64,000 nucleotides of DNA, taken from assembly GCA_965197475.1 (NCBI GenBank), contig CBDANF010000003.1, positions 3,136,001-3,200,000 on the forward strand, in the 5' to 3' direction. The notes under the pieces are model-generated. The model was not told where the DNA came from and did not search any database. It saw only the letters and a program-made list of their open reading frames with translations. A program made the position numbers and the translations under genes. Position 1 is the stretch's first letter. The number at the start of each line of letters is the position of its first letter. This stretch comes from Candidatus Poribacteria bacterium. Its GTDB lineage: Bacteria; Poribacteria; WGA-4E; WGA-3G. This document shows positions 1-64,000 of this stretch, one piece after another.

Positions 1-6
1 TCACCT

Positions 7-1092
7 ATGGCAACGATTTTCTATAGTCTTTCAGGCGAGGGGCGAGGACATGCGACACGTGTCCGTGCTGTTGTTGAGGAATTACGGAAGCATCACAGAA
101 TAGTAATCTATGCGCCTGGTCACGCTTATGATTTGTTGCATCCGGTGTATGAAGACACAGATGTTGAAGTAAAACACATTCCGGGGTTAGTTTTTCATTA
201 CAAGGATTGCCCTTCAACAGGACGGCGGCAGCTTGACACGCTTAAGACGGGAATGGAGGGGTTGCACTATATCGCAGGATATGCTGCCCTGTCGAAGCGC
301 ATCCAAGACGATATTGAGAAAGAAACCCCTGATTTAGTTATTACCGATTTTGAACCAGCACTCCCCAGAGCAGCACGACAAGCGGGAATCCCGTTTATCA
401 GTCTTGATCATCAGCATTTTTTACTCGTCTCAGACCTGAGCAAACTTCCAGCAGACCTACAGCGACACGCTTTTTTAATGGCACAGATTGTACGCGGGTA
501 TTATCATGGACAGGTGCAAACAGTTGTTTCTTCTTTCTACTTTCCGCCGCTGAAGACGAATGCTAAGGACGTTTCCCAAATTGGGGTGCTGTTAAGAGCT
601 GAGGTATTAGAGGCAACACCTGAACATGGCGACCACATTGTTGTCTATTTAAGACGTTTTGGCTCTCCAGAAGTTTTTGAAGCATTAGAAGCTTGCGGAT
701 GTGAGATGCGGATCTATGGACTCGGTGCACAACCGTCTACTGGACGTTTCCGGTTCTGTGAAATTGACATGCACAGGTTTATTGAAGACCTTGCTACCAG
801 CCGCGCATTAATCAGCACTGCTGGAAATCAACTCATCGGGGAAGCATTATACCTTGAAAAACCTGTGCTCGCTATGCCAGAGCACGGCAACCACGAACAG
901 CGTATTAACGGACACTTTCTCCGAGAAGCTGGCGCAGGGATGACTGTGAATATGGAACAAATTACACCCCTTTATACCCGATATTTTATGGAACAGTGTG
1001 ACGCGTTTCGGGCACGCATTAACCGTGGTCAGGTACACGGAAATACCACTGCTTTGAAAATAATTAATCAATATTTGCCCGGGGCTGCATAA
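7..1092 (+). CDS. GT-B glycosyltransferase (MJ1255/VC2487-like family)
   Basis: N-terminal 'SGEGRGHATR', plus 'PDLVITDFEP', 'ISTAGNQLIGEALYL' and 'HEQRING' motifs typical of this family. Confidence 0.8.
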   Translation: MATIFYSLSGEGRGHATRVRAVVEELRKHHRIVIYAPGHAYDLLHPVYEDTDVEVKHIPGLVFHYKDCPSTGRRQLDTLKTGMEGLHYIAGYAALSKRIQDDIEKETPDLVITDFEPALPRAARQAGIPFISLDHQHFLLVSDLSKLPADLQRHAFLMAQIVRGYYHGQVQTVVSSFYFPPLKTNAKDVSQIGVLLRAEVLEATPEHGDHIVVYLRRFGSPEVFEALEACGCEMRIYGLGAQPSTGRFRFCEIDMHRFIEDLATSRALISTAGNQLIGEALYLEKPVLAMPEHGNHEQRINGHFLREAGAGMTVNMEQITPLYTRYFMEQCDAFRARINRGQVHGNTTALKIINQYLPGAA

Positions 1093-1117
1093 ATCTCCGA
1101 GTATAAGGAATCATCAG

Positions 1118-2203
1118 ATGAACCGCATTCTATCATTTCTGCCTACCCTCTGGCGATCAAGGCTACGCAAGGTAACACAGCCGCGTTTTTTGACGTACAC
1201 CGTGACCTTTTCATGCAACGCTCGTTGCATCATGTGCGATTCATGGCGTAAACCTTCTCCGAACGATCTTAGCCTTCAAGAAATAGAAAACATCTTCGAT
1301 CAACTCCCACGCATGGATGCGGTTCGGTTAACAGGTGGTGAACCGTTTGTGCGGCGCGATATGTTGGAAATTGCACATCTTACTCAGGAAAAACTTCGCC
1401 CTTTAATACTCCATGTCACCACAAATGGATTTCTAACCGATCGGATTGTCCAGTTCTGTGAAGAGCGAAAACAGGATGTTCCGTTGAGCATGCTCGTTTC
1501 TGTAGACGGGATGAAAGATAAGCATAACACCGTCCGAGGACACGATAAGGCCTGGGATTTTATCGTCAAAACCCTTGAATCCCTCGCGCCACGTCAGAAG
1601 GAATTGCGGATGAGCCTCTCGGTAAATCAAACAATCGTTGACGCAGAGGGTGTTGAACACTACAAACGCCTGCGGGATTTCTTGAAACCTTTAGGTATTC
1701 GGAATAACGTTGTTATGGCGTATGACATCAGCGCAACCTACAATCTGGAAGAAGAGGTAGATGTCGCACCAACGCAGATAGGGGAATTCGCAACTTTCGG
1801 AGAATTTACTGATGAGCATCTCAACGATCTATTTAACGAGATAGAAAAGGATTTACGGAGTTATCCGCTCATGGATAGAATTGCCAAGAAATACTATCTA
1901 CTTGGTATACGCAATCGTTTACTTGGCGATAAAGGCAAACCTAACCCAAAATGTGTCGCATTAAATTCACATCTACGCATACTACCAGATGGACGTGTAC
2001 CGACCTGTCAATTTAATACGACATCTGTTGGTAATCTGCGTGAACAAAAGTTTGACAAACTCTGGGAAAACACCGACATTCAGAAACAGCGGAAATGGGT
2101 CAACAAATGCCCAGGGTGTTGGGCGGAGTGTGAAGTCCTTCCAAGTGCTATTTACACTGGCGATTTGCTTCGTCAAACGCTCTTTCCCGGTAGCAGTATC
2201 TGA
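1118..2203 (+). CDS. Radical SAM protein with SPASM/twitch domain
   Basis: CNARCIMC (CxxxCxxC), 'TGGEPF', 'TTNG', and C-terminal Cys cluster (C...PTCQ...CPGCWAEC); AAGGA RBS. Confidence 0.9.
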   Translation: MNRILSFLPTLWRSRLRKVTQPRFLTYTVTFSCNARCIMCDSWRKPSPNDLSLQEIENIFDQLPRMDAVRLTGGEPFVRRDMLEIAHLTQEKLRPLILHVTTNGFLTDRIVQFCEERKQDVPLSMLVSVDGMKDKHNTVRGHDKAWDFIVKTLESLAPRQKELRMSLSVNQTIVDAEGVEHYKRLRDFLKPLGIRNNVVMAYDISATYNLEEEVDVAPTQIGEFATFGEFTDEHLNDLFNEIEKDLRSYPLMDRIAKKYYLLGIRNRLLGDKGKPNPKCVALNSHLRILPDGRVPTCQFNTTSVGNLREQKFDKLWENTDIQKQRKWVNKCPGCWAECEVLPSAIYTGDLLRQTLFPGSSI

Positions 2204-2221
2204 ATCGTCCATCAGCACTTT

Positions 2222-3079
2222 TCAATCGGATTCTGGAATGGGCAAAACCTCACGAGATACTGGTTCCATCTTTTCTGAATATGTATTACCCCGAATCCAC
2301 ATGACTGGGCGCACATTCTTTACATTCTTATTAGGTACACGTTCTGAATCTGCACTAATATAATGTGCAACATTACAACGTCGAAAGCGAAGACTTTGGT
2401 TATCAGTGCTTTTATGGAGAATTTGGTTGTTGAACCAAACTACTGCTCCAGGTGGAGCTTCAACAGCAATACCATCTTCGTCCCGCGCACCGCGTGCTAT
2501 CTTAAACTCATTCTGTTGTGATCCTTCAAGGTTTTCATGCTCAAGAACGCCATATTTGTGGCTACCGGGAATAACGTATAGACACCCATTGTCTACATCT
2601 GCTGCATCAATAGCAGTCCATGTTCCGACTGTTTTTGTGGTTATATACTGATTGTTAAAATACCATTTGTCTTGATGCCATGGAAAACCTAAGCCGATTT
2701 TGGGAGGTTTCCAAATATACAGATTGTTGAGACCGAGGATATCTGGACCAATTAAGTCAACAATTGGATCCGTTAGACGCTTATCACGTGTGCGTGCAAG
2801 GAATTCAGGTGAATATTTATTTATATGATGAATACAGTGCATCGCGTGGGTACCTGATGCTTCAGTTTTTCCATCTCTAACTAATGCGTTTTGGTGAAGA
2901 TTTGCAGCAGGGAATGGTCGTTTCCCCACAGCAATGTCGTCTACGACTTGGCGGAGCACATCGTTTTCTTCTTCGGTAAAAACGTTGTAACGGACAAAGT
3001 ATCCATTTTCGTCCCAAGAGGATCGTTCTTTAGGCATCAGTCTAAACTTCCGTTCTTCGGCTGTTGTATTTGTGTCCAT
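2222..3079 (-). CDS. PhyH-family Fe(II)/2-oxoglutarate dioxygenase
   Basis: 'PWHQD' (HxD), 'NGCLYVIPGSHK', 'LHKSTDNQSLRFRR'. Confidence 0.9.
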   Translation of the reverse strand: MDTNTTAEERKFRLMPKERSSWDENGYFVRYNVFTEEENDVLRQVVDDIAVGKRPFPAANLHQNALVRDGKTEASGTHAMHCIHHINKYSPEFLARTRDKRLTDPIVDLIGPDILGLNNLYIWKPPKIGLGFPWHQDKWYFNNQYITTKTVGTWTAIDAADVDNGCLYVIPGSHKYGVLEHENLEGSQQNEFKIARGARDEDGIAVEAPPGAVVWFNNQILHKSTDNQSLRFRRCNVAHYISADSERVPNKNVKNVRPVMWIRGNTYSEKMEPVSREVLPIPESD

Positions 3080-3185
3080 TAATTAATGCCCCTTTCATAA
3101 ATTCTACTAAACTTTGGACAATTTTAAAAGTTCCGTATGGTAGATTAGGTTAGGTTGAACGTAACGCTTTACAGCTCTGAAAGAT

Positions 3186-3406
3186 GCTTCCACATATTTC
3201 GCCTCGCTGGGGCCAAAGAGGTGTGGATCACTGTATTTCTATAAACATTCCGCCCTGCGGGGTTTAGAATTCGGACAGATTACGGAAAGTGTAAGATTCT
3301 ATTGACATAACGTTACAAATTGCTTCCACAGGAGTTCTGTAATTGTGATTCGGAGATCGCTCCTACAGAATGTAAGAGGCGCAATGAATTGCGCGACTAC
3401 AAACGC
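3186..3406. repeat. REP-rich intergenic block, duplicated at about 53640-53883
   Basis: Near-identical core AATTCGGACAGATTACGGAAAGTGTAAGATTCTATTGACATA...GATTCGGAGATCGCTCCTACAGAATGTAAGAGGCG at about 3268-3381 and 53716-53830; GTAG-type palindromes (GTAGTCGCGCAATTCATTGCGC on minus strand). Confidence 0.8.
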
Positions 3407-3499
3407 ATGTTTTGTTAATGAAAAGCGATCAATTAGAAATGGTATCAGTTGCTGCGATGATTCCTAAAACTCTAGCGAGGATTTATGGTTATAGCAAAT

Positions 3500-3717
3500 T
3501 TATTTTTCATCGTTTGTGTTGTTAACTAAAGCGTCGCGAAGTTCTTGGTAGTATGTATCCACTAAATCACGGACACTATAGAAATCTTTACCTTGCATTG
3601 CTGCTTTAAATTCCTTCTGATGATTCTCAATGAATTGAAAAATCTGGCTCCGAGACGCGCTCAAAGACTCATCGTAATTGATGCTCTTAAGATACATTTG
3701 TTCATCTAATTCTAATT
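3500..3717 (-). pseudogene. 3' fragment of a hypothetical gene cut at an IS end
   Basis: The frame is open right up to the IS terminus at 3718 (LELDEQMYLKSINYDE...). Confidence 0.5.
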
Positions 3718-4721
3718 CTGATATTTATCAAAATTCTTCATATGTCAATGTTTATCAATGTTTTCTTGGTATTTGTTCATGAAAATGCTCGCTGAGATCA
3801 GACAGCATCTGCCTCTGTCCTGAAAGTTCAAGTTGTCCTTGATGAAAGGTTTTTCGCACGGAGCGACTGACCTGCTGTATCAAAAGGTAGCTCATCACTT
3901 TCACACCTAAGTTCGCATACGCGCCATTCCGTCCTTTTAGGCTCATGGATGCGAGGTTTAGGTCTGTTTTTAGATACCGCCAATACTGTTCTATACCGTG
4001 GTGTTGAGACCATATCCGCAGGATTTCACAAGCACGGAGTGGTTTCCCGAATACGAGCATTGTTCGGACTTTGCCACGGTCTGCCAAGAACAACACCACT
4101 ACTTTTCCAAAAGTTGGACTTGTGGCTTTAGTGCGATAGACCGGTTTATCGCAACCCCATTGATTGGAGAGGAGTTTGATCGGCTTTTTATGCTCCGAGA
4201 GTTTCGCCCTTTTTTCATCAATCATCATCACATAGTTGCTTTTTCCGTGCACAAGGATCGTTTCAAATCCCATTTCTCGCAAGGTGTCAATCAAGTGGTG
4301 GCTGCCATACCACGCATCGAAGGTGATCGGATAGTTTCGGATATCTATTCCGGTCTCTTCAAAGAAGGACACCACTTCCTTGAACATAGTGATGACACAG
4401 GAGGGTTTATCCGTGTTCCCGCGGCCTTGTTTGCTGACCAGTCGCATATTCAGCGGAATGATCTGATTTCCAATCTTTATTGTGATCCCCAATATATTTT
4501 GTCTCTTCATCGGCTGATTTGCTTGAGAAGACCACCAATCAGATACGTAGAAGAGCTCCGCTCCATAACGGAAAACAAAGGTATCATCCACACTGATGAC
4601 GATACACAGACGCGATAGGGTAGAAGCACTTTTTGATACTGCCTCCTATAGCACCTCTAACGCAATAGAACACCCGATACGCACAAAAAGATGCTGCCAG
4701 AGATAAAGACTCATCGTATTC
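3718..4721 (-). mobile_element. IS701/IS4-like element, partial copy 1 (transposase 3' part at 3755-4591), truncated by an IS3
   Basis: Near-identical to about 18798-19801; terminal CTGATATTTATCAAAAT; DDE motifs 'VDDT', 'FDAWY', 'IEQYWR'. Confidence 0.85.
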
Positions 4722-5972
4722 TGTACTGCCATCGGAAATTAGGGCCACTGTCTAAACCAAGATTGTGGTATAATAACAACCTAATTATAAGGAGTATCCG
4801 ATGGCGAAACGAAAACGAAGAAGCTTCACCCCCGAGTTTAAAGCGGAGGTTGTTCTTGAGGCCTTCAGCGGTGAAAGTTCCCAAGCAGAAGTGTGTCGCC
4901 GCCATAACCTCAGCGAAGACCAGCTCTCAAAGTGGAAGCAGCAACTCGTTGAAAATGCGGCATCTCTGTTTGCCTCCACGGATAAGCGATCCAGCGAGGC
5001 GGCCGAGCGGATCGCCCACCTTGAACAACTCGTTGGACGGTTAACCGTGGCATTAGACATCCCAAAAAAAGCCTCCACTTGGTTGAGTTACCTCGTCTGA
5101 TAAGCGAAACCTCGTTGAGGCGTTGCGGGACGATTATTCAGTTCACCAGATTTGTGAGACGCTGGGTTTCAACCGGAGCCTTCTCTATTATCACCCGAAA
5201 AGGGATCCTTCTGAAGAGGTGCTTGGTGAGGAAATAGAGAAGTTATGTGCGCGTTATCCGAAATATGGGTATAGGCGTATCACGCAGATGCTGTTGGGTA
5301 TGGGATACACCATTGGGTATCGGCGCGTCGCCCGATTGATGAAATCCCAGAACTTGTCGGTTTCGGTCAAAGGGGTTTCCAGTCAAACTACGAGATCGCT
5401 TGAAGGTGCGCAGCCTTGGGTGAATCGCCTTGAAGCACTTGACATCTGTCGATGTGATCAGGTCTGAGTTGGCGATATAACGTATGTCCGTCTCCACAGA
5501 CGCTTCGTCTATGTTTCGGTGCTCATGGATGTATTCACTCGCATGATAAGAGGGTGGCAGGTCAGCCAACATTTGAACACATCTCTGACCCTGAAAGCCT
5601 TGGAACAGGCAGGACGCCAAAGTATCCCAGAGAGCCACCATAGCGATCAAGGGGTTCAGTCCCTTTCAAGTGCCTATATCTCAACGCTGAAACAGCACGG
5701 CATTGAGATTTCCTTAGCGCGTAGAGGGTGTCCGTGGGAGAACGGGTATGCTGAAAGGAGACCCATCCGAACTCTCAAAGAGGAAGAAGTTCATCTCAAT
5801 GATTATGAGGATATAACCGATGCCAGCACACGCATCGGGCATTTTATCACACAGGTGTATCATCACAAACGCCCTCACTCGGCGTTAGGGTATTTGACAC
5901 CTGTTGAATTTGAACAACAAAACTTGTCTTAACTTTACTGATTTTTTGGCCCTAATTAGCGTTGGCACTTCA
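4722..5972 (+). mobile_element. IS3-family element, degraded (orfA 4801-5100; orfB broken by TGA at about 5465 and indels)
   Basis: TG...CA ends with IR TGTACTGCCATCGGAAATTAGGGCCA / TGGCCCTAATTAGCGTTGGCACTTCA; HTH orfA; rve motifs 'HHSDQG', 'WENGYAE', 'RPHSALGY'. Confidence 0.9.
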
Positions 5973-6164
5973 AACCGTGTCAAAAAACCCCAATGTGTAA
6001 ACAGAAGCGCAAAAATACACGTTTTAACGAGATTAGGAATGAATTCCCCATTGCTTATGTATTATCCTTGAAATATGTCATTGTATGTTGTATACTTAAT
6101 AAACATTTTTTTGTCGTAATTTAAAACTGAGTTTGTCAGGTAATAGGGAGATGATAGTAGAACA

Positions 6165-7157
6165 ATGAAAATTCTGATTGCTGGATTGGGTTCTATTGGC
6201 AGACGACATTTGCGGAATTTGCAAGCCTTGAATGCGGGAGAATTTGTATTGTTACGCTCACGTCGTTCCACACTTCCAGATGATAAATTAGCCGGTTTGC
6301 CCACGGAACAGGATTTAGCGGAGGCACTTCAGAATCATAGTCCTGATGTTGTCGTTATCTCAAATCCGACTTCACTTCACCTTGATGTTGCGATCCTTGC
6401 TGCTGAAGCTGGTTGCCACCTATTATTAGAGAAACCAATTTCTCATACGATGGATCGGGTGTCAACCTTAGCAGACATTGTGAAGCGACAAGACGTGAGA
6501 GTTCTTGTAGGCTTCCAATTTCGCTTTCACCCTGGCTTGCAGCATATTAAGGAATTACTTAATAATGATGCTATCGGTCCGGTTACATCTATTCACGTTC
6601 ATTGGGGAGAATACCTACCTGCATGGCATCCTTGGGAAGATTACCGTGACGGATATGCAGCACGCAGCGACCTTGGTGGTGGTGTTTTACTGACATTGTG
6701 CCATCCTTTTGATTACCTGCGATGGCTTATTGGAGAGGTTGACGCAGTATCGGCGATGACAGCACAAGAGGGTGGGTTAGACATTGAGGTTGAGGACACA
6801 GCGAATGTGATGCTCCGATTTGAAAATGGCGCAAATGGAACTGTCCATCTTGACTATGTTCAACGTCCACCTACACATACACTACAGATTACAGGACAAC
6901 GGGGACGTATTCTCTGGGATAACGAAGATGGCGCAGTCCATTGGTATCAGACTGACACTGAAAAATGGGAAATAGAGGAAATGTCACCCGATTTTGAGCG
7001 CAATACACTTTTTGTTGGAGAAGTTGAACATTTCCTAAATTGTATTGAAAGTGGAACAGAACCGTGTGTTAATCTGAACGATGGAATTGCCACACAAAAG
7101 ATTGTGCTCGCAGCGAAAGAGTCAAGCAGAGAAGGGAAAGAAATCATAATCGCATAG
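6165..7157 (+). CDS. Gfo/Idh/MocA family oxidoreductase
   Basis: 'GLGSIGRRH', 'LLEKP', 'GGGVLLTLCHPFDY'. Confidence 0.9.
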   Translation: MKILIAGLGSIGRRHLRNLQALNAGEFVLLRSRRSTLPDDKLAGLPTEQDLAEALQNHSPDVVVISNPTSLHLDVAILAAEAGCHLLLEKPISHTMDRVSTLADIVKRQDVRVLVGFQFRFHPGLQHIKELLNNDAIGPVTSIHVHWGEYLPAWHPWEDYRDGYAARSDLGGGVLLTLCHPFDYLRWLIGEVDAVSAMTAQEGGLDIEVEDTANVMLRFENGANGTVHLDYVQRPPTHTLQITGQRGRILWDNEDGAVHWYQTDTEKWEIEEMSPDFERNTLFVGEVEHFLNCIESGTEPCVNLNDGIATQKIVLAAKESSREGKEIIIA

Positions 7158-7189
7158 TTGTGTTGCCTGACGACATCAAGGGTTTCTGT

Positions 7190-8014
7190 ATGGACAAAGA
7201 TTATTTTGATTTACAAGGAAAGGTCGCTATCGTTACAGGTGGTGCAGGCATGTTGGGAAAGGAATATTGCCGCGCGTTTATCGAAGCCTCTGCACATGTC
7301 GTCATTGCCGATTTGCAGGGCGGTGCTGCGAAGGATTACGCAAGCCTCATCAGCACAGATGGAAACCCAAAAGCAATCGGTGTTGAGACTGATGTCACGG
7401 ATAAAATGTCTGTGCAATCAATGGTAACCCGAACCCTTGACGAATTTGGCAGAATAGATATTCTTGTTAACAACGCAGCCCTTGATCCAAAATTCGATAC
7501 TGAGCATGCATCTGAACACACAAACACCTTTGAAGACTACCCGTTGGAACTATGGAATGCAAGTGTAGCAGTTGATTTGACCGGAATGTTTCTCTGTTCG
7601 CAAGCTGTAGCTTCACCGATGCTTAAACAGAAAAGCGGCGTTATCATCAATATATGCTCAACTTATGGAGTCGTTGGACCAGATCAAAGACTTTATGAAC
7701 CAGATGATCCGACAAAAATCCGAACCTATAAACCTATTACTTACTCTGTCACAAAAAGTGCCGTGCTCGGTTTAACGCGCTACCTCGCAACGTATTGGGC
7801 AGGAAAAAACATACGTGTTAACGCATTGACACTTGGCGGTGTATTTAATGAACACGATGATGAATTTGTGAGACGTTATAGTTACCGGACTCCACTTGGA
7901 CGCATGGCAGAAAAATCGGAATACTGCGGGGCACTCCTATTTGTTGCTTCTGATGCTGCATCGTATATGACAGGGGCAAATCTTGTGGTTGATGGAGGTT
8001 GGACAGCATGGTAG
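7190..8014 (+). CDS. SDR family oxidoreductase (PtmA-like, nonulosonate-cluster type)
   Basis: TGGAGMLG, NNAA, YSVTK (YxxxK), 'VDGGWTAW'; start may be 7160 or 7190. Confidence 0.85.
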   Translation: MDKDYFDLQGKVAIVTGGAGMLGKEYCRAFIEASAHVVIADLQGGAAKDYASLISTDGNPKAIGVETDVTDKMSVQSMVTRTLDEFGRIDILVNNAALDPKFDTEHASEHTNTFEDYPLELWNASVAVDLTGMFLCSQAVASPMLKQKSGVIINICSTYGVVGPDQRLYEPDDPTKIRTYKPITYSVTKSAVLGLTRYLATYWAGKNIRVNALTLGGVFNEHDDEFVRRYSYRTPLGRMAEKSEYCGALLFVASDAASYMTGANLVVDGGWTAW

Positions 8015-9282
8015 ATCAAAAGTCAAACCCATCCTTGAATTCTAAAAAGTTGGAGGTATTAGGGGTCGTTCAAGCGCGCGGTGGCTCAAAAGGTATTCCT
8101 GGTAAAAACATACGAAACCTCGGTGGACACCCTTTGATCGCTTATAGCATCGCCTCTGCTCTGGCATCTTTATCAGTCACACGACTCATTATTTCTACTG
8201 ATGACGAGGAAATCGCTGATGTTGCCAAAGTTTATGGAGCTGAAGTGCTGTTTATGCGCCCAGATGCGTTAGCAACAGATGACGCACAGGATTTCCCGCT
8301 CTTTGAACATGCACTCGCTTGGTTTAAAAGTAATGAAAACTATGTGCCACAAGTGATTGTTCAGCTTCGTCCCACATCCCCGCTGCGTCCAAAAGGTTCA
8401 ATTGATGCTGCCGTTAAATTGCTGTCAGAGAATAATCGGGCTGATTGCGTTCGTACTGTAATTCCGTCTCAACAAAACCCTTACAAAATGTGGCGGGTGG
8501 GCGCAAGATATCTTATTCCACTGTTAGGTGATGAATTTTCGGAACCATACAACATGCCACGCCAGCAATTACCAAAAACCTATTGGCAAACAGGCCACCT
8601 TGACGTGATTCGTTATGAAACAATTGTTGAAAAAAACTCGCTCACAGGTGAACGGGTGCTACCGTTAATAATAGAACCGAAATACTGCACCGATATTGAT
8701 ACCCTTGAAGACTGGGAACATGCAGAGTGGAAGTTGTTACGTAACAACCTTGATATTGATTTTCCTAAAGAAATTGACCTTAACATACAATCAACAGACA
8801 ATCAGAAAAATACGATTCCATCTAAACCAGCTTTAGTTGTGCTAGATTTTGATGGTGTCCTGACCGATAATAGGGTTTGGGTTTCAGAATCAGGAGAGGA
8901 ATCCGTTGCTTGTAATCGTAGTGACGGCATGGGGTTATCTATGCTACGCAAAAGCGGTGTTCAAGTCGTTGTGCTTTCCACTGAACGAAACCCTGTTGTA
9001 GCCGCACGATGTAAAAAACTCAACCTTCCATGTGATCAAGGGATTGACGATAAACGTTCCGCCCTATTGAGATTGACAAAACAATACGAGGCAAACATGG
9101 ATGATGTCGTTTACATCGGAAATGATGTGAATGACTTAGAGTGCATCAATATCGTAGGATGTGGAATTGCTGTTGCCGATGCACATCCTTCTGTGCTTAA
9201 TGCTGCAGATGTTGTTCTTATCAATCGCGGCGGCTATGGTGCAGTTCGCGAATTTTGTGACCTACTGTTAAAATCGCATTAG
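8008..9282 (+). CDS. neuA: Acylneuraminate cytidylyltransferase fused to a C-terminal KdsC-like HAD phosphatase
   Basis: 'ARGGSKGIPGKN', 'LRPTSPLR', 'DIDTLEDW', then 'LDFDGVLTD', 'YIGNDVND', 'GGYGAVRE'; GGAGG RBS before ATG 8008. Confidence 0.85.
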   Translation: MVDQKSNPSLNSKKLEVLGVVQARGGSKGIPGKNIRNLGGHPLIAYSIASALASLSVTRLIISTDDEEIADVAKVYGAEVLFMRPDALATDDAQDFPLFEHALAWFKSNENYVPQVIVQLRPTSPLRPKGSIDAAVKLLSENNRADCVRTVIPSQQNPYKMWRVGARYLIPLLGDEFSEPYNMPRQQLPKTYWQTGHLDVIRYETIVEKNSLTGERVLPLIIEPKYCTDIDTLEDWEHAEWKLLRNNLDIDFPKEIDLNIQSTDNQKNTIPSKPALVVLDFDGVLTDNRVWVSESGEESVACNRSDGMGLSMLRKSGVQVVVLSTERNPVVAARCKKLNLPCDQGIDDKRSALLRLTKQYEANMDDVVYIGNDVNDLECINIVGCGIAVADAHPSVLNAADVVLINRGGYGAVREFCDLLLKSH

Positions 9283-9338
9283 GGAACACAGTCTCTTGAA
9301 CGCACCTGAACTAAGATAATACTAAAAAGGAGAAAAAA

Positions 9339-10229
9339 ATGTCTCAAGTTGTTCAGATTGGAGAAAAACATGTCGGAATGGGACAACCCGTTTATATCGT
9401 TGCCGAAATTGGGATCAACCACAATGGTGACATTGACATTGCGAAATCCCTCATTGACGCTGCTGTAAAGGCGGGATGTGATGCTGTCAAGTTTCAAAAA
9501 CGGACACCTGAGATATGTGTGCCTGCCGAACAACGGGATCAGATGCGTAGGACTCCGTGGGGATACATCAGTTATATGGAGTACCGCTACAAAGTAGAAT
9601 TCGGCATTGACGAATATACAGAAATTGATGAATATTGTCGTGCCAAAGGCATAGCTTGGTTTGCTTCTTGTTGGGATGAGCCTTCTGTGGATTTTATAGA
9701 ACAATTTAATCCACCGTGCTACAAAATTCCATCGGCAGCGTTAACCGATGCTGAATTGTTGGAGTATCATCGATCGATAAACCGTCTGCTGATTTTGTCT
9801 ACAGGGATGTCTACGCTTGACCAGGTGAAAGCCGCTGTCCAACTCGTTGGACAAGACGATCTAATTCTTCTACACTGTAACGGCACCTATCCTTGCCCAC
9901 CAGATCAATTAAATTTACGTACAATAACAACGCTTTCTAATATGTTTGAATGTCCAATAGGTTATTCAGGACATGAGGTAGGTCTTCCAACAACCCTCGC
10001 CGCAGTAACACTTCATGCTTGTTTTGTTGAAAGGCACATCACCCTTGATCGGGCAATGTGGGGTAGCGATCAAGCCGCATCCGTTGAACCACAGGGTTTT
10101 GACCGTTTAGTCAAATACATCCGCACCGTTGAAGCCTCTCTGGGTGACGGTGTTAAGCGGGTTTATCCAGGTGAAAAATCTGCTATGGAAAGATTAAGGA
10201 GGAAAGATACATTGATGTCACAATCATAA
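9339..10229 (+). CDS. neuB: N-acetylneuraminate synthase (NeuB family), lacking the C-terminal SAF domain
   Basis: 'AEIGINHNGD', 'DAVKFQKR', 'STGMS', 'GYSGHE', 'ERHITLDR..GSDQAAS'; 296 aa; AGGAG RBS. Confidence 0.9.
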   Translation: MSQVVQIGEKHVGMGQPVYIVAEIGINHNGDIDIAKSLIDAAVKAGCDAVKFQKRTPEICVPAEQRDQMRRTPWGYISYMEYRYKVEFGIDEYTEIDEYCRAKGIAWFASCWDEPSVDFIEQFNPPCYKIPSAALTDAELLEYHRSINRLLILSTGMSTLDQVKAAVQLVGQDDLILLHCNGTYPCPPDQLNLRTITTLSNMFECPIGYSGHEVGLPTTLAAVTLHACFVERHITLDRAMWGSDQAASVEPQGFDRLVKYIRTVEASLGDGVKRVYPGEKSAMERLRRKDTLMSQS

Positions 10230-10256
10230 TTTTGGTTGAATGACTGAAAATGTAGT

Positions 10257-10832
10257 ATGCGTTCCTATTTGCGCATACACTACTTTATTACCATGCTAAG
10301 AGAATTTACCAATAATGTTACCCGATGGGATACGTTGCTATTCCATCGCATCTTTGGTTGGAGCGATAGACGGTTTTTGAATCGTTCGCTTCGTCTGATT
10401 TCTTGGACTGCTAACGGATATTTGTATCCGTTTATTGCAATCTACCTATTTCTCAGGTTTGAAAGTACAGTTGGTACACCGTTTTTGTTGTCGGCAGTTG
10501 TTGCATTCCCAATTGAGAGATTTTTCTACCATCTGCTGAAACAGTCAATGAAACGTGACCGTCCCTTTGCGAAAATTGATGATGTTCAGTTCCGAGTTCG
10601 ACCACCGGATCAGTTTAGTTTTCCATCAGGACATACTACCTCGGCGTTCCTTGTGATGACACTGCTATCGAATCTCTTTCCTGTTCCAGCATTACAAATT
10701 GGAATATTTGTCTGGGCATCAATGGTCGGTGTCGCACGTGTATATCTCGGGGTACATTATCCGACTGATGTACTCGCAGGTGCGCTTCTCGGAATTCTTA
10801 CTGCCCATATAGGAATGTGGTTCGTCATGTAG
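10257..10832 (+). CDS. PAP2-family membrane phosphatase
   Basis: K-x-RDRP, 'SFPSGH', '[13 protein letters not shown]'. Confidence 0.9.
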
Positions 10833-11180
10833 TAAAATCCTATTCTGCCAAGAACTTGACGCAAACTTTTTCCACATTTTGCGTTCCAATACTGAATGTT
10901 TTGGAACTTGGCATCTCTTTATCTGTTCGTTGGTTAAATGCAGTTCCAATATTCTTCCACACATTTCTGTGCACAAATAAATTTTAAATCTAAAATATTT
11001 TCCAAAAAAATATATAGTAAATTTTTGTTAATTGGTATAATGTGTCGCAACGCAATCGCTTATTTTTCTAAATACTTCTGCAAAATATATTGAGAGTATA
11101 AATTCGTATTGAGGCTTTGATTCTGCAGGTTTTCCTTAATAAAAAAATTCTACTGCAATAACTTAAAAAGGTGATTTCTG

Positions 11181-12194
11181 ATGAAAAAGAAGATTCTGTT
11201 TATATGCGGTTCAATGAACATCACAACGCAGATGCAACAAATCGCTCAAGAGTTACCTGAATACGAAAAGTATTTCACACCGTTTTATGCTGACGGACTT
11301 ATCAAATTTCTTAATAAACTTAAACTTGTTGAATTCACAATTATCGGAGATAAACGTGCTGGAGAATGCCGCCGTTACCTTGAAGAACACAAAATGCCTA
11401 TTGACTATGGGGGCACGCAACACGATTATGATTTGGTTGTCACATGTAGTGATCTCGTCGTACAGAAAAATATACAAGACAAAAAACGCATTGTCGTCCA
11501 AGAGGGAATCACAGACCCAGAGAGATTTTCTTATCATCTCGTAAAAACCTTCAAATTTCTGCCAAAATGGTTTGCTGGGACTTCAGCGAACGGCATAAGC
11601 AACAATTTCGACTACTACTGCGTTGCTGGTGAAGGTTATCGTGACTTGTTTATCCAAAAAGGGGTTAAGCCGGAGAAAATTCGTGTGACAGGTATTCCGA
11701 ATTTCGATAATTGCCAGAAGTACTATGATAACGACTTCCCACATAAAGGGTATGTTCTGGTTTGCACCTCTGATCTGCGCGAGAAATTCCGTTATGAGAA
11801 TCGGAAAAAGTTCATCAAGAAAGCCCTTGAAATTGCACAGGGACGGCAGCTGATTTTCAAACTTCATCCCAACGAAAAATTTGAACGGCGCACAGCCGAA
11901 ATTAAGAGGTTGGCACCCGATGCCCTCGTCTATACCTCAGGGAGTGCTGAAGAAATGATTGCTAATTCTGACGCACTGATCACCAGTTATTCATCAACGA
12001 TATACGTAGGATTAGCTCTTGGCAAAGAGGTCTATTCTGTTCTGGACATGGATGAACTTCAACAATTGACACCTGTGCAGAACGGTTGTGCTGCACAGCA
12101 TATTGCCGATGTTTGTCGCGAGTTAATCGGAGATGAACACAGCTTAAATGAAGCCGTTTCTTCCACTAAAAAACAGGTTCCGGCACATGCTTAA
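11181..12194 (+). CDS. GT-B fold protein (UDP-GlcNAc 2-epimerase / capsule glycosyltransferase-like)
   Basis: 'EKIRVTGIPNFD', 'FKLHPNE', 'SDALITSYSST..GLALGK'. Confidence 0.55.
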   Translation: MKKKILFICGSMNITTQMQQIAQELPEYEKYFTPFYADGLIKFLNKLKLVEFTIIGDKRAGECRRYLEEHKMPIDYGGTQHDYDLVVTCSDLVVQKNIQDKKRIVVQEGITDPERFSYHLVKTFKFLPKWFAGTSANGISNNFDYYCVAGEGYRDLFIQKGVKPEKIRVTGIPNFDNCQKYYDNDFPHKGYVLVCTSDLREKFRYENRKKFIKKALEIAQGRQLIFKLHPNEKFERRTAEIKRLAPDALVYTSGSAEEMIANSDALITSYSSTIYVGLALGKEVYSVLDMDELQQLTPVQNGCAAQHIADVCRELIGDEHSLNEAVSSTKKQVPAHA

Positions 12195-12400
12195 ACCTTC
12201 TTTTTAGTTCTTCAAAGCGCACCAATTTCCTTGGTAAGCGCGCTAATTTTCCTCATAACTTAATTTTCTTCTTTTAAAGACGTACCAATTCTTCCTTATA
12301 GGTGCAATCATCATTCGTGTAGATGTGCACTGCAAACGCGCGCTTCTCATAACCGAATTATAGACTTTACAATAAATAAGTTTTCAAATTATGACGGTCA

Positions 12401-12430
12401 TGCAACCTTACAACCTCAAAATCGCGTCAC
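12401..12430 (+). promoter_or_regulatory. Putative ECF-type autoregulatory promoter
   Basis: TGCAACC-N17-CGTC directly upstream of the ECF sigma gene. Confidence 0.4.
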
Positions 12431-12466
12431 TATTAATTGTAGGTATATGTTCTTACGAGGTCTCTA

Positions 12467-15076
12467 ATGGAAAAAGACGACGTTGAATTGATTGACAGCA
12501 TTTTGTCTGGCGACGAAGCTGCTTTCAGTAGTTTAGTCCGAAAATACCAAAAGGGCATTCATGCCCTGGCATGGCGCAAAATCGGTGATTTCCATATCGC
12601 TGAAGAAATTACGCAAGATACCTTCCTACACGTATACAAAAAATTGCCAACCTTAAAAGATCCAAATCAATTTGCTGGATGGTTGTATGTGATTGCTGAT
12701 AGACAATGCATTGCATGGCTGCGGAAGAAAAGATTGGTGATGCAATCTCTGGAAGTTATCGGTGAAGAGATACTGGAAAAAACTGCTTATGCCTCTTATG
12801 TAGCAGAACAACGTGAAGAAGCATCCGCAGTGCGTCGCCGTGAAATCGTTGATAGCCTTCTGGAAAAGCTGCCAAATGCCGAACGCACAACGATGATCCT
12901 CCACTATCTTGGAGAAATGTCCTGTAAAGCAATTAGCCAGTATTTAGGTGTATCTCTGAACACGGTAAAGAGCCGACTCAACCGAGCGCGAAATCGCTTA
13001 AAACTGGAAGAACCCATACTTCAAGATACTCCTGATCAAAGACAAGGAGATAATTTTATGGAAAACCAAAAACCCACAATTCCTGTGCTAGCAGGTTCAC
13101 TTGAAGGTGATGTAACAACTTGGGCACTCCCCGAAGGCGCGATTGCCCGATTAGGGCGCGGAAGTGAACCTGAAATGGCGTTCTCACCTAATGAGCAGTC
13201 CCTTGTCATTGGCACGTGCACAGGACTCTGGTTATATGACCTCGCAACACTAACCCCTGTCGCACTTTGGGAGACGGAACAAAAGTATGTCGAATCTGTA
13301 GTTTTTTCGCCTAACGGAAAATGGATAGCCGCCAGTTTTTCAGGTAGACTTGTTAAGATTTTGGATGTCCAGAATGGTACGTGCTTGACACAAGTCAAAT
13401 TTGAGACTTCCGCAGAAAGCGTGACCTTTTCCCACGACAATAGGTATATCGCAGTTAATTCTTCTGTCTATGATAGCACCCCTGTTGTTGAAGTCTGGCA
13501 TGCGGAAACCGGCAAGCCGTTTGCAAAATTCACTGCAGACGATGAAAGAGTAGGACATTACCAACCTATTAGTTTCTCACCTGATACTCGACTGATTGCG
13601 TCTACGTGTATGTCCGCTAATTCTGATGAAGCAGGCTCAATAGTAGTATGGGATATGAAAAGCGGCGAACAAATTGCGTGTCTCTCAGCACATACACGTT
13701 GGGTAACTACTCTTTGCTTTTCACCGTGTGGGCAGTTCCTTGCCTCTGGAGGTAAAGATAGCACAGTGTACGTATGGGATGTTAATACTTGGCAACAAGT
13801 GAAATGTTATACCGATTATGGTCACGTGTATAGTATTATCCCCTCCTATTCACCAGATGGAATTCTACGTGCAGCGATTGTGAATTATGACGAGACCGGT
13901 CCCGCTACTATCTCTTTACGTGACCTTGAAAGTAATGAGCAACTTTATAATGATCAAGTTTGGGGTAATACGATAAGATTTGCCTCCATCGGTAATTGGG
14001 GAAACAATGTCCTGTTTTCTAACGGTTCACAACTTGCTTACGAATGTCGACACGAATTTATCAACGTATGGACTTTTGATAATCCTGTCAAACGTCAATT
14101 CACGCATTCGCCTATCTCGTGGCCGAGAACGATTGTATTCTCCCAGGATGGTAAAACATTAGCTGCTGAACACTTTCAAGAAGGTGTTGTATTATGGGAT
14201 ATTGAAAGTAAACGTTCGCGTCCAGCAGTTAAAGTGGAATCTGCCGGAAAAAATCAGTTTGTATATAAAACCGTTAGTGGTAAACTCCATGTCGCAAGTA
14301 TCAAAAATGACACTGTTACACTATGGGAAGCTGATGGCAATGGAATACCACTTATTGAAGGAACTGGACGTGAATACTGGAGCGCATCTCCGGCATTAGC
14401 ACTGACAGGAACGCTATTCGCTTATGCTGGCGAGGATGGCACCGTACAAGTGTGGGATGTGCTGAATGGAGAGAAACTTCATGAATTCACTCATCCTCTT
14501 GAGCCATCTGATGACGACGATGATGAGGATGATGGCGATTTTGTTGATGAGTTGAAATTCAGTCAGGATGGAAAATTACTTGTAAGTGAATCAAAATCTC
14601 ATAATGTCAGACTGTGGGACATGGAACTTGGTGAAGAGATAAAACCGTTGCCAGGTGATGAAATCAAGGGAGTCCGATTTTGCAGGTGTGGACGGTACCA
14701 TGCTTACTTGGGAAAAGAAGGGAAGCGATATTGGGATATCACCCAACGGGAATACTGTGAAGATGTAACCTGCTTGTGTAACCCGACATGGGTTGAAATA
14801 GAAAAAAGGTTGTCAATACCACCAGAATTCGAACAATTTGAGGGTCCATCAGCACATTCTTCGTGTGGGAAGTACATAGCACTTCAAACATCGCACAAAG
14901 ATTTAGAGAGGTATCCTATTGATCTATGGGAAGTCGCGAGTGGTAAACATCTTGTCACCTTTCAGGGTCCCTCAGATGAGTTGGAAGAAATCGCCTTCTC
15001 TCCAGACAACAAACTTTTAGCCAGTTCGAGCTATGATGGTATTATCCTACTTTGGGATCTGAAAACTTATCTGTAA
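12467..15076 (+). CDS. ECF sigma-70 factor fused to a WD40 beta-propeller
   Basis: Region 2 'AEEITQDTF...FAGWLYVIA' and region 4 'LGVSLNTVKSRLNRAR', then many WD repeats ('FSPCGQFLASGGKDSTVYVWD'). Confidence 0.9.
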   Translation: MEKDDVELIDSILSGDEAAFSSLVRKYQKGIHALAWRKIGDFHIAEEITQDTFLHVYKKLPTLKDPNQFAGWLYVIADRQCIAWLRKKRLVMQSLEVIGEEILEKTAYASYVAEQREEASAVRRREIVDSLLEKLPNAERTTMILHYLGEMSCKAISQYLGVSLNTVKSRLNRARNRLKLEEPILQDTPDQRQGDNFMENQKPTIPVLAGSLEGDVTTWALPEGAIARLGRGSEPEMAFSPNEQSLVIGTCTGLWLYDLATLTPVALWETEQKYVESVVFSPNGKWIAASFSGRLVKILDVQNGTCLTQVKFETSAESVTFSHDNRYIAVNSSVYDSTPVVEVWHAETGKPFAKFTADDERVGHYQPISFSPDTRLIASTCMSANSDEAGSIVVWDMKSGEQIACLSAHTRWVTTLCFSPCGQFLASGGKDSTVYVWDVNTWQQVKCYTDYGHVYSIIPSYSPDGILRAAIVNYDETGPATISLRDLESNEQLYNDQVWGNTIRFASIGNWGNNVLFSNGSQLAYECRHEFINVWTFDNPVKRQFTHSPISWPRTIVFSQDGKTLAAEHFQEGVVLWDIESKRSRPAVKVESAGKNQFVYKTVSGKLHVASIKNDTVTLWEADGNGIPLIEGTGREYWSASPALALTGTLFAYAGEDGTVQVWDVLNGEKLHEFTHPLEPSDDDDDEDDGDFVDELKFSQDGKLLVSESKSHNVRLWDMELGEEIKPLPGDEIKGVRFCRCGRYHAYLGKEGKRYWDITQREYCEDVTCLCNPTWVEIEKRLSIPPEFEQFEGPSAHSSCGKYIALQTSHKDLERYPIDLWEVASGKHLVTFQGPSDELEEIAFSPDNKLLASSSYDGIILLWDLKTYL

Positions 15077-15093
15077 ATATAGGAGACCTGTCG

Positions 15094-17109
15094 ATGCATG
15101 ACAAAATAATAGAAATTTCCAGGCCAATAGGTGCTGACGCAAATGATGTAACAACTTGGGCACTCCCCGAAGGTGCTATCGCAAGATTAGGGCGCGGAAG
15201 TGAACCTAAAATGACATTCTCAGCTAATGGGCAGTATCTTGCCATTGGAACCTTATTAGGACTCTGGTTATATGACCTCGCAACGCTCTCCCCTATTGCA
15301 CTTTGGAATGTAGAACGAGGGATGGTCGAATCTGTCGCCTTTTCACCTAACGGAAAATGGATTGCCGCCAGTCATTCAGGTCGAATGCTTAAGATTTGGA
15401 ATGTCCAGAATGGTACGTTCTGGACACAGGTCAAATTAGAGAATTTCATATATAGAATGACCTTTTCCCACGATAACCAGTATCTCGCCGTGGCTTATGA
15501 TCGTTCGTCAGTTATTGAAGTATGGCATACGGAAACCGGTAAACCGTTTGCAAGATTGACTGCAGACATTGAAGAAGGTGGCATCTACCGACCTATTTGT
15601 TTCTCACCTGATACTCAACTGATAGCGTCTACGTGTAGATCCGCTACCACTGACAGAGCGGAGTCAATAACAGTGTGGAGTATGGAAAGCGGCGAACAAA
15701 TTGCGTGCCTCTCAGCACACACCTATTGGGTAACGTCTCTCTGCTTTTCACCTTGCGGGAAGTTCCTCGCCTCCGGTGGTGAAGATGGCACAGTGTACGT
15801 CTGGGATGTGGATACTTGGCAACAAGTGCAGTGTTATACCGATTTTGGTCGTGTGTATCGCATTATGCCTTCTTGGACACCAGATGGCATTCTACGCGCA
15901 GCGATTGTCCATTATGAGGATACCGGTCCCGCCACTATCTCTGTCCGTGACCTTGAAAGTGATGAGAAACTTTACACCGATCAAGTATGGGGTAATACAG
16001 CAACAGAATTTTTCTCTATCTTTGAATGGGGCAATAATGTCGTATTTTCAAACGGTTCACAACTTGCTTACGAATGCCGACATGAATTTATCAACGTATG
16101 GACTTCTGACAATCCTGTCAAACGTCAATTTACACATTCTCCTATCTCATTTCCTAAATCAATGGTATTCTCACAGGATGGAAAAACTTTGGCTGTGAAA
16201 CACCACCAGGAAGGTGTTGTATTATGGGATATTGCCAGTAAACGTTCACGTCCCGCAGTTCAAGTGGAATCTGCTGGAAAAAATCAGTTTGTATATAAAA
16301 CTGATGGCGGTAAACTTCTTGTCGCGAGTATCATAGATGATAACGTTACGCTTTGGGAGGCTGATGGTGACGGGACTCCACTTATTGAAGCAACTGGACG
16401 AGAATACTGGAGTGCTTTTCCTGCATTAGCACCGAATGGCACGCTTTTCGCTTATGCCGATGCAGATGGTAACCTAAAAGTATGGGATGTACAAAGTGGG
16501 AAGAAACTCTATGAATTGATACATCCCCTTGAGCCAGGCAATGACAACGATGACGAAGATGATGGTGATTTTGTTGATGAGTTGAAATTCAGTCATGATG
16601 GAAAATTACTCGCAAGTGAATCAAGGTCTAATAATGTCAGACTATGGGACATGGAACTTGGTGAAGAGTTTGATCCGTTTCCAAGTGATAATGTCACGGG
16701 AATCATCGAATTTTCACCGTGTGGACAGTACCTTTCTTGCTGTGGAAAAGAAGATTTGCTAATTTGGGACATCACCCACCGTAGACCCTGTGAGGATGAA
16801 ACAAACTTGTATACACTAACCCGGTTTCATATTGAAGCGAGGTTGTCACTACCTCCAGAAATCGAATATGTTGAAGATCCTGTATTTTCTTCGTGCGGGA
16901 AGTACTTGGCTAACAATGGATCGTGGGATCAGGATTTAAATATCTTTCCAATCTGTTTGTTTGAAGTCAAGAATGGTAAACATCTTGTCACCTTTAGGGG
17001 ACACACCACAGAAATGCAGATACTCGCCTTCTCTCCAGACAACAAACTTTTAGCCAGTGCGAGTCATGATGGCACTGTCCAGCTTTGGGATTTGACACCG
17101 TATCTGTGA
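15094..17109 (+). CDS. WD40 repeat protein, tandem paralog of the WD40 part of 12467-15076
   Basis: AGGAG RBS before ATG 15094; long near-identical blocks with the upstream gene ('NGSQLAYECRHEFINVWT', 'DDGDFVDELKFS'). Confidence 0.9.
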   Translation: MHDKIIEISRPIGADANDVTTWALPEGAIARLGRGSEPKMTFSANGQYLAIGTLLGLWLYDLATLSPIALWNVERGMVESVAFSPNGKWIAASHSGRMLKIWNVQNGTFWTQVKLENFIYRMTFSHDNQYLAVAYDRSSVIEVWHTETGKPFARLTADIEEGGIYRPICFSPDTQLIASTCRSATTDRAESITVWSMESGEQIACLSAHTYWVTSLCFSPCGKFLASGGEDGTVYVWDVDTWQQVQCYTDFGRVYRIMPSWTPDGILRAAIVHYEDTGPATISVRDLESDEKLYTDQVWGNTATEFFSIFEWGNNVVFSNGSQLAYECRHEFINVWTSDNPVKRQFTHSPISFPKSMVFSQDGKTLAVKHHQEGVVLWDIASKRSRPAVQVESAGKNQFVYKTDGGKLLVASIIDDNVTLWEADGDGTPLIEATGREYWSAFPALAPNGTLFAYADADGNLKVWDVQSGKKLYELIHPLEPGNDNDDEDDGDFVDELKFSHDGKLLASESRSNNVRLWDMELGEEFDPFPSDNVTGIIEFSPCGQYLSCCGKEDLLIWDITHRRPCEDETNLYTLTRFHIEARLSLPPEIEYVEDPVFSSCGKYLANNGSWDQDLNIFPICLFEVKNGKHLVTFRGHTTEMQILAFSPDNKLLASASHDGTVQLWDLTPYL

Positions 17110-17189
17110 TTCAAAAATCCATAGATAATTTTAAACCTTTTTTCCATAAACCCTCCTCTCTATATTAAAACTTGCTCTGGAATTTGTTT

Positions 17190-18797
17190 ATGCACAACGA
17201 TTTGCTTGCTTTCAGTAATCTAACAGATCAAGAATTGATTCAACTCGTACAAAACAGGAACGAAGCAGCTTTTGCAGAACTGATTTCCCGTTGGACACCA
17301 CGGATTAGGGGTGTCATTGTTGCTAATTCGAGACAACTTAGAGACGCTGAAGAAATTCACACTGACATCTGGATAGCGGTATGGCAAAATATTGGCGGAC
17401 TCCAGAAAATCGAAAGTTTTGGTGCATGGTTGCACCGTATTGCCTACAACGCCTGCAAGCGATACTACACTTTGGCGAGACAATCACGAAATGAAATACC
17501 GCATCAACGCTCCGTGATAATTGAACACATTGACCAATATGCTGCAGCGCGATATAGAGAAGCACAATTAATTGCTGATGTAAAAGAAGCTATCCATAAC
17601 CTACCACAAAAGGTACGCTCTGTAGCAGAATTGTTTTATTTAGAATCATGGAGTATCAAAGAAATTGCAGAGGAGTTCAATCTCGCTGTTGGTACAGTAA
17701 AAACAAAATTAAGAGAGATACGAACGCTCCTGCGTGAAGAATTTGATGCAGAACCAATAAGAGGAGGAGTTATGTCTTCAAAAAATGTTGAATCACACAG
17801 TCCAATTCAGATTGACACAGATAAAGCGGAACCAATCCGAATACCCGCACAGCTGAATGTTGTTGCCAACGACCCAACCGGGAATACTTGGGCACTACCG
17901 AAGGGAGCAATTGTGAGGTTTGGTAAAGGGAACACGAGAGGTCTCAGACTTTCGCCTAATGGAAAGTTTATTGCTGTCCCGACTGAGTTAGGGTTATGGT
18001 GGTATGATGTCTTGACTACATTACCTGTTTCGTTATGGGAACCGGGTGAAGGACACGTCTTTTCCTTCGATTTTTCACCGGATGGGAAATGGATCATCAT
18101 ATATACAGGGTTCAGCACCATCAAGGTTATGGATATCCAAAGCGGTGAGTGTGTCATGCAGATAGACGATCAAGATGCCTATGTAGCTCTCAAATGTTCG
18201 TCAAATGGAAAATGGATTGCTACAGCAAGCATGGAGGGCATTGTTAAAGTGTTGGATGTCCAAACTGGTGAATGCATCGCACAAATGGATCGTGGAGAAC
18301 ACAAATGGAAGTCAAACGATATTTGGCAACTCCAATTTTCCCCAAATGGTGAACTTCTTGCCGCGGTCGCTGGGAATCCCAAACGTTATTCAAACGACGA
18401 CGAACTTTTGAATCCAGACACAGAAGAAACACAAACTTACGTGTGGAATCCCGAAACAGGTAAACCAATTATCAAATTTGCGGGCCAGGATTTCGTCTTT
18501 TCATCAGATAGTCGTTTATTGGCGGGAGCATGTGCTGACGAAACCTTGAACGACGACGAAGGTATTGACCGTTGTGTCTCAGTATGGGATGTGACATCAC
18601 GCGAACAGATTGCACTTTTTACTGGACACGACGATTGGGTAGACGATATCGCTATTTCACCGTGTGGACAATTCGTTGCATCCGATGATGGGGTACTACG
18701 TGTGTGGGAGATAGCAACAGGTTCACAAAAGAATGTTTATCCAGACTTTGGCGATCCGTATTCCTTATTTTACACAAAAGAAGGTAGACTATTTGCT
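17190..18797 (+). pseudogene. Second ECF sigma-WD40 fusion, 3'-truncated by an IS
   Basis: 'SFGAWLHRIAYNAC', 'GTVKTKL', WD repeats; the reading frame runs into the IS terminus at 18798. Confidence 0.85.
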
Positions 18798-20153
18798 CTG
18801 ATATTTATCAAAATTCTTCATATGTCAATGTTTATCAATGTTTTCTTGGTATTTGTTCATGAAAATGCTCGCTGAGATCAGACAGCATCTGCCTCTGTCC
18901 TGAAAGTTCAAGTTGTCCTTGATGAAAGGTTTTTCGCACGGAGCGACTGACCTGCTGTATCAAAAGGTAGCTCATCACTTTCACACCTAAGTTCGCATAC
19001 GCGCCATTCCGTCCTTTTAGGCTCATGGATGCGAGGTTTAGGTCTGTTTTTAGATACCGCCAATACTGTTCTATACCGTGGTGTTGAGACCATATCCGCA
19101 GGATTTCACAAGCACGGAGTGGTTTCCCGAATACGAGCATTGTTCGGACTTTGCCACGGTCTGCCAAGAACAACACCACTACTTTTCCAAAAGTTGGACT
19201 TGTGGCTTTAGTCCGATAGACCGGTTTATCGCACCCCCATTGATTGGAGAGGAGTTTGATCGACTTTTTATGCTCCGAGAGTTTCACCTTTTTTTCATCA
19301 ATCGTCATCACATAGTTGCTTTTTCCGTGCACAAGGATCGTTTCAAATCCCATTTCTCGCAAGGTGTCAATCAAGTGGTGGCTGCCATACCACGCATCGA
19401 AGGTGATCGGATAGTTTCGGATATCTATTCCGGTCTCTTCAAAGAAGGACACCACTTCCTTGAACATAGTGATGACACAAGAGGGTTTATCCGTGTTCCC
19501 GCGGCCTTGTTTGCTGACCAGTCGCATATTCAGCGGAATGATCTGATTTCCAATCTTTAGGACGATCCCCAATATATTTTGCCCCTTCATCGGCTGTTTT
19601 GCTTGAGAAGACCACCAATTGGATGTGTAGGCGAGACCCTCTCCATAGCGGAAAACAAAGGTATCATCCACACTGATGACGATACGTAGACGCGATAGAG
19701 AAGCAGCACTTTTTGATACTGCCTCCTGTAGCACCTCTAACGCAATAGAACACCCGATACGCACAAAAAGATGCTGCCAGAGATAAAGACTCATCGTGTT
19801 CAGTTCCCGATATAGCCTCGTTTTCGGAATAGACAACGCATCCGCCACTTGATTCGGGTTAGTGAGCCCAAACAGATGACAGGTTGACAAAAACACTAAG
19901 GTATTAACAAAATGCTCTTTCAAGGTCCGAAACTGTGAAGATAGAAGTTCTTGAAAAAAAGTGGTAGATTTGATAAGCTGAGTTAGCATGAGATATCCTC
20001 CTAATGTTTGTTTATATTCAAATCTGTAATTAGGATGCTATCTCATGCTATAAAAGTCAAGGAAAATGGACACAGCAAAAACGCATTTTCATGGTGCTAT
20101 ACCTTGTTTCTATTGATTATTATTAGGTTCAAGACCATTCTGAGAAATATCAG
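18798..20153 (-). mobile_element. IS701/IS4-like element, complete copy (transposase 18835-19989)
   Basis: TIRs CTGATATTTATCAAAAT / ATTCTGAGAAATATCAG (15/17); 384-aa DDE transposase; no target-site duplication. Confidence 0.9.
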
Positions 20154-20365
20154 AAGGCTTAAAATATCTCAAAGCCGAATGTCTATACATGATAAAACAC
20201 GGAGGCGTAAAACACATTCCTTACGCTATGCTTTACGAGTTTATGAGATTCTTCGGCTATTTTTTAGGTGCCAACCATCAGTACATGCCGCGTTGGCTAA
20301 AAGTAATGCTCTGTAATCAGAAAAATCATTGGAAAAAATACAATGATTTTGTTGTAGAGCGGTGA
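20154..20365 (+). pseudogene. C-terminal remnant of a GT2 rhamnosyltransferase-like gene
   Basis: Translates as (E)GLKYLKAECLYMIKHGGVKHIPYAMLYEFMRFFGYFLGANHQYMPRWLKVMLCNQKNHW, resembling RfbN-type C-termini; starts at the IS end. Confidence 0.55.
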
Positions 20366-20390
20366 TGTGTGAATATATATCTATCAGGAG

Positions 20391-21769
20391 ATGACAGTGC
20401 GTGATAAAGTCTGGGACAGATGTGTAATTACCGCTACAAATGAGTCTCAAGCGGTTGTCTACCGACTCCAACTACAACACTTGAAAAAAAAGGGGGTACT
20501 CCATCCGGAGACGGAATACCTTGTTATTCCAGACCCCGGTGGGGTAAGAATAGGCAGTGGGGGGCAACATTCCACGTTCTCAGACAGTTGCAAAGCAACG
20601 GTCAAGAAACGGACAGGGTAGATTCCCGCCTTCTTATACTCCACTCGGGCGGAGACAGTCGACGGATTCCCCATCAAAGTCTTTTTGGAAAAGTGTTTGC
20701 CCCGCTTCCACCACCAATGGATTCCATCTTTGAAGTAATGTATCATTTTCTCACGCCCATCGGTGCTCAGATTGATGCGGGAATAGTGGTAGCATGTGGG
20801 GACACATGGATCCAATTGAACACCTCTGGTGCAATGTCATCGTCTCCCGATTCAATTTCACTTTCCGAAGGATTCGACGTGACAGGAATCGCCTATTGGG
20901 GATCTATTGAACTCGGAAGCCGACACGGTGTCTATGACATTGCTAAAAACACGCAGGAAGTCCAGCATTGTCTACAAAAGCACCCTGCTGAAAAGTTGCG
21001 TGATGCAGGTGTTTGCGACCCCTCAGGGAGGGTTGCAATTGATACAGGCATTTTACTCTTTCGCCCCACTGCGATGATGCAACTACAATCGTTAGCCAAC
21101 TTATTCCCTGAAGATGTTTACGTCGATCTGCACGGAGATATACTCCCCGCGATGGCAAGCAAAACTGATCGTTACCGGTTTACGAGCAAACACCCATACC
21201 TTTGGACACTATTATGGGAAAAGTTGTCTATGCTTCGCTTTAGTGTCTGCAGTCCGCCATCGCTTGAGTTTGCGCACACAGGCACGACGCAGGAATACCT
21301 TGAATTGATTAAACACCCGATTAAGGCACACACGTCGATCTCGTGTCAAGTTCCATTGGACGAGGGATGGGTAAACTTGATTTACGGTGTGATGGATGTG
21401 CCGACTGTCTGTGGAGACGATGCCACGCTTTTCGGACAATCTATTCTCCAATGGCTACACCATCATGAGCTAACCCCCGAAGCAATTTGGAACGAAGAAA
21501 AGAGGGCAAACGCTTCCCAATGTTGTCTCTGGAATGCCCGTTTCTATCCCACCTATCATACTACCAACCCGAATGTCGCATTTTCGATTTCAATAGAAGA
21601 TTCAATCGAACAGCCCGACTGGTTCCGGAGGCCCAACGCAGAATGGCGAAACAGTGAACGACTCTCTATGGGAGAAATCATAGCACGTGCCGATAGGGTG
21701 AAAGTTTTCGTTCAACAGCAAAAAGTGGATTCATTTGGTTTCATACGCAATAAAAAATCGTCAAAATGA
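20391..21769 (+). CDS. L-fucose-1-phosphate guanylyltransferase-like protein (Fkp/FUK N-terminal domain), frameshifted in a G6 run at 20559-20564
   Basis: 'WDRCVITA', 'PDPGGVRIGSGG(AT)', 'LILHSGGDSRRIP...GKVFAPLP', 'SRHGVY', 'LQK', 'IDTG', 'HTGTTQEYL'; one extra G restores a single frame. Confidence 0.7.
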
Positions 21770-21782
21770 CAAAAAGGATATA

Positions 21783-22487
21783 ATGTCAATGGAAATAGAA
21801 GTTTCTGTCGTCATGCCATGTCTTAACGAGGAAGAAACCCTCGGCACCTGCATTAAGAAAGCACAATCTACACTGAAATCTTTAGGCATTCAAGGCGAAG
21901 TCGTTATTGCGGATAATGGATCGACTGATGACTCTGTTGCAATCACTGAACGTCTCGGAGCAAGGGTTGTCCATCAACCGGTTCGCGGATACGGTGCTGC
22001 CTACCTCGCGGGCTTTGCAGCAGCACAAGGGCAATACATTGTCATGGGAGACTCCGATGATACGTATGATTTCACAGATTTAGAACGGTTCATCACACCT
22101 CTTCAAAATGGATACGACCTTGTGATGGGCAATCGATTCAAGGGTGAAATCCTGCCAGGGGCAATGCCGTGGGCACGCCGCTACATCGGCAACCCTATTT
22201 TGTCTGGCATCTTGCGTGTCCTTTTTGGGACATACATATCAGATTCACACTGCGGGATGCGTTCATTCACGGTTGATGCCTATAAACGAATGGCACTGCA
22301 AACAACCGGCATGGAATTCGCCTCTGAAATGGTTATTAAAGCGGTAGAGACAGATTTAAAAATACTTGAAATCCCTATTACCTATCACCCACGTGCAGGC
22401 GAGTCAAAACTGAATGCTATCAGAGATGCATCACGACACCTACGTTTTATGTTAAAATACAAACTCTTCCAAAAGAGTAATGATTAA
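21783..22487 (+). CDS. GT2 glycosyltransferase (dolichol-P-mannose synthase-like)
   Basis: 'VSVVMPCLNEE', 'DNGSTD', 'GYGAA', 'GDSDDTY', 'GMEFASEMVIKA'. Confidence 0.9.
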   Translation: MSMEIEVSVVMPCLNEEETLGTCIKKAQSTLKSLGIQGEVVIADNGSTDDSVAITERLGARVVHQPVRGYGAAYLAGFAAAQGQYIVMGDSDDTYDFTDLERFITPLQNGYDLVMGNRFKGEILPGAMPWARRYIGNPILSGILRVLFGTYISDSHCGMRSFTVDAYKRMALQTTGMEFASEMVIKAVETDLKILEIPITYHPRAGESKLNAIRDASRHLRFMLKYKLFQKSND

Positions 22488-22742
22488 CTTGCCTTATAGG
22501 TGTTAATTTTGGACGTGGGTTGGATGAACGGGAAAAATAGACATATCTAAAATCCGCGTAATCCATTTTATCCGCTATTCAGACAATCCTCACATCCCCT
22601 TCCCAGAAAAACACGATACTTGCCTCGTAAATTGACGTATAAACCAAAATTTCTACACACCTATCAAGTTAAATTCCTCTTGATATATAGCAATATATTT
22701 GTTAAAATGACTATCAATTCATTTGAAAATAGGGAGACCTTC

Positions 22743-23603
22743 ATGATTTTTGGACAAGGAACGCATCAATATAAGGTGCAAGAAAATTGGTGGACACTAC
22801 CGGATGGCTGGGAATTTGGATGGATTCCTGCTGTTGCTGTTGATTCACAGGATCGTGTCTATGTCTATAGCCGAAGCGAACATCCGATGGTGGTTTTTGA
22901 CCGTGATGGGAATTTCCTAACCTCTTGGGGTGATGATATTCTCAAGGATGCACACGGTATTTTCATTGATGACGATGATAACATCTATTGTGTGGAACGC
23001 GAAACGCACGTGATGCATAAATTCACTACAGACGGGGAACTGCTCATGACCCTCGGCACAATGGACAAGCCCGGTGCAGAGGGTAAACCCTTCAATCTGC
23101 CGACAGATTTAGCACTCGGTCCAGATGGTGAGATGTATATCAGTGACGGATATGACAATGCGCGGATTCATAAATATTCACCCGACGGAGAGTTAATTAA
23201 ATCTTGGGGAAAACCGGGAACAGGTCCTGGGGAATTTGACTTACCACACTGTGTCAGAGTTGACCCTCGCAATCGGCTTATGGTTGCAGACCGAGAAAAT
23301 AATCGGATCCAGTTTTTCACTTTGGATGGAGAATACATTGAGGAATGGAGTGACCTGCTGCAACCCGACACGATTTTTATTGACGAAGACGAGCTTGTGT
23401 ACGTTGCAGAACTTGAGCAGCGCGTCTCGATTATGACTTTGGATGGGGAAGTAGTTTCACAATGGGGTAGTGAGCACGGCAGTACCGTTCCTGGAGAATT
23501 TGTGGCTTGTCCACACGGTATCTGGTTAGATTCGCATGGAGACATCTACGTTGGCGAGGTTCAAGCAGATGCAAGATTACAAAAATACATTAGGCAACGG
23601 TAA
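22743..23603 (+). CDS. NHL-repeat protein (peptidyl-alpha-hydroxyglycine amidating lyase-like)
   Basis: 'AHGIFID', 'FNLPTDLA', 'ISDGYDNARIHKY', 'FDLPHCV', 'ADRENNRIQ'; GGAG RBS before 22743. Confidence 0.85.
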   Translation: MIFGQGTHQYKVQENWWTLPDGWEFGWIPAVAVDSQDRVYVYSRSEHPMVVFDRDGNFLTSWGDDILKDAHGIFIDDDDNIYCVERETHVMHKFTTDGELLMTLGTMDKPGAEGKPFNLPTDLALGPDGEMYISDGYDNARIHKYSPDGELIKSWGKPGTGPGEFDLPHCVRVDPRNRLMVADRENNRIQFFTLDGEYIEEWSDLLQPDTIFIDEDELVYVAELEQRVSIMTLDGEVVSQWGSEHGSTVPGEFVACPHGIWLDSHGDIYVGEVQADARLQKYIRQR

Positions 23604-23704
23604 GTCTTTTTCGCTGTCCTTCGATAGAAAAGGATAAACGTGATATTGTCTAAATACTCACAATAGAAACGATGCGTTGGATACCACTGAAAGGATAAAA
23701 TAAA

Positions 23705-25120
23705 ATGGCAGAAAACTTATCATTTTTCCAAAAAGTAAACAAGGATTTTGACAAAGCTGCTCAGTTCACAGAATACCCGCAGGGTTTACTGGACCAAATC
23801 AAAATTTGTAACAGTTCCTGTCATTTTACCTTTCCATTAAAACGTGATGACGGTACCATTCAAACGATGCACGGATGGCGTGCCGAACATAGCCATCACA
23901 ACCTTCCAACAAAAGGTGGAATCCGCTACAGTACATTGGTAAACGAAGATGAGATAATGGCACTTGCCGCTTTGATGACCTATAAATGCGCACTGGTAAA
24001 CCTGCCGTTTGGAGGCGCAAAAGGGGGCATACAACTTGACAGAAATGAGTATTCTGAGAGTGAATTGGAAAGAATCACCCGTCGCTATACTTATGAACTG
24101 ATCCAGAAGAACTATATCGGTCCCGGTGTGGATGTGCCTGCGCCTGATTTCGGAACAAGTGAAAACGAGATGGCGTGGATTCTTGATACATATCTCACAA
24201 TGTCACCCGACAAACTCAATGCTATCGCGTGTGTAACTGGAAAACCGATTGAACAGAACGGAATTCAAGGACGTAGAGAGGCTACAGGACAAGGTGTAGC
24301 CTTCGGATTGGAAGAGGTATGCAGTTTTGAAGACGATATGAAGCAGGTAGGACTTGCTCCCGGTCTGAAAGGGAAAACCGTTGTAATTCAAGGCTTTGGA
24401 AATGTCGGATATCATGCCGCAAAATTCTTAAGCAAATATGAGGCAATAGTTATCGGAATCGCCGAAGTAGAGGGGGCAATCTATAACCAGAATGGATTAG
24501 ATATTGAAAAAGTGTCTATGTTTCGAGAAGAAACTGGCTCAATTCGGCATTTTCCAGACGCAACGTTTATTGAGAATCCGAACCACAGTTTGGAGTTGGA
24601 ATGTGACATTCTTGTTCCCGCAGCGTTAGAAAATCAGATAACTGCGGATAACGCACCACATATAAAAGCTCGGATTGTTGCCGAAGCTGCTAACGGTCCA
24701 ACCACCTCAATAGCTCATGAAATATTGCGACAACGTGGAGTTCTAATCATTCCGGATACATATCTAAACTCTGGTGGTGTAACCGTCTCCTACTTTGAAT
24801 GGCTCCGTAATTTATCGCACGTCGGATTCGGACGGCTTGCCAGAAGGTATGAAGAAAGCGCGTACAATGCAATGCTCCTCTTTATAGAACAAGCCACAGG
24901 ATACCAATTTTCCGACGATGAACGCGGACCTGTACACGGTGCCGATGAAACAGATTTGGTGAACTCAGGTCTTCAAGATACCATGATAAACGCGTATCAA
25001 GAAATCCGAGAAACCCGATTGAAATACGGAAAAGATGTTGTAGATAGCAGAACAGCGGCGTTTATCAATGCTATTCATAAAATTGCGCAATCCTATATGC
25101 AGCTTGGTATTTTTCCATAA
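23705..25120 (+). CDS. gdhA: Glutamate dehydrogenase
   Basis: 'TKGGIRY', 'MTYKCA', 'PFGGAKGG', 'DVPAPD', 'QGFGNVG', 'EAANGP', 'GGVTVSYFEW'. Confidence 0.95.
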   Translation: MAENLSFFQKVNKDFDKAAQFTEYPQGLLDQIKICNSSCHFTFPLKRDDGTIQTMHGWRAEHSHHNLPTKGGIRYSTLVNEDEIMALAALMTYKCALVNLPFGGAKGGIQLDRNEYSESELERITRRYTYELIQKNYIGPGVDVPAPDFGTSENEMAWILDTYLTMSPDKLNAIACVTGKPIEQNGIQGRREATGQGVAFGLEEVCSFEDDMKQVGLAPGLKGKTVVIQGFGNVGYHAAKFLSKYEAIVIGIAEVEGAIYNQNGLDIEKVSMFREETGSIRHFPDATFIENPNHSLELECDILVPAALENQITADNAPHIKARIVAEAANGPTTSIAHEILRQRGVLIIPDTYLNSGGVTVSYFEWLRNLSHVGFGRLARRYEESAYNAMLLFIEQATGYQFSDDERGPVHGADETDLVNSGLQDTMINAYQEIRETRLKYGKDVVDSRTAAFINAIHKIAQSYMQLGIFP

Positions 25121-25129
25121 TTCTATTCA

Positions 25130-25212
25130 TAGTATAGTAAAATATTACATCTACCGGTAGGCGCGCTTTGTAAGCGCGCTGATCAAGGTGCATCGCTAAT
25201 TGTAAAATTTAA
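25130..25212. repeat. Short REP-containing repeat, similar to 59126-59186
   Basis: GTAGGCGCGCTTTGTAAGCGCGC palindrome followed by 'TAATTGTAAAAT' in both copies. Confidence 0.55.
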
Positions 25213-25256
25213 TGAGTGTGCCTCTAACAACACCTAAAAGAGATAAAGGAGAAAAG

Positions 25257-26009
25257 ATGATCTGTTTGAGCGTCAATGTTAACAAAGTCGCAACATTACG
25301 AAATTCGAGGGGAGGTGACATTCCGGATGTCCTTACTGCTGTCAATACTTGTATTGATGCCGGTGCACAAGGCATTACGGTGCATCCCCGTGAGGATCAA
25401 CGTCATATTAGACCAACGGATGTCTATGAAATCGCAGAACGGTTAAAAAAGATAAATGCCGAAAAAAAATACAACATTGAATATAATATTGAAGGTGATC
25501 CACGCCCAGGACTTCTTGAAATGGTGTTGGAGGTGCAACCAACACAATGCACACTCGTCCCAGTTGTCAGCGGAGAAATCACCAGCCACACCGTCTGGAA
25601 TGTCCAAAAAGATGGCGACATGTTGAAACCAATAATAAACACTCTGAAAAATGCTGGAATCCGTATTAGTCTGTTTAGCGGAACCGATCTTGAACAGATA
25701 GAGAGAACAGCGGACATCGGTGCAGACAGAATTGAACTCTACACTGAACCTTATGCGATGGCGCAGACCGATGCTGAAATCGAACGCGAATTTTCGCTTT
25801 TGAAGAAAGCTGGTGAAAAGGCACTTGATTTAGGTCTTGGTACAAACGCAGGGCATGATCTCAATCTTGATAATCTACCTTTGATGCAGAAATTACCAGG
25901 ACTGCTTGAAGTTTCTATTGGACACCACTTGATGGCAGATGCTCTCTATATCGGGTTAGAAGCTGCGGTCAAAGCTTACCGGGCTGTGTTAGGACAGGAT
26001 ATACAATGA
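25257..26009 (+). CDS. pdxJ: Pyridoxine 5'-phosphate synthase
   Basis: 'SVNVNKVATLRNSR', 'ITVHPREDQRHI', 'NIEG', 'IELYT', 'NAGHDL', 'EVSIGH'; AAGGAG RBS. Confidence 0.95.
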   Translation: MICLSVNVNKVATLRNSRGGDIPDVLTAVNTCIDAGAQGITVHPREDQRHIRPTDVYEIAERLKKINAEKKYNIEYNIEGDPRPGLLEMVLEVQPTQCTLVPVVSGEITSHTVWNVQKDGDMLKPIINTLKNAGIRISLFSGTDLEQIERTADIGADRIELYTEPYAMAQTDAEIEREFSLLKKAGEKALDLGLGTNAGHDLNLDNLPLMQKLPGLLEVSIGHHLMADALYIGLEAAVKAYRAVLGQDIQ

Positions 26010-26641
26010 AAAAAACGTGTGCTATCTTCGACCTTGATGGAACGCTTATTCGTCTTTCCTCTGAGAAAGTTTTTCTCAAACATTTGCTGAGCCACGGGGA
26101 AATTCCTGTATCAAATCTGCTGGCGTGGATGTCCTATTTTCTGAAAGTCAGATCGTATCCTGAGGCAAAATCAAACAAAGTCCATCTGCGCGGTTTAGAA
26201 CAGCACCACCTTTGTGAACTTGCACGGGAATGTTTTGCCAATTCACTTCGTGATAGTATAACACCTCACATCTCAACGTTAATACACACCCACCGCAGTG
26301 AAGGACGAACGGTAATTCTGATGTCTGGTTCGCTATCGTTTCTGGTTGAACTCTTTCATGAGCATTTTCAGACAGACATCATGATTGCAGACGAGTTAGA
26401 GGTCGTTGATGGAAGGTTTACCGGCAAACGTATCGGATTGCGTCCTTATGCTCAGAACAAGGCATCCCTGGCGCACCAACTCGCTATGACACATGGGTTT
26501 GACCTTAGCACCTCTTATGCTTATGGAAACCATCACTCTGATGTTTATAAACTTGAATTGTTTGGCTATCCAGTCGCGGTAAACCCGAATCGGGAGCTTC
26601 GCCGAATAGCAACAGAGAGAAATTGGCAGATAGAATTGTAG
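26006..26641 (+). CDS. HAD-IB family hydrolase (SerB-like)
   Basis: 'FDLDGTL', 'SGS', 'AYGNHHSD', 'VAVNP'. Confidence 0.85.
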   Translation: MKKTCAIFDLDGTLIRLSSEKVFLKHLLSHGEIPVSNLLAWMSYFLKVRSYPEAKSNKVHLRGLEQHHLCELARECFANSLRDSITPHISTLIHTHRSEGRTVILMSGSLSFLVELFHEHFQTDIMIADELEVVDGRFTGKRIGLRPYAQNKASLAHQLAMTHGFDLSTSYAYGNHHSDVYKLELFGYPVAVNPNRELRRIATERNWQIEL

Positions 26642-26660
26642 TCATGGGTAGGGGACAACA

Positions 26661-27407
26661 GTGCGGCTTGAGAAATATATCGCTACTTCAGGTATCGCCT
26701 CTCGACGAGCAGTAAAACGAGCAATTCGTGAGGGACATGTCTCCGTAAACGGCACAAAGATTGTCATTCCTGGGCACCCAATTGACGTGGAAAAGGATTA
26801 TATTGAATTTGAAGGAAAACAGGTTGAACCGCTAACAGAATGTATCTATCTCATGTTGAATAAACCTACTGGTTATTTGACAACCCGTCGTGATGAGCGC
26901 GGTCGTCCTACGGTAATGGATCTTTTAGCGGATCTACCTAAATCTATTTATCCAGTAGGGCGTTTGGATTTAGAGACTGAAGGTCTTCTGCTATTTACGA
27001 ACGATGGAAAATTCGCTTATCGGTTGATGCATCCCAGTCATGAGATTGAAAAGACCTATCTCGCGTGGGTAAACGGTGTTCCAAGCAATCGCGCACTGGA
27101 CCGCTTACGTAATGGTGTCGCTATTCCTGGCGGAATAACATCCCCGGCAAAAATCAAGCGGTTAAATGTGAAGCATGTTCCTATTTCAACAGTGAAGAAA
27201 AGAGCAGATAAGAACGAGACAGTATCAAAACTTAGGGTGATTATCCACGAAGGAAAAAAACGGCAGGTCCGTTTTATGTTTAAGGCGGTGGGGCACCGAG
27301 TGATCCGATTGAAACGAACGCGTGTCGGCACATTAGGGTTGGGCAATCTCCCGCAGGGGCAGTATCGATTTCTGACCCCCGCGGAAGTTGCTAAATTACA
27401 AGTTTAG
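26661..27407 (+). CDS. rluB: rRNA pseudouridine synthase (RluB/RsuA family)
   Basis: S4 domain 'RLEKYIA..GIASRR', 'PVGRLDLETEGLLL', 'EGKKRQVR'. Confidence 0.8.
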   Translation: MRLEKYIATSGIASRRAVKRAIREGHVSVNGTKIVIPGHPIDVEKDYIEFEGKQVEPLTECIYLMLNKPTGYLTTRRDERGRPTVMDLLADLPKSIYPVGRLDLETEGLLLFTNDGKFAYRLMHPSHEIEKTYLAWVNGVPSNRALDRLRNGVAIPGGITSPAKIKRLNVKHVPISTVKKRADKNETVSKLRVIIHEGKKRQVRFMFKAVGHRVIRLKRTRVGTLGLGNLPQGQYRFLTPAEVAKLQV

Positions 27408-28612
27408 TTGTCGCCTTCATCTGCGGCTTCCGCAGATGATTTTTTGACATCTGTCAGTACTTTCTCAGCACCTTGCTTCAACCGTTCATTGGTGGTGTGA
27501 TTCATTAACTTTTCAAGCACCGCAATAGATTTATCAAGCTGTCCGTCGAGTGAATAGGTAACCCCAAGATAATACTGAGCAAAGTCATAAACACTGCTCT
27601 TTGGATATGTGTTTATGACTTTTTGGAAGTGCATCTCAGCCATTTTTGCGCTTTCAGCTGCTACACCTTCTGCTTTGCCTTGAATCAGATTGACGTAAGT
27701 GAGTCCGATTTGCATGTGCATATCAGGAAGAAGTCCCGAAATGTTTTCTGGGTCTTTTTCGAAAACCCTTTCACTGAACGGGAGTGCTTTCTTAATTTTC
27801 TTCTGTTGCAAATAGGTAACAGCGATTTTGTGGTTCAACTTGACATCATTAGGCATCTTCTCACTAATCAGAAGTGCTTTGCCAATTTCGTTCTTACTAA
27901 GATAAAAGAAACCGAATTCGCGGTTAAGTTCAACATCATTAGGCATCTTTTTGCTAATCAGAAGTGCTTTGTCAATTTCATTCTTACCAAGATAAAAGAT
28001 ACCGAATTCGCGGTTGAGTTCAACATCGTCAGGCATCTTTTTACTGATCGGAAGTGCTTTGTCAATTTGTTGCCGTTTCAGATAGAGAATGGCAATTTCA
28101 CGGTTCAGTTTGGGATCGTCAGGCTTTTCCATGAATTTCGCCAATTTTTCTTGGAATTCTGCCTCTTTTTTTAGGACATCTTCCATTACAGGTAAAAATT
28201 CATCAGGAGCCGCGTAACCTGAGTGGTTCTTGATAACACCACCATCCGGGGCAATAAACAGAATTGCGGGGAATCCTCTAACCCCGTATTTTTTCCGTGC
28301 TTCCTCATTTGCAGGTTGTTCCTTAATTTCTGGGTTTACTTTGACAGGAATGAAATTCTCTGCGATGGTAACAATACGCGCATCCGTGAATGTGTCGGCA
28401 TCCAGCCGCTTACACCAACCTCACCAATCTGTATAGAAGTCCATCATAATGGGTTTGCCGGTTTCAGTGGCTTGTGAGGTTGCTTCTGCAATAGAAGTTC
28501 CCCATTGGACTTTTTCCCCTTCTGCAAGAACTGGAATTGATACTGCCATTAACAAAAGAACAGTAAGTCCAGCCAGATAGGGGACGTGTCGGTGAAAAAC
28601 AGAATTAAACAT
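27404..28612 (-). CDS. Secreted thioredoxin-fold + TPR-like selenoprotein (UGWC motif), 402 aa
   Basis: AAGGAG RBS and ATG 28612; signal peptide; 'GKPIMMDFYTDW-TGA-GWCKRLD...YGVRGFPAILF' reads in frame through TGA 28421-28423 into ORF 27404-28186; SECIS-like hairpin follows. Confidence 0.85.
27764..28123 (-). repeat. Four tandem 90-bp (30-aa) TPR-like repeats
   Basis: PDDPKLNREIA.../PDDVELNREFG.../PNDVELNREFG.../PNDVKLNHKIA...; the middle two are almost identical at DNA level. Confidence 0.85.
28392..28415 (-). promoter_or_regulatory. Bacterial SECIS element candidate
   Basis: GUGU-AAG-CGGC-[UGGAU]-GCCG-ACAC; the apical loop starts after a 16-nt spacer from the UGA and has G at position 2. 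Confidence 0.7.
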
Positions 28613-28814
28613 TAGTTCTCTCCTTATTTTAACTTGAGCGATCAAAATGAGGCATTTGCCTAAATTGTGATGTTGAGCGGAAATCCGCGCAAACGGGTAC
28701 CGCTTTCATAATTGTTAACATAATATCACATTCAAGAAAAAATGTCCAGAAAAAATAGGATGTGTAAATATTTTGTCACATAGGAGCAATGGATAAAGAA
28801 AACGGCATGTGTTT

Positions 28815-29085
28815 CTACTGTAGGGCGGGGTCTCTGCGCCACGCCAGCAGCACCAGCAGTGCGGAATGTGTAAGAAAACAACCTCCAACACCCTCTTGAG
28901 CCCAGCGGTGCGACAGGTGTATTACAACCCATATAATGGACACCTTTCGCCCCTCTGGGGCTTTGTGAATGGGGGTTACGACTGTTCTATACACCTTTCG
29001 TCCCTCTGGGGCTTAGATATCCAAAATATAGGTTTATTTCCTTAAATTGACATAAGGGTTTCACGGTGTTCCACCCAACCTACAA
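28815..29085. repeat. REP/MITE cluster
   Basis: Two CACCTTTCG(C/T)CCCTCTGGGGCTT units; MITE end CCTTAAATTGACATAAGGG joined to REP half TTTCACGGTGTTCCACCCAACCTAC. Confidence 0.7.
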
Positions 29086-29230
29086 GATGTCAGATGTTTC
29101 GGAAGTGGCTGATATTTAAAGTTCACGAATTGCTTTAAAAGGTTTGATAACATCTTCTAAAATAAGGTATAATGTTATAAACTTTAGCAGATCGCGTGAT
29201 ATAGATATTCCTTGCAAGGAGGAAACATAA

Positions 29231-29458
29231 ATGTCTAATGAACGACTGACATTTGAGGAAACGGAACAGAAATATCCTGACGAATGGTTGTTTATCGTTG
29301 ATTGCGAACACAGCGAAAACACAGAACTTCTGTCAGGACGCGTTTTAGTCCATAGTAAATCCCGTGCTGATATTTATAATGCTTCAGGGCATTATAAAGG
29401 TGGTGCAGCAATACGTTATACTGGTGAACTCCCGAAGGGGATAAGGTACCTGTTATAA
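29231..29458 (+). CDS. Small hypothetical protein (DUF5678-like)
   Basis: AGGAGG RBS; 'KYPDEWLFIVD...GRVLVHSKSR...RYTG'. Confidence 0.7.
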   Translation: MSNERLTFEETEQKYPDEWLFIVDCEHSENTELLSGRVLVHSKSRADIYNASGHYKGGAAIRYTGELPKGIRYLL

Positions 29459-31248
29459 TGACACACAAAATTGCAATTATCGTACTCTTACTTCTTGCCC
29501 TACCAATAGCAGCGGACGCACAGTCAGACTATACGATACCGAAAAAACATCGCGTCATTCAAGAATCGTCAAAGCAGCATGTGAGTGTGCCTGTTGATGC
29601 CCAACTTCCAAATGTAACCTTTACATCCCTGGAAGATAAAACATTCCACCTTAACACCCTCATCAAGCAGGGATCAGTTGTTTTTGTGTTCCTATCCGCA
29701 GAATGCCCAGTTGCCCAACGATACGCAATGCGGTTGAAGCGGATGGATGCCGAATTTTCTGCCAGACATGTTACCTTTATCGGTGTCTATTCCAACGAAA
29801 ACGATTCGGTAGATGATGTCAAGGCATACATAGCACGGGCAGAGTACCCGTTCCCGATTGTCAAGGATACCGATGGAAGTTTAGCTCGCCATCTCGGTGC
29901 GACGATGACCCCACAGGCACATCTTATTGATATGTCTGGTATTCTGCGCTACCGTGGCCCGATTGACGATAATCGCTACGAAACACGGGTAAAGCATAAT
30001 TACCTGAAAGATGCACTCGTAGCAGTGTTGAATGGAAAACCTGTGCCAGTGAAAGAGACACCCGCTTTTGGATGTACAATCCATCTCCCCGAATTGCCTG
30101 TCCAAAACCAGATAACCTATAGTGAACATATCGCACCGATACTACAAAAAAATTGCCTAACCTGTCATCATCAGGATGGGATAGCACCGTTCGCGCTTGC
30201 GGACTATGATAACGTGAAGACACGCGCTGTCAAAATTGCCGAATACACGCAGGCACGCCTCATGCCTCCATGGAAACCGGTGCATGGTTTTGGCGAATTC
30301 AAAAACGAAAGACGACTCACAGACACCGAAATTGATATGATAGCGAAATGGGTTAAAACTGGCACGGCAGCAGGTCCCGCAACCAATGACAAAACTACAC
30401 CACTATCTTCGGAGACATGGACACTCGGAAAACCTGATTGGGTTATTGATACCCCCGAGGAATTTGCCAAGTGCCATGCCTCAATTGTCATTACAGATAA
30501 TTTTAAGAAAGATATATACATACAAGGAGTAGATTTTCAATTAGAGAAAAATAAAACAGTGCGCGGCGTTACCGCAACCTTTGGTGCAAAAATCTTTACA
30601 ATGCGAACTGATCAACTTGATGGATCTCATGTAATTTCAATTGGAATAAGCCCTAACATCAGTGAAAAGGGTTTACATGGTGTATGTACACCGGGTTTTG
30701 CTCCTGTACTTCTACCTGAAGGCATCGGGTATCTGTTGCCAAAGGAGAAAAATATAATCCTAAACATAGAATATCACAACGCTGATCATCAGGAACACGA
30801 CGGTTTGCGGGTAGGACTCTATTTTTCAAAAACACCAGAGACCGCACAGTTACGTAAAGCAACTCTCATGAACCGCCTACTGAAGAAACCAAGAAATTTG
30901 AATCAGTATAATGTGTTTTCTTCATACGACTTCAAATCCGATGTCTATGTTTACGGTGTATATCCATCAATAGATGCATATAAACATAATATGCGGATTG
31001 TTGCCAAAACTCAAACTGATGAACATATTAAAATGCTATGGATTAAGGCATCTGACTTTAAGTGGCAAGATATATACTACTATCAAGAACCGATATTTTT
31101 ACCCGCAGGTTCACGATTGGTATTTGATTTGCAGGAGGATTCGGAAAATCAGAATGTTCGGAAGTTATCCGATCAAAAGAATAAAAAAGCAGCTAAACTA
31201 ACTTGCCACTTCCTTTATGTGTTAGCATCTGAATATACTCCGGATTGA
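29458..31248 (+). CDS. Exported redoxin + c-type heme + copper-monooxygenase-like multidomain protein
   Basis: Signal peptide; 'ECPVAQRY', 'YRGPIDD', 'GCTI'; CLTCH heme motif; 'MPPW', 'DFKWQDIY'. Confidence 0.75.
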   Translation: MTHKIAIIVLLLLALPIAADAQSDYTIPKKHRVIQESSKQHVSVPVDAQLPNVTFTSLEDKTFHLNTLIKQGSVVFVFLSAECPVAQRYAMRLKRMDAEFSARHVTFIGVYSNENDSVDDVKAYIARAEYPFPIVKDTDGSLARHLGATMTPQAHLIDMSGILRYRGPIDDNRYETRVKHNYLKDALVAVLNGKPVPVKETPAFGCTIHLPELPVQNQITYSEHIAPILQKNCLTCHHQDGIAPFALADYDNVKTRAVKIAEYTQARLMPPWKPVHGFGEFKNERRLTDTEIDMIAKWVKTGTAAGPATNDKTTPLSSETWTLGKPDWVIDTPEEFAKCHASIVITDNFKKDIYIQGVDFQLEKNKTVRGVTATFGAKIFTMRTDQLDGSHVISIGISPNISEKGLHGVCTPGFAPVLLPEGIGYLLPKEKNIILNIEYHNADHQEHDGLRVGLYFSKTPETAQLRKATLMNRLLKKPRNLNQYNVFSSYDFKSDVYVYGVYPSIDAYKHNMRIVAKTQTDEHIKMLWIKASDFKWQDIYYYQEPIFLPAGSRLVFDLQEDSENQNVRKLSDQKNKKAAKLTCHFLYVLASEYTPD

Positions 31249-31337
31249 AAGCCTTTTATTCCTATCATTGTGAAAACATTTTACGGTTGGATTTTGTATC
31301 AACTATGAAAAAATAGACTATAAGGAGAACAACAAAA

Positions 31338-32189
31338 ATGCCAAAGTTTGGTGTAAATTTATTATTGTGGGCAGATAAATTTGACAGAGAAACTGCTGAC
31401 CTTATTCCGAAAGTCGCTGAAATGGGATTTGACGGAGTGGAAATCCCAATTTTTGATCCAGATACGGTGGACATCCCTTATACCCAAAGATTACTGAAAG
31501 AAACTGGCTTAGAGACTGTCGGGTGCAATATCATGGCAGGCGATAGGAATCCAATTGACGAAGACCCTGCTATTCGCGAAAACGGGAAAACGTATCTCAA
31601 GCGTACAATTGAGGTTATTGCTGAATTGGGGGCAGATACGCTCGTTGGACCGATGTATAGTGCAGTAGGAAAACTCGTTGGACGTGGTAGAAACGAACAA
31701 GAATGGAGCTGGTGTGTTGAAGGCTTACAAGAGGTAGCCGAATTCGGGGGAAAACACGGTGTTACGCTTGCAAGCGAACCGCTCAACCGCTTTGAAACCT
31801 ATTTCGTTAACATTGCCGAAGATGCCGTTAAACTTTGTCAAGCGGTGGATAGCCCATACTTCAAGGTGCATTTGGATACATTCCACATGAACATTGAGGA
31901 AAAAAATCAAGCAGACGCGATTATTAATACTGGGAATTACCTGCATCACATGCACTGTTGTGAAAATGATCGTGGAACTCCCGGCACAGGGCTTGTTGAT
32001 TGGGATGGCGTATTCGGTGCGCTTGCAAAGGTAAACTACGACAGATGGCTTGTAATAGAGTCGTTTACGCCTGCTGTCAAAGAAATTGCGGCTGCGACAT
32101 GTATCTGGCGTGATATTGCACCGAGTGCCGAAAGTCTCGCTACAGACGGGCTTGCGTTCCTCAAACAGAAGGCGGCTCAGTATCTATAG
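31338..32189 (+). CDS. D-tagatose/D-psicose 3-epimerase family protein
   Basis: 'GFDGVEIP', 'EPLNRFETY', 'LDTFHMNIEE', 'CENDRGTPG', 'IESF'. Confidence 0.85.
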   Translation: MPKFGVNLLLWADKFDRETADLIPKVAEMGFDGVEIPIFDPDTVDIPYTQRLLKETGLETVGCNIMAGDRNPIDEDPAIRENGKTYLKRTIEVIAELGADTLVGPMYSAVGKLVGRGRNEQEWSWCVEGLQEVAEFGGKHGVTLASEPLNRFETYFVNIAEDAVKLCQAVDSPYFKVHLDTFHMNIEEKNQADAIINTGNYLHHMHCCENDRGTPGTGLVDWDGVFGALAKVNYDRWLVIESFTPAVKEIAAATCIWRDIAPSAESLATDGLAFLKQKAAQYL

Positions 32190-32253
32190 CATGCCAAAAA
32201 AGGAAACTTGATAGGAACTCTACGGAATTTTTACCAAAATGGGAGGGATTGAG

Positions 32254-35238
32254 ATGCCCCGTATCAAATGGATCAGTCTGTTATGTGTGATGTTTATTAC
32301 TGTTTCTCTAACGAGTAACGCATCACTACCCAATGCTAATGGAGATGAAATAGAAAGTGATTCTATTGGAGAGGAAAGATTTCTCAGTAATATCCGCCAA
32401 CTCACTTATGATGGAAAACGTGCAGGAGAAGGTTATTTCTCCGAAGATGGAAACGCGCTGATCTTTCAAAGTGAACGCGAGTCGGACAACCCGTTCTATC
32501 AAATTTATCTCTTAAATCTTTTAACGGGAGATACACATAGGGTTTCACCTGGCGTTGGAAAAACCACGTGTGCTTTCTTTCGTCCCAGTACTGACGAAGT
32601 GCTTTACGCCTCTACGCATCACGATATTTTTGCAGAAGCGAAGCAGGAAGAGGAACTTAATTTCCGAGCGTCTGGGAAAGAACGCCGCTATAGTTGGGAT
32701 TACGATGAGGCTATGGACATTTTCTCAGCGAATCGCGATGGAAGCAATCTGACGCAACTGACAGACGCGCACGGTTACGATGCGGAAGGTTCATATTCTC
32801 CTGATGGCAAATACATCGTTTTCTGCTCTTTGCGAGACGCATATCCAAAAAGTGAACTGTCTCCAAAGGACCTAAAACAGCTTGAAGTTGATCCAGCCTA
32901 TTTTGGTGAAATCTATATTATGGACGCTGACGGTTCCAATCAGATACGTTTGACAGATTCGCCGGGATATGATGGCGGTCCCTTTTTCACCCCAGATGGA
33001 CAATACATTGTCTGGCGGCACTTTTCACCGGATGGCAGCACAGCAGATATCTATACGATGCGGATGGACGGTTCCGGCATAAGACGTTTGACAGATTTCG
33101 ACAGCATGTCTTGGGCACCCTATTTCCATCCGAGTGGTGCTTATGTCATTTTTGCTTCTAACAAGCTCGGCTTTTCCAATTTTGAGTTATATCTTGTAGA
33201 TGCAATGGGCAGACATGACCCGGTTCAGGTCACCTCAACTGATGGATTTGATGGACTTCCTGTCTTTTCACCCGATGGTAATCGCTTGTGCTGGACCTCA
33301 ACACGCAACAATCAAAAGGTTTCACAACTCTATCTTGCATCATGGAATCATGAAGCGGCGTTAGAAGCGATTTCGATTTCACCGAGACGCGAAATTTCAA
33401 GAATTCCAGAACCTATAGAGACGGAATCCGAATCCGAATTAGCGTTTACTGATTTTGCTAATGAAATAAAAAGCCGTATCCAGGAACACGTTGAATTCCT
33501 GGCAGACGATGCTTTAGAAGGCAGGATGACCGGTTCTAAAGGTTCAAAACGCGCTGCAGATTACATTGTAGAGCAATTTTCCAAACTCAACCTACCACCT
33601 GCAGGTGAAGAAGGCAGTTATTTTCAAACTTTTGAGTTCACGGCAGGAAGAAAAATTATACCAAATGAGAACCTTTTCTATCTCACACGCAAAATAGCGG
33701 GTTCTGAGGGGCAGCTTGAATTCAAGGTAGAGCAGGATTTCTTACCGCTTTCTTTTTCAAGCAACGGTGTAGTTGAGGGTGAAGTCGTGTTTGTTGGATA
33801 TGGGTTATCAGTCCCCGGAGAGGCGGGTGAAGGTTATAATTCTTATGCCGGTATAGATGTGAAGGATAAGATTGTTGTTGCACTTCGCTACGTTCCAGAA
33901 GGCGTGAAGGCTGAACGCCGACAGCAATTGATTCGGTATGCAGGAATCCGCTATAAGGCAGTACAGGCACGGGAAAACGGTGCGAAAGCGTTCCTTGTCG
34001 TTGCCGGTCCAAATTCTCCAAACGCCGGCAAGATAATCCCACTTAATTTTGACAGCGGCAGTGCTGATTCTGGCATTATCGCGGGTTCTATTACCCATAC
34101 TGTCGCAAATGCCCTCTTAGCACAAGCAGGCAAAGACTTGACAGAAGTTCAAACTGGACTTGACGATGAGAATCCGCACTTTGTCGGACAATTTCCGTTA
34201 CCCGATGTCAAAATCAAGATAGCTGCCTCCATTGAAAAGATTAAGAAATCGGATAATAATGTCCTCGCGATGCTCCCGCCAACCCATCAAACTGAGGACA
34301 GCGAATATATCATCGTTGGTGCACACTACGATCATATCGGTTACGGTGAGATCGGATCACTCGCGAAAAAAGGAGAAAAAGGACAAATTCATAACGGTGC
34401 TGATGATAACGCTTCAGGCACTGCTGTTGTCCTAAAATTAGCAGAGATGTTCAGTGAAGAACGTCAAAATCAGCCAGAAAAATTTAAGAGAGGTATTATC
34501 TTTGCATTATGGTCGGGTGAAGAACTCGGACTCATCGGGTCTACGCATTTTGTGAATGATCCTGTGCTTCCTTTAAAGGACGTTGCTGCTTACATTAACT
34601 TTGATATGGTAGGACGACTCCGCAATAACAAGCTTGTCCTGCAAGGTATCGGGTCTTCGCCTATTTGGACAAAGTTAATTGAAAAACGGAATGTCCTTAT
34701 CGGTTTTAATCTGGCACTAAAAAAAGATCCGTATATGCCAACAGATGTGACAGCCTTCTATCCGAAAAATGTTCCTGTCCTCAGTTTCTTTACTGGGTTA
34801 CACAAGAACTATAACCGTCCGACCGATGATCCTGAGACCCTCAACTATGCTGGTTTAGAACGTATCTCAAGTCTGGCTTATGGAATTATTTCAGACCTAA
34901 TCAGCGCGGATACGCGACCAGAATACGTAAAAGTAGAACGAAACAAACCTGAGGAGGGAAGTCGTGGCACGCTACGAGCATATTTAGGGACTATTCCTGA
35001 TTATACCACCGAAGACGTTGGTGTTAAACTCTCTGGCGTTATCGCTGGTGGTCCTGCTGATAAAGCGGGTTTAAAAAGTGGAGATGTCATCATTGAATTC
35101 GGCACTAAAAAGATTGGAAATATCTATGACTTTACCTATGCGCTTGATGCAGTGAAAATTGGGGAGCCTGTTGAGGTTGTTGTGATGCGCGATGGGAAAC
35201 AGGTAAAGTTGAAAGTCACCCCTGAAGCGCGGAATTAA
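32254..35238 (+). CDS. Secreted M28 peptidase with PD40/TolB-like propeller, PA and PDZ domains
   Basis: 'RQLT..G.RAGEGYFS', 'GAHYDH', 'GADDNASG', 'GEELGLIGS', 'YLGTIPDY...GGPADKAGL'. Confidence 0.9.
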   Translation: MPRIKWISLLCVMFITVSLTSNASLPNANGDEIESDSIGEERFLSNIRQLTYDGKRAGEGYFSEDGNALIFQSERESDNPFYQIYLLNLLTGDTHRVSPGVGKTTCAFFRPSTDEVLYASTHHDIFAEAKQEEELNFRASGKERRYSWDYDEAMDIFSANRDGSNLTQLTDAHGYDAEGSYSPDGKYIVFCSLRDAYPKSELSPKDLKQLEVDPAYFGEIYIMDADGSNQIRLTDSPGYDGGPFFTPDGQYIVWRHFSPDGSTADIYTMRMDGSGIRRLTDFDSMSWAPYFHPSGAYVIFASNKLGFSNFELYLVDAMGRHDPVQVTSTDGFDGLPVFSPDGNRLCWTSTRNNQKVSQLYLASWNHEAALEAISISPRREISRIPEPIETESESELAFTDFANEIKSRIQEHVEFLADDALEGRMTGSKGSKRAADYIVEQFSKLNLPPAGEEGSYFQTFEFTAGRKIIPNENLFYLTRKIAGSEGQLEFKVEQDFLPLSFSSNGVVEGEVVFVGYGLSVPGEAGEGYNSYAGIDVKDKIVVALRYVPEGVKAERRQQLIRYAGIRYKAVQARENGAKAFLVVAGPNSPNAGKIIPLNFDSGSADSGIIAGSITHTVANALLAQAGKDLTEVQTGLDDENPHFVGQFPLPDVKIKIAASIEKIKKSDNNVLAMLPPTHQTEDSEYIIVGAHYDHIGYGEIGSLAKKGEKGQIHNGADDNASGTAVVLKLAEMFSEERQNQPEKFKRGIIFALWSGEELGLIGSTHFVNDPVLPLKDVAAYINFDMVGRLRNNKLVLQGIGSSPIWTKLIEKRNVLIGFNLALKKDPYMPTDVTAFYPKNVPVLSFFTGLHKNYNRPTDDPETLNYAGLERISSLAYGIISDLISADTRPEYVKVERNKPEEGSRGTLRAYLGTIPDYTTEDVGVKLSGVIAGGPADKAGLKSGDVIIEFGTKKIGNIYDFTYALDAVKIGEPVEVVVMRDGKQVKLKVTPEARN

Positions 35239-35265
35239 TTTCTCATTGTAACACTGTTTTATGTC

Positions 35266-36262
35266 TGAACTCATAGCGAGTAAGAGCTAAGCATCGTTGA
35301 AAGTTCTCCGAAAGTTTATCATTGAATATGCTAAATTACGAAAACCTAAGCGTGTTTCTTTGAGTTTATCATAACTAAGGGCAAGTTTCCGATAAGTCTC
35401 TTGCCAACCCAAGGTTCGCTCCACTTTATATCGGTCTTTGTCCATTTCTTTGTTAAACCACCGGAACGGACGGGCAATCACAATAGGTTCTTTGGCATTC
35501 CGCCGGTTCGGATATATCACCGGGAGCAGCCCGTGTTGTTTGATAATCTTATGATTCTTTTTGGAATCAAAACCGGAGTCCAGTGTTAGAACGGAAGCAT
35601 TGAGGTCCATTCCAATACGATTAGCAAAGGCGATAAGATCGGTGAATGTTTCGGGCAAAATCTTTGTCCCATGTTGGTTGACAGGTTTGATGGTTATCGG
35701 GCTGATGATGAACCCTTGATTGTCAGTGATGATCAACTCTTTTTCACCTTTTTGATGTTTGTGGCCTGAATAACCGATGTTGTCCCCTTTTTTCACGGCG
35801 GTATTTGACCCATCTCCATGAAGTTGAGAGGTGTCAAGTTGGTCGGTGTCAAGCAGGTGTATCACTGATGCCTCAAAAAGTTTCTGATACGAGCCATCTT
35901 TTGACCACCGATTATGCCATTTATAGATATTAGACCAATGGAGTTCAGGATGCCGGGTTCGGAGTTGATCCCATTGAATACCCGTATGTAAAACATAGAG
36001 GATATAGTTGAATATCTTGTCCAAGGAGAGTTTCGGCTTTGGGCCTTTGACTCGTTTCGCTAAATGAGGTAAGATATAATGATTGAAATCCTTACGGGAA
36101 ACCTGCTTCGGAATACATTTGTATTTTGGGGCTTTTGAGTCTTGTCTGTCATAATAACATCTTTCATAATGTGAATGGATATATGAGGTAGAAAGGGACG
36201 TAAAGATCCCCTTTTCTTTCTCTATTTTACCACATCTTTATGTTTTACTCAATATGACTTCA
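35266..36262 (-). mobile_element. IS5-family element (transposase about 35287-36150, frameshifted near its 5' end)
   Basis: IR TGAACTCATAGCGAGTAA / TTACTCAATATGACTTCA; 'YVLHTGIQW', 'HGDGS', 'LDSGFD', 'RYKVERT'. Confidence 0.8.
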
Positions 36263-36873
36263 TGTATTATCGGGGCAAAGGGAGAATAACACCCGAACAG
36301 ACCGGTTTACTTGTGATCGATGGGGACCTGGGTAAGTGGGAGCGCGTGCAGCACACCCCTGTCATTCCTGCAGATACTGAACACGACCGGCACGGTTCGA
36401 CTCATCCTTCGGTTGCTATAGTGGAGGATACGATTCATATCATTTATACCGGGAAGGCGACACGGTCGTTCGGAGAGGGATTGACGATGTGTCATGCAAC
36501 CGCACCGACGAACGATCCAACATCGGTCACAAAAAATCCTGCCAATCCTGTTTTCACAGGTAGCGGGCAAACATGGGACAGCCAATCTGTTCGCGAAACC
36601 GAATTGTTCAAAGGACCACAGTATTTCCATATTCTCTATGGTGGATTCGATGGCGAAGTCTGGCGGATCGGACATGTGCGGACTCGTGATTTTCGCACCT
36701 TTGAGCCAAATCCGTACAATCCCGTATTTACACCATCGGACGACCCTGATGCTTATGATTGCGACGGTGTGCTGACGGGTCAAATCCTTAAAATCGATGA
36801 TACTTATGTCATGCTCTACGCAGGTAAAAAAGGTAAAGAATGGCAAACTGGTCTGGCTACAATTCCAGATTAA
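36262..36873 (+). pseudogene. Five-bladed beta-propeller glycosidase-like gene, 5'-truncated at the IS5 end
   Basis: 'NPVFT..WDS', 'WRIGH', 'YVMLYAG..WQTGLA'; begins exactly at the IS terminus with no RBS. Confidence 0.65.
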
Positions 36874-36933
36874 AGTTATGGACGAAATATGAATTCGGCA
36901 GGAGAAAGAAAAAATCACAAAGGGGTTGGATAG

Positions 36934-38643
36934 ATGATTCGTTTTAGTTTTGTGCTTACCGTAATAGCTTTTATCAGCATGTCTGCATGCATCGCCTTCA
37001 CAGACGATAAAGCTGCGGAGGGTGGAACCATCCGAGGCAAGATTACTGACACAACCCCAGAACAAAATCCAATTGAAGGCGTTGAAGTCAAGATTTTCAC
37101 CACAGACAGCAAGAAGAAGTTTACAGTAAAGACTGATGCCAACGGTAATTATAAATGCGCCAATCTTCCTGCAGGTATCTATAATGTCTACTCCAAAAAA
37201 GAAGGATACGGAGACAGATTTAGAATCTCTGCTGTGGTAGTTAATGGGAAAAACGAAATTGTTGATCTCAAAATGTTCAACTTCATGAATCATGCCAGAC
37301 AGCGTGTCAAACATAGAATTATGCCTTTATTCCATTACGTTACCGAAAATATGGTGAAGCACCATGATTTGGACGAGACAGTTGCCGATGCACTTCTTCA
37401 GTCAATTCGTAAAACATTTGAGACTGCCATCAAACGTCACAGAACCTTGTCAACCTACTTAGTTGATGTGAATGATCGAAACTTGGACGTACTTGAGGGA
37501 TTGTTGTTGCATTTTGACATTAAAGTGATATTTACCGAACACCTAACCGAGACGCAACTACAAGATTACACCGATTTCATCAACACACGAAGACACCGAG
37601 AGAAACAAGCTATCGCCTACCAATTGACTGCATTGTTTGATCAGGAACTTTGCTTGACTGCGGAGCAACGCAAATATGTTGTGCAATTGCTACATGACAA
37701 AACGGATGGATTAAAATTAACTTCAAGTAACATGTTGACGTTAGATTCACTGAAAGCAGCAGACCTTGTCCGCCACAGATCGGAAATCTCGCTAAATGGG
37801 ATATTGACCAAAACCCAGAGGAAAATTTGGCAGGCGTTGGTAAACGTGGACGATGACGAGAAAGAGAGCCGCAAAATTTTCTTCGCCAGAACCGAAGCAA
37901 ATATTAAGAAGGCGGTTGATGACGGTAGAATGACCGAGGAAGAAGCTGCAGCAAAACTTGATGAATTACAGAAAAAATTGGGCATAGGACCTAAAGACGA
38001 AAAACTGGAATCTCAGGAACGCATGAAACAGTTCCTTGAAGCTAAACTCACAGCACACACCGAGATGTTAGGGAAACTCAATGAACGCGCATCACAACGG
38101 TTAACTTTAGCCGTTAAAGGTGTGGTTCAGCAATACCTTGAAACTAAAGAACGTATGGCAATGTACCGCGAAGCCGAAGCCAAAATCATGGGCGCACTCG
38201 CGGCTCGCGAATTAACCCCTGAACAAGCCGATAAAAAACTCGGAGACCTGACCGAAAAGTTATGGGGTGAGAATATTGAATATGAAGAAACAGGTGAACC
38301 CTATGCTGTTGACATCACAAATCATCCGCTCTATCAAGAAGCAATCAAAGATATTCTTTCTGAAGATGCATACGCCCAATATACCTCACGCCAAGCGGAA
38401 AGAGACAATTTTCGACAACAAGCTTCGCGAGATTTAGCAGTAGCGTTGATGGATATACGGCTGCTCTTAAACGACGCACAACGGAAACAGTTAGAAACGA
38501 CAGCAGCACAGTTAACTCTGCCACCATTAGAGGGGGATGCTCCAATGAATATGTTCTATCAACTTTTCCAACAGGTAAACCACGACATGTTAAGTCCTTG
38601 GCAGCGGAATGAACTTGAGATTCAGCATGGGGCTGCAGAGTAA
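36934..38643 (+). CDS. Secreted protein: carboxypeptidase-regulatory-like domain + helical LTxxQ-like region
   Basis: Signal peptide; 'GTIRGKITD..PIEGVEV..TDANGNY..LPAGIY'; repeated LTxxQ motifs. Confidence 0.75.
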   Translation: MIRFSFVLTVIAFISMSACIAFTDDKAAEGGTIRGKITDTTPEQNPIEGVEVKIFTTDSKKKFTVKTDANGNYKCANLPAGIYNVYSKKEGYGDRFRISAVVVNGKNEIVDLKMFNFMNHARQRVKHRIMPLFHYVTENMVKHHDLDETVADALLQSIRKTFETAIKRHRTLSTYLVDVNDRNLDVLEGLLLHFDIKVIFTEHLTETQLQDYTDFINTRRHREKQAIAYQLTALFDQELCLTAEQRKYVVQLLHDKTDGLKLTSSNMLTLDSLKAADLVRHRSEISLNGILTKTQRKIWQALVNVDDDEKESRKIFFARTEANIKKAVDDGRMTEEEAAAKLDELQKKLGIGPKDEKLESQERMKQFLEAKLTAHTEMLGKLNERASQRLTLAVKGVVQQYLETKERMAMYREAEAKIMGALAARELTPEQADKKLGDLTEKLWGENIEYEETGEPYAVDITNHPLYQEAIKDILSEDAYAQYTSRQAERDNFRQQASRDLAVALMDIRLLLNDAQRKQLETTAAQLTLPPLEGDAPMNMFYQLFQQVNHDMLSPWQRNELEIQHGAAE

Positions 38644-38668
38644 ATAATTACAAGGATAATCAGAACAA

Positions 38669-40444
38669 ATGACCTGTCTTATAGTAAAATCAAAAAACAC
38701 CTATACATTTTTCTTTGGATTAGCGGCGTTTGTAGTCACGCAATTCATTGCGCCTCTTACATACGCATTAACATGTTTGAAATTAATCTGGGGACTAAAA
38801 TGTATCAATAATTATAGGCGTTACTTTAGTTTTGTACTAATAATTGCTTGTATCAGTATGTCCGCATGCATCGCTTTCGCAGAAAAAAACGCTATAAATG
38901 GCGCAACCATCGGAGGCGAGGTTATTGAAGTAATGGGCGAAAACGCCCCAATTCAAGGTGCTACAGTTAAGATTGTTGGTTCAGATGGAAAAGAGTGGAA
39001 AGTAAAAACTGATGTCGAAGGTAAATATGAATATACAGGTCTCCCAGCAGGACGTTATACTATCAATGTCTATAAAAGAGGATACAATCCTTGGGTTGGA
39101 AAATCAAAGGTAGTCGCTGCCGGTGGTGAACGTTTTGACCGGATCAAAATGAGAAAAAAAGACGATTTTGAAACACGTTTTGCTGAAGGTTTACTACAGC
39201 ATGTTGCTGAAGATATCGGCAAACGTTACAAGTTGGATGCGTCTATTGTTAAAAAACTTCACAGGTCAATTTTTGAAGCACTTGATACTGTGTTAGAGCA
39301 GAAAAACGGAGAAGAAATAGAAGACTTTGCAGAGGCAGAAAAATATGGCAGCATAGGATTTATTTTAGGAATGTTATCACACCCTAATTATAAGCCAGCA
39401 TTCGCCAAATACCTAACGGAAACACAACTTCAGGATTATCTGGATTTCATGAAAGCGCGGCAACAGCAAGTTCAACAAGCAATTGCTCAATTTATGACAG
39501 CATTCCTTGACCAAGCACTCAGTCTGACAGTCAACCAACGCGAAAAAATTGAGAAATTGTTGCTCAACACAATAAATGATAAACCAGAGTTGGACTTAAT
39601 GAATATTATGAATGGACCATTGCCGAAGGCAATAGGCGATCTGTTACATAATAAATTGCACATATCTCTGGATAGCGTACTGAACCAAACACAGTCAAAA
39701 ATTTGGGAAGTGATGATTGATTTTTATGATGGAAAGGATTTAGTTGGTATTGAGACTTTTGAAGTGCCATCGGAAAATGCTGCTGAGAAGGATGAAATCA
39801 ATAAGGTCCCCCCCAAATCTCAAAAGTGGATCTTGGCTGAAGCAATACTGATGGCACATACTGAACAGTTAGGCACGCTCAACGAAAGTGCATCAAAGCG
39901 TTTGGAAATCGCTACTAAAGGAGTGATCCAACAATACCTTGAAGCGCAAATTCCGAACATTGATGATGATTTCAAATTTATTGCTGAAATAGGAGATCTC
40001 ATGCAGGCGTTCATGTGGCAATCCATATCTCGCGATGAGGCTATTGAGAAGCTTGGATCCATGAAGAACGAGTTATGGGGCGAGAAAGACACAAATAAAC
40101 GGTGGGATAAAATTGAACTGCACCAGATTACTAATCATCCCCTGTACCAACAGGCAATCAAAGATGTCCTCTCTGAAGATGTCTACTTACAATACAAAGC
40201 ACATCAAGCGGAACGAAAGAATTTCCGCATACAAGCATCTCGGAATCTCGCTTTGGCTTTCATAGATATGATTGTGCTGCTTAACGAGGCACAGCGGCAA
40301 CAGATAAAAATGATAACAGCACAGTTAACTATACCCTCATTGAATTATAAGGAACTGCAAATGATGTTTGCTGAATTATTCATTCGGATGGACCACGAGA
40401 TACTGAGTCCTTGGCAGCAAAGTGTATTTAAAGGAGGTAGATAA
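38669..40444 (+). CDS. Paralog of 36934-38643 (true start uncertain)
   Basis: Shares 'LTETQLQDY', 'AHTE.LG.LNE.AS.RL', 'ITNHPLYQ.AIKD.LSED', 'LSPWQ'; the 5' part contains a mobile repeat. Confidence 0.75.
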   Translation: MTCLIVKSKNTYTFFFGLAAFVVTQFIAPLTYALTCLKLIWGLKCINNYRRYFSFVLIIACISMSACIAFAEKNAINGATIGGEVIEVMGENAPIQGATVKIVGSDGKEWKVKTDVEGKYEYTGLPAGRYTINVYKRGYNPWVGKSKVVAAGGERFDRIKMRKKDDFETRFAEGLLQHVAEDIGKRYKLDASIVKKLHRSIFEALDTVLEQKNGEEIEDFAEAEKYGSIGFILGMLSHPNYKPAFAKYLTETQLQDYLDFMKARQQQVQQAIAQFMTAFLDQALSLTVNQREKIEKLLLNTINDKPELDLMNIMNGPLPKAIGDLLHNKLHISLDSVLNQTQSKIWEVMIDFYDGKDLVGIETFEVPSENAAEKDEINKVPPKSQKWILAEAILMAHTEQLGTLNESASKRLEIATKGVIQQYLEAQIPNIDDDFKFIAEIGDLMQAFMWQSISRDEAIEKLGSMKNELWGEKDTNKRWDKIELHQITNHPLYQQAIKDVLSEDVYLQYKAHQAERKNFRIQASRNLALAFIDMIVLLNEAQRQQIKMITAQLTIPSLNYKELQMMFAELFIRMDHEILSPWQQSVFKGGR

Positions 40445-40446
40445 TC

Positions 40447-41550
40447 ATGACAAGATACAAAAAAGTTTCAGGTTTACTGATAAATAGAAACACATTCATT
40501 ATGGGATTTTCGGGTTTCCTAATGTTGCTGGGCACGTTTTTCAGCGAACCAGCTTACGCACAAGATCCCACTCTCCGCTACGGCACGGGTGTCCCGCCAG
40601 CGGTTAGAAGCATCAATGACCGAAGTTTGCGGTATCTCGCTAATACGCAGTTGCAAGACGGAAGTTGGCCAGGTTCACGAAATGGCGCAGGAATCACAGG
40701 TATTTGTGTCATGGCATTGATGGCAAGTGGTGAAGACCCTGATTACGGACCTTATGCCACAAACATTCGTAGAGCCTTGCACCACATCATCGCTAATCAA
40801 AACGCTAAAACAGGATACATGGGGACGAGCGGTCATGCATCAATGTACCACCACGGGTTTGCCATGTTAGCACTGTCCGAGGCGTACGGTGCAGTAAGCG
40901 AAGAGCTGCTTTGGAAAGGGAGTGATGTACCTGCAAATCGCAGACGAACTCTCAGTGCATCTTTAGAACTTGCAGTGCGATGTGCGTTAACAGCACAAGA
41001 AAAAAATCCTTGGGGTGCTTGGCGTTATTCACCACAAGCTCGAGATGCGGACACAACTGTCGCGGGAACCGTATTAATGGGGATATTTGGTGCGCGAAAC
41101 GCTGGTGTTGAAGTTTCCAATGAAGCTATTGACAAGGCATTGAACTTTTTTCAAACCTGCACTACGCGAAGCGGGAGTGTCTCCTATACACCTTCAGGGA
41201 GCCATGGCGATGGACTCACTCGTACTGCAATCGCAACCCTCGTTTACGCTATTGGAAAGCGAAAGGATACGCCAGAATACAAAGCCGCTTCCGAATTCAT
41301 CAAACGCAGAGCTACCTATAATCTCAGTGGGGGTTACATGTTCTATACGCTATATTATATGGCTCAGGCTCTGTTTCAAAGCGATTTCGAAACATGGCAA
41401 GCTTGGAATCAACGCACCATCGCGCGACTTCAACAGATGCAACAAGAAGATGGAAGTTTCAACAGTTCCTATGGCAAAGCCTACGGCACAGGGATGGCTG
41501 TGCTAACCTTAGCTTTGAACTATCGCCTTTTGCCTATTTACGAAAGATAG
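40447..41550 (+). CDS. Exported prenyltransferase/squalene-oxidase repeat protein
   Basis: QW-like repeats 'QLQDGSW', 'QQEDGSF'; 'SMYHHGFAMLALSEAYG', 'GAWRY', 'LPIYER'; GGAGG RBS. Confidence 0.8.
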   Translation: MTRYKKVSGLLINRNTFIMGFSGFLMLLGTFFSEPAYAQDPTLRYGTGVPPAVRSINDRSLRYLANTQLQDGSWPGSRNGAGITGICVMALMASGEDPDYGPYATNIRRALHHIIANQNAKTGYMGTSGHASMYHHGFAMLALSEAYGAVSEELLWKGSDVPANRRRTLSASLELAVRCALTAQEKNPWGAWRYSPQARDADTTVAGTVLMGIFGARNAGVEVSNEAIDKALNFFQTCTTRSGSVSYTPSGSHGDGLTRTAIATLVYAIGKRKDTPEYKAASEFIKRRATYNLSGGYMFYTLYYMAQALFQSDFETWQAWNQRTIARLQQMQQEDGSFNSSYGKAYGTGMAVLTLALNYRLLPIYER

Positions 41551-41613
41551 ACAGCCATTGACAGTAGTTTGGACAATTTATGTGCTATTCAGGTAAATTT
41601 TCAAGTTGTATTT

Positions 41614-41872
41614 GTAGGTTGGGTAGAGCGCAGCGAAACCATAAGTGTCAATTTAAGGAATGAATCCGTTTTTAGCTGTGGTGTAGCCTCGTAGAGGCGG
41701 AATGTTTATAGCAAAAGCGTCAACCCTTCTTGAGTTCCGTAGGAGCGGTATGTGTATGCAAATCGTGTCTCTATAAACATATCGTTCCTACGGAACTCAA
41801 GAGGGGTGGTAACATTTTTCTATAAACATATCGTCCCTACGGGACTAAATATGGGACAGTCTCAATCATAGT
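41614..41872. repeat. REP half + MITE with internal palindromes, related to 58086-58375
   Basis: GTAGGTTGGGTAGAGCGCAGCGAAA|CCATAAGTGTCAATTTAAGG; inverted pair GAGTTCCGTAGGA / TCCTACGGAACTC; 'CTATAAACATATCGTCCCTACGGGACT'. Confidence 0.75.
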
Positions 41873-41953
41873 AAGTATTGAACTCACGTTAACAATATGT
41901 AAACATCTGCTGGTAAGCACCGAATGCTGAATACTACAAGAAGGAGAAATGCA

Positions 41954-44371
41954 ATGCAGAGGGGCCTAAAAAATATATTGGCGATTGCCATTACGCTCGC
42001 GAGTTTGTGGCTTTCTGCCACGACACAAGCTCAGGAAACACTTTTACGTTGGAAAAATGGTGATACGCTTTCCGGTAAGTTATTAGACAGTAAATCAGGG
42101 AAGATTCGTTGGACATCACCTTATTTTGCAGATGAGTTGGTTGTTGACATTAGCGTTTTGGATTCAATTGTTTTCTCCAAACAACCGACAACAGCAACGG
42201 AGACTTTTCGCGTCGGCACCGTATCAGGTGATATCTGGACTGCGGATATTATCGGTTCAGATGAAGACACACTTCTCTTTTCCAGTAAACGTTATGGTAG
42301 GTTTCGAGTGAATCGATCATCAATTTACTTATTTGAAAATCGCGAGCATTCCAACCTCGTTTTTGACGGTTCTCGACTGTCAGCTTGGAAAGCATCTCAG
42401 AAAGGTGAAACTAAAAACCAAAAGCAATTGCCCGATAATAATCAACACACCGGTTGGTATGCCGATAGCGGAGGACATCCGCACACAGATCAAGGCAAAG
42501 CGAACATCTTCTACCCGACTGAATGGCCGAAGCGTTTTGAAATTGACCTTGAACTGGCATCCACGACAGGTTCCCCCGGTTTTGTTTTTGCACTCGGTAA
42601 AAACCTGTACGAGGCGTTGCGGTTAGAAACGTGGGTTAACGAACTCGTAGTTGTTCAAGGCACACTATTTGAACCTATAATGAAAATTGAACCAGATCGC
42701 CATAACTTTCGTTTGCGACTCGCTTATGATCAAGACCTCCGTATGCTAAAGATCCTTGACCTAAATGGCAATTTGCTGTTGGAACTTAACGATGTTAGTC
42801 CCACCGTTGAAGCCTCCGGACTCTATATCTATAATCGAGGGCAAAATCTGACAGTGCGACGGTTAAGGGTCTATCAGCAGTCCGGCAATCTTAAAATTCA
42901 ACAAGTAGATTATTCTAAACCCAGAGTTCACATGATGAATGAGGAAGTCTTCTACGGAAAGTTGTTTGTTGAAAAAGACAAAGGCTATGTCCTCGGCACG
43001 GATGGAACACGATCCGATATTGACCTACTGGAGATTGATCGTGTTGTTCAACTGGGTATGACATTGGCAACAAACAACGAACATCTTGCATTGACATATA
43101 CTGATGGGGCTGTTGTACGGGGAAAGGTTCTGCAATTGAACCCAGATAGTGTTTTACTACAGACATCCTTTGCAGACGAACCAATAACCTGTTCATTCGC
43201 TGGTGCTTCACTATTTCGGCTTGAGTCTAAAGTTGAAACTAAACAACCTATCAAAGATTATGATAAGATGTTTTTTCCAACGGGCAGTCTACGTGGTTAC
43301 GTTATATTTGACAGTAACGACATATCCAGTATCCAATGGCAGCCTGTAGGTGCGTCGGAGCCGGCGCGTCTTGCAAATAACCGATCCGCCCGCATAGAGC
43401 GCAATAATAAACGGATATCAAGACTACAACCTTTTGATGTGAAGATGTTCCCGCATCTATTGCATCTGAAAAATGGAGAAGTCATCCCATGTCAAATCCT
43501 GTCTTACGATGAAACCGCTATCAATTTTCGTTCCCCCTTTATCAGCACGACGCGCATAGACTCAGCTTATATGAAAGGTATTGAGTTTTCCCGCGGAAAA
43601 ACGCATGGTAGGAAGGAAAACCGAAATCCAATTACCATTACAGGTGGAGATAAACATCGCATCATTTTAGAAGATGGCAGAATTCTGGAGGCTACGGTGC
43701 GTAGAAACAAAGATGGTAATAGCCTGGAATTTACAGTAAAAGGCGGCAACCTGGATGTACAGATGTTACAAAATATTAAAATCGTGGGAGACTTCGCGGC
43801 AAATGATTTTGTAACAGCCGCTGCCTTAAAGCGCGGGGTTGAAATCTTGTTTGACCCACTTGAAACCCAAGCTGAGAAGTTGGATGAGAAAGTAGAACGC
43901 GCGTTAACCGTGCCACGTTTCAACCGAGATAATCCACCGAACCATATTCTTGTGGCAAACAACGGTGATTTAAAGCGCGGAAAATTAATCAGTTTCAATG
44001 GAGAGACAATTCAGTTTGAATCAAAACTGAAGAAGATTATCATTCCTATAAACCGGGTGGCTCGAATAATTGATATTAGCGTTGACGATCCCAAGGAATC
44101 AGCAAAAGACGCAGACGATGACCAAAAACCAAAAACCACTCAGTCCGAAGTCCGTTTCGCGTTGATCCACAATCCGATCCTGATTTTTGAACCACTTGAG
44201 GTTAAAGGCGACAACTTGCTTGGACGTTCACCAATTTACGAATCTGTCTCTGTTCCAGTGAACAGTATTCAGTATATCCACTTTGGAGACAAAGCAAAGT
44301 CATTTAAGTCTGTTTTCGCAGAATGGGTCGTCCGCTCGGGAAAAGAACCAGATTACGGTGCTGACCGGTAG
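41954..44371 (+). CDS. Large exported hypothetical protein (Planctomycetes-type, repeated 'NGD.L.GKL' SH3-like modules)
   Basis: AAGGAG RBS, signal peptide, repeats 'WKNGDTLSGKL', 'LKNGEVIPCQI', 'ANNGDLKRGKL'. Confidence 0.7.
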   Translation: MQRGLKNILAIAITLASLWLSATTQAQETLLRWKNGDTLSGKLLDSKSGKIRWTSPYFADELVVDISVLDSIVFSKQPTTATETFRVGTVSGDIWTADIIGSDEDTLLFSSKRYGRFRVNRSSIYLFENREHSNLVFDGSRLSAWKASQKGETKNQKQLPDNNQHTGWYADSGGHPHTDQGKANIFYPTEWPKRFEIDLELASTTGSPGFVFALGKNLYEALRLETWVNELVVVQGTLFEPIMKIEPDRHNFRLRLAYDQDLRMLKILDLNGNLLLELNDVSPTVEASGLYIYNRGQNLTVRRLRVYQQSGNLKIQQVDYSKPRVHMMNEEVFYGKLFVEKDKGYVLGTDGTRSDIDLLEIDRVVQLGMTLATNNEHLALTYTDGAVVRGKVLQLNPDSVLLQTSFADEPITCSFAGASLFRLESKVETKQPIKDYDKMFFPTGSLRGYVIFDSNDISSIQWQPVGASEPARLANNRSARIERNNKRISRLQPFDVKMFPHLLHLKNGEVIPCQILSYDETAINFRSPFISTTRIDSAYMKGIEFSRGKTHGRKENRNPITITGGDKHRIILEDGRILEATVRRNKDGNSLEFTVKGGNLDVQMLQNIKIVGDFAANDFVTAAALKRGVEILFDPLETQAEKLDEKVERALTVPRFNRDNPPNHILVANNGDLKRGKLISFNGETIQFESKLKKIIIPINRVARIIDISVDDPKESAKDADDDQKPKTTQSEVRFALIHNPILIFEPLEVKGDNLLGRSPIYESVSVPVNSIQYIHFGDKAKSFKSVFAEWVVRSGKEPDYGADR

Positions 44372-44516
44372 AATAGTCATCCATAGAAATTTAAGATCGG
44401 AAAAACGAAAATTGCACTTTTTAAAAATTGCATTCTGCTTTATTTCGTGTTATAATGCTAATAACGACTAAAACAGAGTTTTCAACATGGGTACCCTTTA
44501 TCTAAAATTATATTAG

Positions 44517-44639
44517 CAGGACTTACGCAATAGGTTCAAAAGTCCCCTTGATAAGGGGGATTTAGGGGGTTAAAAACACCGAAACAACTACTTTTTAAGT
44601 CCAATACTTCCTTTTTCTCCCCAATTTGCGTAAGTCCTG
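44517..44639. mobile_element. 123-bp MITE
   Basis: TIR CAGGACTTACGCAA / TTGCGTAAGTCCTG; 5-bp direct repeat ATTAG on both sides; inverted homolog at 62874-62994. Confidence 0.85.
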
Positions 44640-44653
44640 ATTAGATAACTCTG

Positions 44654-44733
44654 GTTTAGTCGCCAAGGGTGCCTGTTCCTTTTTAAGCAGGTGGGAAAGA
44701 CCACCGCAGGAACAGGTACCCTGGCGACTAAAC
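44654..44733 (+). ncRNA. Candidate structured RNA / leader hairpin
   Basis: 26-bp stem (one bulge, one G-U) enclosing a GGUGG-GAAAGA-CCACC hairpin. Confidence 0.45.
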
Positions 44734-44783
44734 ACAACACCATACAATGTGCACGTGTGGTAGAACTCACAACAAGGAGGTCT

Positions 44784-45548
44784 ATGATGGCACGTAACAT
44801 CATACCCTACAAATGGATAATCGGCGGCGTTGCGCTGCTGATTATCGTTGCCGGTGCGTGTTATTTATGGTACCAACACGACACGGCACCGGACAGAAAA
44901 GCAGCAGCGAAATCTGCTGAAATGGCACGCCAATGGGAAATAGACCAAAAGGCGGATGCAAACAACGTGCCGAAAAACGAAACCAAACCCCCTGCGGATA
45001 GCACCACGCCAACCGCGGAGAAACCCATAACAACCGATGCGATGGTGACTACAGATGCCGAAGCAATAGAGGCACAAGGCGAAACCGAAACGGCAACAGA
45101 CATTCGCGTGTCACCATTCGGGTTTGGTCCTTACCCAGAACTGCCACCCGACTTTCCACATCAAGATATGTTTGATCCACCGAACCCGAACGACCCATAT
45201 AAAGACGATCCAAATTACGAATTAATGTATCGTCTTTGGGTAGAGTTATGGAAACGTGGTGAGAAAGTTGAAGGCTTCGGGACGCTAAAGTCAACCGGGC
45301 TATTTTACCCAACGATACGTGGCACAATCTACGTTAAATGGGGACCGCGTTGGAAGATTTTTGGGCATGAAGTCGGAAGAAAAATTCGATATGTAGATGG
45401 ACATCCGGATGATATCGAAGCCCTCCGTGCCCGTAGAAGTGATGAAACCGGTTTATTAGAAAGCGACATTCCCCCTGGCATAAAAGTTTTAGATATATCA
45501 GAAGGAATTAATCCTTATACTTTTTTAGACTTACCGAAACCTAAATAA
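44784..45548 (+). CDS. Membrane-anchored hypothetical protein
   Basis: AAGGAGG RBS before ATG 44784; N-terminal TM helix; 'VSPFGFGPYPELPPDFP' motif. Confidence 0.75.
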   Translation: MMARNIIPYKWIIGGVALLIIVAGACYLWYQHDTAPDRKAAAKSAEMARQWEIDQKADANNVPKNETKPPADSTTPTAEKPITTDAMVTTDAEAIEAQGETETATDIRVSPFGFGPYPELPPDFPHQDMFDPPNPNDPYKDDPNYELMYRLWVELWKRGEKVEGFGTLKSTGLFYPTIRGTIYVKWGPRWKIFGHEVGRKIRYVDGHPDDIEALRARRSDETGLLESDIPPGIKVLDISEGINPYTFLDLPKPK

Positions 45549-45559
45549 AGGAGAAACAG

Positions 45560-46596
45560 ATGAGAAAAGTGTTTTGTATAATCGCAATACTTGCTTCAAT
45601 ATTGACAATCCAATCCGACATTCGTTCCCACAACTATGTCTCCAATGAGGGCAAAAAGAGAGTAAGTCTTATACCTGGAGAGGTACGGTTTGGAAGGTGC
45701 AGATGCTTGGATCAGATTATGAAGGGGCTCTCTTAACGCATGTCCGTGTGACTGCAGCACAACTGGATTGGGCACATGAGCTCGTCGCCTACGCCTCGTT
45801 TTCATCAGGCTATGAGTACTCAAATGTTAAAGGTACCTGGCATCTGATAGCGCAGCTCGAGCATAGCTGGGCAACAGACGAAGAACCTTATGACAAGGAA
45901 GGTAAAATCGTAGGGAAAAAAGGCGGCATGAGTGAACATGGTAGTCAAAAGGATAGAGACTGGTTAACTACATACGATCCGTCGATCACCATTTGGGATT
46001 GTGATGCGTTTGCTAAGGCAAAAGTCTACCATCCCACCGAAAATAAACATTATAGGGCTGTCGCGGCTCCCTTTTTCTCTACTACGTCAACATTGATCAG
46101 AAAGAGACCTGGAGACATTAGTCCTGATGAGGAGGAGGATATTATCGATATCCCTGACCGCACTCCTGATGATGATGACGATGATGATGATGATCCAGTT
46201 ACCCCCTTCCCAGATCCTACCCCCGCCCCCCGCATTTACCTTGTCAATGCAGACCAGATACCCGAACCCGGAGACAGTGCTACACTGACTCTTGTCACCA
46301 GTGAACCTTATTACAATGTAAGTTGGTATGTGAAGGCACCGTGGGAGACAAATGCCCGTGGAACATATATAGAAGATGACTACGGTGACGGCACATCAAC
46401 GACAGCATCGCTCACCTACACGTTTCCAAGCGGATCCATGCATACCGGAGATTTTCTGATAACCGCGAGCATTTACCGATGGTCCGACATGTCTGAGTAT
46501 GGTGAGGAAACCTATACCGTGACTGTGGATATGACACCAAATTGTAGCGACTGCACAGACGAGAGTATCAATTGTCCTAATGCAAACAACCACTGA
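45560..46596 (+). CDS. Secreted hypothetical protein with acidic/Pro linker; frameshift in an A-run at about 45655
   Basis: AAGGAG RBS + signal peptide MRKVFCIIAILASILT; one extra A joins it to the 45697-46596 frame. Confidence 0.6.
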
Positions 46597-46798
46597 CGGT
46601 GCTTTTTTCCTTTGAACAACAGGCAGGTATCCTTTTTGGGTATCTGCCTGTTTCTTTTTCGGTGCGTTGTAGTGTTTCTTTGCTCGCTCGGCACTTGTGC
46701 TTATACCAAATTAACCCGATTTGTAGCGCAAGGTCTCTGGGTTCTCCTCGCAATGCTGACTTTATCAGAAAAATAATAATAACGTTAATTTGGTATTA

Positions 46799-46921
46799 TA
46801 CCATTTCTATTTGAAAAACTTACATAACGACTATTCTTTAAAAGTCCCCCTGATAAGGGGGACTTAGGGGGTTTCTTCCACGGACAAATCCCTAATGAAA
46901 AATAATTTATTAGAAATGGTA
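46799..46921. mobile_element. 123-bp MITE with IS630-type ends
   Basis: TIR TACCATTTCT / AGAAATGGTA, the same as the IS630 at 51039-53186; flanked by TTA on both sides. Confidence 0.8.
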
Positions 46922-46981
46922 TTAGTAGTAGGCTTGCCAACCTGCTATAGTTGCGTCATTTCGTTTTAGCAACCATGAAAA

Positions 46982-48478
46982 CTACTCATTAGGTGCAGAA
47001 ATCGTTTCCCATTCAGGCCAAATCTCTATTGCAGATTCTGGCAAAATAGTTACTGCTCCCTTTTGGCTGACAAGTTCAACACGCAAGTCGTTTTGCCCCA
47101 CTTTTCTCTCTAATGGCAGTAACCAATAAGCGTGATACATATCCCCATCAACATGGCCACCGACACAAATATCTTCAATATGCTGAAAGACGATGTGCGT
47201 GTTACCTTTCAACTCTTGGATATTTTGACCGTTTTGCTTAATCCGAAGCACAAGCGAAGATGATACTGAATTCAACCAATCCGCCCGAAGGAATAGAATC
47301 GGTTGACCGTCCTCCTCAGCGATGTTGAAGTTTGATTCAACAGCATTCTGCCCTTGTGATTTGAGAAATACCACGGATTCGACCAGCGGATGCTTGGCAA
47401 AAACTGGATCGGCTATTCCTTGATGTAGACAGGCAAAAGGCGAACCATACGCGTGCCACTCAAGAAACGTCAGTAGGTGTGTTCGCATATCTCCCGCAAA
47501 CTTGTGTATAGTCTCTACCTGTTCAAGTTCTAATAATATCTCAGGAAGCAGAGTCACGCGTGCGTATTCGGCGCGTGCTTCGGTAAAAAGTTTGGCAACA
47601 GACCAGTCTGGATGTGTTTTGTAAGCATTCAGAAAATGCATAATTAGTTGATTCGTATACCGTGCAGGAATCATTCCCGGAACAACAGCAGTACTGCCGA
47701 GGTAGGTGCGACAACCGTTATTCAAAAATGCTCGTAAAAGCGATGAACCGGGCGGTGTGGTTGCACATCCGTTAATAATCGCAATCGGATGTCGTGGCAA
47801 TGCTGGCATGCCTTTCGTTGTCACAAAGTCTTCACCGAACCGATTGCTCAAATTTTGCGGACTGCCATGTCCAAAATGGATAATCAAATCCGACTGCGGC
47901 AGACGTTTCGTTCCACCTCTGCCGATCACTTTGACCTGATGTCCCTGTTGTGCCAACACATCAAGAAACTGCTGCGTTTCCAAATGGATACGGGTATCCT
48001 CCGAGCACATAATCGTCGCATCCGGTCCACAGGATTCGGCAGTTTTGCTCAGTTGCCGCTTCATCGCCTCAGGATTCCCAAGCATCCGTGCCGTCACAAC
48101 TTCAGGAAGACCATCGCCATTCAAATCCGCATAAAAAGAATCGGTGTGGAGGCGCGTCCCACCCAAGCCAATTTCCCACATCGGAATAATGGATTCATCT
48201 CCCAACAATATCAGATAATCCAGTTCTCCACCAGTTTTCGAGATTATTTCAGCTTTGATTTCCTTTGCCATTGCTGTTAGATTGGAATTTGGATACGCGG
48301 GTATTGTAATATGTTGGCCTGTCTTTTCTTGGTAAACTTCATCAATATCAAGTATCTCAGCACTATGCCTACGAGCAAATGATTCAATGGCTTTCTGAAT
48401 ATCCAACACATCTACGGGATAGGCATTTGTAAGTGCAATCATATTAACCACTATTAATATCTTCATTGAAATCTCCAT
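46982..48478 (-). CDS. Peptidase C25 (gingipain)-like protein
   Basis: 'YLILLGDESIIP', 'TDSFYADLNGDGLPE..ARM', catalytic 'GHGS' and 'NGC'. Confidence 0.7.
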   Translation of the reverse strand: MEISMKILIVVNMIALTNAYPVDVLDIQKAIESFARRHSAEILDIDEVYQEKTGQHITIPAYPNSNLTAMAKEIKAEIISKTGGELDYLILLGDESIIPMWEIGLGGTRLHTDSFYADLNGDGLPEVVTARMLGNPEAMKRQLSKTAESCGPDATIMCSEDTRIHLETQQFLDVLAQQGHQVKVIGRGGTKRLPQSDLIIHFGHGSPQNLSNRFGEDFVTTKGMPALPRHPIAIINGCATTPPGSSLLRAFLNNGCRTYLGSTAVVPGMIPARYTNQLIMHFLNAYKTHPDWSVAKLFTEARAEYARVTLLPEILLELEQVETIHKFAGDMRTHLLTFLEWHAYGSPFACLHQGIADPVFAKHPLVESVVFLKSQGQNAVESNFNIAEEDGQPILFLRADWLNSVSSSLVLRIKQNGQNIQELKGNTHIVFQHIEDICVGGHVDGDMYHAYWLLPLERKVGQNDLRVELVSQKGAVTILPESAIEIWPEWETISAPNE

Positions 48479-48650
48479 GTTTTCTTTTCTATTTGCACTA
48501 TTAGCATACCAACATAATCGCTATTTTTCAAGTCCAAATTGGGAACCGTAAAATTTTTCTTACTTGAAAGGCAAAGATTTGATAAAATAGTTGATAACTT
48601 ACGAACTTCAATAAACGCAGTTTACTCGGTAGGAACGGAAAGGAATAACA

Positions 48651-50111
48651 ATGGAAAAACGTCCAAATATCCTATGGTATTGTACAGATCAACAACGTTT
48701 TGACACCATCGGAGCGTTAGGAAATCCACATATCCACACCCCAAGACTTGACGAATTTGTTCGTCAATCAACAGCATTCACCCATGCCTATTGCCAATCT
48801 CCGATTTGCACACCTTCTCGTGCGAGTTTTATGACCGGCATGTATCCTTCAGCTGTGAGTGTTACCGGAAACGGCAACCCGGTTTTTCCGCAATATTACG
48901 AAGACCGACTTATCTCTCATGTGCTCGCACAAAACGGTTACGACTGCGGTTTGATTGGCAAACTTCATCTCGCAAGTGCGTTTGATGGACAAGAACACCG
49001 CGTGAACGATGGCTACCGCTACTTTCAATATAGCCACGACCACGGAAAGCCAAACGCATTCGGACACGAATATGCAGATTGGCTACGCTCACAAGGTGAG
49101 GAGCTTGGTAAACTGCTGCAACAGCGAGTGGTCGTCCAAAAGCCAAAGAAAAATACTGGACGTTTTCCTGAACCGACACCTGAATGCAATAATATCCCAC
49201 CCCATCTCCATCAGACTTATTGGTGCACCGAAAAAACGATCGAATTTATCAACAAAAATCGCCGGAAAAATCAGCCGTGGATGCTAAACATCAATCCGTT
49301 TGACCCTCACCCTGGTTTTGACGCACCCTGGGAATATTATCGGCGGTATGACCCAGAGACACTGCCTGGTTCTCACTTTCAGGAAAGCGACATACCCTTT
49401 CAGTCCAAATTAACTGATGCTGGCATCGATTTTCAATCTCAGGCGAAACCACCTTCAGAGTGGGATGATAAGCAGATGCAGGCTTCCTATTATGCCATGA
49501 TTGAACAGATTGACGATGAGTTTGGACGTATACTTGACCACCTTGATGCTGAAGGGCTTCGTGAAAACACCATCGTTATTTTCACTTCCGATCACGGAGA
49601 ATTGCTTGGGGACCACGGGTTGGCATACAAAGGATGCCGTTTTTATGAAGGATTGGCAAGGGTGCCGCTTATCATCTCTTGTCCAATACACTTCTTGCAA
49701 AACGTTCAAAGCGATGTGCTCGTTGAACTACTTGATATTGTCCCCACACTATATGATGTGTTAGGTATGGAGATACCCTATTATGTGCAGGGTAGATCAC
49801 TCGCGCCACTACTACGTGGTGATGTTTCTATCAGCGAACATCGAGAAGCTGTCCGTTGCGAATTTTTCGGAGCACTTTCAACACCTGACCAAACCCATGC
49901 CACAATGTATCGAAACCGACGTTGGAAACTCGTTGTGTATCATCAGAAAGGGATTTGCGAACTGTATGATCTTGATAACGATCCTTGGGAACACAACGAC
50001 CTCTCTGACGATGCCGATTACCAAGCCATCAAGTGGGAACTCATGCAAAAGAGTTTTGACGCAACCGTCTATGCACATCCACAGATGATACCTCGTGTCG
50101 CTTCACACTAA
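48651..50111 (+). CDS. Formylglycine-dependent sulfatase
   Basis: 'RPNILWYCTDQQR', CTPSR (CxPxR), 'GKLHL', 'TSDHGE', 'ELYDL..DPWE'. Confidence 0.95.
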   Translation: MEKRPNILWYCTDQQRFDTIGALGNPHIHTPRLDEFVRQSTAFTHAYCQSPICTPSRASFMTGMYPSAVSVTGNGNPVFPQYYEDRLISHVLAQNGYDCGLIGKLHLASAFDGQEHRVNDGYRYFQYSHDHGKPNAFGHEYADWLRSQGEELGKLLQQRVVVQKPKKNTGRFPEPTPECNNIPPHLHQTYWCTEKTIEFINKNRRKNQPWMLNINPFDPHPGFDAPWEYYRRYDPETLPGSHFQESDIPFQSKLTDAGIDFQSQAKPPSEWDDKQMQASYYAMIEQIDDEFGRILDHLDAEGLRENTIVIFTSDHGELLGDHGLAYKGCRFYEGLARVPLIISCPIHFLQNVQSDVLVELLDIVPTLYDVLGMEIPYYVQGRSLAPLLRGDVSISEHREAVRCEFFGALSTPDQTHATMYRNRRWKLVVYHQKGICELYDLDNDPWEHNDLSDDADYQAIKWELMQKSFDATVYAHPQMIPRVASH

Positions 50112-50165
50112 CGTACTGTCTACTTTCAACATTAAAAATTATGCCCAAAACGAGGTGGAAAATAG

Positions 50166-51038
50166 ATGACCTTGAGAGCACTTCTAATCGGTTTAGCACT
50201 CGTCATCTTACAAACCGCAATTACACCTTACAACGACTACTACCTCCAAGGAACAGACATAGCCGGAAATCACTTTCCTTTAGGGGCAGTATTTACACTG
50301 ATTTTTCTTACGATTGCCATCAACCCAATTCTAAAGAAGGTATTTCCTCGCGCAACGTTAAAACCAGTGGAGTTGATAATAATATGGGTGATGATGGGGG
50401 TAAGTTCAGCGATTCCGTCGAAAGGGATGATAGGGTTTTTACTTCCCAACTTGGCTGCACCGGTCTATTTTGCCACGTCTGAAAACGAATGGGCAGAAAC
50501 GCTACATCCACACTTACCCGAATGGTTAATAGTGTGGGATAAACACGCCGTTACAAATTTTTATGAGGGAGAGTCGTTTGTTCCGTGGGCACTCTGGGTA
50601 AAGCCTCTTTTAGTATGGACAGTTTTCATCATCCTGCTCTATTGTGTAACAATCTGTGTATCGATTGTTGTGCGAAAACAGTGGATAGAACGCGAAAGAT
50701 TTATTTTTCCACTCGTTACTGTTCCCGTAGAGATGGTTCAGCAAACCTCAACGCACGGTAATCTGGATGGTTTTTTTAAGAATCGGCTCGTATGGATAGG
50801 GTTTGGGATCGCCGCAGCATTTCATCTGCTCAATGGTCTGCACGAATATTTCCCCGCACTTCCCTCTATTCCGAATCGGTATGACCTTTACACACCATTT
50901 ACAGAACGTCCGTGGGTTGTGATAGGTTGGTGGCCCCAATTTCGGTTCTTTCTCTATTTTTCCGTCATAGGGATAACCTACTTTCTCGCTATGGAGGTGT
51001 CGTTTAGCTGTTGGTTTTTCTTTCTGTTCTTCAAGTTA
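50166..51038 (+). pseudogene. Polytopic membrane protein (DUF6785-like), 3'-truncated by IS630
   Basis: 'RKQWIERERFIFPL', 'LNGLHEYFPALPSIP'; the frame runs into the IS630 TIR. Confidence 0.7.
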
Positions 51039-53186
51039 TACCATTTCTTGTATATATTTATCCTTCGCTCATGTCAAGAGTAAGTGCTTTTGACGAGTTT
51101 TGCTATAAAATCAACACTGACAGCTTTTAGATTCATGACGAACTCACAGATTGCGACGTAACCGGCGAGGAACTTTTTATGAACGCCACGAAAGGGACGA
51201 AGGAAGTTTCGCAGCGTCGTCCAGACACCTTCAATCGTCCTTGTATGGATCTCGTAAAGACCATCACCGTCTGCGTCTCTTGCCCACTCGCCATCCTTAT
51301 GGAGAACAATCTCACGGGCGCGCTGAATACGGTTATAGCCACGCCAACCATCCGTATACACCGTTGAAGTCGGCAACGTCCACTGATGAACGTGTGTTGA
51401 AAGCGTCGCAGAATCGGTGTGCCGCACAACACGTAATCTCAGGAGACCGCTTTCGCGACCTTTCGTCCCAACAATAGGCGGACGATCATTGTCATAAGTC
51501 CCATGTCCCCTGCGTTTATTGCCACGCCGACGCGGCGGATCCGAAGCATCAACGTGCTTATCGCCTTTTTCACCGGCGTTTTGAAACATCTCATCTGTTT
51601 CGACTTCAGCATCAGGTAAAGCAGCTTCGGGTTGTATCTGCTCTGCCGAAGTTTGGAGTTTACGTCTTATAGAAAGAACGGTTTGACGACTTAGACCCAG
51701 TTCACGCCCGAGTTGTGCACTTGAAACACCTTGACAGACACCGCGCAAAAGCAGAACGACCTGTGAGGGACGAAACTGCGTGCCAGCAAAGACCGTCCCG
51801 GTATAGAGGTTGTAGATGCTCTCACAGTGTTTGCAGCGATACACTTGTAGACCACTTGTTTCAGTCGGACGGAACTTGCGTGCCTCCGCCACGCTCGCTT
51901 GGCATTTTGGGCAACACAGCCCTTGAGGGTGGAAATGATCCAACACCCACGCTTGAGTTTTTTCTTCATCCATGAGAGATTGTATTGGAAAGTCCATAGG
52001 TAACACGCTAACATAACTTTGAAAAAATAGCACTTACTTTTTACATGAGCCTTTATCCTTTTAAAAGTTTTCAATTTCTGCTATACTTTTTCCAATTATA
52101 CAAATCATAGGATTGATACCAATGCACATAAAGCCTCCAGAGATTACAGAAAGTGTTTCAGAGTTGAAAAGCCTGTTGAGAAAGACATCAGTAGGTTATC
52201 AAAAGCAAAGATTGACAGCCCTTTACCTATTTCGTAGTGGTCAAGCAATAACTCGCAAGCAAGTCGCTGAGAGGTTAGGTGTCAGCCGAAAAACGATTGG
52301 ACACTGGATAGCGACTTATGAGACTAAAGGACTTGATGCGCTTTTGGATCGTGATTATTCCCCGGGCGTCCCCCTCGGTTATCCAAAGAACAACAAGAGC
52401 TGCTGCGAGCGGAACTTCAAAAACCAGAAGGTTTTTCCAGTTATCAACAGATAACAGATTATATTGAAGAAACCTTCGGTGTCCAAATGCACTATAAAAC
52501 AGTTCATGCGTTAGTTCGGTATAAATGGAATGCGAAACTCAAAGTGCCTCGCAAAAGTCATAAAAAAAACGATGTAGCGTGTGATGCGTTCGTTGCTAAC
52601 TTCGCTACCAAAGTTGAGGAGGTGATTTCGGAGAAGGCATCTTCTTTTCAAAGCGTCCGACTTTTTTGCCAAGACGAGTCAAGGTGTGGTCTTTTGCCTG
52701 TGTCGTCTCGGCGTCCCACTTTACGCGGTGTTAAACCGATTGCCAATGTTGATCACACTTACCAGAGCCTTTATCTATACGGAGCTGTGGAACCGATAAC
52801 AGGAGAAAGTTTCTTCCTTGAAATGCCCTGGCTCAATGGTGTCTGTTTCCAAGTATTCATTGATGAGTTAGCAAAGACTTTTCCAAAGACGCTAAATGTC
52901 CTTGTGCTTGATAATGGTCGTTTTCATCAGGCGAAATCGCTACAACTTCCTGACAATATCGCCTTGATTTTTCTACCCCCTTATAGTCCAGAGTTGAACC
53001 CGATCGAAAGACTCTGGCAAGACATCAAAGCCAAATTGTTTCAGCACACATTGGGGTCAATAGAGGAAATGCAGGACAAAATCACACAAATCTTGAGAAA
53101 GTATACGAAGGCAGCTATTGCTCAAATCACAAATTTTAAATATTTCACGAAAGTCGCAAATGGAATATAATTATTCAGAAATGGTA
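51039..53186 (+). mobile_element. IS630-family element (transposase 52113-53170, frameshifted at about 52370) carrying a nested IS1595
   Basis: TIR TACCATTTCT / AGAAATGGTA; 'QDESR', 'LDNGRFH', 'LPPYSPELNPIE'. Confidence 0.85.
51074..52043 (-). mobile_element. IS1595-family (ISXO2-like) element nested in IS630
   Basis: IR TCAAGAGTAAGTGCT / AGCACTTACTTTTTA; CATG on both sides; Zn ribbon CPKC...CKHC, 'ETDEM', 'TDGW', 'TIEGVW'. Confidence 0.85.
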
Positions 53187-53310
53187 TTAGGATGCTATCT
53201 CATGCTATAAAAGTCAAGGAAAATGGACACAGCAAAAACGCATTTCCATGGCGTTACACCTTGTTTCTATTGATGATTATTAGGTTGAAGACCATTCTGA
53301 GAAATATCAG
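53187..53310 (-). mobile_element. IS701/IS4-like element, partial copy 3 (upstream terminal 124 bp)
   Basis: Matches 20030-20153 including terminal ATTCTGAGAAATATCAG. Confidence 0.85.
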
Positions 53311-53605
53311 TAAGACTATGTTGTCCACCAAGTTGTAGACCTTTCAACACTTGAATCCTTGTAGACAAGCAACCTTCTTCAATTTTCGCATCCCGACTTA
53401 TACCGTAAGGTAGCATGTTGGTGCGACCATTCTCAATTAGGGGTATGCCATACTTTAGTTCATCACAGAGTTCTTGTAGCATAGAGGTATCTATTTTAAA
53501 AATTTCTCCAGGAACAATTTCGAGATCTAAAAAGGCTGAATCGGGTTTTGCTGGATCGTCGTAGACTTTTTTGAGAATAGCTGGTAGTTTTAGTGTGTCT
53601 ATCAT
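53311..53605 (-). pseudogene. 5' fragment of a hypothetical gene cut at the IS end
   Basis: GAGGAG RBS + ATG 53605; the frame enters the IS at 53310. Confidence 0.6.
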
Positions 53606-53639
53606 TTACTTTGCTCCTCTTTCAATATTGAATTATGTT

Positions 53640-53931
53640 ACACATTTCGCCCACTGGGGCTAAGGAGGTTGGTTTTACCACGTTCTATATACCTGTCGCC
53701 CTGCTGGGGCTTTATAATTCGGACAGATTACGGAAAGTGTAAGATTCTATTGACATAGCGTTACAAACCGCTTCCACAGGAGTTCTGTAGTTGCGATTCG
53801 GAGATCGCTCCTACAGAATGTAAGAGGCGACAAATGCCAATATTCAAATGTAAGAGATGCAATGAATTGCGCGACTACAAACCCCGCAAACCTATAGAGA
53901 ATTGTAAAGGTAATTTTAGATTTCACTATAG
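53640..53931. repeat. REP/MITE block (copy of 3186-3406 plus a TATAGT-type end)
   Basis: See 3186-3406; its right part is the reverse complement of 38679-38761. Confidence 0.75.
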
Positions 53932-53942
53932 CCTCACTTTAT

Positions 53943-54820
53943 TTACTCGGATCCTAAAATTGGTATAACGTCCCATTGAACTTCATCTGCCATACCCGGG
54001 TAGGTTTCACCACGAATCCACATGGGAGGTCGTTTTTTATTTACAGCCTCAGGACGTGTCCATTCTGCTTTTGCACTGACATAATGTGCTTTGCGCTGAC
54101 ATAATGTGCTACGTTTGCACGTCTGAAACGTAGACTTTGGTTATCAGTGCTTTTATGTAGAACTTGGCTATTGAACCAGATTACTGCTCCAGCAGGGACT
54201 TCTACCGCAACACCATCTTCATCACGAACACCTTGTGCCTGTCTAAACTCTCCTTGTTGTGGACCTTCAATTTCTTTATGTTCATGAACTTCATACTTGT
54301 GGCTGCCAGGGATAACGTATAGACAACCGTTTTCTTTATCTGCTGCATCAATTGCAGTCCATGTTGCGACTGTCGTTCCGGTTTTATATTGATGGTTAAA
54401 ATACCATTTATCTTGATGCCACGGGAAACCTAAGCCAATCTTTGGAGGCTTCCAAAAATACAGATTGTTGAGACCAAGGATATCTGGACCGAGTATGTCA
54501 ACGACGGGATCCGTTAGACGACAATCGCGGGTACGCGCAAGAAATTCTGGATTATTACAACTTACATATTGGATATTGTGCATCGCGTAGATGCCTTGTG
54601 CTTTAACTTTACCGTCTCTGACTAAAGCGTTTTCAAAGATATGATAGTCTGGGAAGGGTCGTTTTCCATCAACAATGCCATCAGCGATTTGACCTAAACA
54701 GTCGTTTTCTTCTTCGGTAAAAACGTTTAGGCGGACAAAGTATCCGTTTTCGTTCCAATGTGAAAGTTCGTCAGCATTTAGTCCAAACTTCCGTTCCTCC
54801 GATGTTGTATTTGTGTTCAC
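53943..54820 (-). pseudogene. PhyH-family dioxygenase, paralog of 2222-3079, frameshifted by a 20-bp tandem duplication
   Basis: 'PWHQD', 'HKSTDNQSLRFRR'; duplication at 54071-54110; removing one unit restores ...AEWTRPEAVNKKRPPMWIRGETYP...GSE*. Confidence 0.85.
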
Positions 54821-55938
54821 TAATTCTCCTATCAATACATTTTCGCAATGAGTAGTTTTGGACTTGATAAAAAATTTTAAAAATCGCTATAAAGCCTTGT
54901 GTCCACTGGGTTTATATGGTATAATATAGATAAGAAAAAAGGGAGGTTGTAGCCTCCCAATTAACCCAAAAAGCAGAGTTGCTTTCTGAAGGTTTAATCT
55001 TATCTGATATTGTATCAGAAGTCCGTCAGAAAAAGCAACTCCTATTTCAAGGAGTTATCTGATGGATTTGTTGAAGGTGATGGAACGTTTCCCGGATCAA
55101 GAGAGTTGTATTTCGCATTTAGAGAAGATTCGTTGGCGAGGTAAACCTGTGTGTCCGCATTGTGAAAGCGGTCATGTGGGCAGGCGTGAGGAGACAAAGA
55201 TCGGTCGTATCGGTCGTTGGAACTGCCACGAGTGCCAAGTGAGTTTCAAGGTGACGTGCAGGTCGGTGTTTCACGGGACAAAGGTAGTGTTACAGAAGTG
55301 GTTTTTAGCTATTTCGTTGATAACGAATGCGAAGAAAAGTTTGTCAAGTCATCAACTTGCGCGCGATTTAGACTTGAATCAAAAGACAGCATGGTTTATA
55401 ATGACTCGTATCCGTGCTGAAATGGCGAAGAAAGGCGGGGCTTTACTACAAGGTATCATTGAAGCAGATGAGACCTATATTGGCGGTAAACCTCGTAAAA
55501 AGAACAAACGTGAAGATGATGAACCACATAAACGTGGCAGAGGCACTGAAAAAACTGCTATAATAGGAGCAGTGCAGCGTGGAGGTAGGGTTGTCGCACA
55601 AGTGGCACACAACCTCACAGGACGCACTATCCTTGAGTTTATTCGGAGTGCTGTAAACCTAAAAAATCGGAACTAATAACCGATGAATATCAGGCTTACA
55701 ACGCTATTGGGAAAGAAATGAAGCACGCTGTTATCAACCACAAGGTGCAGTTTGCTGAGGGTGATGTCCATACGAACACGATTGAGGGCTTCTGGTCGCT
55801 TCTCAAACGCGCTTGGTATGGAAGTCATCACCACTATCAGACAGGATACACACCGCTATATGTGGCGGAAGCGTGCTATAAGTATAACTATAGGAGCGTT
55901 GACAGCATCTTTGATAAGTTTGTCAATGAAAGTATGAG

Positions 55939-56124
55939 ATGAGTGAACAAATTGAAGTAAGAAAAGAAGGACCACGCAGTAAAGAACAACATATCCAATT
56001 CCTACGCGGTCCTATGACTGATTTAGTAAAAAGAACGAATATCGGTGACACAAAAAGACTTAACAAAGGTCTTCATCTTATTGATGAAATGTGTCAAAAG
56101 GTTAATTCTGTGAAAGATAATTAA
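55939..56124 (+). CDS. Small passenger ORF coupled to the transposase
   Basis: ATGA overlap with the transposase stop codon. Confidence 0.45.
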   Translation: MSEQIEVRKEGPRSKEQHIQFLRGPMTDLVKRTNIGDTKRLNKGLHLIDEMCQKVNSVKDN

Positions 56125-56353
56125 GAACACTATTCACATAACTAACTTGTGAATTAATTTCATTTGTCTTTTTCACAAATATACTCAAAGCCTGTGTTAG
56201 TTGATGGATAGATTTTAAATCTTTACTTTTAAAATCGTTATATGCTTTTTCAAGGTCATCCAGAAGTGGAGTAATTAAAAGTTCTGCTACTCCTTTCTGA
56301 ATATCTTCTTTTCGTTGAAGTTGTCCTTGTTGTTCTTGGACTAAATTATTCAT
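56102..56353 (-). CDS. Small coiled-coil passenger protein
   Basis: AAGGAG RBS; 83 aa. Confidence 0.55.
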   Translation of the reverse strand: MNNLVQEQQGQLQRKEDIQKGVAELLITPLLDDLEKAYNDFKSKDLKSIHQLTQALSIFVKKTNEINSQVSYVNSVLNYLSQN

Positions 56354-56402
56354 CGGATTTCTCCTTTGTGGTTAGAGGGGACAGAGTCCCCTCGTTGTTG
56401 GG

Positions 56403-56895
56403 TTATTTAGGTGGGTTGCCATACTTGTTTGGTTCGGGATCACCTTTACTGAAAGCAAGCATAAACCAAATGACTATACCAATCGGAGGTATGTAAAATA
56501 GGATAAGATACCAAGCAGATCTACCAAAATCATGGCATCGTTTCACGATAACAGCGTTATCACACCAGAAGAATTTCACGATACTAATTGGTATCATAAA
56601 AGCGTAATACGCAATTTCACCTACTGTATATATCAAAAATGCCCCAAAAAGTTATGTATAATAAACCAGTACCTAAGAAATATATCCAAAAGTCTTTTCG
56701 GTTTATTCTACCTTTGAATGAAAACGACAATTGTTTCCAGTTGGTTTTAAATTCATCTGGACGTGACAATGCTGGAGGTATTATAACCTCATCTATTGGT
56801 GATTCCCACGGTGGTGTGCTTACAGGATTAAGAATAACGCCACCAGGTCCAACTTTTTTGTGCATCCTAAACTCCTTTGGCATAGGACACAGCAC
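56403..56895 (-). CDS. DUF805 (YhaH-like) membrane protein, frameshifted at about 56630
   Basis: 'FSFKGRINRKDFW' + 'VKRCHDFGRSAWY...GDPEPNKYG'. Confidence 0.75.
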
Positions 56896-57065
56896 AATGG
56901 GGTTTTAGATGCAAAGACTCCATTGTGTGAGTCCATAAAATATATGAAATGTGTTGCATTGATTCACGAATTCACACACACGAATTTTCCGATGTTAGGC
57001 GGTTGAGGTAGAGACCGCGCCTTGCGACGCGGCTAACATTCTCTACCAAAATTCGTGATGTTAAT

Positions 57066-57094
57066 AGGATACTATACTGGCAGGATTTTGTCAA
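57066..57094 (-). promoter_or_regulatory. Sigma70 promoter inside the right end of the IS1595, pointing into the passenger genes
   Basis: TTGACA-N17-TATCCT. Confidence 0.55.
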
Positions 57095-57141
57095 GTGAAA
57101 AATTTTTCTCAAATTTATCAAGTCCAAAACTACTCATTGCG

Positions 57142-58008
57142 AAATTCTATATACACCATAGGCACCGCCGTTCGGCTACCAATAGATGCCAACGTGTTCG
57201 GCATAAAAACCACAAAACTCACCCAGATTAACAGCAGCACTACAAGACTCACCCCACTCTCTCGCACTGCAGCGGAAACGAGGATCCCTAACGCGATAAA
57301 GAGGCACGTATAGAGGATAACGATAACGGACAAGATGCCTAAACGTCCGCACGACTCGGCAGTCAGCTGCACTGCATCTGAAGAGGAAATCAGAAGTAGG
57401 TTCATTAAAACCGCAATAGCAAACGGAATATTAATGCTGATAAATGTGCCTAAAAACTTCCCAATCAGTATAGTGTGCCGCGGGATAGGGTTTGCCAATA
57501 TCAATCGCAATGTCCCTCGTTCCAGTTCACCAGAAACCGAATCAAAGGCAAACAGTATTGCCACGAAACTCAGCACATAGCCGACAATAAACGCCCAATC
57601 CAGCGTGGTAAAATCAGGGCGGATATTGTGGAGATTTGGTGTCTTTTGTGGGTAAGTCACCCGCCAGAGCGGTCTCACATTGGCAATGTCGCTAAAGTAG
57701 TTTTCTCCGCGAGCGTGAGTTGACAGAAACGCTTCATCACCTTCTGCACAGAAGCGGAGGGGTGAAGGTGCTTTGTGGAAATCGCCAGGACCTTCTGTCG
57801 CGAGGCGGTATAAACTGGTGCTGCGTGCTTCTAATGTCTTTACAGCATCGGCAGCTGCGTTGTGATACGCCTGTGTCCGTGAGGGATGTTCGCGCAGATA
57901 CACAACGGCATTGGTGAGCATCAATGCCAGCAGGAGAACTGTCGTCAATGCGAAACGAAGACTATTGAGAGTGTCGTAAATTTCGCGTTTTGCGATATGC
58001 CAAATCAT
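57142..58008 (-). pseudogene. ABC-2 type permease, 3'-truncated by the IS1595
   Basis: 'IWHIAKREIYD', 'FDSVSGELERGTLRLILANPIPR..ILIGK'; its stop codon lies inside the TIR. Confidence 0.8.
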
Positions 58009-58085
58009 TATTTTAAGTTCCTTGCAGTCCGTTCTGGGTATCTTTATAAAAGCGAGTAGGTTAGGTTAGGTAGAGTGTAGCGAAA

Positions 58086-58375
58086 CCTATAGATGTCAAT
58101 TTAAGAAAATATCTGTGTTTTTATGAACACTTCTCAATAGGCATGATGATTGAGACTGTCCTATATTTAGTCCCGTAGGGACTATATGTTTATAGTACCC
58201 GATGTTCTCAATCTCTTTCGCTCCGTAGGTGCGATATCTGTATAACGTTTTTGTTGGACATATCGCACCTACGGAGCGAAAGAGGCTATAATACGTTTTT
58301 CTATAAACATACAGTCCCTACGGGACTGAAGAGTATTACTCGTATTCGGAAATCGCTTAAGTTGACAGTTATGGG
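58086..58375. mobile_element. 290-bp MITE inserted in a REP, with a 15-bp flanking direct repeat
   Basis: TIR CCTATAGATGTCAATTTAAG / CTTAAGTTGACAGTTATGGG; TAGAGTGTAGCGAAA at 58071-58085 and 58376-58390. Confidence 0.8.
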
Positions 58376-58525
58376 TAGAGTGTAGCGAAACCCATAGATG
58401 TCAATTTAAGGACAAATATCTGTATTTTAGCGATTAAAAAGTGTTGCAAAGTGGAGACACCTCTTGCATAATGTAGAAAATAACACTACTTAATTCTACA
58501 AAAGAGGTGTTCCAATGTCTATACT

Positions 58526-58709
58526 AACTTAAGTTCCCATGGATAAAATTTCAAGTATACAGAACTGTTTTTAATTGAAAGGACAAGGATTTTCCTCTTG
58601 ATATGATGTCTTCCGCTATAAATCCAAATCAACGATGAATGCGCGTATGGCATTCATCGGGTTAGAAACCCCTACAAGAGCATTCGCGAAATAAGTGGCA
58701 ACTTGGGTT
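58526..58709. mobile_element. 184-bp MITE
   Basis: TIR AACTTAAGTTCCCA / TGGCAACTTGGGTT; ATACT direct repeat. Confidence 0.65.
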
Positions 58710-58849
58710 ATACTAACATAGGTTTCCGACAAAATGCAAGAGATACTTCAAACCACACAGTGTTATTTAGTTTTAGGTTTTCTTTTGATATTTTTCACAA
58801 AGGTTAATATTCTATGATATGCAGATGTAGCGTGCCTTTCACACTACGT

Positions 58850-59100
58850 CTGCTATACTTCACCTTTAAACAAGATGCGACAACAAAACACGGACTCTCT
58901 GTCGTTTCTCAGGAGTTAGGGATCACACTCACGCAACGCGGTATCAGCGACAAAACTTACGAAGTGCCTGTCTCAACACAAATCCTCAAAGCATTTGATG
59001 TCAGTGGTAAAATCATAACAACGGATGCCCTTTTGACACAGCGTGCTTGCTGCGCCCAATTGGCAGATGCGGGTGGAGACTATGTGCTACCTGTCCATAG
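58850..59100 (+). pseudogene. ISAs1-family transposase remnant
   Basis: 'DKTYEVP...DVSGKIITTDALLTQR...AGGDYVLPV'. Confidence 0.75.
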
Positions 59101-59212
59101 GAACGACCCTCTTCCTATCTTTTAGTAGAAGCACTTTGTAAGCGCGCCGAGCAAAGATGTATTGTTAATTGTAAAATCTACTATAATAACCCTGAATAGC
59201 CATGGAATTATC

Positions 59213-59241
59213 TTGACATCAGTCCGAAATAATACTATACT
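59213..59241 (+). promoter_or_regulatory. Sigma70 promoter upstream of the LamG gene
   Basis: TTGACA-N17-TATACT. Confidence 0.6.
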
Positions 59242-59352
59242 TGTTTTTAACTATATGTGAAAAGCGAGTAATTTGAAAACGGTAGCGAAAGTTGTCGTGA
59301 ATTTATTTTGCCTACAAAACTCCTATAACTCCTTATATAAGGAGGCTCTCTA

Positions 59353-60129
59353 ATGAGAGGAAAAATGTTTAACAAAGTTTTGTCCCTGACTTTTACCCTT
59401 GTTATAGTACTCACTTTTATGTGTGCTAATATGGCGAATGCCCAATTTGTTACTGAAGGACTCGTTAGTTATTGGACCTTTAATAAGGCGAGTATGCAAG
59501 GAGAAACGGTTAAAGATGTCTGGGGAGAGAATAATGGAACTATCAAAGGTGAACCAAAAGCAGTAGAAGGTAAATTCAGCGAGGCGATGGAATTTGATGG
59601 AAGGGACGATTTTGTTGAGGTGCCTGATTCAAAGTCGCTCCAGATAGATAAAGCAGGCACCATAGAAATGTGGATCCAAATCGCGGAAACACAAAATTAT
59701 CAAGGCATTTTCATTAAGGCGGCAGGCTGGAGCAGGACAGGATATGTCCTAAGATATAGTTCCCAGTATCAGTTTCAAGGTGGTTGGGAATGGGTTGACT
59801 TCCACCAAGACGGTGAATTGAAAGAAGGAGAATAGTCTCATATAGCAATGTTGACCGACGGTGAGACAGCGTCCCTATATCAAGATGGAGAGTTAATAAA
59901 ATCCCAAGAAACTACTGTTGCTGTAGACAATGAACCGTTTTTATTAGGCTTTACTGTAGATGTCTATTGGAAGGGACTCATTGACGAAGTTCGCGTTTAT
60001 AATCGAGATCTAAGTGAAGATGAGGTCAATCAGAACATGAATGCAGAAGGTTTAGATGTCGTAAGTCCTACTGAGAAACTATCTCTCACTTGGGACAGAT
60101 TAAATCTCAGTAGCTTTAGAGAGCTATAA
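59353..60129 (+). pseudogene. Secreted LamG-domain protein with an in-frame TAG (59833-59835) and a C-terminal frameshift
   Basis: AAGGAGG RBS; 'GLVSYWTF', 'FDGRDDFVEVP', 'GE*SHIA', 'GLIDEVRVYNR'. Confidence 0.8.
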
Positions 60130-60196
60130 GAATTGTTCATACTATGCCATAATTGGCGGGGTTACGTAAGTCTTATTTTTTATAGAATTGAGAACT

Positions 60197-61336
60197 ATGA
60201 ATGCAATAGAATTGACACAAACACTTATCGGATATGACACAGTGAGTCCTAAAAGCAACGTTGAGGTGATGGACTTTCTCACCAGAACGTTGGAATCCGT
60301 TGATTGCGAAGTGGAACGGGTTGAATATACCGATCCGGAGGGTGTACTAAAAGTAAATCTGATCGGCAGAAAAGGACGCAACACAAGTGAGCGTGGATTG
60401 GCACTTCTCGGACACATAGATACCGTCCCCGCAATCGGTTGGTCAGAAAACCCTTTTGAGGCACGGATCGTTGATGGCAAGATGTATGGACGCGGCAGCT
60501 GTGATATGAAAGGGAGTGTCGCTTGTATGATTGAGGTGGCATCCTATTATGCTGCGTCCCAGTTAGATGCTCCACTCTATGTGGTTATCACGGCTGATGA
60601 GGAGGTAGGTTATTTTGGGGCAAGTGCTGTCGCCGAAAAGTCGGAGATGTTTAAAAAACATGGGTTTCCACAATACGGGGTAGTTGGCGAACCGACTGAA
60701 CTGAAAGCCGTTTACGCGCACAAAGGTGCAGTTCGTTTTTCCGTCACTGCACACGGGCGCGCCGCACACAGCAGCACAGGTGAAGGTGACAATGCGAACC
60801 TCAAACTCATTCCGTTTCTTTCAGAAATGCGGGAAGTCCATCAGGAATTGACAACCGATACCCGATACTTCAATTCTGAATTCACTCCCCCCTTTACTGA
60901 TTGGAATATCACTATCAGTGATGGAGAATGTACCGCTAATATTACCTCACCGCTAAGTATATGTAATATTAACTATCGTCCGATGCCGGGTGATGCTCCG
61001 CAGGTATGGATAGATCGGGGACGCGATGCAGCGGAAAAATATGGGTTGGAGTTTGACCTATTCATCAATGCCGGTCCCGTGCGTACGCCGCCTGATGCTG
61101 AAATCATCCAAGCAGCACTCGAAATCACCAGAGACACGAAACCTCATACTGTCGCTTACAGCACTGATGCAGCGGTCTTCTCCAAGCACATGGAAACAGT
61201 CATTATAGGTCCGGGAAGTATTTTACAGGCACATACCGTTGATGAATGGATGGCATTAGACCAATTTGATAAAGCAATCAATATTTTTAGCCAGTTTGTT
61301 GATCGGTTTTGTGTTTCGTCCAATCTCCACAGATAA
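60197..61336 (+). CDS. argE: M20 family deacetylase (acetylornithine deacetylase-like)
   Basis: 'GHIDTVP', 'YGRGSCDMKG', 'ADEEVG', 'GEPT', 'AHTVDE'. Confidence 0.75.
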   Translation: MNAIELTQTLIGYDTVSPKSNVEVMDFLTRTLESVDCEVERVEYTDPEGVLKVNLIGRKGRNTSERGLALLGHIDTVPAIGWSENPFEARIVDGKMYGRGSCDMKGSVACMIEVASYYAASQLDAPLYVVITADEEVGYFGASAVAEKSEMFKKHGFPQYGVVGEPTELKAVYAHKGAVRFSVTAHGRAAHSSTGEGDNANLKLIPFLSEMREVHQELTTDTRYFNSEFTPPFTDWNITISDGECTANITSPLSICNINYRPMPGDAPQVWIDRGRDAAEKYGLEFDLFINAGPVRTPPDAEIIQAALEITRDTKPHTVAYSTDAAVFSKHMETVIIGPGSILQAHTVDEWMALDQFDKAINIFSQFVDRFCVSSNLHR

Positions 61337-61486
61337 CGGTTTTGTTCCCTACGGTTGCATTAGGTTCACTAGACATTATAACTAATTAGTTGTCCGTTTG
61401 GTTAGTCTCTATTATACTTATTACAATCGGACAATAGGAGGCTAACTCATGATAAGTTTTCAAGAACTAAAGGACAAACCTGATAC

Positions 61487-62731
61487 TGAAGTGCTACCGT
61501 TTATTCAGACCAAAATTTAGCAAAGTTAAGACAAGTTTTTTTGCTCAAATTCCACAGGTGTCAAATACCCTAACGCAGAGTGAGGGCGTTTGTGATTATA
61601 CACTTGTGTAATAAAATGCCCAATGCGGGTTCTTGCTTCGTGGATGTCCTCATAGTCATTGAGATGAACTTCTTCTTCCTTGAGCGTGCGGATAAGTCTT
61701 TCAGCATATCCGTTCTCCCAAGGACACCCTCTCCGGGCGACTGAAATCTCAATCCCATGATGCCTAAGCAGTGAGATGGACGCATTTGAAAGATATTGAA
61801 CGCCTTGATCAGAATGATGGATCTCTGGGACACTTTGACATAATGCTGTCTCCAAGGGTTTCAACGTCAGAGATTGCGTCAAGTGTTGACTGATATGCCA
61901 CCCTCTGATCATGCGAGTGAAGACATCCATGAGCAGACAAACATAGATAAAGTGTCCTTTGAGGCGGACGTAGGTAATATCGCCCACCCAGGCCTGATTA
62001 CATCGGGAGACATCAAGGTTTTCAAGGCGATTGCTCCAGGGACGCACACCCGCAACGGATGTCGTGGTTTGACAGACACGCTTGACAGAAACCGAGAGGT
62101 TGGCGGACTTCATCAATCGGGCAACACGTTTATACCCGATGGTGTATCCGTTACGCACCAACAACTGTGTGGGACGCCTATATCCGTATGTTGGATATAG
62201 CAAAGATAACGTCTCTATTTCATCCTGGAGGCCCGCTTCACACGGGGCCTGCTTGGAGTGATAATAGAGGTTGCTTCGGTTGAAACCGAGTGTCTCACAT
62301 ATCTGCCGAACCGAAAAGTCTGTCCGTAATGCCGTAACCATTTCTCGCTGCTCCATCGAGGCTAACTCAAGTAAGTTGAGGCTTTTTTTTGGATGTCAAG
62401 TGCCAAGGTCAACCGCCCAACGAGTTGCTCAAGTTGGGCGATCCGCTCCGCAGAGGCATCAGACTGTTTATCAGCGGGTTCAAAGAGGGTCGCCGCTTTT
62501 TCAAGAAGCTGTCGCTTCCACTTTGAAAGTTGTTCATCGATGAGGTTATGTCGCCGACACACTTCTGCTTGGGAACTTTCAACGCTGAGAGCCTCAAGAA
62601 CAACTTCGGCTTTAAACTCGGAGGTGAAGTTTCTTCGTTTTCGTTTCGCCATCGGATACTCCTTTCAAGTAGATGGATATTATACCATAATCTTGTCTTA
62701 GAGAGTGGCCCGAATTTCCGATGGCAGTACA
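61487..62731 (-). mobile_element. IS3-family element, apparently intact (orfA 62362-62652, orfB 61526-62356)
   Basis: TG...CA IRs; A8 slippery site at the end of orfA gives a -1 fusion KSLNLLELASMEQRE; intact rve DDE motif. Confidence 0.9.
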
Positions 62732-62873
62732 GTATTTTTGGTGCTGTATTGGTTGCGGTAAGAAGAGCGGAGCAATACCACATATCCTCGCCGAACATTT
62801 AATTGAAAATGAAGGACAGGCGGTACGTGATATAGAGTAATTGGTTATTAGGTGAATAAAAGGAAAGCTTATA

Positions 62874-62994
62874 TAGGACTTACGCAAATTGAGTAGAAAA
62901 GGACATATTGGACTTAAACGGTCGTTATTTCGGAATTTTAACCCTCTAAATCCCCTTATCAAGAGGCACTTTAAGAGGAAATGCGTAAGTCCTA
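62874..62994. mobile_element. MITE, inverted homolog of 44517-44639
   Basis: AGGACTTACGCA / TGCGTAAGTCCT ends; colinear interior. Confidence 0.8.
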
Positions 62995-63057
62995 AATATA
63001 TTAAGTGGTATAATAAAACCACAATAATGCGTTCAAAAGAACCGAGTATCAGAAAAA

Positions 63058-63747
63058 ATGAAAATCTCGTATGTATATATTGCTACTACAGTTATTGGCG
63101 CAATTGTTGTTTTCTGTGTTCGCCTTATCAGAAAAACTAAGGAAATCAATAAACACCCCATGATGCGTTTACTTCATTGCATGCGTAAGATAATCAAAGA
63201 AGTAGAGGGCATATCAGACCGTGATATGGACGCATATATACATATTGTCCTATACAGTTTAGACCGTATAATCTCCCGAACAGAAAATAGGAGATCCTGG
63301 ACTCGGCGTTCTGCAAGAAAGCAAGAAGCACGGAAAATTGCGGCATTATTACTAAACGACTCAATTATTGACTATTATTCTTTCATAATCAATGACGAGG
63401 AAGCGAAAATGGAAGAGAAAAAGTTTCTTGAAAACCTACCCTACGGCAGATTAAGACTCCTATCAGGACGCGCCGACCCCTATGATTATATAGATGATGA
63501 ATTGCGTATGACCCCTAAACAACACATGGAACGCTTACTTAATAGCGCGCGTGTAATAATCAAAGAAATAGAGAGAATTCCAGAACACCCAGATACGAAA
63601 GAGTATCTGAATCAGGTTTTATATTGGTTAGACCGTATAATACATCGTGCTGAAGAAAGACCTATGACTGATCCTTTTGGCAGAAAGCAAAAAGCACAGA
63701 AAACTGCAGCAATAGCACTCAAACACTTAATTATACAACTGAATTGA
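63058..63747 (+). CDS. Membrane-anchored hypothetical protein with an internal duplication
   Basis: N-terminal TM helix; two copies of 'RLL...R.IIKE.E.I...Y...VLY.LDRII.R.E.R...RKQ.A.K.AA'. Confidence 0.65.
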   Translation: MKISYVYIATTVIGAIVVFCVRLIRKTKEINKHPMMRLLHCMRKIIKEVEGISDRDMDAYIHIVLYSLDRIISRTENRRSWTRRSARKQEARKIAALLLNDSIIDYYSFIINDEEAKMEEKKFLENLPYGRLRLLSGRADPYDYIDDELRMTPKQHMERLLNSARVIIKEIERIPEHPDTKEYLNQVLYWLDRIIHRAEERPMTDPFGRKQKAQKTAAIALKHLIIQLN

Positions 63748-63756
63748 ACTAAGCTA

Positions 63757-64000
63757 ATGAAAGTTGAGCAGCTTCACGGTCCCAAAGAAAAAACGCTTCA
63801 GGTTGTTGAACTTGAATACCTTTTACAATGTGATTCCCCAGATGTCTTGTGGCCACACGGCTTACAGAAAGAAGGGAGGATCATCGTTACCCGCGCGCCA
63901 GCAAGGCTTGATATAATGGGTGGTATCGCGGACTACTGCGGCTCAAACGTCTTTGAGATGACGTTAAACCGTGCGGCTGCCGCAGCATGCCAAGCAAGGG
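63757..64000 (+). CDS. GHMP-family sugar kinase (galacto-/arabinokinase-like), runs off the window end
   Basis: 'TRAPARLDIMGGIADYCGS'; not in the ORF track. Confidence 0.75.
   Translation, partial: MKVEQLHGPKEKTLQVVELEYLLQCDSPDVLWPHGLQKEGRIIVTRAPARLDIMGGIADYCGSNVFEMTLNRAAAAACQAR

Follow-up and report, generated by a model that had tools for sequence, protein, structure and literature searches.

DsbD-gamma and DsbH are periplasmic thioredoxins of reductive pathways, and CnoX is a cytoplasmic protein that is not known to have a CxxC pair. Thioredoxin-fold selenoproteins with a UxxC motif have long been listed, among them the 'thiol:disulfide interchange protein' family (PF13098), which was 'predicted with high confidence' (PMC13188914, Table 1). 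[quoted passage not shown] SelA and SelB were reported to co-occur in most sponge-symbiont bins and to be absent from most of their reference genomes (PMC5649159).

The window, i.e. the whole stretch of 64,000 nt of Poribacteria DNA that was analyzed, contains a gene on the reverse strand (Table 1) which in all likelihood encodes a selenocysteine (Sec), as judged from sequence comparison. The sequence-only reading had assigned two open reading frames (28421..28645 and 27404..28186, reverse strand) to one frame, in agreement with the ORF list and with a translation in which TGA was read as U. Between 28645 and 27404 this frame was open apart from one TGA, and the TGA was followed, as described, by 78 sense codons (28420-28187) ahead of the ATG of the second ORF. 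The peptide that had been read there, from DFYTDW across the TGA to GWCKRLDADTF and further to YGVRGFPAILF, matched the translation exactly. Taken as a single gene, the locus very probably specifies a selenocysteine-containing thiol-disulfide oxidoreductase that is exported. The ATG at 28612-28610 (MFNSV...) is most likely the true start; M[FIY][NY][SF] was found at this position in 29/29 same-genus orthologs. Orthologs had lengths of 342-402 aa, a shared start and one in-frame TGA each. The gene stands outside any operon, and its neighbours were housekeeping genes and a divergent AhpC/TSA-domain protein. A convergent pseudouridine synthase was the sole conserved neighbour (29/29 orthologous loci); the divergent AhpC-like neighbour was present in 0/29 flanks of these loci.

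Table 1. Features of the predicted selenoprotein gene, with positions in the window.
Feature	Position	Strand	Basis or details
Whole gene	27404..28612	-	402 codons including one predicted Sec codon; stop TAA at 27404-27406
Shine-Dalgarno-like AAGGAGAG, 5 nt ahead of ATG	28618..28625	-	predicted from sequence
Signal-peptide-like N-terminus, residues 1-30: HRH, hydrophobic LAGLTVLLLMAVSIPVL, then VLA/EGE	28523..28612	-	sequence; prediction
Thioredoxin-fold domain (DsbD-gamma/DsbH-like), cis-Pro motif G-F-P	28187..28471	-	Pfam PF13098 / PF13899; Foldseek
UGA, predicted to encode selenocysteine as residue 64, the U of U-G-W-C	28421..28423	-	TGA conservation, Cys homologs, reads
bSECIS-like hairpin GUGU-AAG-CGGC[UGGAU]GCCG-ACAC	28392..28415	-	lower stem GUGU/ACAC, AAG bulge
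Hairpin upper stem CGGC/GCCG	28405-28408 with 28396-28399	-	conserved
Hairpin loop UGGAU	28400-28404	-	conserved; 16 nt from UGA to loop
Four tandem 30-residue helix-turn-helix repeats, xPDDxxLNxxxxxxYLxxxxxxKALxISxK	27767..28126	-	TRF, motif; helix pairs in model
TPR-like helical domain at the C-terminus, with acidic tail	27407..27766	-	Pfam TPR scores; model helices 257-399

The TGA had been placed at the attacking Cys of a WCxxC motif, and comparison with homologs, which have Cys in place of the U of W-U-G-W-C, bore this out. At one and the same alignment column, TGA was found within the lineage and Cys outside of it. The TGA was present in 70/70 orthologous or paralogous loci from four families of the phylum, at protein identities of 31-81%. 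Using the N-terminal 162 aa as query, exactly one in-frame TGA was found in 145/150 among the matches listed; these 145 came from 138 genomes of families f1-f4, with 151 genomes of the phylum searched. Homologs from other phyla have Cys at this column (CGWC). Among the 44 database matches listed with a motif, 40 had Cys (mostly DFYTDWCGWCKRLDADT[FY]) and 4 had Trp, which was interpreted as TGA translated under another code. The TGA aligned with the Cys of the homologs, and the coding sequence was conserved on both sides. Neither TGC or TGT nor any other letter was seen at 28421-28423 in contigs of four runs from two studies. Three of the four runs were RNA libraries, in whose contigs gaps in coverage carry no meaning. 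One RNA-library contig of 1,231 nt covered 27380-28610 with 0 differences; contigs of this kind do not prove transcription.

A complete set of selA, selB, selC and selD was detected in the genome. SelA scored 534 bits, SelB 349.8 bits (above cut-off) and SelD 370 bits; selD itself contains one TGA, and the gene for tRNA-Sec (tca) adjoins selB. Within the phylum sample, SelA occurred in 144/151 genomes. A wider, unannotated selenoproteome had been proposed, and for this genome it was supported by another 15 genes whose in-frame TGA lies inside the matching family model, 14 of them recognized by a Pfam domain and SelD by the selD model, plus two paralogs without family match. The Sec motifs of the 15 genes were UxxC, TxxU, GMxUxxC, UHxP and UGSC. 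Altogether, candidate Sec genes number about 18 in this genome, and many of these have putative signal peptides.

A CU-motif selenoprotein family of the genome, expanded by paralogs, may be new; no Pfam or NCBIfam model matched it, and no Cys form was seen. Other matches in the genome were rejected as paralogs of the thioredoxin gene, being the gamma domain of DsbD and two DUF255-like CHWC proteins. The signal-peptide look-alike at C3:1190564-1190671 heads an unrelated open frame and was also discarded. The DsbD-like gene of the genome has its DsbD_TM domain at C3:1089665-1090303 and a thioredoxin domain just downstream.

The hairpin reported downstream of the TGA, with its 16-nt spacer, is present at 28415-28392. 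Its shape falls within the bSECIS model, with a 5-nt loop whose second position is G, an upper stem of 4 bp and a spacing of 16 nt, the last two values being the lower limits of the model. Hairpins of other TGA genes in the genome had GGA, GGU or AGGAU loops at 18-23 nt. For the 66 nt after the TGA, the fold of minimum free energy was another pairing, and z was 0.05 compared to shuffled sequences, no better than chance. For these reasons, the stability of the hairpin was given up as an argument; that it is more than a chance structure follows from sequence comparison. The two-helix structure had -9.7 kcal/mol in the window, and as a fixed structure it was within the bSECIS energy limit (-7.5 kcal/mol or lower) in 27/63 sequences. 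The upper hairpin alone had -5.5 kcal/mol, and the lower stems vary by clade. Fold energies with forced pairs were not used, because a C-A pair was imposed in the forms with a Thr codon. RNAalifold retained just three pairs, all of them invariant, and its covariation term was -0.14; Rfam at gathering thresholds gave 0 matches in the whole window.

Conservation of the hairpin among relatives was examined at the level of codons, and the apical part proved to be maintained through conserved synonymous sites and one compensatory pair. In Sec forms, codons +5 to +8 past the TGA were frozen: Arg+5 was CGG in 64/64, Leu+6 was CTG in 70/70, Asp+7 was GAT in 66/70, and Ala+8 was GCC in 64 and GCT in 6, with GCA or GCG in 0. 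The codon entropy of adjacent 4- to 6-fold sites was 1.3-2.0 bits, and the genome-wide shares within the codon families were 0.145 for CGG, 0.123 for CTG and 0.141 for GCC. A change from CGG to CAG was accompanied by GCC to GCU in 5/6 cases, and pair 17-27 was GC in 56 sequences, AU in 5, GU in 1 and another combination in 1. This covariation probably reflects one or two events, since it comprises a single pair in five sequences of two genera. Helix 2 was paired in 96.4%, and the lower stem, read at fixed columns, in 75% of cells. In the Sec loci, all four canonical pairs of the upper stem were present in 58/70 and just three in 12/70.

Cys forms were used as a control. In the first control, based on genome loci, the KRLDA peptide was shared by 1/80 only; because this was too weak, a degenerate-pattern scan of metagenome contigs was adopted, yielding at least 120 stretches, 80 loci and 72 distinct sequences. 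The 72 distinct Cys-form genes among the matches listed all encode WCGWCKRLDA, with CGG in 30, CTG in 32 and GCC in 28. The 12-nt core was present in 1/72 of the Cys forms listed versus 59/70 Sec forms, and all four upper-stem pairs in 3/72 of the Cys forms listed versus 58/70. The same core was also found in one Cys-form genome locus, L083. Because this locus and one of the 72 metagenome Cys forms carry it, the core alone is no mark of Sec. Judged by codon use, the RNA-level constraint is located exactly over the apical hairpin. The locus offers a clean case of a SECIS overlying a conserved peptide, where codon choice alone bears the signal; this signal can be tested against Cys forms with an identical peptide.

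The protein is likely to be exported, as suggested by a signal-peptide-like N-terminus that was retained in 22 aligned same-genus orthologs; in the structure model this region is a lone helix (residues 10-25, low-confidence) followed by disorder. Thioredoxin_2 (PF13098) matched with 55.1 bits versus a cut-off of 27 at residues 59-153 of translation P0001, spanning U75, and Thioredoxin_7 (PF13899), with 53.7 bits, also spanned the TGA. As in the UxxC members of PF13098, the score was above the gathering cut-off and the predicted Sec was the first residue of the xxC motif. The structure model had a pLDDT of 92.2. For the catalytic domain, Foldseek returned 1uc7, 2ju5 and 2fwf with a TM(target) of 0.70-0.77 and 23-26% identity; the best PDB matches were YbbN 3qou, DsbD-gamma 1uc7 and DsbH 2ju5. 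TRF detected a 90-nt period with 2.5 copies and 90% matches at 27843-28068, and repeat units 2 and 3 were identical at 80/90 nt. The repeat array had been called expanding; it was supported only as an array that varies in copy number (1-4 motif matches among 24 full-length relatives of 342-402 aa). The tandem units have 30 residues versus 34 in TPR, and the model shows stacked helix pairs here. Whole-protein Pfam scores of TPR_17 (35.0), TPR_19 (35.0) and TPR_6 (31.7) exceeded the cut-offs, with no single stretch passing alone.

The following mechanism is proposed. When the ribosome reaches the UGA at codon 64, the small hairpin, which starts 6 nt past the UGA and has its apical CGGC-UGGAU-GCCG 16 nt past it, would recruit SelB carrying Sec-tRNA(Sec), and Sec would be inserted in place of termination. 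The resulting pre-protein would have a Sec-type signal peptide for export, a thioredoxin domain in which Sec64 attacks and Cys67 resolves in U-G-W-C, and a superhelical TPR-like tail made up partly of 30-residue repeats in variable number. The favoured direction of catalysis would be the reduction or isomerisation of disulfides, or the reduction of sulfenates, in envelope proteins, with recharging by the DsbD of this genome. The tail may be a module for binding clients or partners, comparable to that of YbbN/CnoX, a thioredoxin-TPR protein of the cytoplasm.

If the TGA were a real stop, caused by mutation or assembly error, the locus would encode a fragment of 63 residues and, from the ATG at 28186, a second and independent TPR protein, which is precisely what gene callers give. 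In public records of the whole sponge-symbiont phylum the gene is indeed split or truncated, as had been expected of standard annotation: 77/120 database matches had no active site (CxxC-type motif) in the first 140 residues, 8 truncated matches that were examined start past the TGA, and in NCBI the entries are called 'hypothetical protein' or 'tetratricopeptide repeat protein'. However, a broken gene is extremely improbable in view of the retention of the TGA at all 70 loci despite the divergence of the matches, the lack of any variant in the four runs, and the conservation as protein of the 78 codons between TGA and ATG, which complete a thioredoxin fold and contribute its resolving Cys and cis-Pro motif; the 63-residue fragment would miss most of that fold. 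A conserved and probably exported redox enzyme is therefore recorded as 'TPR protein'. Very improbable, too, is a TGA that is read but not as Sec, i.e. as Trp or Gly (code 4 or 25), by a near-cognate tRNA, or by Cys-tRNA(Sec). W was found at the column in the four database proteins mentioned above and G in full-length relatives of another TGA family, from which it follows that these codes were selected by some pipelines; several of them appear to have moved the genomes to code 4 or 25 on account of the many in-frame TGAs. Against such decoding, TGA is a normal stop that ends 555/2402 long frames, the only tca tRNA is tRNA-Sec (tRNA-Trp has cca), homologs outside the phylum have Cys and not Trp or Gly, the 15 further TGA genes show known Sec motifs, and the selA/B/C/D set is complete.

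Given a genuine selenoprotein, its job is less certain. That it is a reductase or isomerase fed by DsbD is put forward tentatively; the thioredoxin domain is nearest to the reductive-pathway proteins DsbD-gamma and DsbH by NCBIfam score and TM(target), and it has no AhpC/TSA signature. Another job, as a disulfide-forming oxidase (DsbA-like), an enzyme that reduces peroxides or sulfenates, or a TPR-driven, redox-switched holdase ('chaperedoxin'), is possible but somewhat doubtful. It would fit YbbN/CnoX 3qou, known as a chaperedoxin, as the best whole-chain PDB match (E 1.1e-6), although the global superposition on YbbN was poor (TM 0.21/0.29). Sec is also favoured in peroxide-reactive enzymes, and at least seven AhpC/TSA-type proteins of the genome have predicted Sec; dsbD has no operon link to the selenoprotein gene. 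The most far-reaching version, which is unlikely, would be an envelope 'chaperedoxin' that depends on selenium: a CnoX-like holdase-reductase of the periplasm whose adjustable TPR array grips damaged envelope proteins and whose Sec repairs oxidised thiols, as one part of a large, mostly exported Poribacteria selenoproteome (including the CU-motif family) for life inside an oxidant-producing animal host.

A full-text literature search found no paper on the window protein, nor on the sponge-symbiont selenoproteome or its list. UxxC thioredoxin-fold selenoproteins are already known as a kind; what is new is the fusion to TPR and the mis-annotation across the lineage. The Pfam family, the UxxC position of Sec and the bacterial mechanism of Sec insertion are all shared with the PF13098 selenoprotein family, as far as its table entry tells; a TPR fusion is not named in that table (PMC13188914), whereas the window protein has a TPR tail. 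The C-terminal part of the TsoB model (NF045694) matched the thioredoxin domain with 80.6 bits, below the cut-off of 805, and Trx7/PDZ (NF041199, CxxU) matched weakly, with 25.3 bits versus 300. Both differ from the window protein in their partner domains (rhodanese/DsbD and PDZ, respectively) and Sec motifs (UxxxxU and CxxU). The nearest solved folds for the catalytic domain are DsbD-gamma and DsbH (1uc7, 2fwf, 2ju5), which also gave the best non-seleno NCBIfam matches, with scores far below the family cut-offs (DsbD, NF001419, 53.9 versus 330; DsbH, NF043050, 39.8 versus 190). In contrast to these, the window protein is without the DsbD membrane domain, has predicted Sec for the first Cys, and carries an added TPR tail. 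With E. coli YbbN/CnoX (3qou), the top whole-chain Foldseek match, it shares the domain order of thioredoxin followed by TPR; the YbbN-type domain PF14561 (TPR_20) scored 18.3 bits versus a cut-off of 25, outside the chaperedoxin family. Compared to YbbN/CnoX, the window protein is distinguished by its signal-peptide-like N-terminus, the predicted U-G-W-C motif and the 30-residue repeats.

The two open reading frames called at the thioredoxin-TPR locus are one frame, as the sequence-only reading had proposed. With TGA read as U (selenocysteine, Sec), it is open throughout and contains a single TGA (28421-28423 on the position ruler of the window sequence), followed by 78 codons (28420 to 28187) before the ATG of the second ORF. 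The translated stretch, ...KPIMMDFYTDW-U-GWCKRLDADTF...KYGVRGFPAILF..., contains a thioredoxin active site and the cis-Pro motif. The Pfam domains Thioredoxin_2 (55.1 bits), Thioredoxin_7 (53.7), Thioredox_DsbH (41.9) and Thioredoxin (36.2) all cover the TGA position, and the C-terminal half gave scores above cut-off for several TPR families. Translation most likely begins at the ATG at 28612, with AAGGAGAG ahead of it; M[FIY][NY][SF] starts were present at this position in 29/29 same-genus orthologs. The product then has 402 residues, with Sec at residue 64. Its N-terminus (HRH, a hydrophobic run of 17 residues, then VLA/EGE) resembles a Sec-type signal peptide.

To assess conservation of the TGA, 151 genomes of the phylum were searched with the N-terminal 162 residues as query (E <= 1e-10). 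Matches were obtained in 142 genomes; by family, they were found in 99/99 (f1), 10/10 (f2), 26/26 (f3), 4/4 (f4), 0/5 (f5) and 0/2 (f6). Exactly one in-frame TGA was present in 145 among the 150 matches listed, representing 138 genomes; of the other five, one carried TAA and four had no TGA, two of these four being partial and two belonging to different thioredoxin proteins. Seventy loci were read, 30 from the phylum search and 40 picked for diversity, including four second copies. The comparison of relatives proposed earlier gave TGA at the same column in 70/70. The reads check, directed at a TGC or TGT in place of the TGA, gave a single letter state in contigs of four public runs from two studies, the best of the DNA runs possibly being the one from which the assembly was built. 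A 1,231-nt contig of a metatranscriptome library, which as such is no proof of transcription, spans 27380-28610 with zero differences. The gene is single-copy in the window's genome. Seven genomes of the genus carry a second TGA-bearing copy in frames of 412-453 aa (motif DS-U-[YG][WF]C, ...DADTY), and in one of them, G139, about 1.2 kb separates the copies.

The Sec machinery named as a prerequisite was complete in the window's genome: selA (534 bits), selB (349.8 bits, cut-off 242), selD (370 bits; the gene itself has an in-frame TGA) and a tRNA-Sec adjoining selB. General reassignment of TGA was assessed in the same genome. TGA terminates 555/2402 frames of at least 300 codons, and no tRNA of the genome other than tRNA-Sec reads it. 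SelA was detected in 144/151 genomes of the phylum sample; five f1 genomes of 73-95% completeness gave no SelA match, and neither SelA nor the thioredoxin-TPR gene was found in the two f6 genomes. Outside the lineage, Cys occupies the TGA column, as expected of a Sec/Cys pair: among the 44 of 120 database hits listed with the active-site motif, 40 have Cys, mostly DFYTDWCGWCKRLDADT[FY], with Fimbriimonadia and Ignavibacteria as named sources. The other four (P0003, P0065, P0073, P0079) have Trp, read as a putative translation of TGA under another code by the caller. The first 140 residues were without any such motif in 77/120 hits, and all eight truncated hits that were read begin just past the TGA. 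In 'full-length' public predictions of a second family, the CU family described below, G stands at the TGA column (P0125, P0134, P0138 and others). Since W or G is found exactly at this column, some pipelines seem to have applied code 4 or 25 to these genomes; the many Sec codons, by raising coding density under those codes, may be the cause.

The hairpin proposed as a bSECIS element (28415-28392, minus strand; upper stem CGGC/GCCG) is weak evidence when taken alone, because the MFE fold of 66 nt is a different structure (z = 0.05) and RNAalifold retains only three pairs. The comparative signal in the aligned loci is strong. In the 70 Sec-form loci, the codons after UGA were CGG for Arg +5 in 64/64, CTG for Leu +6 in 70/70, GAT for Asp +7 in 66/70, and GCC (64) or GCT (6), never GCA or GCG, for Ala +8. 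Codon entropy was about 1.4-2.1 bits at nearby four- to six-fold sites (Gly+1, Thr+10, Thr+12, Leu+19, Ser+20, Thr-3, Pro-10), and the genome-wide shares within codon families are 0.145 for CGG, 0.123 for CTG and 0.141 for GCC, with GCA at 0.407. As a control, metagenome contigs were scanned for any DNA encoding W-C-G-W-C-K-R-L-D-A with Cys codons. The 72 distinct Cys-form sequences among the matches listed used CGG 30, CTG 32 and GCC 28 times. The 12-nt core CGGCTGGATGCC occurred in 1/72 of them versus 59/70 Sec forms, and in 0/20 of the listed Cys-form loci with G+C below 50%; all four upper-stem pairs were present in 3/72 versus 58/70. Six loci have Gln (CAG) in place of Arg, and in 5/6 of them GCT is used for the partner Ala, which exchanges a G-C pair for A-U; L074 departs from this, and locus L017 has a G-U pair at this position. 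The lower stem is clade-specific and 75% paired at fixed columns, and where the Thr codon is ACU, pairing seems to be shifted in register (AUGUA/UACAU). Measured against the consensus in the legend to Fig. 2 of PMC13188914, the hairpin (5-nt loop, G at loop position 2, 4-bp upper stem, 16-nt spacing) fits at the lower limits. Hairpins of other TGA genes in the genome have loops of GGA, GGU, GUC or AGGAU at 18-23 nt, which is compatible with recognition of them all by a single SelB. In L083, a Cys form from a Fimbriimonadales MAG, the sequence TGT GGC TGG TGT AAG CGG CTG GAT GCC GAC equals that of Sec forms except for the Cys codon. This match may be due to chance in a G+C-rich genome, to a SECIS pre-existing in the Cys form, or to one persisting after a Sec-to-Cys switch.

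The wider selenoproteome suspected earlier was borne out for the window's genome. A genome scan for TGA codons flanked on either side by coding potential gave 258 candidates, of which 93 have redox-like motifs; 20 picked candidates were run against Pfam. The TGA lay inside a matching domain in 14/20, and SelD is the fifteenth. Six of the 14 are AhpC/TSA proteins in which the TGA opens a UxxC or UxxS motif, and three are HMA-domain proteins (GMxUxxC). The UGSC-family protein scored 167.6 bits, the PrdB/GrdB-like protein 158.6 bits with PrdB (cut-off 300), and the thioredoxin-dockerin protein has the motif Y-U-IYC. Among the six remaining candidates, two are the CU-motif paralogs described below. 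L173, with a CU motif, matched F5/8 type C below threshold and had no hit in NCBIfam; the other three are short ORFs that resemble noise.

Several of the six AhpC/TSA genes have lipoprotein-like leaders and CarboxypepD_reg or Ig-like domains, and five share a near-identical hairpin, GCAACUC-G[GU][UC]-GAGUUGC, 21 nt past UGA. In the double peroxiredoxin, each domain has one of the TGAs at its peroxidatic position (FTGG-U-TAE and FGRG-U-TVE). Two HMA proteins are small, exported and encoded side by side; the third domain ends a PSCyt1 + WD40 protein. Their nearest NCBIfam models (CopZ, MerP, UxxU metal-binding selenoprotein) stayed below cut-off. Two CU-motif paralogs with TGA within DGPLxDE[SA]C-U-[GA]SGKxLR had no Pfam or NCBIfam hit. 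The database holds 1627 relatives of this family, most of them broken at the TGA. It occurs in 26/41 genomes of the order, with as many as 11 matches in a genome, arranged in tandem, and full-length matches nearly always contain a single TGA. The TGA column and a hairpin, GAGGGC-AG[GU]U-G..CUC, 23 nt downstream were shared by 14/14 copies read, and no Cys form was seen among the relatives. The paralogs may represent a new, paralog-expanded CU-motif selenoprotein family.

The thioredoxin-TPR gene stands alone. Its convergent neighbour, a pseudouridine synthase with a 4-nt overlap, is kept in 29/29 loci. The divergent AhpC/TSA-domain neighbour (start 29458) is about 850 nt away and was not seen in the flanks of the 29 loci. 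After its AhpC/TSA/Redoxin domain follow about 400 residues without Pfam hit, with a CLTCHH motif within. In the roughly 810 nt between the divergent starts (28646-29457) only short ORFs were seen, the longest of 75 aa (29231-29458), and no Rfam match.

Features of the window and of related genomes (G, genome, G000 being the window's own; C, contig)
Feature	Location	Strand	Remarks
Upstream ORF of thioredoxin-TPR gene	28421..28645	-	74 aa, ORF listing
Downstream ORF of thioredoxin-TPR gene	27404..28186	-	260 aa, same frame as 28421..28645
AhpC/TSA-domain neighbour	window 29458-31248		596 aa; N-terminal AhpC/TSA/Redoxin domain, Cys (not Sec) active site
IS4/IS5-type DDE transposase ORF	window 35287-36024		DUF4096, DDE_Tnp_1_2
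tRNA-Sec (tca)	G000:C3:3883431-3883524		
Six AhpC/TSA genes	G000:C3:1946859-1950257; C3:1590523-1591800; C3:1881609-1882286; C3:3922337-3922846		three in tandem
Tandem double peroxiredoxin	G000:C2:1239090-1240103		two AhpC/TSA domains, 227.5 bits; two in-frame TGAs
Three HMA (heavy-metal-associated) domains	G000:C3:1876423-1877335; C3:938419-940020		GM[VT]-U-GAC
FdhA	G000:C3:1052689-1055397		UHAP
UGSC-family	G000:C3:2208581-2209105		
PrdB-like	G000:C3:1916880-1917623		
Thioredoxin-dockerin	G000:C3:4079399-4080124		
SelD	G000:C3:3099237-3100163		
CU-motif paralog	G000:C2:244228-245577	-	450 aa; family loci L174, L175, L304-L315
CU-motif paralog	G000:C2:387180-388766	+	529 aa
DsbD-like gene	G000:C3:1089113-1090303		
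Second thioredoxin-TPR copies	G123:C123:167062-167457; G120:C139:11242-11637; G028:C33:15853-16245; G043:C34; G139:C130:22166-22549; G009:C32:7255-7650; G073:C215		

On the sequence comparisons, the thioredoxin-TPR gene is very probably a real selenoprotein gene, and it is systematically mis-annotated in the records of the lineage. Its kind is well known; the new part is the documentation in TPR-fusion form and in the Poribacteria lineage. PMC13188914 has no thioredoxin-TPR entry and does not contain the word Poribacteria. Full-text literature searches returned only two related mentions, and a listing in supplements may exist. PMC5649159 reports SelA together with SelB in most bins of sponge symbionts and their absence from most of the corresponding reference genomes; PMC13582414 names Poribacteria as one source of group 4 hydrogenases that contain Sec.

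The repeat array comprises four 30-residue units (TRF period 90 nt), and units 2 and 3 are identical at 80/90 nt. Its copy number varies among relatives, because the motif matches 1-4 times at exact 30-residue spacing in the window's protein and 23 full-length relatives, and same-genus orthologs (n=29) include lengths of 342, 372 and 402 aa. The 'expanding' array of the sequence-only reading thus stands as copy-number variation only. A DsbD-like gene of the genome could recharge such a protein; nothing links the two genes. In the AlphaFold2 model (46-row alignment; pLDDT 92.2, pTM 0.78), the N-terminal helix (10-25) is poorly placed; the thioredoxin fold (about 37-150) is followed by a long linker helix, after which helix pairs are stacked up to the C-terminus. 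The first Foldseek match in the PDB was E. coli YbbN (3qou; thioredoxin + TPR), followed by DsbD-gamma (1uc7, 2fwf) and DsbH (2ju5), with TM(target) 0.70-0.77. The NCBIfam results agree, with all scores below the model cut-offs (DsbD 53.9/330, DsbH 39.8/190; TsoB, for the C-terminal part, 80.6/805).
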